Of a stretch of DNA of 64,000 nucleotides, positions 1 to 64,000 are shown in pieces. Position 1 is the stretch's first letter; every line of letters begins with the position of its first letter. Source of the DNA: Eledone cirrhosa (lineage: Eukaryota); NCBI GenBank assembly GCA_964016885.1, contig OZ024741.1, positions 108,128,001 through 108,192,000 of the forward strand, written 5' to 3'. The translations under genes and the position numbers were made by a program. Below the pieces are notes generated by a model. The model did not search any database. It saw nothing but the letters and a program-made list of their open reading frames with translations, and had not been told where the DNA came from.

Positions 1-544
1 ATCATGAATATAAGACAATGTCAAGAAAAATTACAAAGAATCGATGTTTCAGTTTACTCTATATAATGTATTTTTTTAATTTTTTGAAGTAGCATCTCTG
101 GAAGACATCATCGGATTCATATGGAAAACAAACATGATGAATAGTATTAAAATAGAATTTTATTATTAAAATATGGATTAAATGCCGGAATACAATGCAT
201 TTTAATCACTTAGAGTAATAATGGCAATGTTATAGATCTGACCACTAATATATTATCTGTCTGTAATTATGCTAGTGGGTGTATTACAGCCAAGTATAAT
301 TAATTAGTTAGACGTTAAATATTTTTAACTGTAATAAATTTACAGTCTCACAAATCATATTCGATTTCCAGTCTGAGGCCTCTCACAAAATATGTTCTAT
401 AGTTTTAAGAGTATGAAATATAAATACATCAATTCTATAGCAGGAAACGTTCCCTTGTAGGAATTTAACCCAACACAACCAACAAAGCAGCGAAACCCAC
501 GTCAGTGTGTCAAAGTTGCAGCCTTCTTTTACAGCGGTGACATA

Positions 545-1402
545 CGAGGTCTGTCAGAAACGTTCCAGGACTGATGTCACAAAAGATTTATTTCAAACCC
601 AAACTTCACACTAAGAGTTTTCTCCTTCAAAGTAATCCTCCTGGAGTATGTAACTGTAATCTTAGCTCTCTGCAGCGATCACATTTTTTCTTCATAATTT
701 TATATACATATCCTCTGTTTCATGTCGTCAAGCAATGAGCACAGAGCAACGAACAAACTTGAAGTTTCTGGTACGGTTGGGGAAAACTCCGCCAGAGGGC
801 ACTGGGATTGCTGCAGCAAGTGTATGGAGATGAGACGATGTCACGCTCACGTGTTTTTGAGTGGTGCAAGATGACCCCAAGAGCGGAAGGCCCTCAACAA
901 CCAGGACTGAGGTCAACGTTGAGCGCGTCAGGCAGATCGTTCGTAGCGATCGTCAGCTGATTGTTCGACAGATGGCAAATGAGCAGGGCATGAATCGGGA
1001 CAACGTCTGGAAGATTCTCACTGAAGATTTGGACATGCGGAAAGTCTGCGCGAAGACGGTGCCAAAACTGCTGAACGATGACCAGAAGGGTCGACGCATG
1101 CAAGTGTGCCAGGACATCCTCGAGCGTCTTCAAACTGAACCAGACTTGCTAGGGACAGTCATCACCGCTGATGTGTTATGGATCTTCGAGTACGACCCGG
1201 AGGGGACCCGTTTTGAAGACGTGGACATCAAAAAGGCCGTGACAACGGAACTGCGGAGGATCCCGGAAGAATCCTTCCGGGAGTGCATGCAAACGGGGCA
1301 GAAAAGGATGGAAAAGTGCATTAGATTCCAGGGGGATTACTTTGAAGGAGAAAACTCTTAGTGTTAAGGACATCAGTCCTGGAACTTTTCTGACACACTT
1401 CG
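545..1402 (+). mobile_element. Mariner (Tc1/mariner) DNA transposon, internally deleted
   Basis: About 34-bp TIRs (CGAGGTCTGTCAGAAACGTTCCAGGACTGATGTC at 545; GACATCAGTCCTGGAACTTTTCTGACACACTTCG ending 1402), with TA on both sides and transposase remnants between. Confidence 0.93.
736..1361 (+). pseudogene. Mariner transposase remnant (frameshifted, most of the catalytic domain deleted)
   Basis: ATG at 736 gives MSTEQRTNLKFLVRLGK. ORF 861-1361 has DDPKSGRP, a WVPKLL-like KTVPKLL and ITAD..WIFEYDPE, joined directly to the C-terminal RFEDV...CIRFQGDYFE. Confidence 0.88.
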
Positions 1403-2899
1403 TATAACTTGTAATTGTTAAGATTGGGCTGTTGTTGGGAAGTTATCTTTATATCAACCTAATTGGCTACTCGATATTCTGGTATCGTGTTACGATTGCG
1501 AAGATATCATCAGACATCCGACTTTCGAATCTTGTCAGTCACTATTTCAGCATAAATTATTTTTTGTTTATCTTAATCCTTTTGTATATGGGAGAAATCA
1601 ACACCATAATGATTATCCTTGCAAAATTGTGAATCTTACACCATCACAGCTTCAATATATCTTATAATAATGAGCCATTTTGTCTATTTAAATAGAAATA
1701 CGTATTCTGAGAGGAACAACAAATAAGGACTAGATTCATCTAAACTTGGCTGTAGAAGAGAGAAATGTTTGAAGATATTTCATTTTACTGACGCCGTTAT
1801 ATTCTTTAGGAAATGGACGACCGACACAACTTCTTTATGCCTACAGTAAAATATAAGGTTTTCTGTCCAGATAAGGACAGCAGCTTTATAATAATAGGAA
1901 AGAAATTCGGCAGCCACTGACCGAAGGTAACGAAGTTTTCAACAGCAATCAGCCTGAACAGAAATATAGTCATAAGAGACTGGAATTTAATCATATAACT
2001 CTACAGTATATTACAGCTAACAGCACCGGATTTCTGACGGAACAAACAAGTTGTCATCGAAGAAAGCCTTATCTTCGCCTCAAATGGGAAAAGGGTTATC
2101 TAATCTGACAGCATCCCATTCACGCATTCGATTGTATTGGAATTACGTCATGCCTCCAAGCGTTTCTTAACGAGTTAAAACCTATGATAATAACAACTTT
2201 TGATTTTTCTTGGTTAGTTAAAATCATTTTCCTATAATTTCGATCGATAAGAAATCATGAGATAGTTTAAAAGAGAATAGCCCAATGTGTACTAATATAC
2301 TATTACATTGACACAGCACTAATTAATCGATATCTTACAATGCAGCGTTGCAGTACTGACCAGAAATATATTATTATATAACATTTTACATAGAAACAAT
2401 ATATAATACGATGCAAAATTTAGTTGCATGTCTTTACAATCTGTTCAAATTCCATCGAGACATGTTTAGACTAGGGTTGATAAAATAAGTGGGAATAATA
2501 TTTAATTATCGATACCATCATCATAATCATCATCAGCGGCACCGCTGAAGGGCCAACATTTGGTTTCATTGAAATTAATGATGTGTTCTAAGTTGCTTAG
2601 TTTTAACTAACAGGATGATGAGAATGAAGACAGAATTAAGGCTTTCGTTTACCCCGCTGACGTCACCATTTCTCACTCCTTTTTTACAGATATATTCAAG
2701 GAAGTCACATTCAAAGTAGGATGTTCCCCACTAGGGCAGATGACCAGATGTCATTAAGGGACCATCAGTATTAAAGTGTTTCAAAGTTTAATTTAATTGA
2801 TCCTTGTAACAATCCTACTGGGCTCGTTCCTTTATTGAATCTCCCTAAACAAACGTCTTCGTTGACGAGACATTCTGTGAATGTGACCAATCTATCGAG

Positions 2900-3560
2900 G
2901 TTGGTGATGTAACATTTGCACATGGTACGATTAATACTGTTGTTATTCATTACATAATCTTGCCAACGTATGCGTATGTTAGCAGGTTTGTCTGATGGAA
3001 GAGTTTCAAACTTTTTAAAGAATTTGTATCTGTTGTGTTGGCAGAATTTTGTTCGCAATATCTAATGACTTACGGTATCACATATATGGTTTGTACAACC
3101 GAATGTCTCAATTTCTGTTGACCGAAATTAATGCAAGCAAACTCTAAATTCCTGGTTTAAACAGTTAATACTTTTCTATTTGTTATTGTTTACTGTGATT
3201 TGATATGGACTTCTATAAGTTTAGCACACCCTACATCCAAATGGTGGTTGACAATCTAAAATTGCTTTTCACATTACATTTGATTTTATTTGTATAAATA
3301 TGTTTCCCAGACTTTGAGAAATATATTATTTTAATGAAGATGGACTTCGCTGTCTTGTGATAAATCTGTTTCTTTGTCTAGATCCTCTGATATATAGGTC
3401 GTTGAGCTTGTGTCGTTAATTTTAATAGGTTTGTCTGTTTTCCATTTCTTCATCAATGGGTTATCTGAATAGAATTCTACATTAAATTTCAGCTTCATAA
3501 TTACTGAAGCCCCGTCACTTTCTCCTCATCTTTGATGTGATAATATTTCTTAAGATTCTT
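2900..3560 (-). mobile_element. Possible highly decayed Penelope-like element remnant
   Basis: Minus-strand fragments loosely resemble PLE linker and GIY-YIG C-terminal sequence, with many stops. Confidence 0.3.
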
Positions 3561-3658
3561 TCCAAAGTTTAAAGTAGCAGCCGCTCGATATTGTATCTAT
3601 TTATTTATTTACCTTTTTTATGTATTAATATTATTGTTTCTGTTACTTATGTTGATGT

Positions 3659-3701
<43 letters not shown>

Positions 3702-3861
3702 CTTTTATTTATTTCGTGTTGTCACTGCATTATCTTTGGTATATGCAGTGTTGTCTTTTGGTGTTGTAAAATGTGTTTACTGGTGTTATTTTCTGTATGG
3801 TGTATTTAATTGTCAGTCTTGAGTTTTTGGTTATGTTTGTTATTGTTATTAGTATTTATAA

Positions 3862-4085
3862 GGGCGTTGGATTGGCACTATCAGTAGAGGGTCTGACGCC
3901 ATGCTTTACAGCAAAGAGTTATGTCATTTTATGGTCTGAGTTCAAATCCCGCCGAGGTTAACTTTGCCTTTCATCCTTTACTGTCCATATTTACGCAGTC
4001 GATAAAATAAATACCAGTATTGCACTGGGGTAATTAAACCGACTTTTCCCTCCCCAAACATTGTTGGCTTTGTGCCTAAATCAGA
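3862..4085 (+). mobile_element. tRNA-derived SINE with Nin/Deu-like core
   Basis: B-box GAGTTCAAATCC, then GCCGAGGTTAACTTTGCCTTTCATCC...GTCGATAAAATAAATACCAGT. The same sequence recurs at 28208, 31232, 18650 (-) and 5296 (-). Confidence 0.8.
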
Positions 4086-4493
4086 CGTCATTATAATTAT
4101 TTTTTGAAATAGTGACCTTTCATTAGTTGTTCATAACCGAATATCTCCCCACGTAATCCTAATAATTAGGTTTTCATCCTGAATTTTACATTTTTGCCTA
4201 ATCTTCTTAACATGCCACAAGATGGATTCTTTCAGTAGTCGAGCAGTACAAATGAGGTAATCTGTGGACTACGCTGACGCTGCACCATTCCAACGATCGA
4301 CTAATCCCCACCTCTTCAACAGAGGCTGAAGACAAGAAGGAATTTGATGGCATCGAAGCAAACAGAATAGTTTGTGACCGTTCTAGAATATAGAATATCG
4401 TATTTCCCACAGAAACCAATATGAAGTGCCTTGGAATTTCTAAATTTAGACCATACGCTGCTATGTGTGTTTGTATATTTCTAATTCCATCTA

Positions 4494-4598
<105 letters not shown>

Positions 4599-5295
4599 CA
4601 TTTGTTTATAGAAGACAACGAGTGAAATTTCAAAATTGAAATTAGAATATTTAACCATAGTTTTTGCTACAAAAAATCGATCGTCTAATAGCTCAGCATA
4701 TAAGACCATGGACGGAGAAAACGGGACAACAGCATACGTGTAGGTTGAACCCACTCCTTCTGTTTGCCGGACATGTGTGATACCATTTACATGCTAGTGT
4801 AAATTGTAGCACACACATATGGATGCCATTATAATTTTATGACTGTAAAAATCGAGGTTGTGTGAATGATTACAATACTGTCTCTCCTCTTCCATCTCCC
4901 CCTTCTTTAATCCTCATCACCGCTATCCTTAGCATTATCGTCAGCAGTAATAGCAGCTGCATTTTGGGAGAGTCCAATAAATCTATATTTCTTTCCCATT
5001 TTCTTCATTTCTCTTGGTTAATGGTTGGCATTTTATCTATTGATTTTAGCTATTGGCGCAGAGTTGTTGGGGCAGAGGACAGAAACTACCCATTTAAACA
5101 CATTTATTCAGTTTTCTTTTTTTCTTTACTTTTTACAAAAATACTTTTCTCTCCTTAACAATTCGTGTCCTAGTTCCGACAGTTTTAAATGGTTTCAAAT
5201 GTGAGATTTCCTGGTGGTGATGTTGATGTCAGTGATGATGATGATGATGATGATGATTACACGAATGGCAGTGCTGATGGTGATGATGATAATAA

Positions 5296-5368
5296 TTGTT
5301 TCTAATTTTGGCACAAGGCCAGCAATTATCCCAATGTATTACTGGTACTTTATTTTATCGACCCCGTA
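5296..5368 (-). mobile_element. SINE 3' fragment (same family as 3862)
   Basis: Reverse complement of GTCGATAAAATAAAGTACCAGT...TGCTGGCCTTGTGCCAAAATTAGAAAC. Confidence 0.7.
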
Positions 5369-5770
5369 ATGATGATGATAATAATGATTATGACTGGGAT
5401 TATGGTGATCATGAGGATTACGTTGATGATGTTGATGATGTTGATGATGGCAAGGTGGGGCAGTGGTGGTGATGGCAGAAAGATGACGTTGATGATGAAG
5501 GTGGTGGCGATGGTGATGAGAGTAAGATGATGTTGATGATAATGATGTGGATGATGATGGTGAAGGTGATGATCGTCATAAGAACGTTGTTGGTAATGAC
5601 ACCGATGACGATGATGATAATGATGATCATGATGATGATGAGGATGATGAGGATGATGATGATGATGATGATGATGGAGGAGATGGCAGTGATAGTAATA
5701 ACGACGGTGATGATGATGATGAAGATAATTTTGGGGATGATAATGAAGGTGATGCTGTTGAGGATAATAT
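5369..5770. repeat. Degenerate (GAT)n low-complexity tract
   Basis: GAT/GGT/GTT triplets; these explain the poly-D/H/M ORFs. Confidence 0.9.
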
Positions 5771-6729
5771 AATATCAAGTTAGTAGTTGATATTCCATCA
5801 ATGGTAATTGGTACATTCAATATATTGGAAATATAGTTTCTTTATTCACCAACGACATCTCATTGAATATCAGGGCTAGAATCATTGTGCATGTGTATGG
5901 ACCCGTAACTTTGGTACAGTCGTGGAGGCGCCGTAACAATATACGGCGTTTCTTGGGCTATCTGTTTAACCTAGCTAAGTCTATCTCTTGTTCCGGCCTG
6001 AACACAGCAGATTTCTTCCACTGAAGGGGAGAGATTGAGTGAAAAGAAGTGAGAAAGGCATCAATCCCAGTACTAAACTGATACGATTTTTTCGCCCTCG
6101 AAATGAGTAAATTGAACCTTGACCTTGCCACGATTAGAACTCAGAACACAATGAGTCGGAATGACCACTGCAAGACAATTTATCTGACGTTTTAATGACT
6201 CTCCCAATTCATCTACTCAGTTATAATCATCCCTATTTGAACATTGGCCGTAGCTATAACTATTATAATTGTACACCCGTCAACGGAAAACCAGCAACAG
6301 TTCAAACGTGGGTATAAAATGTTTTGTTGTATGAAAGAAGGAATATTTACCATTTGGTGAAATACGTTTCGTTGGAATACTAAAGCATCTGTTTGATTAA
6401 ATGTTCTATCTGAAACGTTAGTTACATTCTCTTTTCAGTAAACCAAAATATTACTTTTCGCCTGTTTGTATTTGTTGGAGATGATAAAATAAAGTACTAG
6501 CGAAATATTGGTGTCAATTTAACGTTCCCTGCCCGCAAATTGGATGTCTTGTGTCTAGATTAGATGAGGTTACATAATATGCTGAACAAATCACCATTTT
6601 TCATACATTTTACATTCTGATACCGTGGGGAAATTATGGAGTCAATAGTACCTTCCTTATAATCACCTTATCAAATTAAGTTGTTGATTTTATATACAGA
6701 TACTTAACATCAGACTGCACACTGAAAAA

Positions 6730-7330
6730 CACCTGCAGAACCAATCTGACGGCTGTTATAACTTACTCGACTTTAAAAGAGCTTTTGACCGTATTTGGCA
6801 TGAGGTTTTGTGGAAAGAGATGAAGTGTTACAATTTTGACATTAACCGCATTTAAATAATTAAAGCACTGTATGACAACAGAAAAGTTGCAGTTCTCCTG
6901 AATAATAATATCGGAGAACGGAGATTGTTTCATGACAACCGTGGAAGTTCGACAAGTATTTCTCCTTTCTCCAGTAATTTTCAACAACTTCCTGGAAAAC
7001 ATCACACAAGAGACACTTCAAAACTTCCATACGTTTGATTTCATTAAAGGATGGCCCATTTCCAACCTGAGGGCCAACAAGTGGCAAACAGAGAAAATCC
7101 GGGTCAGACCACATCAAAGATTGTACTGGTCATCATACCGAAGCTCCTCTGCGCATAAATGAGAATAGAGACCAGTGGTGATGGCTGACTTTCGAAAGCG
7201 AGTAGCTTCACCAGTTGCGGTACACATGATATGACATATCTATAATACATTTGTTTAGAACGAATGTCAAATAGATCGACTCTATTTCGTACGTAGTTAC
7301 TTACCTTGATTACCTGCATAACTGGATTTT
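6730..7330 (+). mobile_element. Decayed RTE-like LINE RT fragment
   Basis: Fragments DFKRAFDRIWHEVLW, TTVEVRQVFLLSPVIFNNFLE and GWPISNLRA, broken by frameshifts. Confidence 0.65.
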
Positions 7331-7704
7331 ATTAACATCTACCTGTCAATATGAAAGAAGCTTAACGCCGAAGGAAACCGGGATGAGCACGGGCCTCCTA
7401 ATGAACCTCAGGGCGTGACATTAGACTTTAGATTTTAGATCTATCGATATAAAAGTTACTAGACTGTATTCTTAAAAGGCACCGACTTGTGAAGCTGAAG
7501 TCAAAATAATAAATCTATATAACTGATTTCTTTTATTTCATAGAGATAAGAAAGAAAAGAAAATGTGTTGCCTACTTGACCGTGGGAAGCATAAATTATA
7601 TACATGGTCTTTGAGGATGACTCAAAGCGGGCCGTAATTCAACCCAAATCTTTGAGTAGTAATTTATTGTTTACATTCACACATTAATATTATTATTATT
7701 ATAG

Positions 7705-9706
7705 TTGCATTTATCTTGCTTTATGTTCATACGAGTTATCACCAAGTCACAACCAGTGACCTCAAGAGAAAACGAGGTCCGCCATGTTCAAGAAAGAACA
7801 TACATATTCACACATGCATCTTTAGTGTTTAGACTTGTGATGTACTTATATTGACAGAATCTTCCTTAGTATATGAGCAGTTCCCATTAGTACTATCATT
7901 TGTATTTCTCCTATACGCGGGTTTCCTGGGATTTGCGATATGTAATCATTAGACCCTTTAGGTATCATTCCCAGAGCGCCTACAACCACTGGTATTGTTT
8001 TAGTTCTCAATTTCCACATTTTTCCAATTTCTATCTCCAGGTCCTTATACTTGCTCAATTTTTCAAATGTTTTTATAGATACATTCTTGTCTATTGGAAC
8101 AGACATATCAATTAGCAGGCATACCCTCTTTTGAAAGTCCTTCAATATTATATCAGGTCTATTTGCATCTATTTTTCGGTCTGTTTGGATGCTAAAGTTC
8201 CACAAGATTGAGATGTGATCTTTTTCAAGTATGGGAGGTGGTTGATCCTCCCACCAATTCTTTTGATGGGGCAGGTCAAAATGCTTACACATTATCCAAT
8301 GTATGTATTGTGCAGCTCTGTCATGCCTGTTTAGGTATTCGGTTGGAGCTATAGGACTGCACATTGAAATTATATGGTCAATGGTCTCTGGTTGTTTTTT
8401 GCATACACGGCATAATGGGCTGCACCCATTTTTTATTATGTTGGCTTGGTAATTTTTTGTTGGCAGACACTGATCTTGTACTGATATAATCAGTCCTTCA
8501 GTCTCCGATTTCAGTCCAGAGGATGCCAACCACTGATGGGTTAAAGTTTTGTCAACATCAGGATTATTAGCTCGCTCTGGGTATTTTCCATACAGAGGCT
8601 TTTCTTGCCATTTCTTAGCCAGTTTCTGTAGCAGTTCTTTCTTTGCAGTTACTTTTACCTGCTTTGCTTTTTCTGTGTTTTCCATTTCAGCAGTAAATGG
8701 GACTTCTGAAATTTGTAGTCCATTACTGTATCTTTGTGCATCTTTTGTAATGGAATATGATCTTTTGATGCTTTCGTGTTTCAAAACGAGTTTGATCATC
8801 CAATCATGTGATTCCCTTAGATATGTAGATAATCCAATTGTTGCCGTTTTCAACGCAATGTCTAACTGGATTAACCCACGTCCTCCTTCTTTCCTAGGGA
8901 GATATATTCTATCTATATCTGCCTTAGGGTGATGCATTCTGTGCATGGTTAAGAATTTTCTAATTTTTGTATGGAGCCTACGGATCTCTGTGCTTGACCA
9001 GTTGATGACATTGTAACTGTAGGTTACTACTGGTATGGCAAGCGTGTTTATGGCATCGATCCTATTCCTTGCATTCAGTTCCGTTCTTAAGATTGCTCTT
9101 ACTCTGCGGTAACATTCCTTCCTTATCCTTTCCCTCATTGTCGAGTGCTTGATTCCGTCTCCTTCACAAACACCTAGATATTTGTAAGTTTTTTCTTGAT
9201 CAAGTTCTCTTATCACGTTCCCCCGATCAAGATTAATGTCTGAACTCTTCAGCAGCTTTCCTCTGGTGAACGTTGCTTTGGCGCATTTATCTAGTCCAAA
9301 CTCCATTTTAATGTCATCACTGAACTGCTTCACAGTGGATAATAGCCCTTGCAATTGTTCATCATTTTTTGCAAATAGTTTCAGGTCATCCATGTAGAAC
9401 AGGTGATTAATGGTTTTGTCATAGACTTTATATCCATGTTTTGTTTCATTGAGCATTTTAATTAATGGTATAAGTGCGATGCAGAATAAAAGCGGTGATA
9501 AAGAGTCACCCTGAAAAATTCCACAATTAATATTAACTTCTCCAGCTTCCAGTGATTTTGTTTCACTATTCAAAAGGAGTGTCGTTTTCTATGTCTTCAT
9601 ACTGAATGACAAAAACCTCCTGACAACGGGGGATATTTTGAAAATCTCTAAACATTTTTCAATCCAACTGTGTGGCAAACTATCGAATGCTTTTTTATAA
9701 TCTATC

Positions 9707-9708
<2 letters not shown>
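7705..9708 (-). mobile_element. R4/Dong-type RLE non-LTR retrotransposon, 5'-truncated copy 1
   Basis: Near-identical to the 3' part of the 9782-12742 copy, including the ~140-bp 3' UTR. Flanked by (ATT)n on both sides. Confidence 0.9.
7846..9573 (-). CDS. Partial RT + CCHC zinc knuckle + restriction-like endonuclease (truncated copy)
   Basis: GIFQGDSLSPLLF, HLFYMDDLK, CRVC...HIISMC, RHD, RPDI...IDMSVP...KY. A stop (W to TAG) lies just upstream near 9590. Confidence 0.85.
   Translation of the reverse strand: MNSETKSLEAGEVNINCGIFQGDSLSPLLFCIALIPLIKMLNETKHGYKVYDKTINHLFYMDDLKLFAKNDEQLQGLLSTVKQFSDDIKMEFGLDKCAKATFTRGKLLKSSDINLDRGNVIRELDQEKTYKYLGVCEGDGIKHSTMRERIRKECYRRVRAILRTELNARNRIDAINTLAIPVVTYSYNVINWSSTEIRRLHTKIRKFLTMHRMHHPKADIDRIYLPRKEGGRGLIQLDIALKTATIGLSTYLRESHDWMIKLVLKHESIKRSYSITKDAQRYSNGLQISEVPFTAEMENTEKAKQVKVTAKKELLQKLAKKWQEKPLYGKYPERANNPDVDKTLTHQWLASSGLKSETEGLIISVQDQCLPTKNYQANIIKNGCSPLCRVCKKQPETIDHIISMCSPIAPTEYLNRHDRAAQYIHWIMCKHFDLPHQKNWWEDQPPPILEKDHISILWNFSIQTDRKIDANRPDIILKDFQKRVCLLIDMSVPIDKNVSIKTFEKLSKYKDLEIEIGKMWKLRTKTIPVVVGALGMIPKGSNDYISQIPGNPRIGEIQMIVLMGTAHILRKILSI

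Positions 9709-9781
<73 letters not shown>
9709..9781. repeat. (TAA)n target microsatellite between the two Dong-like copies
   Basis: Pure (ATT)n. Confidence 0.95.
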
Positions 9782-9782
<1 letters not shown>

Positions 9783-12742
9783 TGCATTTATCTTGCTTTA
9801 TGTTCATACGAGTTATCACCAAGTCACAACCAGTGACCTCAAGAGACAACAAGGTCCGCCATGTTCAAGAAAGAACATACATATTCACACATGCATCCTT
9901 AGTGTCTAGACTTGTGATGTACTTATATTGACAGGATCTTCCTTAGTATATGGGCAGTTCCCATTAGTACTATCTTTTGTATTTCTCCTATACGCGGGAT
10001 TCCTGGGATTTGCGATAAGTAGTCGTTAGACCCCTTAGGTATCATTCCCAGAGCGCCTACAACCACTGGTATTGTTTTAGTTCTCAATTTCCACATTTTT
10101 CCAATTTCTATCTCCAGGTCCTTATACTTGCTCAATTTTTCAAATGTTTTTATAGATACATTCTTGTCTATTGGAACAGACATATCAATTAGCAGGCATA
10201 CCCTCCTTTGAAAGTCCTTCAATATTATATCAGGTCTATTTGCATCTATTTTTCTGTCTGTTTGGATGCTAAAGTTCCACAAGATTGAGATGTGATCTTT
10301 TTCAAGTATGGGAGGTGGTTGATCCTCCCACCAATTCTCTTGATGGGGCAGGTCAAAATTCTTACACATTATCCAATGTATGTATTGTGCAGCTCTGTCA
10401 TGCCTGTTTAGGTATTCGGTTGGAGCTATAGGACTGCACATTGAAATTATATGGTCAATGGTCTCTGGTTGTTTTTTGCATACACGGCATAATGGGCTGC
10501 ACCCATTTTTTATTATGTTGGCTTGGTAATTTTTTGTTGGCAGACACTGATCTTGTGTCGATATAATCAGTCCTTCAGTCTCCGATTTCAGTCCAGAGGA
10601 TGCCAACCACTGATGGGTTAAGGTTTTGTCAACATCAGGATTGTTAGCCCGCTCTGGGTATTTTCCATACAAAGGCTTTTCTTGCCATTTCTTAGCCAGT
10701 TTCTGTAGCAGTTCTTTCTTTGCAGTTACTTTTACCTGCTTTGCTTTTTCTGTGTTTTCCATTTCAGCAGTAAATGGGACTTCTGGAATTTGTACTCCAT
10801 TACTGTATCTTTGTGCATCTTTTGTAATGGAATATGATCTTTTGGTGCTTTCGTGTTTCAAAACGAGTTTGATCATGCAATCATGTGATTCCCTTAGATA
10901 TGTAGATAATCCAATTGTTGCAGTTTTCAACGCAATGTCTAACTGGATTAACCCACGTCCTAATTCTTTCCTAGGGAGATATATTCTATCTATGTCTGCC
11001 TTAGGGTGATGCATTCTGTGCATGGTTAAGAATTTTCGGATTTTTGTATCGAGCCTACGGATCTCTGTGCTTGACCAGTTGATGACATTGTAACTGTAGG
11101 TTACTACTGGTATGGCAAGCGTGTTTATGGCATCGATCCTATTCCTTGCATTCAATTCCGTTCTTAAGATTGCTCTGACTCTGCAGTAACATTCCTTCCT
11201 TATCCTTTCCCTCATTGTCGAGTGCTTGATTCCGTCTCCTTCACAAACACCTAGATATTTGTAAGTTTGTTCTTGACCAAGCTCTCTTATCACGTTCCCC
11301 CGATCAAGATTAATGTCTGAACTCTTCAGCAGCTTTCCTCTGGTGAACGTTGCTTTGGCGCATTTATCCAGTCCAAACTCCATTTTAATGTCATCACTGA
11401 ACTGTTTCACAGTGGATAATAGCCCTTGCAATTGTTCATCATATTTTGCAAATAGTTTCAGGTCATCCATGTAGAACAGGTGATTAATGGTTTTGTCATA
11501 GACTCTATATCCATGTTTTGTTTCATTGAGCATTTTACTTAATGGTATAAGTGCGATGCAGAATAAAAGCGGTGATAAAGAGTCACCCTGAAAAATTCCA
11601 CAATTAATATTAACTTCTCCAGCTTCCAGTGATGTTGTTTCACTATTCAAAAGGAGTGTCGTTCTCCATGTCTTCATACTGAATGACAAAAACCTCCTGA
11701 CAACGGGGGATATTTTGAAAATCTCTAGACATTTTTCAATCCAACTGTGTGGCAAACTATCGAATGCTTTTTTATAATCTATCCAAGCAATCGATAGATT
11801 TTTGTGTCTATTATGACAATCTTCCAGTATCATTTTGTTAACCAGAAGCTGATCCTTACAGCCATATGAGCCTCGTTTACACCCTTTCTGCTCAATGGGA
11901 AATAGGTCATTTGTTATCAGGTGGTCATATGTGTATTCAGTTAGGACTGATGTTAACATTTTATACATTGTGGTCAAGCAGGTTATCGGTCTGTAATTTT
12001 TGGGATTGTTTGTCTCATCATTCTTCGGTAGCAGGAATGTAATGCCGTTAACTAGCCATGATGGTATCTTTTCTGGCTCCTTAACTATTTCATTGTAAAG
12101 TTGGGCTAACAGCTCATGAGACTCTGTGAAGGCATTTATCCAAAAGTTTTGTATTTTGTCTTTTCCTGGGGATTTCCATTTGCTGGTTTTTCTTAGAGCC
12201 AAGCGCAACTGTTCAACTGTTATATTTTCCCATGTTTGTTCTTCAAGGTGAGCTGTATCTTGCATTTGTCTGTCTATCCATGGGGCATGTATGTTATGAG
12301 CTTTTTCTTCTGCCCAGATCTTTTCCCAGAATTCTTGCACTTCCTCCTTGGGTGGTATTGATTTAGCAGTTATTGTTGACTTACCAATTTTTCTGTAGAA
12401 GTTTCTTTGGTTGTTTTTGAACATATTATTGTCCTTATAGAATCTAGATCGTTTTTCAAAGCGCCTTATACGAGCAGCTTTGGCCGACACTTTTTGCTTG
12501 ATTGTTTCTATCAGCATGTCTATGTCACATGTTGATCTTATACTGTACTTTTTTTTCAATTTTCTAAGTTTAGTTTGTTTAACATGTTCACCTACTTTAT
12601 AGTTTGTTAAAATTTCTATGTCAGATCGGAGAAGGTTTATTTGGCGATTGATGTTATCTTGCCAAGTAGATTTCTTGTGGGAATTCCGTTGTTTTTTCAT
12701 CTTCACTCCACATAAGTGAGTGGTGACTTTAGCCGATGCATA
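9782..12742 (-). mobile_element. R4/Dong-type RLE non-LTR retrotransposon, 5'-truncated copy 2
   Basis: Open frame runs up to the (ATT)n tract at 12743; 3' UTR ends in (TAA)n. Confidence 0.92.
9923..12706 (-). CDS. Non-LTR RT + CCHC + PD-(D/E)xK restriction-like endonuclease (927 aa, uninterrupted but N-truncated)
   Basis: KSPGKD, NYRPITCL, EQKGC, WIDYKKAFDS, QGDSLSP, YMDD, CRVC..H...C, RHD, RPDI. Confidence 0.92.
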   Translation of the reverse strand: MKMKKQRNSHKKSTWQDNINRQINLLRSDIEILTNYKVGEHVKQTKLRKLKKKYSIRSTCDIDMLIETIKQKVSAKAARIRRFEKRSRFYKDNNMFKNNQRNFYRKIGKSTITAKSIPPKEEVQEFWEKIWAEEKAHNIHAPWIDRQMQDTAHLEEQTWENITVEQLRLALRKTSKWKSPGKDKIQNFWINAFTESHELLAQLYNEIVKEPEKIPSWLVNGITFLLPKNDETNNPKNYRPITCLTTMYKMLTSVLTEYTYDHLITNDLFPIEQKGCKRGSYGCKDQLLVNKMILEDCHNRHKNLSIAWIDYKKAFDSLPHSWIEKCLEIFKISPVVRRFLSFSMKTWRTTLLLNSETTSLEAGEVNINCGIFQGDSLSPLLFCIALIPLSKMLNETKHGYRVYDKTINHLFYMDDLKLFAKYDEQLQGLLSTVKQFSDDIKMEFGLDKCAKATFTRGKLLKSSDINLDRGNVIRELGQEQTYKYLGVCEGDGIKHSTMRERIRKECYCRVRAILRTELNARNRIDAINTLAIPVVTYSYNVINWSSTEIRRLDTKIRKFLTMHRMHHPKADIDRIYLPRKELGRGLIQLDIALKTATIGLSTYLRESHDCMIKLVLKHESTKRSYSITKDAQRYSNGVQIPEVPFTAEMENTEKAKQVKVTAKKELLQKLAKKWQEKPLYGKYPERANNPDVDKTLTHQWLASSGLKSETEGLIISTQDQCLPTKNYQANIIKNGCSPLCRVCKKQPETIDHIISMCSPIAPTEYLNRHDRAAQYIHWIMCKNFDLPHQENWWEDQPPPILEKDHISILWNFSIQTDRKIDANRPDIILKDFQRRVCLLIDMSVPIDKNVSIKTFEKLSKYKDLEIEIGKMWKLRTKTIPVVVGALGMIPKGSNDYLSQIPGIPRIGEIQKIVLMGTAHILRKILSI

Positions 12743-12743
12743 A

Positions 12744-12776
<33 letters not shown>

Positions 12777-13078
12777 CATTATTATTATTATTATTATGAT
12801 TATTGAATGCTATGGTTGACGGAGGCTCGGCTCTGTAAGGTATTGTAAATTTTGAACGCTATAACAATTGTAAATTGTTTAAAACTTTAACGAACTTGTA
12901 GACAAAAACACCCTCCTCCTCGTGAGAGGGGTCTTTCTGCCCGTTATTTGGCCCTTCGGGGTTAAATAACTGCTTATTGGGGTTTTGTGCTCAATATTTA
13001 TTTTAAAAAAAAACAACAACAGGGCTACGAAAAAGAATTTTCATAGGTCACTCCCACTCATTCCGTCTTCTTCTTCCT

Positions 13079-16000
13079 CAATCATCACTACAGCAGAGAG
13101 AAGATTGTCTCTCTCCCTCCCTTCTTTAAATGTGTCTCTCTCCCTCCCTTCTCTTTCGCAAGCGACGACAGAAAAGAAAAGTCTCGTGCAAAGCGTGCAA
13201 GATTTCTCCACGACGACGACGACAACGACGAAACAGGTGTGCGGGAAATACGAAAACCCACTTCATTCGTCTGACGTCAGGAATAATAGCAGTAGCAGCC
13301 GTAATAACAACAGCAACAGTGACAATGAAAACAACAGTAGCAGCCGCAACAGCATCACCAGCAGCATAAACAACAACAGCATTAGCAGCAGCAACACCAA
13401 CAACAACCACAGCAACAGCGGCGGAGGCAGTAGTCGTAGTACCTGCAACAACAACAAAAGTAACAGCAGCTCTGACGACAACAACAACAACAGCAGCAAA
13501 GAAAAACCAATCTCGTTTGCAGGTATCGCGAAGAACCTGGAAACAATCCTCATAACAAATGAGGAATTAGAGGAAGCGAAGAAGATGGTGACAAAGATTG
13601 TACACAGAGCAATCTGCAAGGCAGCGAAAAAATTTTTCGAAACCCAACAGCACTGTACGGTCACGTACCGTACAGTAAGTACAAAATCCCGTAGGGTTGA
13701 AAGAGCCACAGAGGCTCAAATACAAAAAGCCTTGGGGTCTGTGTGGCAGCGGAAAACGCACATCACCCGAGGCAAAAAATATGCCACCGTAGACGTACTT
13801 TTTTCCACACCCCAGGAGGCAAAGGCTCAATCCGTAGTGACCCTAAGGAGCGAGGAAATGGTGTTGGTGCCCTCCTACTGCGGGCAAAAAATTGTGATTT
13901 CAGGGACCTAGGAGGAACTATCAATCGAAGAGTATATTCGGACATACTCATAGAAGAGCCGACGACCAGCCGAAGAGACGATTCAACGGTCCTTTCACCA
14001 GACGATCAAGTGAAAAGGGATGTAAAAACCATCCCTCCTCTACGAAAAGTACGGTAAGTGGTCTTTCCCATCTTTTCCACTCTATTTTAAACATAACCTC
14101 ACTCAGAATAGGCAGCATAAATGCGCGTGGCTTGGGGCCGTCATGGAAGCAGGGTCACCTGCTCAACGACCTCAGGTCACTAAACATAGATGTAGTGGCC
14201 ATCAGCGAGACCAGAATCTCCGAAGCACGGGCCTTCGCACCGATCTTCGGCGGCTACGATGTGTACGCATCTCCCAGCCGTCCTGGATCGGGGGGGAGGA
14301 GTTGCTGTGCTTTTTCGGAGATGTTTGGATCTCGCCATACGGGTCATCTTCCTGGACCCAGAGGGTAAGCTGGTGGTGCTGGACATGACCAGCGGAAACG
14401 GGCAAGCTTTCAGGCTAGTGGCCGTCTATGCGCCGACAGGAGCAGGGCGGTCTGATTTCTTCCGGCGTCTGGAGACCTTTCTTGGAACGTCCCGCTCTTT
14501 AGTGTTAGTGGGCGACTGGAACGGGATCTAAGATGCACGCTGGGACTGTGTGGGATTAGCGGATAGGGGTGGAGGGTGCAAGAGCCTCACCAACCTGCTC
14601 AGGCGTTTTGAACTGTCTGACAGGTACCGATTGGATTTCCCGAATGTGCCAATGTGGACTTGCACAAATCGCATAGGGTCATCCAGATCATATCTAGATA
14701 GAGTATTTTGTAGGGAAATAGATAGGTCTAGCATAGGCTGTCCACAATTCAAGATAGTCAGCTACACGGACCACAAATTCGTGATCTGTGTGCTTGACTT
14801 AGATAGGCTTCATAGACGAGGACCCGGCTACTGGAAGCTAAACGCGTCCTTACCAGCGCGCAATGCCTACAGAGACCGGATTAGCGAACTAGTTGAGCGG
14901 GCGTTGACGGGGGCCATCGTCAACAACAAGTGGTGATTTGCTCTGAAAAGAGCGATTAGAATAGAATCCATTAGGTTTAGTAAGGCTTTAGCAATAGAGA
15001 AAAATAGAGCAGAGGGAGAACTAGTTAGAAAATTAGACGAGGCGCTTAACAAAGGCATTGCGACCGACGTGTTTGCGGCGAAATTGGCCCTTGACCAATT
15101 CTTCAATGCAAAGCATGAAGGCTGCGTTGTCAGAGCAAGGGTGCGTGCTCTCAGACACGAGGGGACGAAAGCCGTTCCATGGGCCCGAGTGGCGGAGGCG
15201 CGTCGTGGCAACAAAGCCACGATCCGGTCTTTGGTGGACCACGACGGGCGCATGTTACTCGATCCCGGGCAAATGTGTGAAGCTTCTCAGCGACAATTCG
15301 CTCAGCTGTTGGGGGGCAGCGGTGGGCCGGGTCGAGGGATGGATTTTAGTGTCTACCTCGACGGACTGCCGCGGCTCTCGGCCACTGAGGAAAGTGTTGC
15401 GAAAAGCCGATAACAGCCGCTGAAGTAAGGGAGGCAATGACTGGCTGCACAAGGGGTAAATCGCCTGGTTTGGATGGTCTGCCCTACGAACTTTACGTAC
15501 AGATGCCAGACTTGTTCGGAGGCCTCTTGGCGGACGTCTACTGCAACTGGCAACAGAACGGGAGAATTCCCAGTTCTGTGAGCCGAGGAGCGGTGGCACT
15601 GCTGAGAAAGGATCCGAACAAGGGGGATAACATAGATAATTTCCGGCCCATAACTCTGCTAAACGCAGAGTTCAAGATTTGGGCCAAGGTGCTAGCAAAG
15701 AGGTTGGCGCTTGTCGTTGGTGTTCTGGTGGGAGAGGCGCAGACATGCGCCATTCCCGACAGATCCATCCACGACAAGCTCCACCTCATGCGATACATCG
15801 TAGAGAGGGTAGCTAGGGAACCTGGCACGGGTGGGTCCTTGATCAATTTAGATCAGTCGAAAGCTTTCGATAGGGTCGACCATCGTTACCTAGCGGCATG
15901 CCTGAGGGCGGCTGGCTTTGGGCCCGTCTTCAGAGGCTGGATCGCTGCCATGCACAGCGACATCTGCTCTGTGGTGAGAGTGAACGGTCACCTGTCGGAA

Positions 16001-17761
16001 CCGTTCAACATCATGCGCTCGGTCCGCCAAGGATGTCCCCTCTCGTCCCTCTTGTACGTATTGACTCTCGAGCGATTACTGCACAAACAGGAGACGTTGA
16101 GGGGCGTCCCGCGCGAACTAGGATGCGGAAGATCCGTGTCAGCATATGCGGACGATGTCACTGTAGTGGTGTCGAACGCCAAACACATCGAGGCGATCGG
16201 CACTACACTAAGAGAATACGAAGCGGTGACAGGAGAAATGATCAACCAGGAAAAGTCAGTGGGCCTGCAGCTCGGCACCTGGAGAGGCAGATCCATGCCG
16301 TCCAACAGCGTCGTCGGACGCTGGACGGACGGACCGGTTAAATTGCTAGGGGTCTGGTTTGGTCCGGACCTCCAGACGGACAAAAACAGGGACGAAGTAA
16401 CGAGCAAGGTGGCTTCTCTCACCCAGAAATGGGCGGAGAGGAAGCTATCCCTGAAAGGTCGAGCGGAGGTGGCTAACGCGTACATCGCGTCTGTCATCTG
16501 CTACCGCCTGACCGTCGTACCTTGTCCTAAGCCTCGCCTGACTGCGCTGGAGCGTTTGCTCTTTCACTTTTTGTGGAAGGGACGCGCTCCGATGGTCAGG
16601 CGGTCCATCTGTTGTCAACACCCGCTACGTGGAGGGCTGGGCATGCCCTGGCTGATGATGCGCAGGCATGCGCTCAGGCTACGACATCTCCACCTCTTCC
16701 TCGACGGTGATCAGGTGTGGTCGCCGTTTGCTAGACACGTCTTTCCCCATATCGTTTCCTTGACGGAGCTGCAGTCCTGGGTCAAGCGAAGACCGAGAGG
16801 GAGTGCCTGGAGACTGGAATGTCTTCAGGCGCTCACAGCCCTTGACCAATCGGGCAATGTGATCGGTGGAAACTCCACCTCGGCGTTCTATAGAGGATTA
16901 GTGGAGGGGAAGAGCGACGACGTACTCGGGGAAACTCTAGGCGTTGACGAAAATCAACTAGCCAATCTCTTCGGAAGGACTTTCGGGCCAGGGCCTATGG
17001 ACAACTTCCAGAAATCTCTGGCCTGGCAGTGCTACCGAGGAGCCTTGCCAGTTCGGGATAAACTCTACAGGCATGGAGGTGTCGTCAGCCGGGCATGTCC
17101 GAGATGCGCGCAGAGCGACGAAACCGTCCTGCACGCACTCGTCCAGTGTCCGAAAATTGCTGACTTGTGGGTTTATGTCGAACACCTGCTGTCGCGTGTA
17201 GGACGGATCCGGCTATCATCTGAATCCATCCTGAGGATTGCCCCGCCCTCCTCCTTTAGCCGGTAAGGGCATGCAGTTTTTATCTGTCCGGTGGCCATGG
17301 CGAAAGAGATAGTATGGTGGACACGTTTGAAAGGGCTGAAGACGAGCACTTACCTCTTCGGTGATGCTCTGATTTACTTTTTCAAATTTCATTTGAAAAG
17401 GAAAATCAGAGTAGAGAGGGAAGTGCTCTCTTCCCAGCATTTTGTTGAAAGATGGGTGAGAGAAGCAAGAATGGCCCGAGTGAATGGGTCTACTCTGAGT
17501 ATATATCTGTAAATTAAAGGTGGAAAACTGGAAGAGGGCACTTGCCTTGGTGGTCAGGGTCACTGTGGCCTTTTACTGGGCTTTCTCCACAAATGTTCTT
17601 CCGAAGTCTCCCCCTATTGGGGAATTTTTCATTGTTATTTTTTGTTACATCCTCTGTTTTTGTTTTTTACACGCAGAAATGCCCATTTGTACCGTCCTGT
17701 ATTGTCCTGCACTGTCCTTAATGTCTACTTTATGTAAACCCTTGTGGTTAATAAAGAAATC
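13079..17761 (+). mobile_element. Tx1/L1-clade LINE, degenerate near-full-length, associated with (TTC)n
   Basis: ORF1-like low-complexity region. APE endonuclease motifs from ~14100 (INARGL, ISETR, VYAP, LVGDWN, YLDRV, YTDHK). RT at 15437-17266. AATAAA at 17750, then (TTC)n. A short TTC run also lies at 13068-13078. Confidence 0.88.
14100..17512 (+). pseudogene. Tx1-type ORF2 (APE-RT-zinc finger) with stops and frameshifts
   Basis: KSPGLDGLP, NFRPITLLN, LDQSKAFDRV, RQGCPLS, AYADDV, CPRC...HALVQC. Confidence 0.88.
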
Positions 17762-17826
17762 ATTCTTCTTCTTCTTCTTCTTCTTCTTCTTCTTCTTCTT
17801 CTTCTTCTTCTTCTTCTTCTTCTTCC
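17762..17826. repeat. (TTC)n tract at the Tx1 3' end
   Basis: Direct reading. Confidence 0.95.
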
Positions 17827-18649
17827 GAGCTGTGCACTATCGAGAAACCTTACTCCATAGACCATCAGATGAATCGCATTTCGGCTTCTTGTATTCGAGA
17901 TCTTATTCTGTCATCATCTGCAGCCCTTCTAGCCTTTATTTCAGTATCCTACCTTCTATCACCCGTGAAAAATACGAAAACATTACGCAGCTTTAACTGA
18001 AATTTGTTGTTGTTTAGTTCTATGTCAACCCTGATCGACCCAAATCTATACTGAAAGGCTGAAAGACGGACCAGTCGTGATGATTCCGCATTCGTTAACG
18101 TTCATTTTACAATATATACTTTATTATAGTGGGTTAAAGAGACTTTTAGATTTGGCTGTCATTTGTTGTAGACAGTTAGAAGCTTCTTTGCAGAATAAGA
18201 TCAATGAACAAATTATGAGGCCATCTTGCATACAGACCGCGATAGAGCAAGCAGAACAGACAGTGTCCTCTTTTGCCGGAACATATCTATCTATCACTTT
18301 CTCTCTCTACATCGCTTTCTCTCTCTAACCCCCTCCCCTTTCTATCTTTCTTTTGCTTTTCGTTTCTTTCAATCAGAGAATTGTTCGATGTAAGAAGTGT
18401 TGTCACTTAGAAGGTTGATGGTAGGTGGCGAAAGGAATGATTCTGATTGTTCCGCTTATATACTTATACACATTCAATTATTGTAAGGATGCAAAAGCTG
18501 GTACATGAGAGGAATCAGAAAGCTGATAGAAAGATAATTGTTAAACAAAGAAGTTCTAATTACAACAGGGATACATGGTTTCGAATAACCCAACGTCTTA
18601 AATGATACATTTTTATATCATCTTTATTTCTGAACTAGCAACAAGTAGT

Positions 18650-18752
18650 AATTGTTTCTACTTTTGGCACAAGGCCAGCAATGATTCCTGTGGATTCCTG
18701 GTACTTTATTGTATCGACCCCGTAAGGATGAAAGGCAAAGTTAATCTCGGCG
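18650..18752 (-). mobile_element. SINE fragment (Nin/Deu-like core)
   Basis: Reverse complement of CGCCGAGATTAACTTTGCCTTTCATCCTTACGGGGTCGATACAATAAAGTACCAG. Confidence 0.75.
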
Positions 18753-19618
18753 CATAGCGTCTAGACCTCTACCGATATTGAACCTACAGAATCTTAAATA
18801 GCGATTAAAGCCACTCCAGTATTGGTAATTATTTTATCGCATCTGGAAGAATAAAGGTACAATGAAACTCGGCTTCATTTCGTTTCATCACGTATATGAA
18901 CGTAACTGAATACTGGAAGCGGCTTAGCTGGCATTGTACCTCATACTTCAATCTACAAGGAAGCTTTGTATAGTAAAGATTACCGAATTTTTCCTACGAA
19001 ACAATACCACATATGTTCATAGTCATGCGTTATGTTTCCTTAGTTCGTGACATGTTACCACTTTCAAATGATTTTTTTGAAAGGGGGGGGGGACACGGGG
19101 TGGTAATTGCATGTAATTTTCAAGTCTTTTACAATTGACAATTTCATCTCTATTGTTGAGGAATTCATTTTTTTTAAATCTTTACATTTAAATTTCCGCT
19201 TCGATAATATTTTTATAGCTTGTCAGGTAAAATATAATTATTTCTAAATACTGAGATCAGTGATATGAACGTCTAGATAGGAAGGTTGTCAGATCTATAA
19301 TAATGTCATTATATGGTTCAAAAGATTATGTGACCAATGTCATTTGTTTCCTGCATGTGAAATTTCTGACTTTTATACAGCTATGAAATACATTTGTGGG
19401 TATGCGATAAATAGTTATCTTGTATTCTAAACAAAATGTTATAATTATCAACAAAGTCAACAAAGAAGAATTTGCAACGTATATATATGCTTTCTACAGG
19501 GCTAGTTCTGGTTCATTCGTATGAAATCATCAGTAATGTCAGAATATTTTTGATGATTTCATATAAATGAAATAATTCTATTCTATAAATGGAAACTATA
19601 TTTATAAAACCATATTTA

Positions 19619-19675
19619 TTTTATTATATATATTTCAAGGGTACCAACATTTTGGTACGCCCTCATCAGATAAAA
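19619..19675 (-). ncRNA. Type I hammerhead ribozyme (PLE-type)
   Basis: Minus strand: UUUUAU CUGAUGA gggcguacc-aaaauguu-gguacccuu GAAA uauaua UA AUAAAA. Same family as 48558 and 53626. Confidence 0.75.
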
Positions 19676-19885
19676 TACAAAATTTGTTTTATAAATGGTG
19701 AAATAACCAAGAAACCAGACCTCACCGGTTCAGGTTCAGTTTGGATATAATAAAATAAATATGGTTTTATAAATATAGTTTCCATTTATTAATATCATTG
19801 ATATTATACTCCAGAAAACTGTAGAGTGCTTCGAATCTGTTTTTAATAAATTTGTTGAATAACCAACAAATTAAATATCTCTTTG

Positions 19886-19962
<77 letters not shown>

Positions 19963-20389
19963 ATGTGTGTGTGTGTGCGTTGTGTGTGTGTGTGTGTGTG
20001 TGTGTATAGTAATAATAATAAATGTGAAGACTAAATTCCAAAGAGGGCTCGATAAGGATAAATATATATCAAATATATAAGAACCCTAGAGCAAATATTT
20101 AATAAAATAACATATTAAAGTTTAAGCAAAGAATCGCTACTTTCACCGTTAACGGGATCTTCTGAAACACTTCGGTTTGCTTTTATCCTCCTATGTTGTT
20201 TACTTGTCTCCCTCGCTTTACGCGAATTACTGGCCCCAATAACTTTTTTTAGTTATTACTCGCACCAACCTGAGGTATCTGATTTTTAATGCGATGAAAT
20301 ACCAATGATGGTTGGAAAATCACTGACGACGGACTATTTTTATCATATGTAACCCATGTGCAAACCACGCAGTATTCTTCTTTCTTCTC

Positions 20390-20427
<38 letters not shown>

Positions 20428-20906
20428 AATCGTTTTTCGAAGGAAAATACAATACTCATTAGATTAGTAAAGTAGTATATATGTCAAAGTAAAACGAGAT
20501 ATCGTTTAAGGTTACCTAATTTCAGGTTACGAGTAATCTGTACCGAGGAATATTTCAGCGTACGGTGCTAGTTGATTCAACAAGATGCTTACTTAGCTTT
20601 TTCGGAGGGTAGATTCCTGAAAATTCCGTGATTAGTAGTTCTTGGAGTAGTAATAACAGGTAAAAGGATGATTAACATGGATAAGCGATATAACTGGGTT
20701 TTATTCCAATATAGTTTCTATTAAATCGCTTATCCGTTTTAATCATCCTTTTAGCTGTTATATATATATGTGTGTGTGTGTAAAATAACAACACAATCGG
20801 TACAGTATATGGAAGGAATATATTAGGTTAAGGCTTGATATATCAGGAATATACAGTTTAATAAAAATTAAAAAAATGGCACATTTGTTGGTATTCAATG
20901 ATTAAT

Positions 20907-21850
20907 TTATTGAGTACTGGAAAATCTTACACGTTTTTCAATGCAACAACCGCAAGCTGCAAAAAAATAAAAAATAAAAAATAAAAGCCGATACTTGAAA
21001 TGAATAGTAGAATCCGACACCCACATTGAATGGTTGCAACTTAGCATAAATACATAAATACTAGGGCATTTATATAGATATTCAGGGCAGTAATGAGCTG
21101 CTCCTGCAGAAACCTTCACAGCATGTCCCGCAAAGTGCGTTCGTGTGCCTTTTCGAGGTCCAGGAAACAGGTATACATCTCTTTGCAATACTCCCATGAT
21201 TTTTCGAAGACATGCCGTAGTGGGAATATTTGATCGTCTGAGCTGCGTAGACGGTGAAAACGACACGTCAGAAAGTTTGGATTCGACAATATTCTTACAT
21301 CTCTTTGCCAGACACTTAGCATAGATTTTATTGGGGAGGCTTAACAATGAGATCCCTCTATAGTTAATGTAATCTCTATTGTCTCCCGAATTTCATCCTA
21401 CCAAGAGGCCTTGCTTAATTTGAGCTCTTATATTGCTCAGGTGACCTCAGCCTCTGAGATGTTAATTATTGTTCCTAAATGCACCCCTTGAACAATCGCA
21501 ACTTGATTCCAAATTTTACACCAGACATAGAGACATTTCCTTCAGTCTAAGCTTCAAGGGAGAAATCCTATCTCCACATGGGATCCTGTACATAACACAT
21601 GCCGACAGCAGGTGACTTGTGACTATTCCCACTCCCGCTTGTGCAGGCTTTTCTGGTGCAACACCTGAACAGTGTAGCTTCCATCCTTCATCAAAATCTA
21701 CAGTACCTCAGCCACGGAACTTTGTTTGGAGAAACCCCGACTATATCTAGTCGGTAGCATATGGCCTCCTCCATAAGTTCCTGTTCATCACTTGTAAGAA
21801 TTGTAACGTTCCAGTTGCTTATTGTTAAGATATGCTCCTATCGGGATACA
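20907..21850 (-). mobile_element. Decayed RTE-clade LINE fragments
   Basis: YRGISLLSLPNKIYAKCL, FEKSWEYCKEMYTCFLDLEKAH; APE start (ISNWNVTILT) near 21820. Confidence 0.7.
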
Positions 21851-22365
21851 GAAATGTGTGCGTCCATCCCAGGCCTCCAAGGGCATTTCGTAGGTGCATC
21901 GTCACTTCTTACAGCATTGGATGGAGACTGCAATGTATTTTTCAAACATGTCCCTTTATCTAAAGCCTGAATACATCCCTTATTATCACGCGCAAAGGAG
22001 GATGCAGTATGAATATTTTAGTTTTGTCTATCCATATTGAATTTGTAGTGTTTTTATTTGCGCTAGTCATTAATTTGTAACATTTCTCAGACCCGGGGAG
22101 ACTAGGCCTTTTGAAGAGGCGGCCTTTACACGCATCATCGTACCTACATTACTAGGTTGTGGAAGATTGGCATTGGAGCTAACAGTGTCAAGTATTATTT
22201 TATCACCTCTAGTTTCTTTTACCACTGTCAGTCTGGATTTCCTTATTCGTCTGGCAAGAGCCCACTTATATTCCAACTAACCATCATATCTGGTGGCCGT
22301 ATCATTATCAGGCTCCTGCAACCCGTTCTCTAACAGAACGGCTTCACCGAGAAATATAAATATAA

Positions 22366-22399
<34 letters not shown>

Positions 22400-22755
22400 T
22401 TTAGTACAGCATAGACGAAGCTCTAGTATACGGCCAAGCTAGCGTGTATGCTTATTCGGTTTGTAGCTTTAGCACTCAGATGAGGTAAGACCCCAGAGTA
22501 TAACATTATGTTCAGACAGCTGAGCAAATTAGATATAGCAGTCGGCAGTCCGACCGCATTACCAGAGCAACGAAAATACAAGACCCAGGAAAAGATATAT
22601 ATATAATTACAAGAAACGAAGCAGGCTGTATGGTTACTGTAAACAAAGTTTAAGATGGTAATATGGACGAAACAAAAGATGAAACACTTCATCATAGATG
22701 CAGATCATAGATGTTTCGGCTCTTATAGATATATTTATATGTGTGCGTGAGTGTA

Positions 22756-22799
<44 letters not shown>

Positions 22800-22810
22800 T
22801 GTGGGGGTGC

Positions 22811-22843
<33 letters not shown>

Positions 22844-23598
22844 TGTGCGTGTTGTATATATACATATGTAATATGCTTCAAACGAATATGACTGGGTAAT
22901 TGTATCACTGTATTCTTTAAATATATGTATATATATTCAGTGTACCCACGGCATTCGCGGTCCCCGTTATTCGCGGAATTTTCCTTAGAACCTAACTAAT
23001 AATTGTTCCTGGAAACCACAACCTATTCACAGAATCGTAAATATCTTAAGCGATTTTTTTAATTCCTTTTTTCGTGACAATATATTTTTTAACGCTAAAT
23101 TATTAATAACACTATACCGTGTTTGCCAGCCTATTGGACGCCCATTCTCATAAGAAGCTCTTTTATTAAATTATATTTTACGTTATATTTTGATGTTTAT
23201 AGGCCGATTCCTCACTCATTCAATGGGAAACTAAGTTCGTATTATTAAAATCGAACCCAGCTGGCCAGAGTGCACACTTTCGTTAAACAGCGAGGGAAAC
23301 GTCTTCGTGTGGGTACATTGGAAATTCTCTGAATTTCCAAACTTTTGATAAGTGAAACCGTCGGTAACAGCATTAGAACAGGTGAATATTTAAATCCTAT
23401 TTTAATTTATTTAAAAGATTGTTTAATGTTTACTTGTTCCGTTCATAGTTCTGGTATCTCAAATTAGTACCATTGAACAACAATTATTATATACACCATA
23501 TATATTTCCGTGGGTACTACTTAGTACATGTTGGAATATTTATATCATTTTATATATATATATATACGTCTCATTTTATATATATATCTATACGTCTC

Positions 23599-23642
<44 letters not shown>

Positions 23643-23852
23643 CCACAACAGTTAGTTCACTTTACAGAGAACAAATGTTTCAACTTATTCTGATCCTCAG
23701 CTGAGGATCCGAACTATTTCTTCCAAACTCGTCCCATGGGCTGAGTGCTCTACTACAACGGATATAACCCACCAGTGTTCTAGTATAATATATATATATA
23801 TATATATATATAGAATAAGGTGAAACATTTGAAACATTATGTATATATATAT

Positions 23853-24950
23853 ACTAGACCGAAGAATGCGGGCGCATGTGTATTAATATTCTTAAATAAT
23901 AATAAACCTGGAAAAGTACAGGACAAATAGAATTAACTCTAAAAATATTGAAGCTGGAATTTGAATTTGATGAATTTAATGTACAGTAAAATTAGCAATG
24001 CCAAGAGATAATAAGAAATAATAATGAATTAGGGGATTTATTAGATATTAAGTCACCAGTTTGCCTAAGTCAGCAATCATCATTTTGCCAACCAAATTCA
24101 ATTAATGTCTTTTGTACATAAATTGTCAGTTCATTTAAGTTGTCACTTTTTTGTCCCCTTAATGGGTTAATTATACTGTATTACTTTAAAAATTGACATT
24201 AAAAATTAAATGAAATTAATAGTAAAAAGTAATGAGCTATATTTTGCATAAATTGTCATCATTAATCTAATTTCATTTAAAAAAAGTTAAGCCAAAATTT
24301 GTCAAGATCGAATTACAGTTGACTCTCCCTAATTGTCAGCGCCATTTTTGGCCCAACTTTTATTTTTTGTGACTCTCCCTAATTGTCAGTCATTTTTACA
24401 GTTCCTTTGAGTGACAATTAGAGATAGTCACTGTATTTCAAAAAGGAAATTTAGTGATCAAGTGCGATATCATTCTGATTGATAATCTGGATTACTGTTC
24501 CTTTCTTATGAGGAAAGCAGATACTATCTTTTAGAGATTAGCACCAAATATTAACTAGGCTATTTCTAATGAATCAAGGTGATTTCTAGATCGTTTCTAA
24601 TTATATAATTAATAATTAAAGTAAAAAATTATCTTGGTTGTCTTTAGGTCATTCTTGTGTTATTCTAAATCTATCCATGAAAGAGCTAGAAATGACCATT
24701 CCACATGCCAGTGCCGAAACGCTGGCACAGAAATGCCTGCACCGAAACGTCCTGTTCCATGCCATCTTAACAACCTTCACCTCCTTGTGATTAAGTGTGA
24801 TGTCATAGGCTTATTATTGTACATTTAATTCATCAAATTCAAATTCCAGCTTTAATATTTTAAGAGTTAATTCTACTTGTCCTGTACTTTCCCAGGTTTA
24901 TTATTATTTAAGAATATTAATACACATGCGCCCGCATTTTTCGGTCTAGT
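23853..24950. repeat. ~130-bp inverted repeat pair (23853-23984 / ~24819-24950) ending in CTAGT
   Basis: ACTAGACCGAAGAATGCGGGCGCATGTG... versus ...CACATGCGCCCGCATTTTTCGGTCTAGT. Confidence 0.85.
24314..24435. mobile_element. Small pogo/Tigger-like MITE
   Basis: TA-CAGT(T)GACTCTCCCTAATTGTCA ... TGACAATTAGAGATAGTCACTG-TA. Confidence 0.6.
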
Positions 24951-25364
24951 CCCCTTTTCTTAGGGCATTGCAGCAAATTATTTTATTTAAATTACCTTGA
25001 CCATTTTCTAAGGCATTTACAGTCCTTTTTTCATGAATAAAAATTAATATTTCATTTCAATATTTATATAAAATCCAAAACATTAAAATTGAAAAGGTAT
25101 TTTGTAGAATATAATCAATTGAGACATTTGCCTTTTCTGAACACTCTTACTACAAGCCTGCAGGTGTGCCCATAGAGACAAAGCTATAATTGACTATACT
25201 CTAATGATCAATTTAGAGTTTAACTTAACAAGTGAAGTTATTAAAGATGCTAGAAAAACAAGCAATTAAAATAACTGAGTCAAATATAAATAGAATTAAC
25301 TAGTAAATAAATAAAATGCCAATAAACAGTGAGCTCAAATTCAACAATAATTTGTCCATAATTA

Positions 25365-25610
25365 GCAGTTAGTCCAAAATAAAATTAAGTAGTCCAGAAT
25401 TAGCATTTAGTCCAAAATAAAATTATGTAGTCGAAAATCAGCATTTAGTCCACAATAAGCAGCAAGTAGTCAAAAATAAAATTAAGTAGTCCAGAATCAG
25501 CATTTAGTCCAAAATAATCAGCAAGTAGTCCAAAACAAAATGAAGTAGTCCAGAATTAACAGTAGTCCTAATTATAAGTTGGTAGTCCAAGATCAATAGT
25601 CCAAAATCAA
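25365..25610. repeat. Degenerate AGTCC-based minisatellite (~19/38-bp period) downstream of the Helitron-like ORF
   Basis: Repeats of AGTCCAAAATAAAATTAAGT and AGTCCAGAATTAGCATTT. Confidence 0.75.
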
Positions 25611-25614
25611 AAGT

Positions 25615-26460
25615 CTAAATGTTTTCCATAAACAATACAACCACATTAGGTAACTTAGGAGGAAATTTATTGTGCCTTTTTTTGATAATGTTGTCACTAA
25701 TTTCATCCAAATTTTCAGCACCACTTTTTACCAGACAAGTATAATGGCCTGCCGTAGATGATACTCCTTCATGAAGAATAGCAGCTTTCAATGTGAAATT
25801 TGTGCCATATATTTGCTGCTTTTTTTAGCTAAAGTTCATAATATCACAATTAATTATTTGTTCTCCTTCATTATTAATCAAAAATCTACTAATTGAGATG
25901 ACAAGATATTTGAAATCGTTAGTAAATTCAATTCTTTAAGTTATTTGATGCTCAGTATTTTCAGAACAAGTATCACAGTATTTAGTCAAAGTATTTGTTG
26001 TTGAAAGTAGAGATTTAAATTGTTGTGTGCCATTAATAGGATTTAATATCAAATCCTCTTTTATTTGAAATGGAAGTTCAGATTCTATACCACATCCAGG
26101 TCTTGAATTACAATTGCAAACATTGTTATTTAAAACTTGGCAATTTGTTTGATGCAATCGGATGCATCTAGAATGATCAGTTTGAATAAATTGAAGTTTT
26201 TCTCTAAATACCAAGTCCAAATGTAGAGAGAGTTCTTTCCAAAATTCATGAGCACATTGCTGATTTTCATCATGAAATCTTCCTCCAATTATTATTCTTA
26301 AGTTAGAGACATTATTATGATTATTAAAAATGATATTGCTTAATTCTTGATGTATTCCATTCATGTTGTTAAAATTATGCAAATACTCTACAAATTCAGG
26401 CAATTGATTCAGTGATTGCACAACTGAATTTGCAAAACAAGCATTTCTTTGGTGATCAAT
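25615..26460 (-). pseudogene. USP / peptidase C19-like deubiquitinase domain
   Basis: Cys box RNACFANSVVQSL (~26410-26445), QQCAHEF, CDTC, and His box LKAAILHEGVSSTAGHYTCLVK...DEISD (~25700-25790), all in one frame with two internal stops. Confidence 0.75.
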
Positions 26461-27930
26461 TGATGTTTAGGGATTAAAGTTTGGCTGTTTACATTTCTTT
26501 TCTTCTTTTTGGCAGGTTGGTTTGAATTTTCTTCCAAATTAAGTCTTTTAGTTCTTTTCTTGGGCATGCTAGTAGCATTTTCCATGCAAGGATGCTTTTT
26601 CCTGCAAGGTGGCAATGGATGAAAATCTGCTCTTCCAGTACTAGCCCGTAGTTTGCTGTACTCTTCCCATGCAGATTTGTCAACCATGATCAATGATCTT
26701 GGATCAAAGTCACAGAGATACACATTGCAATGTTTTCTGGCTCTTGAAAGAGCCACATAAGCTTGACCATCAGAAAATATCTGATTTCCTAAATCAGTAA
26801 TTATTCCATCCACAGAAATTCCTTGTGATTTGTGAATTGTTATAGAGTAAGCAAGAGACAATGGAAATTGTGTTCTGGTTACAAATACACCAGGAGAAAT
26901 TTCATAGTCTGCTTGAATTCTTCCAATGGAAATGGGTTTGTCCTTTTTGGTATCAAAAGACACCAACATTGTGTCAACAATGCTTCCATTCCCAATTAAT
27001 TCAATAACTGTTCCAATAACACCATTGCATAAGCCTTGATCTACATCAATGTTTCGTTTCAACATCACCCTTGCTCCAATTCCAACATTTAGCAAAGTTT
27101 CTAGTCCAGCAGTATCAGAAGTTTTCTTGTGTTTGCCTTTTTCAACATTTTTCTTTTTTCTTCCATTTACTTGTCTCATACCATAATCTTTTGCAGCAAA
27201 TTTCACTGCATTTATGTTGCGTGTGGCTGAGTGGTTAGAGAATTGTATTCGCAATCGTAAGGTTGTGAGTTCGATTCCTGGACCAGGCGATGCGTTATGT
27301 CCTTGAGCAAGACACTTTATTTCACGTTGCTCCTTCTACCTGGAGTTGCGACCGATAGATAGTATTAGCAATTGGAAAGACCAACGGAAACATTGTTCCC
27401 TCGGTCCGATTTGACAACAAAGTCGATCGTTCCTATTATGTTGCATTTTTTAATCATTTCATTATTCAACTCATCAACAGATTCATTCAAAAGTAAAATG
27501 CATACATAAATTTTAATTCAGGAATAGAATACAATTCAATCAATTCTTTAGCAATTTCTTCAACAGATGCTTTTCTATCAGGAAATAGGCATCTTTTTTT
27601 AAGAATGCTAATATCAGAGTCTGATGGGGAACCAATTCTAATTCTTCCCAAAATATCAACATAGTTGTCTTTGTCTTCTTTTTGTCTCATATTAATGGTT
27701 AGCTCATCATATTGGAAGTATTTCCACAATGAATGCCCACTAATGCCAATTTCTGTTCTTTTGGCATCATATGATGAAATTCTAGAAAATACTGGTTTTT
27801 CATTTTCAGGTGGCAATTGCATCAAATCACCAAACAATAGAAGATTCATTTTTCCAAAAGGATAAGCCATTTTTGGGGGATCTCGAAAAATTTCATCAAG
27901 CCATTTGTGAATAACTATAATTAAGGGAAA
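26460..27930 (-). pseudogene. PIF1-family helicase C-terminal half (Helitron-like), interrupted by a SINE
   Basis: FGKMNLLLFGDLMQLPP, ELTINMRQ, GARVMLKRNIDVDQGLCNG, RTQFPLSLAYSITIHKSQG, GQAYVALSRA. Confidence 0.88.
27222..27335 (+). mobile_element. tRNA-derived CORE-like SINE inserted in the helicase
   Basis: A-box TGGCTGAGTGGTTAG, B-box GAGTTCGATTCC, core TGTCCTTGAGCAAGACACT. Confidence 0.8.
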
Positions 27931-28207
27931 CTAATTAGTACAGCTAAAAAGTTATGATGAGTCAAAGTCAATGAGGGGCCTTATCCTCCACTGCTTGACC
28001 ACACATATTTTAGCGTAACCTTTTTCTACTGACCCAAATTTCAATTTCCTTATACCAAAATGTAGTCTGGGATCAGTCCATTCTTGTGCAAGAAACCTGA
28101 TCAAATTTAGTTGAGAACTGAATTAGTGACAAGTCCTAGAAGTGACTGTCGTTGGGAAAAAGTTGACCTTAAGAATATTATTCACACACTACCGTGTGTG
28201 AATGATA

Positions 28208-28378
28208 GGGCGGTGGATTGGCAGTAACGGTAGAGGGTCGGACGCCATGCTTTGCAGCAAAGAGTTACGGCCCTTGCCATTATGAGTTCAAATCCCGCCG
28301 AGGTTGACTTTGCCGATAAAATAAAGTACCAGTAATACACTGGTTAATTGCTGGCCTTGTGCCAAAAAGTAGAAACAA
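28208..28378 (+). mobile_element. tRNA-derived SINE (same family as 3862)
   Basis: GGGCGGTGGATTGGCAG...GAGTTCAAATCCCGCCGAGGTTGACTTTGCC...AAGTACCAGT. Confidence 0.8.
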
Positions 28379-28482
28379 TTATGGATATATATATATATAT
28401 AACAAAGGAATTGTGGTAAGGAACCAGATGGACCATAAGGCACCAGAGTACTCAATACTTAGAGTAGTAGAGTGGGAAATAG

Positions 28483-28597
28483 GAAAAAGTATGACACCGA
28501 CGGCATAGCTCAAGCCGTTTCGACGACTATTTCTGGACTCAGTCCAGAAATAGCCGTCGAATCGGCTTGAGCTCTGCCGTCGGGGTCATACTTTTTC
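28483..28597. repeat. Fold-back palindrome (57-bp arms, centre 28540) holding the 3' half of a hammerhead, within a (TA)n-flanked cassette
   Basis: ...TTCTGGACT-C-AGTCCAGAA...; arms carry GAAA CGGC...GCCG UC and differ by about 4 mismatches. Confidence 0.85.
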
Positions 28598-28688
28598 ATA
28601 TATATATATATATATATACCTGTGTGTGCGTGTGTGGAGAGAGAGAGAAAGAGAGAGAGAGAAAGTGAGAGAGAGAGAGAAAGAGAGA

Positions 28689-28733
<45 letters not shown>

Positions 28734-30324
28734 GCAGGTATAACTGCGTTGTTAAGGATTGCGTTTCGCACACATAGTTCCGGGTTGTCCAGGAGTGTAA
28801 AATGTTCTCCTCCCTTCCTCTTTTGTTCATTATTTTTTCTATCTTCTGTCCTATCTAGCTATATGTATCAAGCATTACCTTAGATTGTATTCGTATACCT
28901 TTCACTATTTCCCTCATTAGCTGAACATATCCCTTTATCCTCTCTCTGACTATCACCCTTCCTCTTCTCTCTCCTTTCTCTCATTAGTCCGTCTCCTTCT
29001 CTCTTTCTCTTTTTCAGTCTGCCACTCTCGCTTCCTAGCTCCCTAAATGCATACCAGTGTGTGTGTCTTTTCCCTCTCTTTCTATGTACCTCGCTGCTTC
29101 ACTATTCAATCACACTCTCTCTCGCTCTCTCTCTCTGTTTCTCTCTCTCCCTTTCTTTTTCTCTCTCTCTCCCACTCTCTTTCTCTCTGCCCCCTCTTTT
29201 TCTCCGTCTCTCTTTCTATCCTTTCCCCTCTCTCCCGCTACCTCTCTTTCCTCTGTTTCACTTTCTGTTCAGATCGCTAATTACATACAACATACTAGTT
29301 TAACTGTGTTTCTCCCTTCTTATCTTCCTTTCTGCCTCACTATTCCTCGCCCATTCTCTATACCCCCACTCTCGCTCTCTATTTCTCTCTCTCTCTCTCT
29401 CGCTCTCTCCCTCTCACTCTCTCCCTCTCTCTTTCGCTTTTTTGCCTTTACACTTTCTCTATCGCTTTCTCTTCCTTTTCTTTCCAGCACCCTAAATGCA
29501 TACCAGTTTATCTGTGCATGTTTCTTTTCTTCTCTCTTTTAATCTACCACCGTCTCACCATTGCTCCCCCCCTTTCTCTCTTTTTACCTCTCCCTCTCCC
29601 TCCCGCTCTTTTTTTTTTGTCTCTCTTCATATATCCCTAACCTCAATATAATAAACCGCCCAATCCCTGAATTTATTCATTGACGTAACTGTTGCTATGG
29701 CGATAGTTCGCGTCATCTGGTCCCCACTTCAATTTTCACCACCATCATCAGCATTGTCATCATCATCAGCTGCGTTCCAGCATCACAGGACTCCTGCTCT
29801 CTGATAACAGCCTATATGTCTCACTCTCTCTCCCTCACCCTCTCCCTTGTTCTTTCTCTTTCCCTTTTTCTCACTCCCTTCCCATAACCTCTCTCGCTTT
29901 TTCTCACTCCCCTTTCCCTTTCCTCTTTTTCTCACTTCCCTCCCGTCTCTTTTATTTTTCTACCAGATCAGAATTAGCATGTGAACAGAAATAGATGATT
30001 AGACTGTTAATCAATAAATAGAGATAGCGAGTGAGATAGATAGATAGATAGAGCGGGGGGATGGGCAGAGTGAGAAAGATAGAGAAATATTGAGGAAGGG
30101 TAGAACATACGGTTAGAAAGAATAGGTAAACGGGAGAGGTGGAGGATAAGAGGTGAAAGATAAGAAACGAAATGAGGCAACGAGTATTAGAAGAGGGGTG
30201 AAATGAGAGAACAGGAAAACAGGGGTGTGGAGAGATATAGTTATATGTAAAATGTGTAAATGATATGTATGAGTTGTGTGTATGCATGTATATACCTGTC
30301 TATCTATCTCTCTATATATATACA

Positions 30325-30386
<62 letters not shown>

Positions 30387-31231
30387 TATATAAATATACA
30401 TCCCTGCCTTTGTGACTATCTATATATCTATCTAATAAAGAAACATATCTATCTACCTACCTACCTACCTGTCTACCTACCTATCTATATATCCATCTAT
30501 CTACCTACCTACCTATCTATCTATCCATCTATCTATCTATCTATCCATCCATCTATCTATCCATCTATCTATCTATTTATTTATCTATTTATCTAACTAT
30601 GCATCTATCTATCTATCATCTGTCTGTCTGTCTGTCTATATGAAATACATCGTCGTGTTAATATCTGCAGATAATTCGCCCCTCTGGTTTGCATACATTT
30701 ACATCGCTGGTGAGTATAACATATTATTCAGTACAACATGGTACATAGTTGGTCTGTTAGCGTCAAAACCCATACTTCTCAGCCGATTAATATTTTGAAG
30801 AGGTGTTGTAGAAACCCAGCAAGTTAGAAAACAAAACATTTGTATACGACCGATTAATCTAGCTCCGGGTCAATGGCGAACTAAATATTAGTGTAAGAGG
30901 ACACAAACATATTTAAGTTGTGACCATACATACAGTACATCTACTAGTACACATGTACTCTTAGCTCAAGTCAGAAATCTATTCTCAGAAATGGAAAACT
31001 TCAAAATTAAACCCGCACTTGAAATTCAAAAATTATACCCACGCTATCCTGGAGTTCCAAAATTAAAATCTGACTGATTTGACCTCACAAAATTTAACCT
31101 GTGGTGTCTTGCAGGAAGACTAGTTAGATTAGGGAAAGGAAAAATTAACACAATCCAACGATTGATTCGTCTTTCAATCTTCTTAATCTTTTCTTGACAC
31201 TGGGTCATAACAGATGATACTAACTAACATT

Positions 31232-31340
31232 AACCCGCCGAGGTTAACTTTGCCTTTCATCCTTACGAGGTCTATAAAATAAAGTACCAGTAATGCACTG
31301 GAATAATTGCTGGCCTTTTGCCAAAAGTAGAAACAATTAT
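31232..31340 (+). mobile_element. SINE 3' part (same family as 3862)
   Basis: CCGCCGAGGTTAACTTTGCCTTTCATCC...AAGTACCAGT. Confidence 0.75.
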
Positions 31341-31479
31341 AATATCTCCCATGCACAAAGTACTTTATTACATCGCAGTACTTTATACTTATAATAAATA
31401 CTATCAAATATTGGTGTAGTTTATGATACTGAAAGCCAGTATTAATCATGTTAGTCTTTCAAACCGTTTAACTGGTGAG

Positions 31480-33145
31480 TGCGGGATGAAGCATGCAGAT
31501 ATCATGTGTTAAAATCATAGTCTCACGAAGAATCACAGCAGAGACAGTAAAGACGTCCAACGGAGGACTTTGAGGTTAAGCTGAAATCCGACTTCAGATC
31601 AGCAAATAAAGTGTTCTGGCAGACCATCCAATGATTATGTAAACAAGTCCTCCTCCACACCTACTATCTGAACGGCCGGGAGTCTCCTCTCTCCAGAGAG
31701 GTGCTTTCTCGCGAGAGATGCTTCTGGTGTACACTAAGCGATTTCGGAAGCGGTGACAAATCTCTCTGAGGTAACATGAGCAGTTAAAGAGCTTAAATGT
31801 GGCACGGGCGTTGGGGAAGATGAAATCCGGCCCGAGATATTAAAAGCCGTACATAGAGAAGGTATTTTCTGGCTGACTCGTGTGTGCCCGGCAGTCTGGA
31901 TCTTTGGAAAGATACCTAAGCAATCGGTAGTGATAATCTAAATTTTCATGAAACGGAGTCAAGAGACATTTTTCTTGCCTTGTTAAGCCTTTACGGTAAA
32001 GTCTATTCTATGTGTTTAGCAAGGAGATGCAAGGAGATTGTCTGGTTCAATCTAGCTGAAGAACAGTGCAGGTTTCGCCCCAGACGCAGCACAGCCGACA
32101 AAATATTCAGACTGTTCAGGTCTTCAAGAAATCCTGGGAGTATTGCCAAAGGTACATTCTTTTTTTGTAGACCTCGAAAAGACATATGATGCGTTCCTCA
32201 CGACCTGCTGTGTTGGGTGGTGCAAGAGTATGGGATCGATGGTCAGCTTCTTGCTGTATTGATGTCACCATATGAATGTCCGAGTATTTGTATTCGGATA
32301 AATAGAGCTAATTCGAAACCATTCAATGTTGGAGTCGGACCCTGCTAAGTGCGCGCACGTTTACTTCTCTTGTTTATTATTTAAATGAACAGGATTGACA
32401 TGCGCATCCGTGTTTGAAGTGTATCATGACAGTCAGCTGGAATTTGCAGACGACAGAGTGTTACTTAATTCGAGAGAAGTTTATCTCCGTCATGCACTTG
32501 ATAGGTTTGATGCTGAGTGCTGCATGCCTGGAATGAAAATCAGTGCTGCAATAACTGAGACACTCGTCCTTTCAAGGAAGCTTGCGCAATGTACTTTACA
32601 TGTGAATGGAGTACCATTGAAGAGGGTGGAGAAGTTCGAGTATCTCGAGGCCGAATTCAGCAATGCGCCAGCTTCAGCATTCGGTAATCAGAGAAAGGAG
32701 GTAGGTGTAAAAGTCAAACTCACTATCTTCAATTCGATATTCGTGCCATCCCTTACTTATGGTAATGAATCTTGTGTAATGACCGAAAGAATACGATCGT
32801 GAATACAAGCGGCCAAAATGGGGTTCCTCCGAAGGGTCTTTAAAGTAACGTTACTTGACAGAGTGTGTAGCTCAGAGATCAGAGAATCACTCCACGTAGA
32901 GGCGCTACTTCTCCGAATTGAGAGATCACAGCTCTGATAATATGGGTTTGTGCTTATAATCTCTTAGGAAAGATTCGCTGGACAGATTTCACGGGCAAAA
33001 CCAACCGGTAGGAGAACCAGGTTTAGACCCCGAGCAAGATGGTTGGTTAACTTACATGAGCTTGGCTGTCCTCGCTTGGGGATCCAGTCGCTGGAAGGAG
33101 TATTTGAGGACTCTAGTCCACGACATTCTCGTGAATAAGTGGGCG
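31480..33145 (+). mobile_element. Decayed RTE-clade (Expander/Rex3-like) LINE with (GAA)n tail
   Basis: GEDEIRPEILK, EEQCRFRPRRSTADKIF, LEFADD, LTYGNESCVMTERIRS*IQAAKMGFLRRV, RPRARW. Confidence 0.85.
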
Positions 33146-33287
33146 AAGAAGAAGAAGAAGAAGAAGAAGAAGAAGAAGAAGAAGAAGAAGAAGAAGAAGA
33201 AGAAGAAGAAGAAGAAGAAGAAGAAGAAGAAGAAGAAGAAGAAGAAGAAGAAGAAGAAGAAGAAGAAGAAGAAGAAGAAGAAGAAGA
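33146..33287. repeat. (GAA)n tail
   Basis: Direct reading. Confidence 0.95.
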
Positions 33288-33571
33288 TCATATAGTCGCA
33301 AGCCAGTACCAGCATGGTATGGTATTTTGACAAATAATGCTTGTCCAATTTTTCTGCTTCTTGGTATTTTCATCAGTAATTATATCTTGAACATTATCGA
33401 AATGTGGATCCTATAATCAGGTGTGCGTGATTTCCGTTCAGTTGTGGCTGTCGAACAACGGCACTGTTCATAGATCAACAACAGTAAAATTCTGATGTAA
33501 TTCATACACATTTGTGTAACATCCTTGTATCGTTAATGTATAAACATCTGCCCACTGTGATGAGTGTACAG

Positions 33572-35751
33572 TAGGGCGTCGATTATCTACGTATGTCAGG
33601 TGATGATTTAACGAAGTATGCCGGATTATAGGCCAATCGAATAATATTTAGAATTTGCCCAATTTAACATCGTTTTATTTGCGACAAATTCGTTTTAATC
33701 GGCCTGTAGTATATTGTCCTTTCTGTCCACTTTACTGAATCCAATATGGAAACCACCAAACAGACCGAAATGAAATAAAATAAGCAGGAGGAATGGGTTC
33801 TGAATAAACAATAATATTGGGATTAAATAGATATATAACATTTATCAATGCAATTTATAACAAGAAACGACGTATTATAGAATCCTTGACTTGCTGTAAG
33901 TTGTTCTTTGAACAGAAATATCTTCATCACATATATGATGTTGGCCACCCAACGAGGCTGGTGGGAAACTCCTGGAACCAAGATAGATGGCCATCCACTG
34001 AGATAGAGGCATGAACTCGGCTTAATTTACTCAGCGATTATTTCCAGAAAGCAGTAGAGTCAGTAGATATTCAACCCTTGCCTCCCTGTTTTGCTTGTAA
34101 ACATCTTCGATGGGTTCATTATCATCCAGTATAGTTTGATAATGAGACTTAACCATGGAGTTCCTGAGACTTTTTCAACATTGGGATATTGAACCTAAGT
34201 GATGGGGGAAAGTTCCGAAAGACTATCTTCAAAACCAGTTCACAATTGCGATGGGGGCCAACCAGCCACGAGAGGAATATTTTCACAACTGCTTCAATAT
34301 TCGTATTAGGACGCTTGTACATGCAGGTATTACAGGCGTTTGTATCGAAAATCAGACCAATTATTCTATCCCTAATTTTGAGTTGTTTAATGTCTTTCAA
34401 ACATCAGCTACGTGTCGTCCGGTTCCTTCTTTCACAATAGGAATACATAAGAGCTCCTACTTTCCTTTTCCTCTAACTAAAACTGCAATCCGATCTTGGA
34501 GGAGCCAATAGAAATGATCCTCCATTTCAGTGGAGCAATAGCCAGGATCTAACCTCAGATGGGAAAGCAGATAACTCAAATCCCTAAGCCATCTCCTCAT
34601 GGTGACTGATTATGGTGCGATAAACAGTTGAAGAAAAATCGAGTGCTCAGACACATAATGACCAAGAGTTTTCACAATTGCGAACAAAGAGGTAATTGCT
34701 TGTCCTATCGATAGTAAGAGGTAATTGCTTGTTCGCACGTGGAAACAAGAATGGCATCGAGAGTCGGCTATATTCGCGCTGATTTTTGGTGTGGTGCTGG
34801 CTTGAAGATTTAACCATCATCATCATTAATAGCTGAGCTGGATCACGAACTTTCAAGGGCTACTTTCTCGGATATTTACTTGACTTCTTAATCCTGGCTT
34901 CTGTCGTATTTTCATATCGTGAATCTTCTTTTCCTTCTTCTGGATGTCTCTCATGTTCTGCATCAACACCGGCCTAGAATAAAAACATCCGATTATTTCG
35001 CTGTGTCCCAAGGAAAGCTTTTTCTTTAGATGGGACATCGTTTCATTCAAGATTGTCCTGGCTTGCAGTATCAAAAGTTTCCTCAATATCACCTTTCCAA
35101 GTCTCAGACTTTGCAATTATGTTGTCAGTCATCCTTGATTTTTCTTTTTTCAGTCCTTGATACACCTTATACAATTTCTTGATTGAGTGCGGGTGGTTTT
35201 TGTCTGTTTTGGTAGGGATATTTGCTTTTCTCCACATTTCCTGGATCATCTGGCTAGTGTATTGTATGGCAACGGAAATTGTTTTCCAGAGTTCGATGTT
35301 ATTTTAAACAAAATACAAGAACCCTTATTGTTTGGAGGGGAGTCGAGTCTGAGGTAACTCCCCCTCAGGCTTTTTCTCAAGCTGCCAAATGGACTTTCTG
35401 ATTTCTATTTTCTTATTCGATGTGGAAGATGTAAAGCAAAATCAAGCAATCCTTTTATTTTCACGAGCCTTTGAGTTTTTACATTACTGGAAACTATTCA
35501 GGAAATGAAAAGAAAGAGGCAAGAAAACTATTTTATAACTTTATAACAATGGTTGGTACTTAACTATAACCTGCGTGCTTACTACTTGCCAACAAAACCA
35601 GCTTTAAACCACCGTCAATGAACCTTGCTTAAGAACTTTATTGTTAACTCGTTTTTTAACTGAATTATCAAAAGAATTATCGAAAAGCTCACCTCAACAC
35701 CGTGATAACAACATAGTAGAAAACTTGTCCATATCAATATGAATAACCCTA
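33572..35751 (-). mobile_element. Decayed DNA transposon, tentatively hAT (hATm-like)
   Basis: TAGGG...CCCTA termini and a degenerate 8-bp TSD (GTGTACAG/GTATAGAG). Transposase fragments WRKANIPT and GLIFDTNACNT...PHRNCELVL. It splits an older degenerate minisatellite. Superfamily call is uncertain. Confidence 0.55.
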
Positions 35752-36863
35752 GTATAGAGTTGTAACCAGATCTGTTTGCTCTAATGTGTGTACAGATGTT
35801 GTCACAATAGCTGTTCACTGTGATGTGTTTACTCTAATGTCTGTTCAGTTGTTTTAACAAAACCTAAGTCTGTAATGTGTAAAAGATGTCGTCAGGACAC
35901 ATGGATCTGTAATGTATGTACAGTCATCACAACACCTGTATAGATAATGTAGGTACAGTTGCTTTCGCAACATCTCTATTTATAATGTGTGAACAGTTGT
36001 TATAACATCACCTGTGCTTTCCACTCTACACATGGGTCGTGATGTTGTACTTTGCATCTTAGCCTATCAACTATTTTTCGAAGATGGTTGTGGTTGGACA
36101 CATTTACATTGGGGTGTGATTGGTACTGTATTTCCTAGATATTTGATATTATATTCGCACAGCTTTTCAGCATATGGCAACAGTGAGGTAATGTCCAGCA
36201 GCCGATGCTCTCGAAATTTGTTCGTCTCTAGATTCTTATACGCACATATTGTTAGACTAATTTTCATAGTAACCTGCGCTGGAAGCAGCTCATTTAAAGC
36301 AGATAATGTATAATTAATTACTCAACAAAATATTTTTTCCGTGCAAATATATTCAGCCACTAATATATATATATTAGGTGGTACCAACAAAGATTGTATC
36401 CTCATAACATATAGCCAAATGATATATACATATATATACCACGTATAGTATGTTTTTTACCAATGGGTAGAACTGGTGATTCCGGTTCCTAAACGATAAT
36501 GAAATAATAATGAAATAATGAAATAAAATTAAAGCACTCGAGGTTATGCAAATCATTCAGTGTAGATGTGGTATTCCGTGGCTGGCGAAGGAACGGAGTT
36601 AAATATTCCTTAAAAACAACAGAAGGCTCGACTGGAAACTTCATGTAAACACTATACATAGTTCAATGGACCAGTTTCATTATCTTATCAAGATTTCATC
36701 AGATTTTGATTGCAGAATTAGTTATATACGATAACAGCATTACGGCGAAGACAAACAAAGAATAGAGGATATATTTTGTTCGGGGATGGTGTTATTGTAA
36801 CGTCAAACCCCCCTTGGGTATCACAGGCTTCAATGCTAAGCATTGTGGATTGGTAAGTGCTAT

Positions 36864-37150
36864 CAGGGCCGTATTTAACGGGACGCAAAAGGGGCAATTG
36901 CCCTGGGCTCCCTGCATTTGGGAGCTCCACCAGCGACGGGCGTACCAATTTATTATGCTTTCATTTGGACTTTTTTAATTAGAATTTTTTAATTTAATAC
37001 TTGTATTTACAACTTTTCAATTCCAATTACTTGGCCCAGCTAACTTTGATGTGTAAAATTGGGGGGTTTTGCTGCGTAGTCTATTTTTTTTTGTATTAGT
37101 GCCCCCAAATCTGAAGTGCCCCGGGACCCCAAGATCTATATCCAGCTCTG
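36864..37150. mobile_element. hAT-type MITE
   Basis: CAGGGCCGTATTTA ... TATATCCAGCTCTG termini; degenerate 8-bp TSD AGTGCTAT/GGTGCGAT. Confidence 0.6.
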
Positions 37151-38329
37151 GGTGCGATGTAGGGTGGGGGTTGTTAGATGGCGACAGAACTTCTACTGTC
37201 AGAAAATGCCATTCATTTATCACAACTAAGCATTCCGCTGCTGCAGAAGTCAAGGCGGCGGACTAATAATTCTGTCAGTAGACATTGCTCAAAAACCAGC
37301 GTAGCGTGACCGTGAATATTTAAAGCACCATAAAGCGCAAATTGTTTGAAATAATAAAAATTAAAAATTTTTAAGCAGTTATGAAAAATATATAATTAAC
37401 AGTTATAAAAATTATAATGATTAGAAAATATTAGGTGATAGTGTTACGTTAAATAAATTAAGAAAAATGAATTAGGAAAAATAAAATAAGGGAGGTAATT
37501 TGTGAAGAAATATAAATATTAATGTGTTGATACGGTTACAGAGGTAGTTAATTATAATCCTTATGTCAAAGATTCACGAAAGTAAATTAGTGAATGATTA
37601 AGGGTAATCAAAATATTTCGCGCATATATACGTTTGTATTGTGGACGAAAATGTGGTGCGTGGTATCCTCGACGGACGTAACAGCCTTCCTCATCCCATC
37701 AAAGTCAACAGAAAATAGATTACTAGTGTCCAAGTATATTCAAATAATGAAGGGAGGAGACATTTATTAATTTATTAATTAACCAATTAATTAATTCCAA
37801 GCTTTCAAAGTATAGAACCAAATTTATTCAACGTGTATATTACTCAGAGGACCACGGCTAGACAGTGGATGGCTTAAAGCAAACCAAACTGCTAACAATA
37901 CCAACGAAAGTGATATGATAATACATTACATATTCTTATTTTACTCCATTGCGCGGTCGATTAAATGTAGAAGTAACTAATTACATATGAATTATATTTC
38001 ATGGGACTGCCCATTTTTCAGTTCTTCCCTGTTTTGGAATATATATGTTCATTATTCTTACACATGGAAGCAAGGTTGAAGTTGTCTAGAGGAAAGACCC
38101 TTCGCCACATTGATTGTGATCCAGCTGGTTTCCTTAAATGTTTCCTAACTAGAATGGGTGTTGGGTTCATCAATTTGAGCCATTGACAAGGTGACAATCC
38201 ATGCACACCTGCTCCAAGGAGGCCGCTGTTGTTTCATCTGCAGAGAATATGATGGTCCTCGGTTTCTTGAGATTGACTATCTTCAAAAGAGCCACCAATG
38301 GAGAGTACTATGTATATATATAGAGAGAG

Positions 38330-40440
38330 AGCTATTACACCTCTATTACCCTACCGCTCATTACGGCCGCTTTAGCCTTTGCCAAAACACTTACACCCAT
38401 CACCGACCAGGAAAGAAACATCATTTTCCACGCCAGGAAGACAGTCCTCCTCTTCGACAACTCCAATTGGATAAAGAGAGCTCCCGACTCCCCCTTCGAC
38501 GTCAGTATGGGCGCGACCGACTCGGCGGCGGTGACCAATCTTATAGGATTCCTACTACATAAACTCACCGAAATGTGACCTGCATTCGGTGGTAGATTGT
38601 ACCGAGACGATGGGCTCCTTACCCTCAAAGGGTACAACCCCAGTAGTACAGACCGGGTCCGTAAACACCTAATCTCCGGGACTGGAGATTTAAAATAACC
38701 TTACAGACGTCCCTAACCCGAGTCAATTTCCTGGACGCTACCCTCAACCACGAAAATGATCTGTACTACGCATACAGGAAACCAAACGCCAACCTACACT
38801 ACATCCACCGCCGCTTAACCATCCTAGAAACATCACCAATAACCTGGTTAAAAACATTTCCCTCCGCAAATCTCGTTTGTCCGCTAATGAGCAGATATTC
38901 GATGAATATGCGCCTTATTACAACCAGGACCTCAAGCGAAGTGGCTTTCGGGAGGGAATCTCCTTTTACGCAGCCTCCCCTAGCGGAACCAGCAGGCGTC
39001 GCTGCCGCTCACGCCACGTAACGTGGTTCAACCCTCCCCACAATGCCGAGGTTGCAACAACAATCGGGAAAATCTTCTTTAGACTCCTCGAAAATCACTT
39101 CCCACCACAACACCGCTATCACAACATAATCAACAGAAACACTATCAAACTCTCCTACAGCACGACACCCAGCTTCGCACAAAACATCACCTCAAACACC
39201 AAGAAACTCAAATCCTATGGAAGAAACAACCTAGACATTAGTGGAGAGACGACCAGGAGGTGTAACTGCCCTGATAGATCTACGTGCCCCCTCATCAACA
39301 GATGCCGAGAACGTAATGTGATCTACCAATGCAACGTGAGGACGGAAAACTCCAACAACACCTATATAGGATTAACCGCTAGTGACTTTAAGACCCGGCT
39401 CTACCAACACCGGTATACGTTCAGAAACACGGCCCGGCGACATGCCACTACACTTTCGGGCCACATCTGGGACCTCCAAGACGTACCATCTTAGTTGGAG
39501 ATTACTTTCCAGGGCTACCGTCCGTGTAACTTATGCTCGGAGGAAACAATACAAATGGTGTTTACGAACGACCAACTCCTAAACAAAAAAACGAACTTGT
39601 AACCGCATGTAAACACCGACTGCGTAGGACTTACCTTGCCCTCAAACCCCCTCATGACCCGGGTGGGTAGACAATGGCTGTAACATCCTTCTTTTCCTCA
39701 CTTGCCGAACAAGATAGGGGAAGCCCAGCATACATAGGTAGATGTATTTCTTCTCTTTTTTCCCTTTATCTCTTCTTGTCACTTTCTTCCACTCCCTCTC
39801 CTCTTCATTTTCCTTTTTCCTCTTTCGCTTACCCATCGGACCTGTGTAGCCTCAGTACCCCCACCACCGTAAATTCTATATAGCATTGGCCGAAAACGAA
39901 ATAACAGCTAACGCAATACCAGCTAAAAATATAGCAGCTGTTTTAGAATGTACTTTATTATTATTTTTTTTTATTATTTAATTTTTTAATATTATTTTTT
40001 ATTTATTATTTTTAATTTTTTAATTTTAATTTATTAACTTTTTTTATTTTTTAGTTTTAATTTATTAACTTTTTTAATTTTATAACATCCCACTCTCAGA
40101 TTCTTCGAGAATTCTTTCTTCACCTGCTTTCTAGCTAGCCTAATTCATCCAGGCTTGTGTATAGAATTCACTTTCAACGCTTGACCGGTTTAACCCACTC
40201 CCTCATTGTTCTACAGGCAAGTTCAGCCACCTACCACCATGAAAGACTTAATTCTGTTCACAAGAAATTTTTACCAATACTTTTGACAACTACAATCTTC
40301 AAAAATGCATGATTATCGCACGCCCATATATGAAATTTTCACTTGAAACGTTCGGCTATATATTACCACGCTAAAAATCTAATTTAGTCCAGAAATAGCC
40401 GTCGAAACGGCTTGAGCTCTGCCGTCGGGGTCTCGAGTTT

Positions 40441-40442
<2 letters not shown>
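38330..40442 (+). mobile_element. Penelope-like element (Naiad-like), 5'-truncated and decayed RT + GIY-YIG
   Basis: RT pieces FDVSMGATDSA, RLYRDDGLL, VNFLDATL and YRKPN. ORF 38877-39494 has TWFNPP, CNC...CPL...C...VIYQC and YIGLTASDFKTRLYQH. It ends at (TA)n after a hammerhead 3' half. Confidence 0.88.
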
Positions 40443-40479
<37 letters not shown>

Positions 40480-40482
<3 letters not shown>

Positions 40483-40608
40483 ATAAGAAACGGAGAATCA
40501 GTGGTGCGACGAATAAGATTTATTAGACATATTACAATCGTTTCTCTGGCGACCAGCTCGAGACACGATCGATGCAATCATCAAACCTGACTCTGAAATC
40601 GCAAGTTC

Positions 40609-40612
<4 letters not shown>
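40480..40612 (-). mobile_element. Truncated copy of the long-stem-II hammerhead cassette between (TA)n tracts
   Basis: Homologous to 44658-44790; ends inside the catalytic core (TCCTCA then (TA)n). Confidence 0.8.
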
Positions 40613-40671
<59 letters not shown>

Positions 40672-40687
40672 TTGCGAGGTTTTTTAT

Positions 40688-41746
40688 ATGAAATCGTGTG
40701 TCGAAACAAATATTGTTATACTTGGGGAGGGTCATATTTGTGTAATATTGCCAGAATTAATAACAGAACACACTCACTGTCTCTGTATAGACGAGAGAGC
40801 CCAAATTCTTCACTCACACTATGCTAAACCCATGGCCTCCAAATACCTGATACTCAAAATCTCAGCAATGTCCAGTAGTGCTGAGTTTAATATTCTGATC
40901 GCAGATTTGGTACGAGTGATGAAGAATGTGTCCCGCATGTGCGACCCAACAGAAATGGAAAGACACATCCAACACTTCATCAACCGCATGCAGTTCTCTG
41001 GCTACAACCAAGGAGACAGAGTTAGAGTATACGAAGGAGCCATGGAGAAGTATAAGACCCTCATAGAACTGGACATGAAACGAATTTGCCCATTATACAG
41101 GAGCAAATCATGGAATAGCTTAGATAGGGCTAGACATAAGATAGAGAAAGCCACATCATGGTACGACAACCAGAGATACCAGAGTGTCATGTTTGTGGAC
41201 GCCACCCCTCGAGGGAAATTAGCTAACCAGTGTAGAACGGTCCTGAGAAAGACCCACTTAAAAATAAAGGTGGTAGAAATGTCAGGAACCACCATAAAAT
41301 CCCTGATCAGCAAAACCTACCCTTTTAAGAAAACCCACTGTACCAATAGGAAATGTATCATATGTAAGGTGAACCCCCGGATAAACTGTAAAACTAGAAA
41401 CGTAGTCTATAGCATAAGATGTACAGAGCGTACTTGCAGAAACATGACAACAACATACATAGGTGAGACAGCTCGTAGCATAGGTGAAAGGATAGACCAA
41501 CCCTGGGGGGAACTAAAAGGACGAAAAAATGGGTCAGCACTATACGAACATGCTAGACAACAACATGACGGTAACATAGACAACATAGAAATTAGAATAA
41601 TATCTAAACATAGAAATGACCCAGCAGATAGGCAAATCAGAGAGGCCAGTGAAATAGAAATTAGAAGACCAAAGCTAAACAGAAAGAATGAATGGAATAA
41701 CAACAACAACACCCAAACAAACAACACTGACCTAAGAGAAGTATAA
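40688..41746 (+). CDS. PLE RT thumb + GIY-YIG endonuclease (partial; N-terminal ~35 aa come from the inverted segment)
   Basis: HYAKPMAS, RMQFSGY, CTNRKCIIC...CKTRNVVYSIRC, YIGETARSIGERI, ALYEH, RQIREA, LNRKNEW. Confidence 0.85.
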   Translation: MKSCVETNIVILGEGHICVILPELITEHTHCLCIDERAQILHSHYAKPMASKYLILKISAMSSSAEFNILIADLVRVMKNVSRMCDPTEMERHIQHFINRMQFSGYNQGDRVRVYEGAMEKYKTLIELDMKRICPLYRSKSWNSLDRARHKIEKATSWYDNQRYQSVMFVDATPRGKLANQCRTVLRKTHLKIKVVEMSGTTIKSLISKTYPFKKTHCTNRKCIICKVNPRINCKTRNVVYSIRCTERTCRNMTTTYIGETARSIGERIDQPWGELKGRKNGSALYEHARQQHDGNIDNIEIRIISKHRNDPADRQIREASEIEIRRPKLNRKNEWNNNNNTQTNNTDLREV

Positions 41747-41978
41747 ATAAGTAAATAAAATAAGATAAATAAATACATACACAAGCACAATAACAACAAG
41801 CACATAAACCCACACTAGTCACCCATCACACAGCAAACATAACACTATACACACACGCAAACGCATGCGCAAAGAAGACAAAATAAAATAAACAAACAAG
41901 CAAATAAATAAATAAATATATAGACAGACTGAATAAAAAATGGCGTAGACATACAACACAACAGGAGGAAAATATAAC

Positions 41979-42020
41979 ACCACTGACGATGTTGCAGATG
42001 TGCAACGAAAGATTTATGAT
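41979..42020 (+). ncRNA. Minimal type I hammerhead (slightly decayed) in PLE 3' region
   Basis: acca CUGACGA u-guugca-gaug-ugcaac GAAA gauu UA ugau. Confidence 0.6.
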
Positions 42021-42215
42021 AAACTATATATATGTGTTTGTGTCTATATTGTATCTGTATTATTTTTGACCGTCGGTCAGTCAATGGCAACATTGAGGAC
42101 CGAGTAAGTTAGATTACCGATATAAAAGACAGCGAGAAGCGAAAACCAACCAAACAGTGAGTGTGTTCTGTTATTAATTCTGGCAATATTACACAAATAT
42201 GACCCTCCCCAAGTA

Positions 42216-42245
<30 letters not shown>

Positions 42246-42247
<2 letters not shown>

Positions 42248-42509
42248 CGTTATTCCGGGTTGAATCGGAGGTAACCACAGTAAGTAAGGTACTCAATACA
42301 TAGCAGAGTATAACAGTTTTAATATAGATGAGATTCTACAGGACTAGAACTGTTTCATTCATTAGAAATCATCAGGAATCTGATGATTTCTAATGAATGA
42401 AACAGTTCTAGTCCTGTAGAATCTCATCTATATTAAAACTGTTATACTCTGCTATGTATTGAGTACCTTACTTACTGTGGTTACCTCCGATTCAACCCGG
42501 AATAACGTA
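42246..42509. repeat. Perfect fold-back palindrome (130-bp arms, 4-nt loop GAAT) between (TA)n tracts
   Basis: Centre ATCATCAG-GAAT-CTGATGAT at 42376-42379. Confidence 0.95.
42331..42381 (-). ncRNA. Type I hammerhead ribozyme
   Basis: Minus strand: AGAUUC CUGAUGA uuucuaaugaau GAAA CAG-uucuaguc-CUG UA GAAUCU (6-bp stem I, GUA site). Confidence 0.8.
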
Positions 42510-42522
42510 CTATATATATATA

Positions 42523-42561
<39 letters not shown>

Positions 42562-42900
42562 ATTATTGTTGTTTAGAACAAAACACAGAAAAGACTCAGA
42601 TTGCCACCATCTGTAATTCAAAAATGCATAGTATGTGTCATGAAAAAACTATCACAACTAACTATCTGGTTACTAAACCAACCGGATTACTAAACCAACT
42701 AATAGATTCGTCGTTACCTGCCTGACTAAATAATAAAAAACCGAAGGGAAAGGTGACTACTTTGTTTTTATTGGCAGCATGACCTTCTCACACTCAGTAC
42801 ACTTCAATTTCTAAACAGGGTTTCAAATCAAGAATTTACACACACACATTTATATATGTATATACATACTAACATATATATATATATATGGTGTGTGTTT

Positions 42901-42951
<51 letters not shown>

Positions 42952-43330
42952 CTAAAATGTATAAAATATAAAAAAGAAATATATCAAACGTGCTTTCCCG
43001 CTTTACTCTATGTCGCCCCTGCAACCCTGGCTCTCATTTCAAGCCTTGCATACACTGTATCTTTGTTTTTCTCTTTACATCTTTTTTCTTACTTCTTCAT
43101 GTTTATGTTTATTTTTTCTCCATTTTACATGAGAAAAACAACATTATTACTTACATCCTGATCCAAAACGTAGCTGGTGTCGCTTCAGTGCTAATCTCGA
43201 TTAACAGCAGACTCCAGCGACATCAGCTGAAAGCTGCTCATTGTCCCTGTTCTTTCCTAATCTGTTAAGCATAATAAAAACGGGTTGGATGAGAGAGAAA
43301 TAGTGAGAGTGAGTAGAGAGGCGTTGGAGA

Positions 43331-43377
<47 letters not shown>

Positions 43378-43544
43378 TCTCTCTCCCTCTCTCACACCAC
43401 ACACACACACTCACGTACACATACATATACATAAAATAACGGTGGTCATTTATATGCACACACATACACATACACGCTCACACACTCATATATATATATA
43501 TAATAGTGGGGATGGTGATGTTCGTTGTATTTGCTACATACACG

Positions 43545-43591
<47 letters not shown>

Positions 43592-43734
43592 TACACACAC
43601 AAACCCTCACACATTACATACACATGCACACACCCTCACATATTACACACGCGCGTACACACCACATCAATGAAGATGGTGGTGATAGTATTTGGTGGCT
43701 GCTCTTGGTGGTGTGAGAGGGAGATACATAGAAA

Positions 43735-43751
43735 AGTAGTAGTAGTAGTAA

Positions 43752-43822
<71 letters not shown>

Positions 43823-43887
43823 ACAGCAGCAGCGGCAGCAGCACCACCAGTAGTAGTAGTATCAATAGCAGCAGCAGTAGCAGTAGC

Positions 43888-43946
<59 letters not shown>

Positions 43947-43963
43947 CAACAGCAGCAGCAGCA
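43735..43963. repeat. (TAG)n/(CAG)n compound microsatellite
   Basis: Direct reading; explains the poly-V/L/T ORFs. Confidence 0.95.
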
Positions 43964-44549
43964 GTATGTTTCGTTGTGGCATTTCGTTGTGATCGCATAA
44001 TCTCTCTCCCCTTCATAAAGCAATGAAATACCTCACACACATACAGACATACAAACTTATGCATAGGCTCATACGTGTGTATAGTGTGTGTGTAGTAGAT
44101 AGGGAAAGGATGTGAGTGAAACATAAAAAAGAAGGGCAAAGAGAAAGAGAGAGATTGACAAACAAATATATATTCTCGTCCCACATATGTGTGTGAACAT
44201 GAACTCAAAGAAAAAGGCTTGTGATGTAAGATTAAATCTGTGGAGTCTCTCTCTCATTCTCTCTCTCTCTATATATCTCTATCTCACACACACACACGCA
44301 CACACACACACTCTCTCTCTCTCTCTCTCTCTCTCACTCGGTCTCTCTCTGTCCTACTTTTTATTCTCGGTTTCCCTCTCCCAGCTCTCTCTCTCTTCAA
44401 ACCAATCTTTCTCTAATCCATTTCTCTCTCACCCTCTCACTCTCTCACAAGATCTGGCTTTTCATTCTCAAGCGGTCTCTGTCTCCCATCTTTCTTACCC
44501 TCTCTATCTATCTCATTCAGACTATCTCTCCCTATTCCCTCTCTCTCTT

Positions 44550-44584
<35 letters not shown>

Positions 44585-44703
44585 CACTCACCCCCTCTCG
44601 CTCCCCCAGTCTCTATCCCCCTCTCCCTCCAGTCTCTCCCTGATATATATATATATCACATAAGAAACGGAGAATCAGTGGTGCGAAGAATTAAAATTTA
44701 TTA

Positions 44704-44800
44704 GAGATATTACAATCGTTTCTCTGGCGACCAGCTCGAGGCACGATCGATGCGATGATCGAACCTGATTCTGAAATCGCAAGATCCTCAGATACGTCTC
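44704..44800 (-). ncRNA. Type I hammerhead with 62-nt stem II insertion
   Basis: Minus strand: GAGACGUAU CUGAGGA ucuugcga...ucgccaga GAAA cgauug UA AUAUCUC. Confidence 0.75.
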
Positions 44801-45949
44801 AATCTTTCGAAGCAGAGTTTCCAAAACTCCAGTTAATCCCGCGGCCTTCGTCGCCAGCTCCTATCCTGTTCTTGTCGGTCGATGAGTAGTCAAGAATTGT
44901 ACACGTCATCGGTATTTTTGACCACTCATGGGCGTCCATTTTTCTGGTTCCATTCATATGTCACCTGTCAATCAAAGTTGTTCTTTGTAGCGGAATTACT
45001 GCTGTAGGAAATAAGGGGTTGTAAGAATGAAACGCTCACGTACTGCCGCAGCCATCTCGGCCTGTAGACACCCACACGAATATCCATATATGCAACATCA
45101 ATCGCCATCTTCTCCTTGAATTATGTTATCTCTGTATTAGCAATGTCTCTTCCCAGTAATCCCTGACAATTAAAAGAAACATAACAATAAGTGTGGGCAT
45201 CTTACAACAGCTGGGTGCATTTTCGGAGTAATCAAACTGCTATTTCTAGCTAGTCACCTCTGCTATATCCATTTGTATCTTCTGCAATAAGGCATTTGCA
45301 ATTCTATACACTGGAACCACGAGGCAATATTCAACTGATGTTTTGTAAATGTCATAAGATGATAAAATATAATGTTTCATATCAATCTTCTGAACTTTCG
45401 TCATTGCTGTGACCCTAACAATATGTTTACAATATGTTTACAAAAACACTGAGTAAATAAGACAACGAAATAAAAAAAAAAGTAGTCAACTGCCGGGAGA
45501 CTTATTAAAAGTTGTCAAAGCCGAGAAAGGAACAAGAATGACGTAGCTGGAGATGAAGTTGCAGAAATGTATGCAGTGTGTCTTTGTTCTAAATGATTAT
45601 AGATGCAATATGCTTTTTGTGCAAGATATCAAAATTGTTGTGCCAGTAAACAATATCTATGTGAGTTCACACTGCTGGGGATTTACCGCCTTTTTCGCAT
45701 CGAGGCGTTATTGGTCAACAAGTCGATATTTTTATAAATCGATGTTTTACATATATAATAACTACCACTTCTTTAAAGAAGACGGACATCTCTTCAACAA
45801 ATTCCCTGCTATTATGAACCAGCTCTAACTGCATTTCGGTGTGCCCGGCCGACTGAACTCACTCGATATGCAAATTAGGCTGCTCAGCCGTTAATATGCA
45901 TAAGGAAAGTACATACTTTCAGACGTTCAACCATCTGGCAGGAAGGTAT

Positions 45950-45992
45950 ACGATGCTGATGATAGCTAATAAGCTTGAAACTAGTACATCGT
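45950..45992 (+). ncRNA. Minimal type I hammerhead ribozyme
   Basis: ACGAUG CUGAUGA u-agcu-aaua-agcu-u GAAA cuag UA CAUCGU; stem III is the palindrome ACUAGU. Confidence 0.85.
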
Positions 45993-46259
45993 TCCTGTGT
46001 CAGTGTTGAACAAAAGGGTGACGTGGTTGCCTAAACCGAGCATTATAATAAATGTTCGGTAAACCGATACGTGCATGTATATATGTGTGCATGTATGTAT
46101 ATATATATGCATACTACTGTACGTCTGTATACATATATGTATGTACGTATACATACATACATACTTACATTTAAGTAAGTGCCGTAATAAGAGTGAGAAA
46201 TGAAATTACGTTTCATTCTATTCCATTTATATATATATAAATATATACATATAAATATA

Positions 46260-46295
<36 letters not shown>

Positions 46296-46500
46296 GGAGT
46301 TACAAGTCATTAAGATTGGTAAGGCCATGTTTTACCTAATTTCTCACTGTAATTACCTAATTACTCAAAATAGAGAGTAGGCACTGTGATTTCCTGCCCT
46401 ACGGGTGAACGTATCGGGAGCAATTAGCAAGTTGGTAACTTACCACGCAGACGACATATTAAGAGCTCAGCCATAGGGAATATATATATATATTAATATA

Positions 46501-46551
<51 letters not shown>

Positions 46552-46641
46552 CGAAGGAAATGTGGTAAGGAACCAGGTGGACCATAACGCAGAATTAGCC
46601 GTCGAAACGGCTTGAGCTCAGCTGTTGGGGTCTTACTGGTT

Positions 46642-46696
<55 letters not shown>

Positions 46697-46829
46697 ATTT
46701 GTGTGTGTTATGGTGTTTCATATTTATAGAGAAAGACTTTTGTTATGGAAATCCCCTCGTCTATTGGACCCTGATTCCATTTTTCATAAAAACTAAATAG
46801 GCAAAAATACGAGGAGATAATAATATATT

Positions 46830-47726
46830 TACTCTTCTGTCTCAAATAATCGTCTCCCCACCTCCTGCTTATTAATATTTCAGATTGTATCCACCACCCT
46901 GCTCTTATTACACCCCACCCCCGCTTATTAAATTTTCATAATCTATCTCCGGCAAAATTCTATTTTTAATGGTAGCGTTCTTGCGTCAATTAATTTGCTT
47001 TATGCATTAAAAACACTAGCAGAAATATCTCCCTTTAGGTGGTTTTCTGGTAGCATGTGTAGTGTGCATATTGATATTATATGCAAATACAGTATATATA
47101 CATATAGATATGATAAATCAAATAAAATCGTAATTGACAATATACACAGAAATTGAACGAGGTCTGCATTACACTCTCTTCTGTAATCCATGATACATTA
47201 AAAAAAGATGATATTATATATAAACTGCATTAGGAAAAAAATTAATGACGGAAATATATGTGATGTTTTTATAAGCAATCGCTAACCGGAAGTGTTGACG
47301 TTTGAACATTTTAAAGAAGTGAATCTTAAAATAAGTAATAGCATTATTTATATTTAATCAAGATTAACGAAATTTAGTAGATTAATTATGTAATATTCAT
47401 TCATTATTCAAAATAATCCAACTTATTTTACTAACAGGATAAAAAAATATGTTCTGGATGCAATCCCGCACTCCTTTCTTTATTATAGTTAAGATTATAC
47501 ACGACAAATCGTACATTACTAGAAATTCTATACGTTATAAAATAAATAGGATAGGTAATGCTTTCAATATGTAAACTATCCGTCTAATTCTTGATTTAAA
47601 AAAAATCAACGGAGACAACCTGGAAAAATTGCCGATTTTCCAATCCCCACACCCCCGGCCGCCGATTCCCCCTCCCCTTCACCGCGCTTATTTCAACACC
47701 CCTCTATTATTGGGGAACTGAGAGTA
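46830..47726. mobile_element. Non-autonomous Tc1/pogo-like TIR element
   Basis: TACTCTTCTGTCTCAAATAAT ... ATTATTGGGGAACTGAGAGTA termini. The interior recurs inverted at 56541-57030. Confidence 0.65.
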
Positions 47727-48185
47727 CGGGTTGCGCAATTTACTGCTTTTTTAATGCTATGCCCCCCCCCCCCCCAATGTATATGCAAAAGATTTACTTC
47801 AATTTTGTCTATTTTACTACATTTTTGTCTATTTTCCTCTGTGCACATGCATATTAAGAAATAAACCATAAACTAAGTATGTACAAATGATTTTACATCG
47901 ATGATTTGTTTTCATTGTTCGTACAATAGATAAGTATTTTGTATCACATTGAAGAGTTACGATAATTTTTTTATAATTCAGCAAGTTAATGAGTTAACAA
48001 TAAGTTTCTAATGCAAGTTTCATTGCTTTGTTGATTCAGTGCTGGTTTTGTTAGCGAGTAGTAAAAACACTGACTTTCGAGAAGTACCATCCATTGTAAC
48101 GAAATAATTTTCGTCTCTTATAATAAAATTAGGAACATTACCAAAGAGAATACAAACATTTTTTAAGGGGAAACATTAAATATAT

Positions 48186-48243
<58 letters not shown>

Positions 48244-48366
48244 GGAGGTGAGTTTTATTGTAGTACAATAAAGCAATGCAGATATCGGATAAGAAGCACT
48301 CTACAGTTTGTGGGACTGGAGTATGCATAATATAAGATCAAAAGATGGTTAAAGGAGTTCCATATA

Positions 48367-48433
48367 TTTTATTATGCGCATTTCAAAAACAAACATCATC
48401 AAGCAATAATATTTGTGTTTTCATCAGATAAAA
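48367..48433 (-). ncRNA. Type I hammerhead (left arm)
   Basis: Mirror image of 48558-48624. Confidence 0.8.
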
Positions 48434-48557
48434 CAGGAGAACATGATATGAAGGCTAAAAAAACACTTGTTGATAGTGCAGTTTTTAATCAACATATGTT
48501 GATTAAAAACTGCACTATCAACAAGTGTTTTTTTAGCCTTCATATCATGTTCTCATG

Positions 48558-48624
48558 TTTTATCTGATGAAAACACAAATATTATTGCTTGATGATGTTT
48601 GTTTTTGAAATGCGCATAATAAAA
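48558..48624 (+). ncRNA. Type I hammerhead (right arm)
   Basis: UUUUAU CUGAUGA aaacacaaauauu...gauguuuguuuuu GAAA ugcgca UA AUAAAA; stem III is the palindrome AUGCGCAU. Confidence 0.8.
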
Positions 48625-48656
48625 TATATGGAACTCCTTTAACCATCTTTTGATCT

Positions 48657-48720
<64 letters not shown>

Positions 48721-48959
48721 TTGGACATATTAACTTCATTCATTATCCTCCGTTATGTAGAGAACAAATCTGTTGTTCTATTTAGCTGCTATTTTTTTTT
48801 TAGTAGTAATTATAGACAGCAAGTATGTGGTTTTCCCGCTTTTACTTCGGTCCGGTTTACATACGGGTCACTTTTACGACCTTTCAGACCTGTATTAGCT
48901 GGCAGGAGGTCATATATTTTATCGTTCGTGGGTCGTTTAGCCCTAGGAAAGGAAAATAC

Positions 48960-49037
48960 TTCTCTGATGAGCTTTGGTTTTCCATCAGATATCCATTGGA
49001 TTCTGGGGTTTTACAAAGCGAAACTGATCAGTAAGGG
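48960..49037 (+). ncRNA. Type I hammerhead with long stem II
   Basis: uucu CUGAUGA gcuuug...caaagc GAAA cugaucag UA aggg; stem III is the palindrome ACUGAUCAGU, stem I is weak. Confidence 0.7.
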
Positions 49038-49118
49038 CCACTAGAAAAGGTAAATATTTATATTATATTTTTTAATTTATTTTGAAAAATTGGTTGAATT
49101 TTACTTGTTCTGCGTATC

Positions 49119-49179
<61 letters not shown>

Positions 49180-49203
49180 TGTATATATATATATATATAT
49201 ATA

Positions 49204-49249
<46 letters not shown>

Positions 49250-49309
49250 TTCATACAGAAAGAAAATTAAGTCAGATATATAAAATTTGGCTTCGTTTAT
49301 TAAAGATGT

Positions 49310-49364
49310 ACTGCTATATATATTTCGGTGACAGCCATCATTGGCTGTGACCTCTTCAGGCAGT
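49310..49364 (-). ncRNA. Type I hammerhead ribozyme
   Basis: Minus strand: ACUGC CUGAAGA ggucacagcca-auga-uggcugucacc GAAA uauaua UA GCAGU. Confidence 0.85.
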
Positions 49365-51785
49365 CCGAATTGGTGTGGTAGAGACAGGTACACATGTTGT
49401 TGAAGTGTTTTACTCCGTCAATACTCCGATATGTCCAGCTCCTGGTCGGGTTGTTATTTCTCTGAGGAACTGGAATCATATGAATTCGAACAAACGAATT
49501 TCGGCGTTCAAGGACACTCTCTCCACCCATTGGTCAGTTGTCAGAACATTCCTCAGTAAAAAGTCTATAGAAAATTTTCTGAGGCAAGACAATCTGTTGT
49601 GGTTGTTTTTGTTAAGTACAGCTGACCTCCTCCCTTGTGTTGGTAGTGGTATTGCTGTTAGGGGGTCAGCTGGCAGGTCAGCTTTAGTTCGGCTGCTACT
49701 ATGTTTAGAAGAATTTGTGTGTGTAGGTTGGCATCTATCCTGCCACCATTTCACGTGGTGGGGTGCCAAACAGATAAAGGAATAAGATAAAGTAAAATGA
49801 AGAAATAAAAAAATAAGATACAATAATATGAAGAAATAAAAAAAATAAAAGAATAAAGTAAAATAAAACGCGTGTGTGTTACAACCAATATCAAAGTTTG
49901 AAAGATTTGGAAAATATTGACTGAAGTAGAAAGGCTGTGTCAGAATCAAGAAGTGTAGAAGTGTAAAGGATTACAATCCTTACACTATCATGGGGTGGTG
50001 CGTTTTATATAGTAGAGCGCTGGTGGGTTATATGTTATATCCGTAGTAGTAGAGCATTCAGTCCATGGGACGAGTTAGGTAGAACTAGTTCCACAAAAGT
50101 TAGTTCACCATTTCCGAGTACAATTGTTTACACCTTAGTCGGATCATCATTTCGGTTTAAATGATACTATACGGAAAGGGAAGTTAGAAGTGACTACAGT
50201 TTCGTAAATTACAGCGGGTGTGTTGCACTATTGTTGAAGGGGACAAGCCTATATATATATATATATATATAGGAGAAGTCTTTTCGATAATGGGAAGTTC
50301 ATATTAGACATGGAAAGTGTAAAATTTGCATTTTATTTTTACGTACAACGCCGAAGTCAGGATTTAATTTTCTATTGCTATTGGTTTGAACAGACACATT
50401 CCCTATACAGGAAGTAATTATTCGTTCGCACGTATATAGCTGCGAACCAGACTCTAATACACGAAGGCTTATGCTTCCTACTAAACATTTATAGTTGCAT
50501 TACTTCATTTACAAATGATAACCATTTGATTGCACCAATATTCACATCTTTCTTTTTTTTCTTCTTTTGCTAACCGCCGTGAAAATGGTGTGATGTGGAG
50601 AAATGTTAATTTTGTGCGACTTATGTATAGCTTTAGCAATAATGAGTGTTCTAATGTGTATTGATAACCAAAAGTTTGAAACAACTATATAGCCGTATTG
50701 ATTGCATAGGATATTCTGTGGCAAAGTGTAAATCCTATAAACTACGGTGAAAATTATGAAGTTCGACCTATGCATAAAATATCCAATTATATAATAATAG
50801 AAAATAAGGCAAGATGTCGTAAGAAAAGATATCAAAGTGATATATTCCAGATAAGATTGACATAGCCAATAAGTCAATAGGAAGAAATACACATCAGAAG
50901 AAAAGTTGATGCAGAAAAAGGTGACATCCAATGAGAGTTTACGTGGTCACCGAGGAGATCTAATAACTTCGGAACATGTCCGCTGTTTTTCCCTAAGTTG
51001 TTTACTATAAATATTCTACACAGAGTACATTGTTTTCATTGTTCCAAAAGACTTGAACCTACCTGGTCTAACGGAGTTCTCCAGCTTGATTGATCAGCAG
51101 TTGGTTGTTTCTTCGCCTCACAATAAATATTCACGCAGAGAGACATCATTTGTATATATAGAAAATAGATAAAACAATGTTTTATGTATTTTTCCCTGTA
51201 CATCCTAATATGTATTTTTTATATATATTTTAAGTATATTATTTGCATTGTCGCTATGAGCTTCCCATATATAATTTTGTTTATATGGTTTCTTTATGTG
51301 GATTATTTCACGTTAACACCCTAATGCCAACTCACTCAACGTGTGTATCAAAGAGTGTCTGCATATACGTATATACCGCTATGTGAGATGTTGCGTGCAT
51401 TCTTTGGCGTATTCCTTATATGCACTTTTTGTGTATTTTTACGTATTTCGTCACGTAAATTTTCTTTGTGTATTCCCTGATGTACATCATTGTATACATG
51501 TTTCTATGTACTTTCCAAGTAGTTTTGTACAGTTTCTTTTCATATGTATGTATTTTATTTGTATGTGGTTTATACGTGTAGTATCTCAGGTTAACACCCT
51601 AAGACAAGGTGTATATATGGGTGTGTGTCTATATGTGTATATAATGCTACGTGTGCAAGAGTGCCCGCAGGGTCATGCATACACACACATACACACACGC
51701 ACATCTGTGTGTGTCTGTAATTATATATCTGTGTGCGCGTGGGCCTATGTCCGTGTGTCTGTACATGCATACATACGGGTGCATA

Positions 51786-51816
<31 letters not shown>

Positions 51817-51817
<1 letters not shown>

Positions 51818-53727
51818 AATGTAACTGTAGAAATAAATCTAACTGTCCTCTAAATAATAATTGTTTAGTTAAAAATATAGTATACAATTGTAATGTAAAA
51901 ACTAATGTAAACTCCTTTAATTATGTAGGCTCTACCTCCACAGACTTTAAGTCCCGTTTTAATAACCACAAATGTTCTTTTACGAATATTAGTAAAAATT
52001 CTCATCTTCTCTATCGAACTTTCTATGGGACCTGAAATCAAAGAACATTAACTATTCTTTACTTTGGAATATTATCTCCAAAGCTCCTTCATACATTGCT
52101 TTATCTGAAAATTGCGCTATTTGTATAGAAGAAATATTCTTTATACTAAAAAGTAAGAACTCTGTTAATTTAAGGAATAATTCATTTAGTTCTTGCAAAC
52201 ATCGTTTAAATTCAACTTTTAAATATATATATAAAATGTAATATAAAACTTATCTCTTTTACATAATGTCTTATATATCCATATACGATTCATATACTTA
52301 ACTTATTTTCTATTATCTCTACTTCACACATATATATTACTACACCTATCGATAGATCATTAAATTAAATTCCTTTATATGACTGCTTGAAACACCTTTA
52401 AGGAAAACAAATTTTCTTGATAAACTTACTGAAGGGTTTAAGAAAATCTTTTGAAAACTCCGTTGAATGATATAGAAAAACTATATTTTTATATTTTTAT
52501 ATTCTTATATTTTTTATAGTTTTTAATATATATATCCTAATGTTTATATATATGTGGTAAACATATGGTTTTTTTCTGTGTATGTGTGGTGTATGTGTGG
52601 AGTAACCTATGGTTTATGCTTTAAAAATATTCTTATGCAAAATGTTTGTGCTTTATGCTTTAAATATATTCTTATAAAAAATTGTTAAGTGTTATAATAT
52701 TTAAATGCTATAACCTTATAGCAAGTAAATTTATAAATTTAAGACTTCGTATAAAATAACATAAGGTTCATGTTCTAATTACATTCTTAAGATAGGAAAT
52801 TTAATCTTTTAACTTCTTAACTTTATAGCATTTAATCCTTGGAGTCATCTAAGTTATTAATAAATCACTTATAACTTCCTTTACGCTTTTCTGTTATTAT
52901 AATACAAATAAGTGGTTATTCTTTTGTAAACTCTCGAAAAAATTTTCCATAAATTTAGAATTATTTGGATATTTTAAATTTTGGACTTATAAATTTTGAC
53001 TTACAAATTTTAATAATATATAATATATATTTTTAATAATATATAGTGTATATTTTTTTAATAATTTATAATCCTTAACATACACATTTAAACTAGTTAT
53101 TAAATCATTAATTAAACCTTTAATCAAATTTATTAATTAAACGTTTAATCAAATTTTTTTCAATCTATCATTATAAACAGTATAATCAAAACATAACGAA
53201 TCCTGCTTTATTATCCCTTCACGCTATCCTCATTTCTTCGTTTCTTCTTCTTTCCTCTCACGTAAACATACTTACGCTTTATTTGTCCTTTATAACTAAT
53301 ATTTTCTCTCACTTAAATATAATCACGATATCCTCTCTCCACACTATATCCACTGTCAAAAAATATATATAATTTATTCCTTCTTTTTCTCTTTTTTCTC
53401 TTTCTTTCTTTCTTTCTCCCTCACAATATCACCTTCTTCCAACAGTTTAATTTAAATAAACCGTTATCTTTTAAACCTTTCGGACATTCATTTGCATACT
53501 CAATCATAATTCTCTATAACCCTCAATAAATGTAATATCTCCACTATCCGGGAAGCTCCAAGCGTTAATGTTGACTTTTTTTCAGAGTATATCAATATTT
53601 ATTTATAAAACTAATCTGTATTGCATTTTATCTGATGAAAGCGCACCATAATTTGCCTTGGTGGCTCTTGAAATGTGTATAATAAAATAAATATGGTTTT
53701 ATAAATATAGTTTCCATTTATTAATAT

Positions 53728-53730
<3 letters not shown>
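51817..53730 (+). mobile_element. Penelope-like element 3' part (GIY-YIG + long AT-rich 3' region + hammerhead) between (TA)n tracts
   Basis: KCNCRNKSNCPLNNNCLVKNIVYNC...YVGSTSTDFKSRFNNH, then LWDLK, CAICIEE and SCKH in a shifted frame. Confidence 0.85.
53626..53687 (+). ncRNA. Type I hammerhead at PLE 3' end
   Basis: UUUUAU CUGAUGA aagcgcacca...ugguggcucuu GAAA ugugua UA AUAAAA. Confidence 0.75.
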
Positions 53731-53801
<71 letters not shown>

Positions 53802-54355
53802 TATGTGTATATGAGTAGGTTTGGTGCGTGCATATGTACGCCCGGGTATATGTATGTGTGTGTATGTGTGTATATATGTGTGTATGTATGTGTCCATGTA
53901 TGCGTACATTTGTAAGTATATCTGTGTATGCATGTACCTATATAGGAGGGGTGAATATATGCATGTGTACGTGTGTGTGCAAACGCGTAAGCGTACGCGC
54001 AAGGTATGTGTGTATGTCCCCACAGATAAGTGTGTGATTAGGAGCTCGGAATGTCTGTCTATGTGTGAGCACACGCATGTGTGGGTGTTTAATGTGTCGG
54101 GAGACGAGCAAGCTAGGGACTGGCAAGACAGATCATAAACCCTGTCCATGTAGCAGTAATTCTGGCGACAGAATTAAGGTGAGTGACAGCTCACGCCTGA
54201 ATGGAAATGGTCAGTGGGCAGCGTTGTATGGTCAAACCTACAGATGACGTGTCGAACTCTTGACCTATCGACGGGCCGCGCAAATAGGATGATGACAGAT
54301 AGAAATTCTAAGGGTTGGAGTCCAACTGACAGAGGATTTGCTTCGAAGTCACAAG

Positions 54356-54448
54356 ACGTATCTGAGGAACTTGCGAATACAGAATCAGGTTCGATCCACA
54401 AATAGATCGCACTACTTGCTGTTCGCCGGAGAAACAATTGTAATACGT
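54356..54448 (+). ncRNA. Type I hammerhead with 62-nt stem II insertion
   Basis: ACGUAU CUGAGGA acuugcgaa...uucgccgga GAAA caauug UA AUACGU; stem III is the palindrome ACAAUUGU. Confidence 0.8.
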
Positions 54449-55601
54449 TAATAAATTAATAAATTGTGTTCCGATGCATCACTGATTCTTCGTTTTCCAT
54501 ATTTTGCACACACACACACACACATACACGTACACACACATACACACACATATATACATACATACATAAATTTATATACATACCTCATGTATGTATAAAT
54601 TTGTATACATGCACCCACACGTGTGTGTGAGTGAGAGAGGGTCTAAATTCTAAAATGTCTACTAAAGTTTGTCTCAAGCTCGGAGATTCACTTGATCAGT
54701 ACTTATCCTCGTTTTCCTTGGCATTAAGCAACTGAGAGTACAAGTCTCCCACTTCTTGACAGGACAGAAGTCAATCGAAAGTTTAAATCTCTAGTTACTG
54801 CTTGTACTCATTTTCAGTTGAGTGTACTGAAGCAATGCAGACCACACACAACCAGGTCCTAAAATCGTAAGTCCAACATCCTAATCACAATGATAAGCGC
54901 CTTTACAAATATATTTATGTACACAAATATATATGTGTATGTATGTATGCATGTATGTATGTATGTATGTATGTATGTATGTATGTATGTATGTATGTAT
55001 GTATGTATGTATGTATGTATGTATTTACGTACCTCAGTAAGTATTGATTGTTGTTCCTTGTCTATGCTTTATAAACCCTTTAACTCTCCCCAACCAGCGG
55101 GAGCAACAACAACATTCTCCAATATCCAATACCATATTCTCATACACATTATCTTTATAATATTTTTTCATCTGGCATATTTCCAAACTACAAAATCTAT
55201 AAACACACTAATTCCTCCGGGAATATATGCACTTTTCTTTTTTCCAATTTTTTGACAACATTGTTCAATTCTCAACAACACTCCTCTTTTAGCTGTTTTC
55301 TTAATACGTAAACAAGTAATTCGTTCATTTTTCTATGAGAAAAGAGAGTGTATCAACTGTCATTCGGTATAGAGAAACCAACACCATTAAAGCACATGGC
55401 GTAATAAAACTGCATATTTAATTTGATTTGTGTATGTGTTCGTGTGTGGGTGCGTGTGGGTGTGTATTTCTACTCTGAATCTTTTCATTTTTCTTCATTT
55501 CTTCATTTATTTATGTTAGAAATTTATTATTTCAATGAGATGATAAATATATATATATATATTGGGGGGGGGAGCATGTGCGCGCGCGCGCGCGTGTGTG
55601 T

Positions 55602-55698
<97 letters not shown>

Positions 55699-56540
55699 TG
55701 TGTGTGTGTGTCTGTGTGTGTCTGTGTGTGAGCGTATATATGCATGTATATATATATATGATGGGTGCTAGTCGATTTCGAGTAATACCATCACTTGATA
55801 CTTAAACATGAATATCATAGACGTGGCTTTTTAGTGACGCTAAGGACTTGCCTATAGCCAGCAAAACCATGCATCACAACAAATGTCACATATCAAGCGA
55901 TGCCTGTGCTTGAAGCTCTTTTATGTGAGGAAAAGCGTTTGCACGAGGCTAATCCCACTCTGAACATAGAATGCATTTGCCCCAAAAGAGGAACTGGTCT
56001 ACGTCATTTGATGCAACTCTATTCGCAGGTTTTATGTTAGGGTGACCTTTTCTCAGAGAGGTATCTTAATGAAGACTAGGAGTCTCTGGCTCGAAAAAGA
56101 AATATATATATATATATATATATATATACTTTATTGGTTTGCTGTTGACTCTCTTGAGTACCTCAGCCTACGCTATTTAATTGGATAAGGAACCACCTAA
56201 GGGCAAAATTCCGTCCAAGCATGTTAGCCCGGAGACCTTGATCAGTTTTACGGATATTTGATATAGGCTGCGAAGAGCAATCCTACCACCTAACCTCCTT
56301 CTGGGCATTCTATATACTTACCATAATACTTCACTCTGGCATCCAACTCATCTAGTGCTTGAATCTCCGGAATGCGAGGAATCGGACATCTGGATCTGAT
56401 ATGTACAACTTGATCTGATGGGAGACCGGAGAGCAATACGACTATCATACTTCCAGTTAAACTATAACTTTATGCTCTGGTTTATATATTTGTCCTATAG
56501 ACATCTATTTCCTACTCTTTCGTCTTTCAACTTCTTTATC

Positions 56541-57030
56541 TAAATTATAATAAAGTAAGGAGTGCGGGACTGCGTCCAGAATACATTTTTTAAATTCCGT
56601 TTGTAAAATAAGTTGGATTACTTTGAATAAATAATGAATGAATATTACATAATTTCTCTACTGAATTTCGTTATTCTTGATTAAATATAAATAATTTTGT
56701 TGCTTATTTTAAGATTCACTTCTTTAAAATGTTCAAATGTCAACACTTCCGGTTAACAATCGCTTAAATAAACATTCATATATTTCCGTCACTAATTTTT
56801 TCCTAATGCAGTTTATATATAATATCGTCTTTTTTTAATGTATCGTGGAGTACGTTACTGATTACATAAGACAGTGTAATGCAGTCTTCGTTTGATTTCT
56901 GTGTATATTGTCAATTACGATTTTATTTGATGTATCATATCTACATGCATATATGCTTGCGTATAATATCAATATGCACACTACACATGCTAGCAGAAAA
57001 TCCCCCGAGGGTGGTTTTTCGGCTAGTTAT
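56541..57030 (-). mobile_element. Partial inverted copy of the 46830-47726 element interior
   Basis: Reverse complement of ~47010-47495 (e.g. TTTTAAGATTCACTTCTTTAAAATGTTCAAA). Confidence 0.8.
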
Positions 57031-57470
57031 TATAATAATTTTATACCAATTTGTGATCTGAATAGACGATCGGTCGGGAATGAACACAACGTATACTATC
57101 TTTATCTGCTAACCTGACAAAAAGCTTGTCTATATACGATATAGATTACCCTATGCGGTTGGTCCACGGCTACATTCTCGTCTTCTGGAGATCTACTCGC
57201 TGCATGTCAGACAGTGGGAACTGGCATTTGCAGCCCCTCTTCATATATAGAGAAGCATGAACCAGAGAGCGAAGCCAAGTGGTTTTGGCTTGTGTTTTAC
57301 GCAAGCCTTTTCTCTATACTTCTCTGCATCTCACCACGCATTGAGTACTCCCATTATCTGTGATCTCCCCGCTCTCATCAACGCAGTGTCACCTCCAGTG
57401 GGACAAATCGGTCCAACCCATGCTAGCCTTGAAGATGGACGTTAATCAATGATGATGATGATGATGATAT

Positions 57471-57557
<87 letters not shown>

Positions 57558-57921
57558 TATATATTGTTGTATGGATACATGTCTGTATCTATGTAATTTA
57601 TTTATGTACATACATATGCATGTAACTCGGTTGACCGATGCTCAAATTTCAACAAAACTGGCTAATACACACATGTCCGTACAAAAGCCTATCTTCCAAG
57701 ATTCTGTAAATATAAGAAGGCATGAGGGCACAGTCAAGCCTTTCTCATGCCTATTATCGAACTATCTTTTTTTTCTTTTTCTTTTCTACGTTACTTGATG
57801 CAAATGAGGCTACGACCTCATTTCCGTTGTCGATTAAAAATTTACTCTACATCATTTACACGGCCAACGCTTCACAAACAACAGTCTCCCTCTCTCTCCC
57901 TTTCTCTCTCTCTCTCACTCA

Positions 57922-57987
<66 letters not shown>

Positions 57988-58532
57988 TACTATATACACA
58001 GTTTCTCTTTCCCCCTTTCCCCTTTTCTCTACCCCTCTATGACGTAGTACTTCCTTGTGTTCAATTTGCTTAAGTAAGAAATCAATAATATATAACTAAG
58101 ATGTTCTTTCAAGTAGATACATATGATCCTATGAGTGACAAACGAAGAGACCACGATGGGGGAAAACGGCAGGTGTGTTAATAAAGTAAACATCAAACAG
58201 ACACACACACGACACATGCACACGCACGCACGCGCACACATGTACACACACTTACACACACGCACGCACACACACACACACTTACACACAAATGAAGCCT
58301 TACCCAATTACAACAGAACAGGTGTTTAAATAGTAGTGCCTGGAAAGTACAAACCGTTTGTTAGAGACACAAGCACGTGTAAAAAATCCCACCGTTGAAA
58401 GGACGCCTTATAAATGAACGCAGGTTTTAATAAAACAACACACATGACGTGTAACCACATGTGTAGGGTTTTTTTCTCTCTAAACCTGAAAGTCTAGATG
58501 TCACCCTCTCCTTCTATTTATTTCTGTATGAA

Positions 58533-58643
<111 letters not shown>

Positions 58644-58763
58644 TATAGACATAGAATATTCGAAAATATTCTGTATGTTTATAATAAACATTTTGAAGAC
58701 CTAATCGCTATAGAATAGAATACGTCACGTATTACAATTAGATTCTCGATAAAAGCAAGGGAA

Positions 58764-58806
58764 GTAATCTACGCGTTTCATTCTTGTTAGAAATCTTCAG
58801 GACTAC
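58764..58806 (-). ncRNA. Minimal hammerhead (inverted arm)
   Basis: Mirror image of 58892-58934. Confidence 0.8.
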
Positions 58807-58891
58807 ATATCCAGTGCTTTTATCGAGAATGACACAGCTAAGTATTCTATAAGTCTCTAGCTGTGTCATTCTCGATAAAAGCACTGGATAT

Positions 58892-58934
58892 GTAGTCCTG
58901 AAGATTTCTAACAAGAATGAAACGCGTAGATTAC
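58892..58934 (+). ncRNA. Minimal hammerhead (tandem unit 1)
   Basis: GUAGUC CUGAAGA u-uucu-aaca-agaa-u GAAA cgcg UA GAUUAC; predicted cut after 58928. Confidence 0.85.
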
Positions 58935-59201
58935 TTCCCTTGCTTTTATCGAGAATCTAATTGTAATACGTGACGTATTCTATTCTATAGCGATTAGGTC
59001 TTCAAAATGTTTATTATAAACATACAGAATATTTTCGAATATTCTATGTCTATATTCACATATATATCGCTATTTCAGAGCATTGATTCCAATTTCTAAT
59101 TTCTGCCGGACCGGCAACCGCTCTTTCAAACCAGTTCCTGTACACAGCTAAGTATTCTATAAGTCTCTAGCTGTGTCATTCTCGATAAAAGCACTGGATA
59201 T

Positions 59202-59244
59202 GTAGTCCTGAAGATTTCTAACAAGAATGAAACGCGTAGATTAC
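59202..59244 (+). ncRNA. Minimal hammerhead (tandem unit 2)
   Basis: Identical to unit 1, 310 bp downstream; predicted cut after 59238. Confidence 0.85.
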
Positions 59245-59401
59245 TTCCCTTGCTTTTATCGAGAATCTAATTGTAATACGTGACGTATTCTATTCTATAG
59301 CGATTAGGTCTTCAAAATGTTTATTATAAACATACAGAATATTTTCGAATATTCTATGTCTATATTCACATATATATCGCTATTTCAGAGCATTGATTCC
59401 A

Positions 59402-59448
<47 letters not shown>

Positions 59449-59711
59449 TATAAATATATATATAACGAAACGCAACTTCCGATTTGTGTTGACAAGCGCT
59501 CAATGGATACAAAGATACCAGAGCTATAAAGATAAGTTAAAAAGGCCATACAAAACTGAGACGATGGTTCAGAAGTCATTAACTACCGAAGACAAAAAAG
59601 CGAGCAAGCTAAGCGGGTCAAACAAATTAAAATATGATTGAAATATATATATATATATAGAGAGAGAGAGGGAGATATATATATATATTCATATATATAT
59701 ATATTTATATA

Positions 59712-59774
<63 letters not shown>

Positions 59775-59799
59775 ATATATATATTATATATATACATAT

Positions 59800-62452
59800 A
59801 TAATCACAATCACAAAACAAGCCCCCTGCAACAGTCAAAAGCAGCCATCACACTAGCCTCCACATTCTTACTCAATACACAAGGTATCAGCCCATCCATC
59901 AATGCACAGAAATGGAAGATCCAATTCATTGAGGATTGGGTTGGTAACCATCCATTTCGCATCACCTTCTTCATTCTTACTGAGACCCATCTTGACAACT
60001 CCCGAAGTAACAGTGAGAAATTTCACAAACATCCGTGCGGATCGTGTTGGCAGATGGAAGGTTGGAACTGCCCTTTTCCTGCATGATTCATTTACAGCAG
60101 ATGGCAACACAATATTCTCTAATGGATACTGTGAATCAGTCACTGTGCACAATAAAGCCAATGACCTGACATTAGTTGGGCTCTATAGGCTACCACAAAC
60201 ACCCATAATCTGTTTCAAAGAATGCCTCAACAGTATTAAATGCTTTATTAAACAGTGCCATTCTAGCAACATACTTTTGATGGGCGACATTAATCTACCC
60301 TGTGTCGATTGGTCTACATGTAGTTTGAAACCAGGCTCCACAGCCTCAACCACTGACAAAGAGGCTATCGAGTCACTTCTTGACTTCATGAATGAGTTTT
60401 TCTTGTCCCAACTTGTCCTTGCACCAACGAGGCATCAGAAGAACATTATGGATCTAGTGTTTAGTAACCACACTAACACTATACATAATATTACAGTGGA
60501 AAAAACACTTCTCTCAGACCATGACATGGTTCTTTGTAACCTGAGATTCCACCAGCCGAAAGCTAATCCCAGGGTCCTCTCTCCAGCCCACCCATTTGAT
60601 AACATGGATCTCTACAATGCCAACTGGGATGCAATTATGAACGAACTATCACATGTCGACTGGTCTTTTACACACGCACACTTCCACCAACATCAAAACA
60701 TCTTGGCAGATCTTTGTAGACACTGTCACAAATATATGTACAAAACACACCCCACCAAAACCTGTGAACAAAACCAAGTGCAGTATCCCCAAAAACAGAA
60801 AAACAATTATCAGAAAAATAAAAGAACAAACAAAAAAATTAACACACTAAAATACTGCCAACAGCAACACACACATTCAATGGCTATCGCCCTGCTTGGG
60901 TCATAAAAATATAACCTCCAGCAATGCATGATGACCATCATCAATAACCAGAGAATAGCTGAATAGAGGTGGGCCATTGAGAAAATCAAACTCAACCCCA
61001 AAGTGTTCTTCTCATTCGTTAAAAAACACAAGGTCACCGTCTCCACTGTTGGCCCCCTAGTTGATGAAAATTGCACACTCCACACTGAAAGCAACGCCCT
61101 GCTGAACTCCAACCAACATGGGTTCCGTAATGGAATGGACTGCCTAAAGCAGCTCCTGCATCACTTTGACGATGTTTTAAGAGCCTTGGTAGAGGACCCC
61201 AACACTGATGTCATCTACCTTGATTTTAGCAAGGCCTTTGACAGGGTTGATCATAAGATTCTACTGAAAAAACTATCCAATATTGGTGTCTCTGGAAGGT
61301 TACTACAGTGGATCAAATGTTTCCTGACAGGCAGAACCCAACATGTTGTAGTCGAAGGAGTAAAATCAAGCCCTGCCAAAGTCAGCAGTGGCGTCCCACA
61401 AGGCACTGTGTTGGGCCCACTTCTTTTCATCATCTACATTAATGACATTACTGACATCATCAAACACAGTAACATCAGAATCTTTGCAAATGATTCCAAG
61501 CTCCAAAGGGTTATCAATGAGGTGGGTGACCGGACTTGCCTTCAGTCAGACCTACTGGCTGTTATCCAATGGGCAAAAATGAATAATATGCTGTTGAATG
61601 AGGATAAATTTGAACTAATCCACTTTGGAAAAAAGGATGCCCTGAAACTACCATACACTCTTCCTTCGGGTGAAACTCTAGTGGCTCCCAATAACATCAG
61701 AGAAATGGGAGTAATTGTGGACAGCAATATAAGCTGGGCCACTCATATAAACAACTAAGTTGTTATGGCCCGCAGAATGTGTTCCTGGATTCTCAGAACT
61801 TTCCAGTCGAGAGATATCCACACTGTTGTCCTTCTCTTCTCCACTTTTGCCCGACCCCTCCTTGAATACTGTTGTCCACTGTGGTCACCCCACACGAAAC
61901 AAAGTATCATGAAAGTTGAAGCCCCCAAAGGTCAATTACAAAAAAGATAGATGGCATGACAGGCTTTGACTATTGGGGTCGATTAGAAAAGCTCAAACTT
62001 TATTCTCTTCAACGTCGCCGTGAGCGCTACATTATCTGTATGATGTGGAAAATATTCCATCAGCTTAGCCCAAATGATGTTGGCATCACCTTTAGTGCAC
62101 ACCCAAGGCTTGGGCCCCATGCTATCCGCCCACGACAAAAATCCCACTCGCATCACATAACAACAATACGGCACAATTATTTCACCTCAATTGGCCCTGC
62201 AATCTTTAACATTACACCAAAACACATCAAAGCAGAGACAGACCCCATCAAGTTCAAGAAGTCTTTGATTAAATTCCTTCAAGAAATCCCCGATAAGCCT
62301 CCTACACCTGGATATGCCCCCTTAAACAACAACCCTCTGCTCGAGTGGGCCATGGTGCGCAAACACTGATTTGTAAGACTTCGCCAGGTGGTGGTATTAA
62401 GTTAGACATGGCTTGGGCCAATACTGGCCGAAACCTATCAAAGTTATCAAAG

Positions 62453-62455
<3 letters not shown>
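59800..62455 (+). mobile_element. Decayed CR1-like LINE (APE + RT), internally deleted
   Basis: VGLYRLP, LMGDINLP, LSDHD; NQHGFR, YLDFSKAFDRV, GVPQGTVLGPLLF, FAND (degenerate YADD), RPLLEYCCPLWSP, LYSLQRRRER. 3' tail (TATCAAAGT)2. Confidence 0.88.
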
Positions 62456-62534
<79 letters not shown>

Positions 62535-62728
62535 TCAGGTTTGAGGTTCACCACTGTATAGAGCTGGTCTATTCCGTATGGTCAATCGTAATGCAATAAT
62601 ATAGAGAGTACTCAACGTAAAGCAGTTCAACCGTCTTTGTTTTTGTAGTTGGTGGTGCTATTACGGAGTTAAATATTATAATGAAATGACAGGAGGCTGG
62701 ATTTGTGTAAATCCTTGAAAGGTTTATT

Positions 62729-62786
62729 ATACTATGATCATTTCAATGACCGGGTTCCGTATGAATCCGGTGATATCATCAGGTAT
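62729..62786 (-). ncRNA. Type I hammerhead ribozyme
   Basis: Minus strand: AUAC CUGAUGA uaucaccggauuc-auacg-gaacccggucauu GAAA ugauca UA GUAU; stem III is the palindrome AUGAUCAU. Confidence 0.75.
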
Positions 62787-63123
62787 TCGAAATATAATAC
62801 GTGAATGTAATAGGTAAAATCCATGGGGCTGAAAATCGAGACCCGAGGGCGACCGCTATTCTGTTCCTTCAACCTCAGCCGGTCGCCCTGGAGTGACGTG
62901 GGTAAATTTTATAGTATGCTACTACCGGTCAGATGAACGAAAACAGAAAGAGATGGGAGCATAGGTTAACGTCGATCCCATGACACAAGGTAAAAGAAAG
63001 AAAGAAAGGAAGGAGAAGAAGGGGGAAGAAAGAAGAAGAGAAGTCAGGGTTAATGTCAGCTAAAAGAGGAAGGTAACTACTACTGGTCAGATATAGGCAA
63101 GCAAGAGGGGGAAGGAAGATAAG

Positions 63124-64000
63124 TCTGCGGGAGTAGGAGAGGAGAGAAGGAAGGGAAGAGAGAAGTAGAAAAGTAAGGGTTGATGGCTACAAGAAGGAAA
63201 ATAGAAAGGAAGAGGAAGAAAGGTCGATATTAATGTCAGACCACAGTCAAGCCAGGAGTGGCGCGAGAAAATTTTCACAGGGACCCGCATCTTAGCGGAG
63301 ATGAATATATTGGGAGTCAGTGTTTTACAGTGTTTAGACTTCTAGGATGAAGTTAAAAAAATTAATAATCAATATTCAATATTAAAGAGGTTAGAAAATT
63401 TAAAGTTCAACAGTTTAACAATTAATTATATAATAGTTCCGATTTGTTCTGTAATTTAAAGGTACTATTTGGCGGTTAAAACAACGGCCGGGCCCCATGG
63501 CGAATTAAGCCACGCCGAGTATTTTCATTTACTGAAAGAAGGGGAAATTTATTTTTGGAGTGCTTGGAAAAATAAATTTCCCCTTCTTTCAGTAAATGAA
63601 AATACTCGGCGTGGCTTAATTCGCCATGGGGCCCGGCCGTTGTTTTAACCGCCAAATAGTACCTTTAAATTACAGAACAAATCGGAACTATTATATAATT
63701 AATTGTTAAACCGTTGAACTTTAAATTTTCTAACCTCTTTAATATTGAATATTGATTATTAATTTTTTTAACTTCATCCTAGAAGTCTAAACACTGTAAA
63801 ACACTGACTCCCAATATATTCATCTCCGCTAAGATGCGGGTCCCTGTGAAAATTTTCTCGCGCCACTCCTGGCTTGACTGTGGTCTGACATTAATATCGA
63901 CCTTTCTTCCTCTTCCTTTCTATTTTCCTTCTTGTAGCCATCAACCCTTACTTTTCTACTTCTCTCTTCCCTTCCTTCTCTCCTCTCCTACTCCCGCAGA
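63124..64000. repeat. Large fold-back palindrome (arms of at least 433 bp, 11-nt spacer 63557-63567) running off the window
   Basis: GGGGAAATTTATTTTT-GGAGTGCTTGG-AAAAATAAATTTCCCC; position 64000 mirrors 63124. Confidence 0.95.

What the first reader, a model, noticed from the sequence alone, without database searches (positions are those of the whole stretch)
42246..42509. Perfect 264-bp palindrome folding back at the ribozyme's 5' edge
Seen: 130-bp perfect arms. The 4-nt loop lies in the stem I 5' strand of a complete minus-strand hammerhead (AGAUUC/GAAUCU). The plus-strand mirror keeps the core but loses the stem I partner. Inference: reverse transcription stopped just after traversing the ribozyme and CAG-gaat-CTG primed the return strand. 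Any read-through transcript would be a long dsRNA hairpin that sequesters the ribozyme and could feed siRNA production or ADAR editing.
Basis: partly seen in the sequence, partly recalled or inferred. Interest (0 to 1): 0.75.

Follow-up and report, generated by a model that had tools for sequence, protein, structure and literature searches.

The report
Penelope mini-palindrome marking RNA start
This 264-base palindrome is one of several thousand tiny head-to-head insertions of a Penelope-like jumping gene in this genome, likely made when both cut ends of the target DNA each primed a copy of the element's RNA and both copies ran off its predicted start, which sits at the hammerhead's edge.

Summary
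In detail: 130-bp perfect arms, a 4-nt loop, a complete minus-strand hammerhead and a plus-strand mirror with broken stem I. It is not a one-off. It is a stump of a Hydra-clade Penelope-like element (713-aa RT/GIY-YIG ORF in other copies) inserted in (TA)n. The genome holds 307 copies of this exact junction and 4,631 head-to-head pairs joined near it. Arm 5' ends pile up at -9..-1 (38 of 99) with a cliff beyond. A TATA box lies 30 nt upstream of -6, and an extra G often precedes -6 (20 of 26), so the hotspot is likely the transcription start, not a ribozyme stall. Simple snap-back fails for the family: the mirror arm is the longer one in 29 of 57 simple same-junction loci, the true arm in 26, while both arms share subfamily variants. 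Two cDNAs, primed from both target ends at two start sites and then end-joined, fit best. This copy is unusual in having two long arms (0 of 70 others). siRNA and editing claims are untested. The scan reported the same mechanism on other DNA of this genome.

The parts
42246..42375 (-). True arm: element positions +1..+130 (C of CUGAUGA = +1), continuous with the loop as parent sequence; likely cDNA 1, primed at the outer start site
42376..42379 (-). 4-nt loop = positions -1..-4, inside the stem I 5' strand; the junction shared by 307 genomic places
42380..42510 (+). Mirror arm: +1..+131, stem I broken, one element-matching base longer than the true arm; likely cDNA 2
42331..42381 (-). Complete type I hammerhead (-6..+45); predicted cleavage after GUA, between 42337 and 42336
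   Evidence: compensated stem I variants in related copies
42381..42381 (-). Position -6: predicted transcription start of the parent element (TATA box at -36 in parent copies, not present in this stump)
   Evidence: inference, no RNA data
42220..42247 (.). Left (TA)n target flank, shared with the 3' end of a neighbouring Penelope-like fragment
42511..42557 (.). Right (TA)n target flank

Best explanation
The palindrome is a stub insertion of a Hydra-clade Penelope-like retrotransposon in a (TA)n repeat, likely made when both ends of a double-strand cut each primed reverse transcription near the 5' end of the element's uncleaved sense RNA, both cDNAs ran off the predicted capped start at position -6, and the two free 3' ends were joined through a 2-3-nt microhomology. 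Shown: element identity, (TA)n targeting, two classes of outer end (+50..+67 and about +130), the sharp pile-up of inner ends at -6/-5, either arm being the long one, and both arms coming from the same subfamily. Inferred: the transcription start and cap, two separate priming events, sense RNA as template, end-joining by host repair. The junction sits at the ribozyme's edge because the transcript is predicted to begin with stem I. This copy, with both arms at the outer site, likely used the outer site twice (two RNAs of one donor) or had a short arm extended later by copying its partner.
For: Parent: copies continue downstream into a 713-aa RT + GIY-YIG ORF whose ATG is at +176. Counts: 17,196 exact 27-mer arms, 307 identical junctions, 4,631 head-to-head pairs at gap 30-60 nt against 311 at gap 61-91 nt (includes sister subfamilies). 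Of 99 arms taken in genomic order, 38 end at -9..-1, 19 at +1..+19, 10 at -99..-10 and 32 further upstream. Copies joined directly to host repeat, with no partner arm, also begin at -6..-4 (L127, L134, L138, L148, one L126 arm). TATAAATA starts at -36, 30 nt before -6. A G not in the parent precedes -6 in 20 of 26 arms ending there (p 7e-6 to 1.4e-4 against nulls of 1/3 and 0.4). Among 70 same-junction loci, 57 are simple: 26 true-long, 29 mirror-long, 1 short/short and 0 long/long were tallied, and one further locus (L204) is counted as complex in that tally and simple is not claimed; see full report for the exact classes. Arms of a pair agree at the +15 variant in 53 of 56; 0 of 5,000 shuffles reach the observed similarity. 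Many junctions carry filler between two arms that both reach -5/-6. In vitro, a PLE protein cuts and extends both target strands, starts at two internal RNA sites near the ORF start, and uses uncleaved RNA (PMC11167929, parts 1-2 of 4 read).
Against: No RNA evidence for the start site. The extra G has a second possible source: the cDNA end can fold onto the DNA copy of stem I and gain a templated C (the next base matches that template in 8 of 20, by eye). In the unbiased set alone G is 4 of 8; the other 16 of 18 come from a set enriched for filler-bearing junctions, and L140/L141 share a junction. Two ORF-bearing copies start at -8 and -12, not -6. For this single copy the arms are nearly equal, so snap-back is opposed only by one extra C (seen at 20 of 83 long-arm ends). 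All samples were picked by exact anchors that include +20..+46, so copies joined at the ribozyme cut are missed.
Confidence: 0.7

Rival explanations
1. Snap-back self-priming (first reader; also the antisense-template self-priming model proposed for PLEs): one strand stops at the ribozyme edge, folds on CAG/CTG and copies itself.
For: The 3-nt microhomology is real and this junction recurs 307 times. Arms share variants. Self-priming was proposed to explain head-to-head PLE palindromes (PMC3846280, passages).
Against: It predicts mirror arm no longer than true arm; 29 simple loci have a long mirror and short true arm against 26 the other way. Filler-bearing junctions have both arms reaching -5/-6. 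The neighbouring PLE fragment's inverted arm also appears about 44 nt longer than its true end. The window's mirror arm has one more element base than the true arm.
Confidence: 0.08
2. Two-ended priming as in the best explanation, but the common end is set by the ribozyme fold or a bound protein that stops RT on a longer RNA, not by the RNA's 5' end.
For: The end coincides with the first base of stem I. The extra G can be templated by stem I. No RNA data.
Against: A fold should stop RT on entry (+45), not after the last paired base (inference). 36 of 99 arms read through beyond -40 with few ends in between. TATA spacing fits -6. Other palindromes in the window join 40-70 nt upstream of their cores.
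Confidence: 0.12
3. The end reflects RNA processing at a 3' splice site: the parent reads as a T-rich tract ending in CAG at -7..-5, and in D. virilis Penelope an intron ends at the 5' end of helix I.
For: Sequence upstream of stem I; PMC4209133, passage.
Against: Arms commonly include the AG (-6, -5), which splicing would remove, and no common upstream exon or leader appears at the junctions.
Confidence: 0.05
4. Assembly artefact or replication fold-back unrelated to retrotransposition.
For: No contig spans the locus; two long arms are atypical for the family.
Against: The symmetry ends at the element's known outer start site, the flanks differ, and the asymmetric junction recurs at 307 places.
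Confidence: 0.04

Closest known systems
Hydra clade of C-terminal EN+ Penelope-like elements (Craig et al. 2021, PMC8557442; passages and section 11 read)
   Same: Short single ORF with RT and C-terminal GIY-YIG, DKT, CxCX5C linker, CxxC and CxH around the conserved E and N, canonical hammerhead, insertion in (TA)n; inverted 5'-truncated copy and a tail at one end are described as general PLE features.
   Different: RWR instead of RWK; the tail between the two start sites is about 65-80 nt rather than 30-40; the paper passages read do not tie the inversion point to a transcription start or report which arm carries the tail.
PAc (Poseidon, Anolis) in vitro system (Frangieh et al. 2024, PMC11167929; parts 1-2 of 4 read)
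   Same: Both target strands cut and extended, two internal RT start sites bounding the tail, uncleaved RNA used, AT-rich targets, predicted dimer.
   Different: Different clade; the parts read do not explain inverted insertions or how the two extended ends are joined.
Adineta vaga Penelope palindromic junctions (Arkhipova et al. 2013, PMC3846280; passages read)
   Same: Head-to-head inverted pLTRs with palindromes at the junction, optional tail, TATA and Inr-like motifs in the pLTR.
   Different: Interpreted there as self-priming on an antisense template; the arm-length symmetry here argues against self-priming.
L1 twin priming and 5' extra G (PMC11702581, passages read)
   Same: Both target ends prime; inversion junctions show end-joining; full-length 5' junctions carry an extra G attributed to the cap.
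   Different: L1 twin priming inverts a different part of the RNA (recalled); here both arms cover the same bases and both reach the predicted 5' end.
Metazoan non-LTR retrozymes (bioRxiv 10.64898/2026.07.22.740005, part 1 of 5 read)
   Same: Short non-coding type I hammerhead repeats related to PLE pLTRs.
   Different: Retrozymes are tandem monomers; this is a single head-to-head stub identical to the 5' end of an ORF-bearing element.

Membership tests
EN+ Penelope-like elements | Single ORF with RT and C-terminal GIY-YIG endonuclease in the parent | tested here: met
   713-aa ORF in L172 with YRDD and IVY..YIG motifs. Pfam gave no family for it at E 0.01, so this rests on motifs.
EN+ Penelope-like elements | pLTR in partial tandem, hammerhead inside it | tested here: met
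   Upstream copies of the 3' region precede the hammerhead and ORF in L169-L171; hammerhead fold.
EN+ Penelope-like elements | Inverted 5'-truncated copy with a tail at one end only | tested here: met
   55 simple same-junction loci have one long and one short arm; this copy itself is the exception with two long arms.
Hydra clade | DKT in place of DKG; no GxKF/Y | tested here: met
Hydra clade | CxCX5C linker; CxxC and CxH in the distal EN | tested here: met
Hydra clade | RWK motif | tested here: inconclusive
   RWR at the matching place
Hydra clade | CCHH motif absent | tested here: inconclusive
   By eye the second His position holds Tyr; no alignment to reference PLEs was made.
Hydra clade | Insertion in (TA)n | tested here: met
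Hydra clade | Phylogenetic placement with Hydra RTs | not tested
   No reference sequences were fetched; the paper's supplements were not opened.
Type I hammerhead ribozyme | Core, three stems, NUH triplet | tested here: met
   stem I variants keep pairing (3 AGCTTC/GAAGCT, 1 GGCTTC/GAAGCC among arms pre-filtered for 6 of 6 pairs); 10.1-11.1 is U-U, not G-C; below Rfam thresholds.
Type I hammerhead ribozyme | Self-cleavage | not testable with these tools
   needs an in vitro assay
Non-LTR retrozyme | Tandem monomers each with a hammerhead | tested here: not met
   Single inverted stub; 131 of 131 identical to the 5' part of an ORF-bearing element.

The most novel reading that the evidence does not exclude
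A Penelope-like RT/endonuclease dimer copies one capped sense RNA twice, from an inner and an outer start site onto the two ends of one double-strand cut, the second copy displacing the first; both run off the cap and are end-joined. Thousands of mini-palindromes then map the element's transcription start to the base, and the classic PLE 'inverted copy plus tail' needs neither self-priming nor an antisense template.
Probability: 0.45. Interest if true: 0.72.

Novelty: new variant of a known kind. Interest (0 to 1): 0.5.

Why it matters
How Penelope-like elements build their tandem and inverted insertions is named as an open question in PMC8557442, and PMC3846280 leaves sense versus antisense template undecided. 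A young family with thousands of near-identical stubs gives base-level predictions (start at -6, extra G, one inner and one outer primer, either arm long) that the existing in vitro system can test directly. The locus itself is one passenger copy; nothing shows a host function.

Tried and rejected
RNA test: no RNA holder listed, so expression, start site, small RNAs and editing were not examined. Laying four runs of short contigs on 42050-42800 gave no piece spanning the locus and says nothing for or against it. Two DNA searches of the genome by window reference returned no candidates although the window itself matches; the second was meant to find copies joined at the ribozyme cut, so that class stays unmeasured (one incidental arm starting near +38, L159). 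A scan for A-to-G clusters in 228 held arms found none (most 3 in one divergent arm; 17 A>G against 41 G>A and 40 C>T), but the arms were picked by exact anchors, which would drop heavily edited copies. The first family search was biased to mirror-long copies by its query and was not used for the arm-length count. A genome-wide count of two-long-arm copies was not obtained; their rarity rests on samples. The constrained hammerhead fold used wrong indices and was redone. Pfam did not recognise the parent ORF. Paper searches listed no paper tying PLE inversion junctions to the transcription start or proposing two-ended priming for PLE palindromes; subscription journals and supplements were not seen.

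Full report
Observation. The palindrome is as described: arms 42246-42375 and 42380-42509, 130 nt, fully complementary, loop 42376-42379, between two (TA)n runs. I number the element from the C of CUGAUGA (+1; 42375 on the minus strand). The minus strand holds a complete type I hammerhead from -6 to +45 with a 6-bp stem I, a 3-bp stem II under a U-U pair, a 4-bp stem III and GUA at +37..+39; stems I and III are in the minimum-energy fold (-5.7 kcal/mol). The plus-strand mirror has two A-A mismatches in stem I. The whole hairpin folds at -234 kcal/mol as RNA, so a read-through transcript would bury the ribozyme, but no such transcript was seen.

What it belongs to. The own genome (3.0 Gb) has 17,196 exact matches to a 27-nt piece of the arm and 523 exact matches to a 79-nt piece starting at -6. 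Copies that extend upstream read TATAAATA at -36 and CC before AGATTC. [quoted passage not shown] The window's right arm is 131 of 131 identical to L172 from +1. The ORF has DKT, a CxCX5C linker, distal CxxC and CxH, RWR and no GxKF/Y, matching the Hydra clade as described in PMC8557442 section 11; that lead came from earlier scan notes and I checked it by motifs only. Pfam names nothing in this ORF.

Where the junctions fall. The window's exact junction occurs at 307 places. Head-to-head pairs whose anchors are 30-60 nt apart number 4,631, against 311 at 61-91 nt (the window's gap is 42; sister subfamilies are included). Of the first 50 places listed in the wider class, 12 show clear read-through into upstream parent sequence by eye; many others are arms ending at the edge with filler between them. 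For an unbiased view I took the first 100 matches in genomic order and recovered 99 arms. Their inner ends: 19 at +1..+19, 38 at -9..-1, 6 at -39..-10, 4 at -99..-40, 32 further upstream (a few of the ten are chance over-extensions).

Why there. Position -6 lies 30 nt after the first T of a TATA box, and CCAGATT fits a YYANWYY initiator; both the spacing rule and that consensus are recalled. Of 27 arms ending exactly at -6, I dropped one (L129, a mutated read-through copy); 20 of the other 26 are preceded by G where the parent has C, more than nulls of 1/3 or 0.4 give (p 7e-6 and 1.4e-4). An extra G at 5' junctions is read as the copied cap for L1 (PMC11702581, passage). Limits: the split is 4 of 8 in the unbiased set and 16 of 18 in a set of 40 loci chosen and rich in filler; and the cDNA end could gain the same base by folding onto the DNA copy of stem I (the next base fits that template in 8 of 20). 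Five arms joined straight to host repeat also begin at -6..-4, so the end does not depend on a partner arm. Two ORF-bearing copies begin at -8 and -12. I read -6 as the transcription start, untested.

How the two arms arise. Outer ends fall in two classes, about +50..+67 and about +130. I classed 70 loci with the window's junction, taken from the first 74 listed; the four skipped were already held (L010, L011, L013, all mirror-long, and the window itself). In one search, 57 are simple: 26 have a long true arm and short mirror, 29 a short true arm and long mirror, and the printed tally shows 1 short/short and no long/long, which sums to 56 simple; the other 14 have rearranged arms (8 mirror-long, 5 true-long, 1 short/short). 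The correct denominator for simple loci is therefore 56, as also used. The 26:29 split is even (p 0.79). None of 25 close pairs has both arms at +125 or beyond. The arms of a pair agree at the commonest variant in 53 of 56 and differ by 0.75 of 37 bases against 1.45 when shuffled (0 of 5,000), so they come from one RNA or one donor locus. This fits the in vitro behaviour of the Anolis element: both target strands are cut and extended, RT starts at two internal sites, and ribozyme mutants insert normally (PMC11167929). One inner and one outer primer on a single RNA, the outer copy displacing the inner, would explain the near-strict long/short pairing; that step is inference, and it leans on PLE RTs lacking RNase H (recalled).

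This copy. It is the rare case with both arms at the outer site (0 of 70 others). The mirror arm ends one element base further than the true arm (C at 42510), an ending seen at 20 of 83 long arms. That favours two priming events or later extension of a short true arm from its partner; a point mutation in the TA run cannot be excluded. Perfect arms and identity to an intact copy indicate a young insertion.

Consequences for the host. Untested. See Tried and rejected for the RNA look-up and the A-to-G scan.

Comparison. Inverted 5'-truncated copies with a one-sided tail and (TA)n targeting are known PLE features (PMC8557442). New relative to the papers read are the fixed junction at a predicted start site and the even choice of which arm is long. 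Earlier notes of this scan reached the same reading on other DNA of this genome; my reading was recorded before that look-up, and those notes are not independent evidence. Verdict: a real, ordinary-looking copy of a known class whose family statistics make an open mechanistic question testable. Where the summary and other fields say 57 simple loci, read 56.

Noticed in passing
window 40669-42224: A second Penelope-like fragment (GIY-YIG ORF 40670-41746 with a CX4CxxC linker, Neptune/Nematis type; hammerhead-like core at 41983) ends in the same (TA)n. Its inverted arm at 40710-40780 appears to run about 44 nt past the true end, another mirror-long case if that stretch is the element's tail.
   Followed up: partly
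window 58640-59406: 310-bp hammerhead repeat in partial tandem with a 201-bp inverted arm; one outer end is about 38 nt longer than the other, and the junction lies in a natural hairpin 40-66 nt upstream of the core. Resembles the retrozyme arrays of earlier notes.
   Followed up: partly
window 48327-48664: 338-bp palindrome with CTGATGA cores on both strands, centre about 69 nt upstream of the core, one arm ending in (TA)n; related degenerate copies at 19585-19696 and 53601-53800.
   Followed up: partly
window 63124-64000: Near-perfect palindrome of at least 877 bp centred near 63562 and running off the window end; no hammerhead core was listed inside it.
   Followed up: no
window 28479-28601, 40386-40473, 46590-46689: Another (TA)n-associated short family, palindromic at 28479-28601, with one longer arm; also seen beside many fetched loci.
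   Followed up: no
window 38760-39494: Fragment of a further Hydra-like ORF (CxCX5C-type linker, GIY-YIG hit at E 0.0018, below the Pfam cut-off).
   Followed up: partly
window 7683-12745: Two tandem, 97% identical non-LTR retrotransposon RT ORFs (580 and 940 aa).
   Followed up: no
L044-L054 (G000:C1:83.68-83.69 Mb): Eleven copies of the hammerhead-bearing element end spaced about 1.08 kb apart in a tandem array.
   Followed up: no
L172: Two ORF-bearing copies 5.9 kb apart with the same 5' flank, both starting at -8; one has an uninterrupted 713-aa frame.
   Followed up: partly
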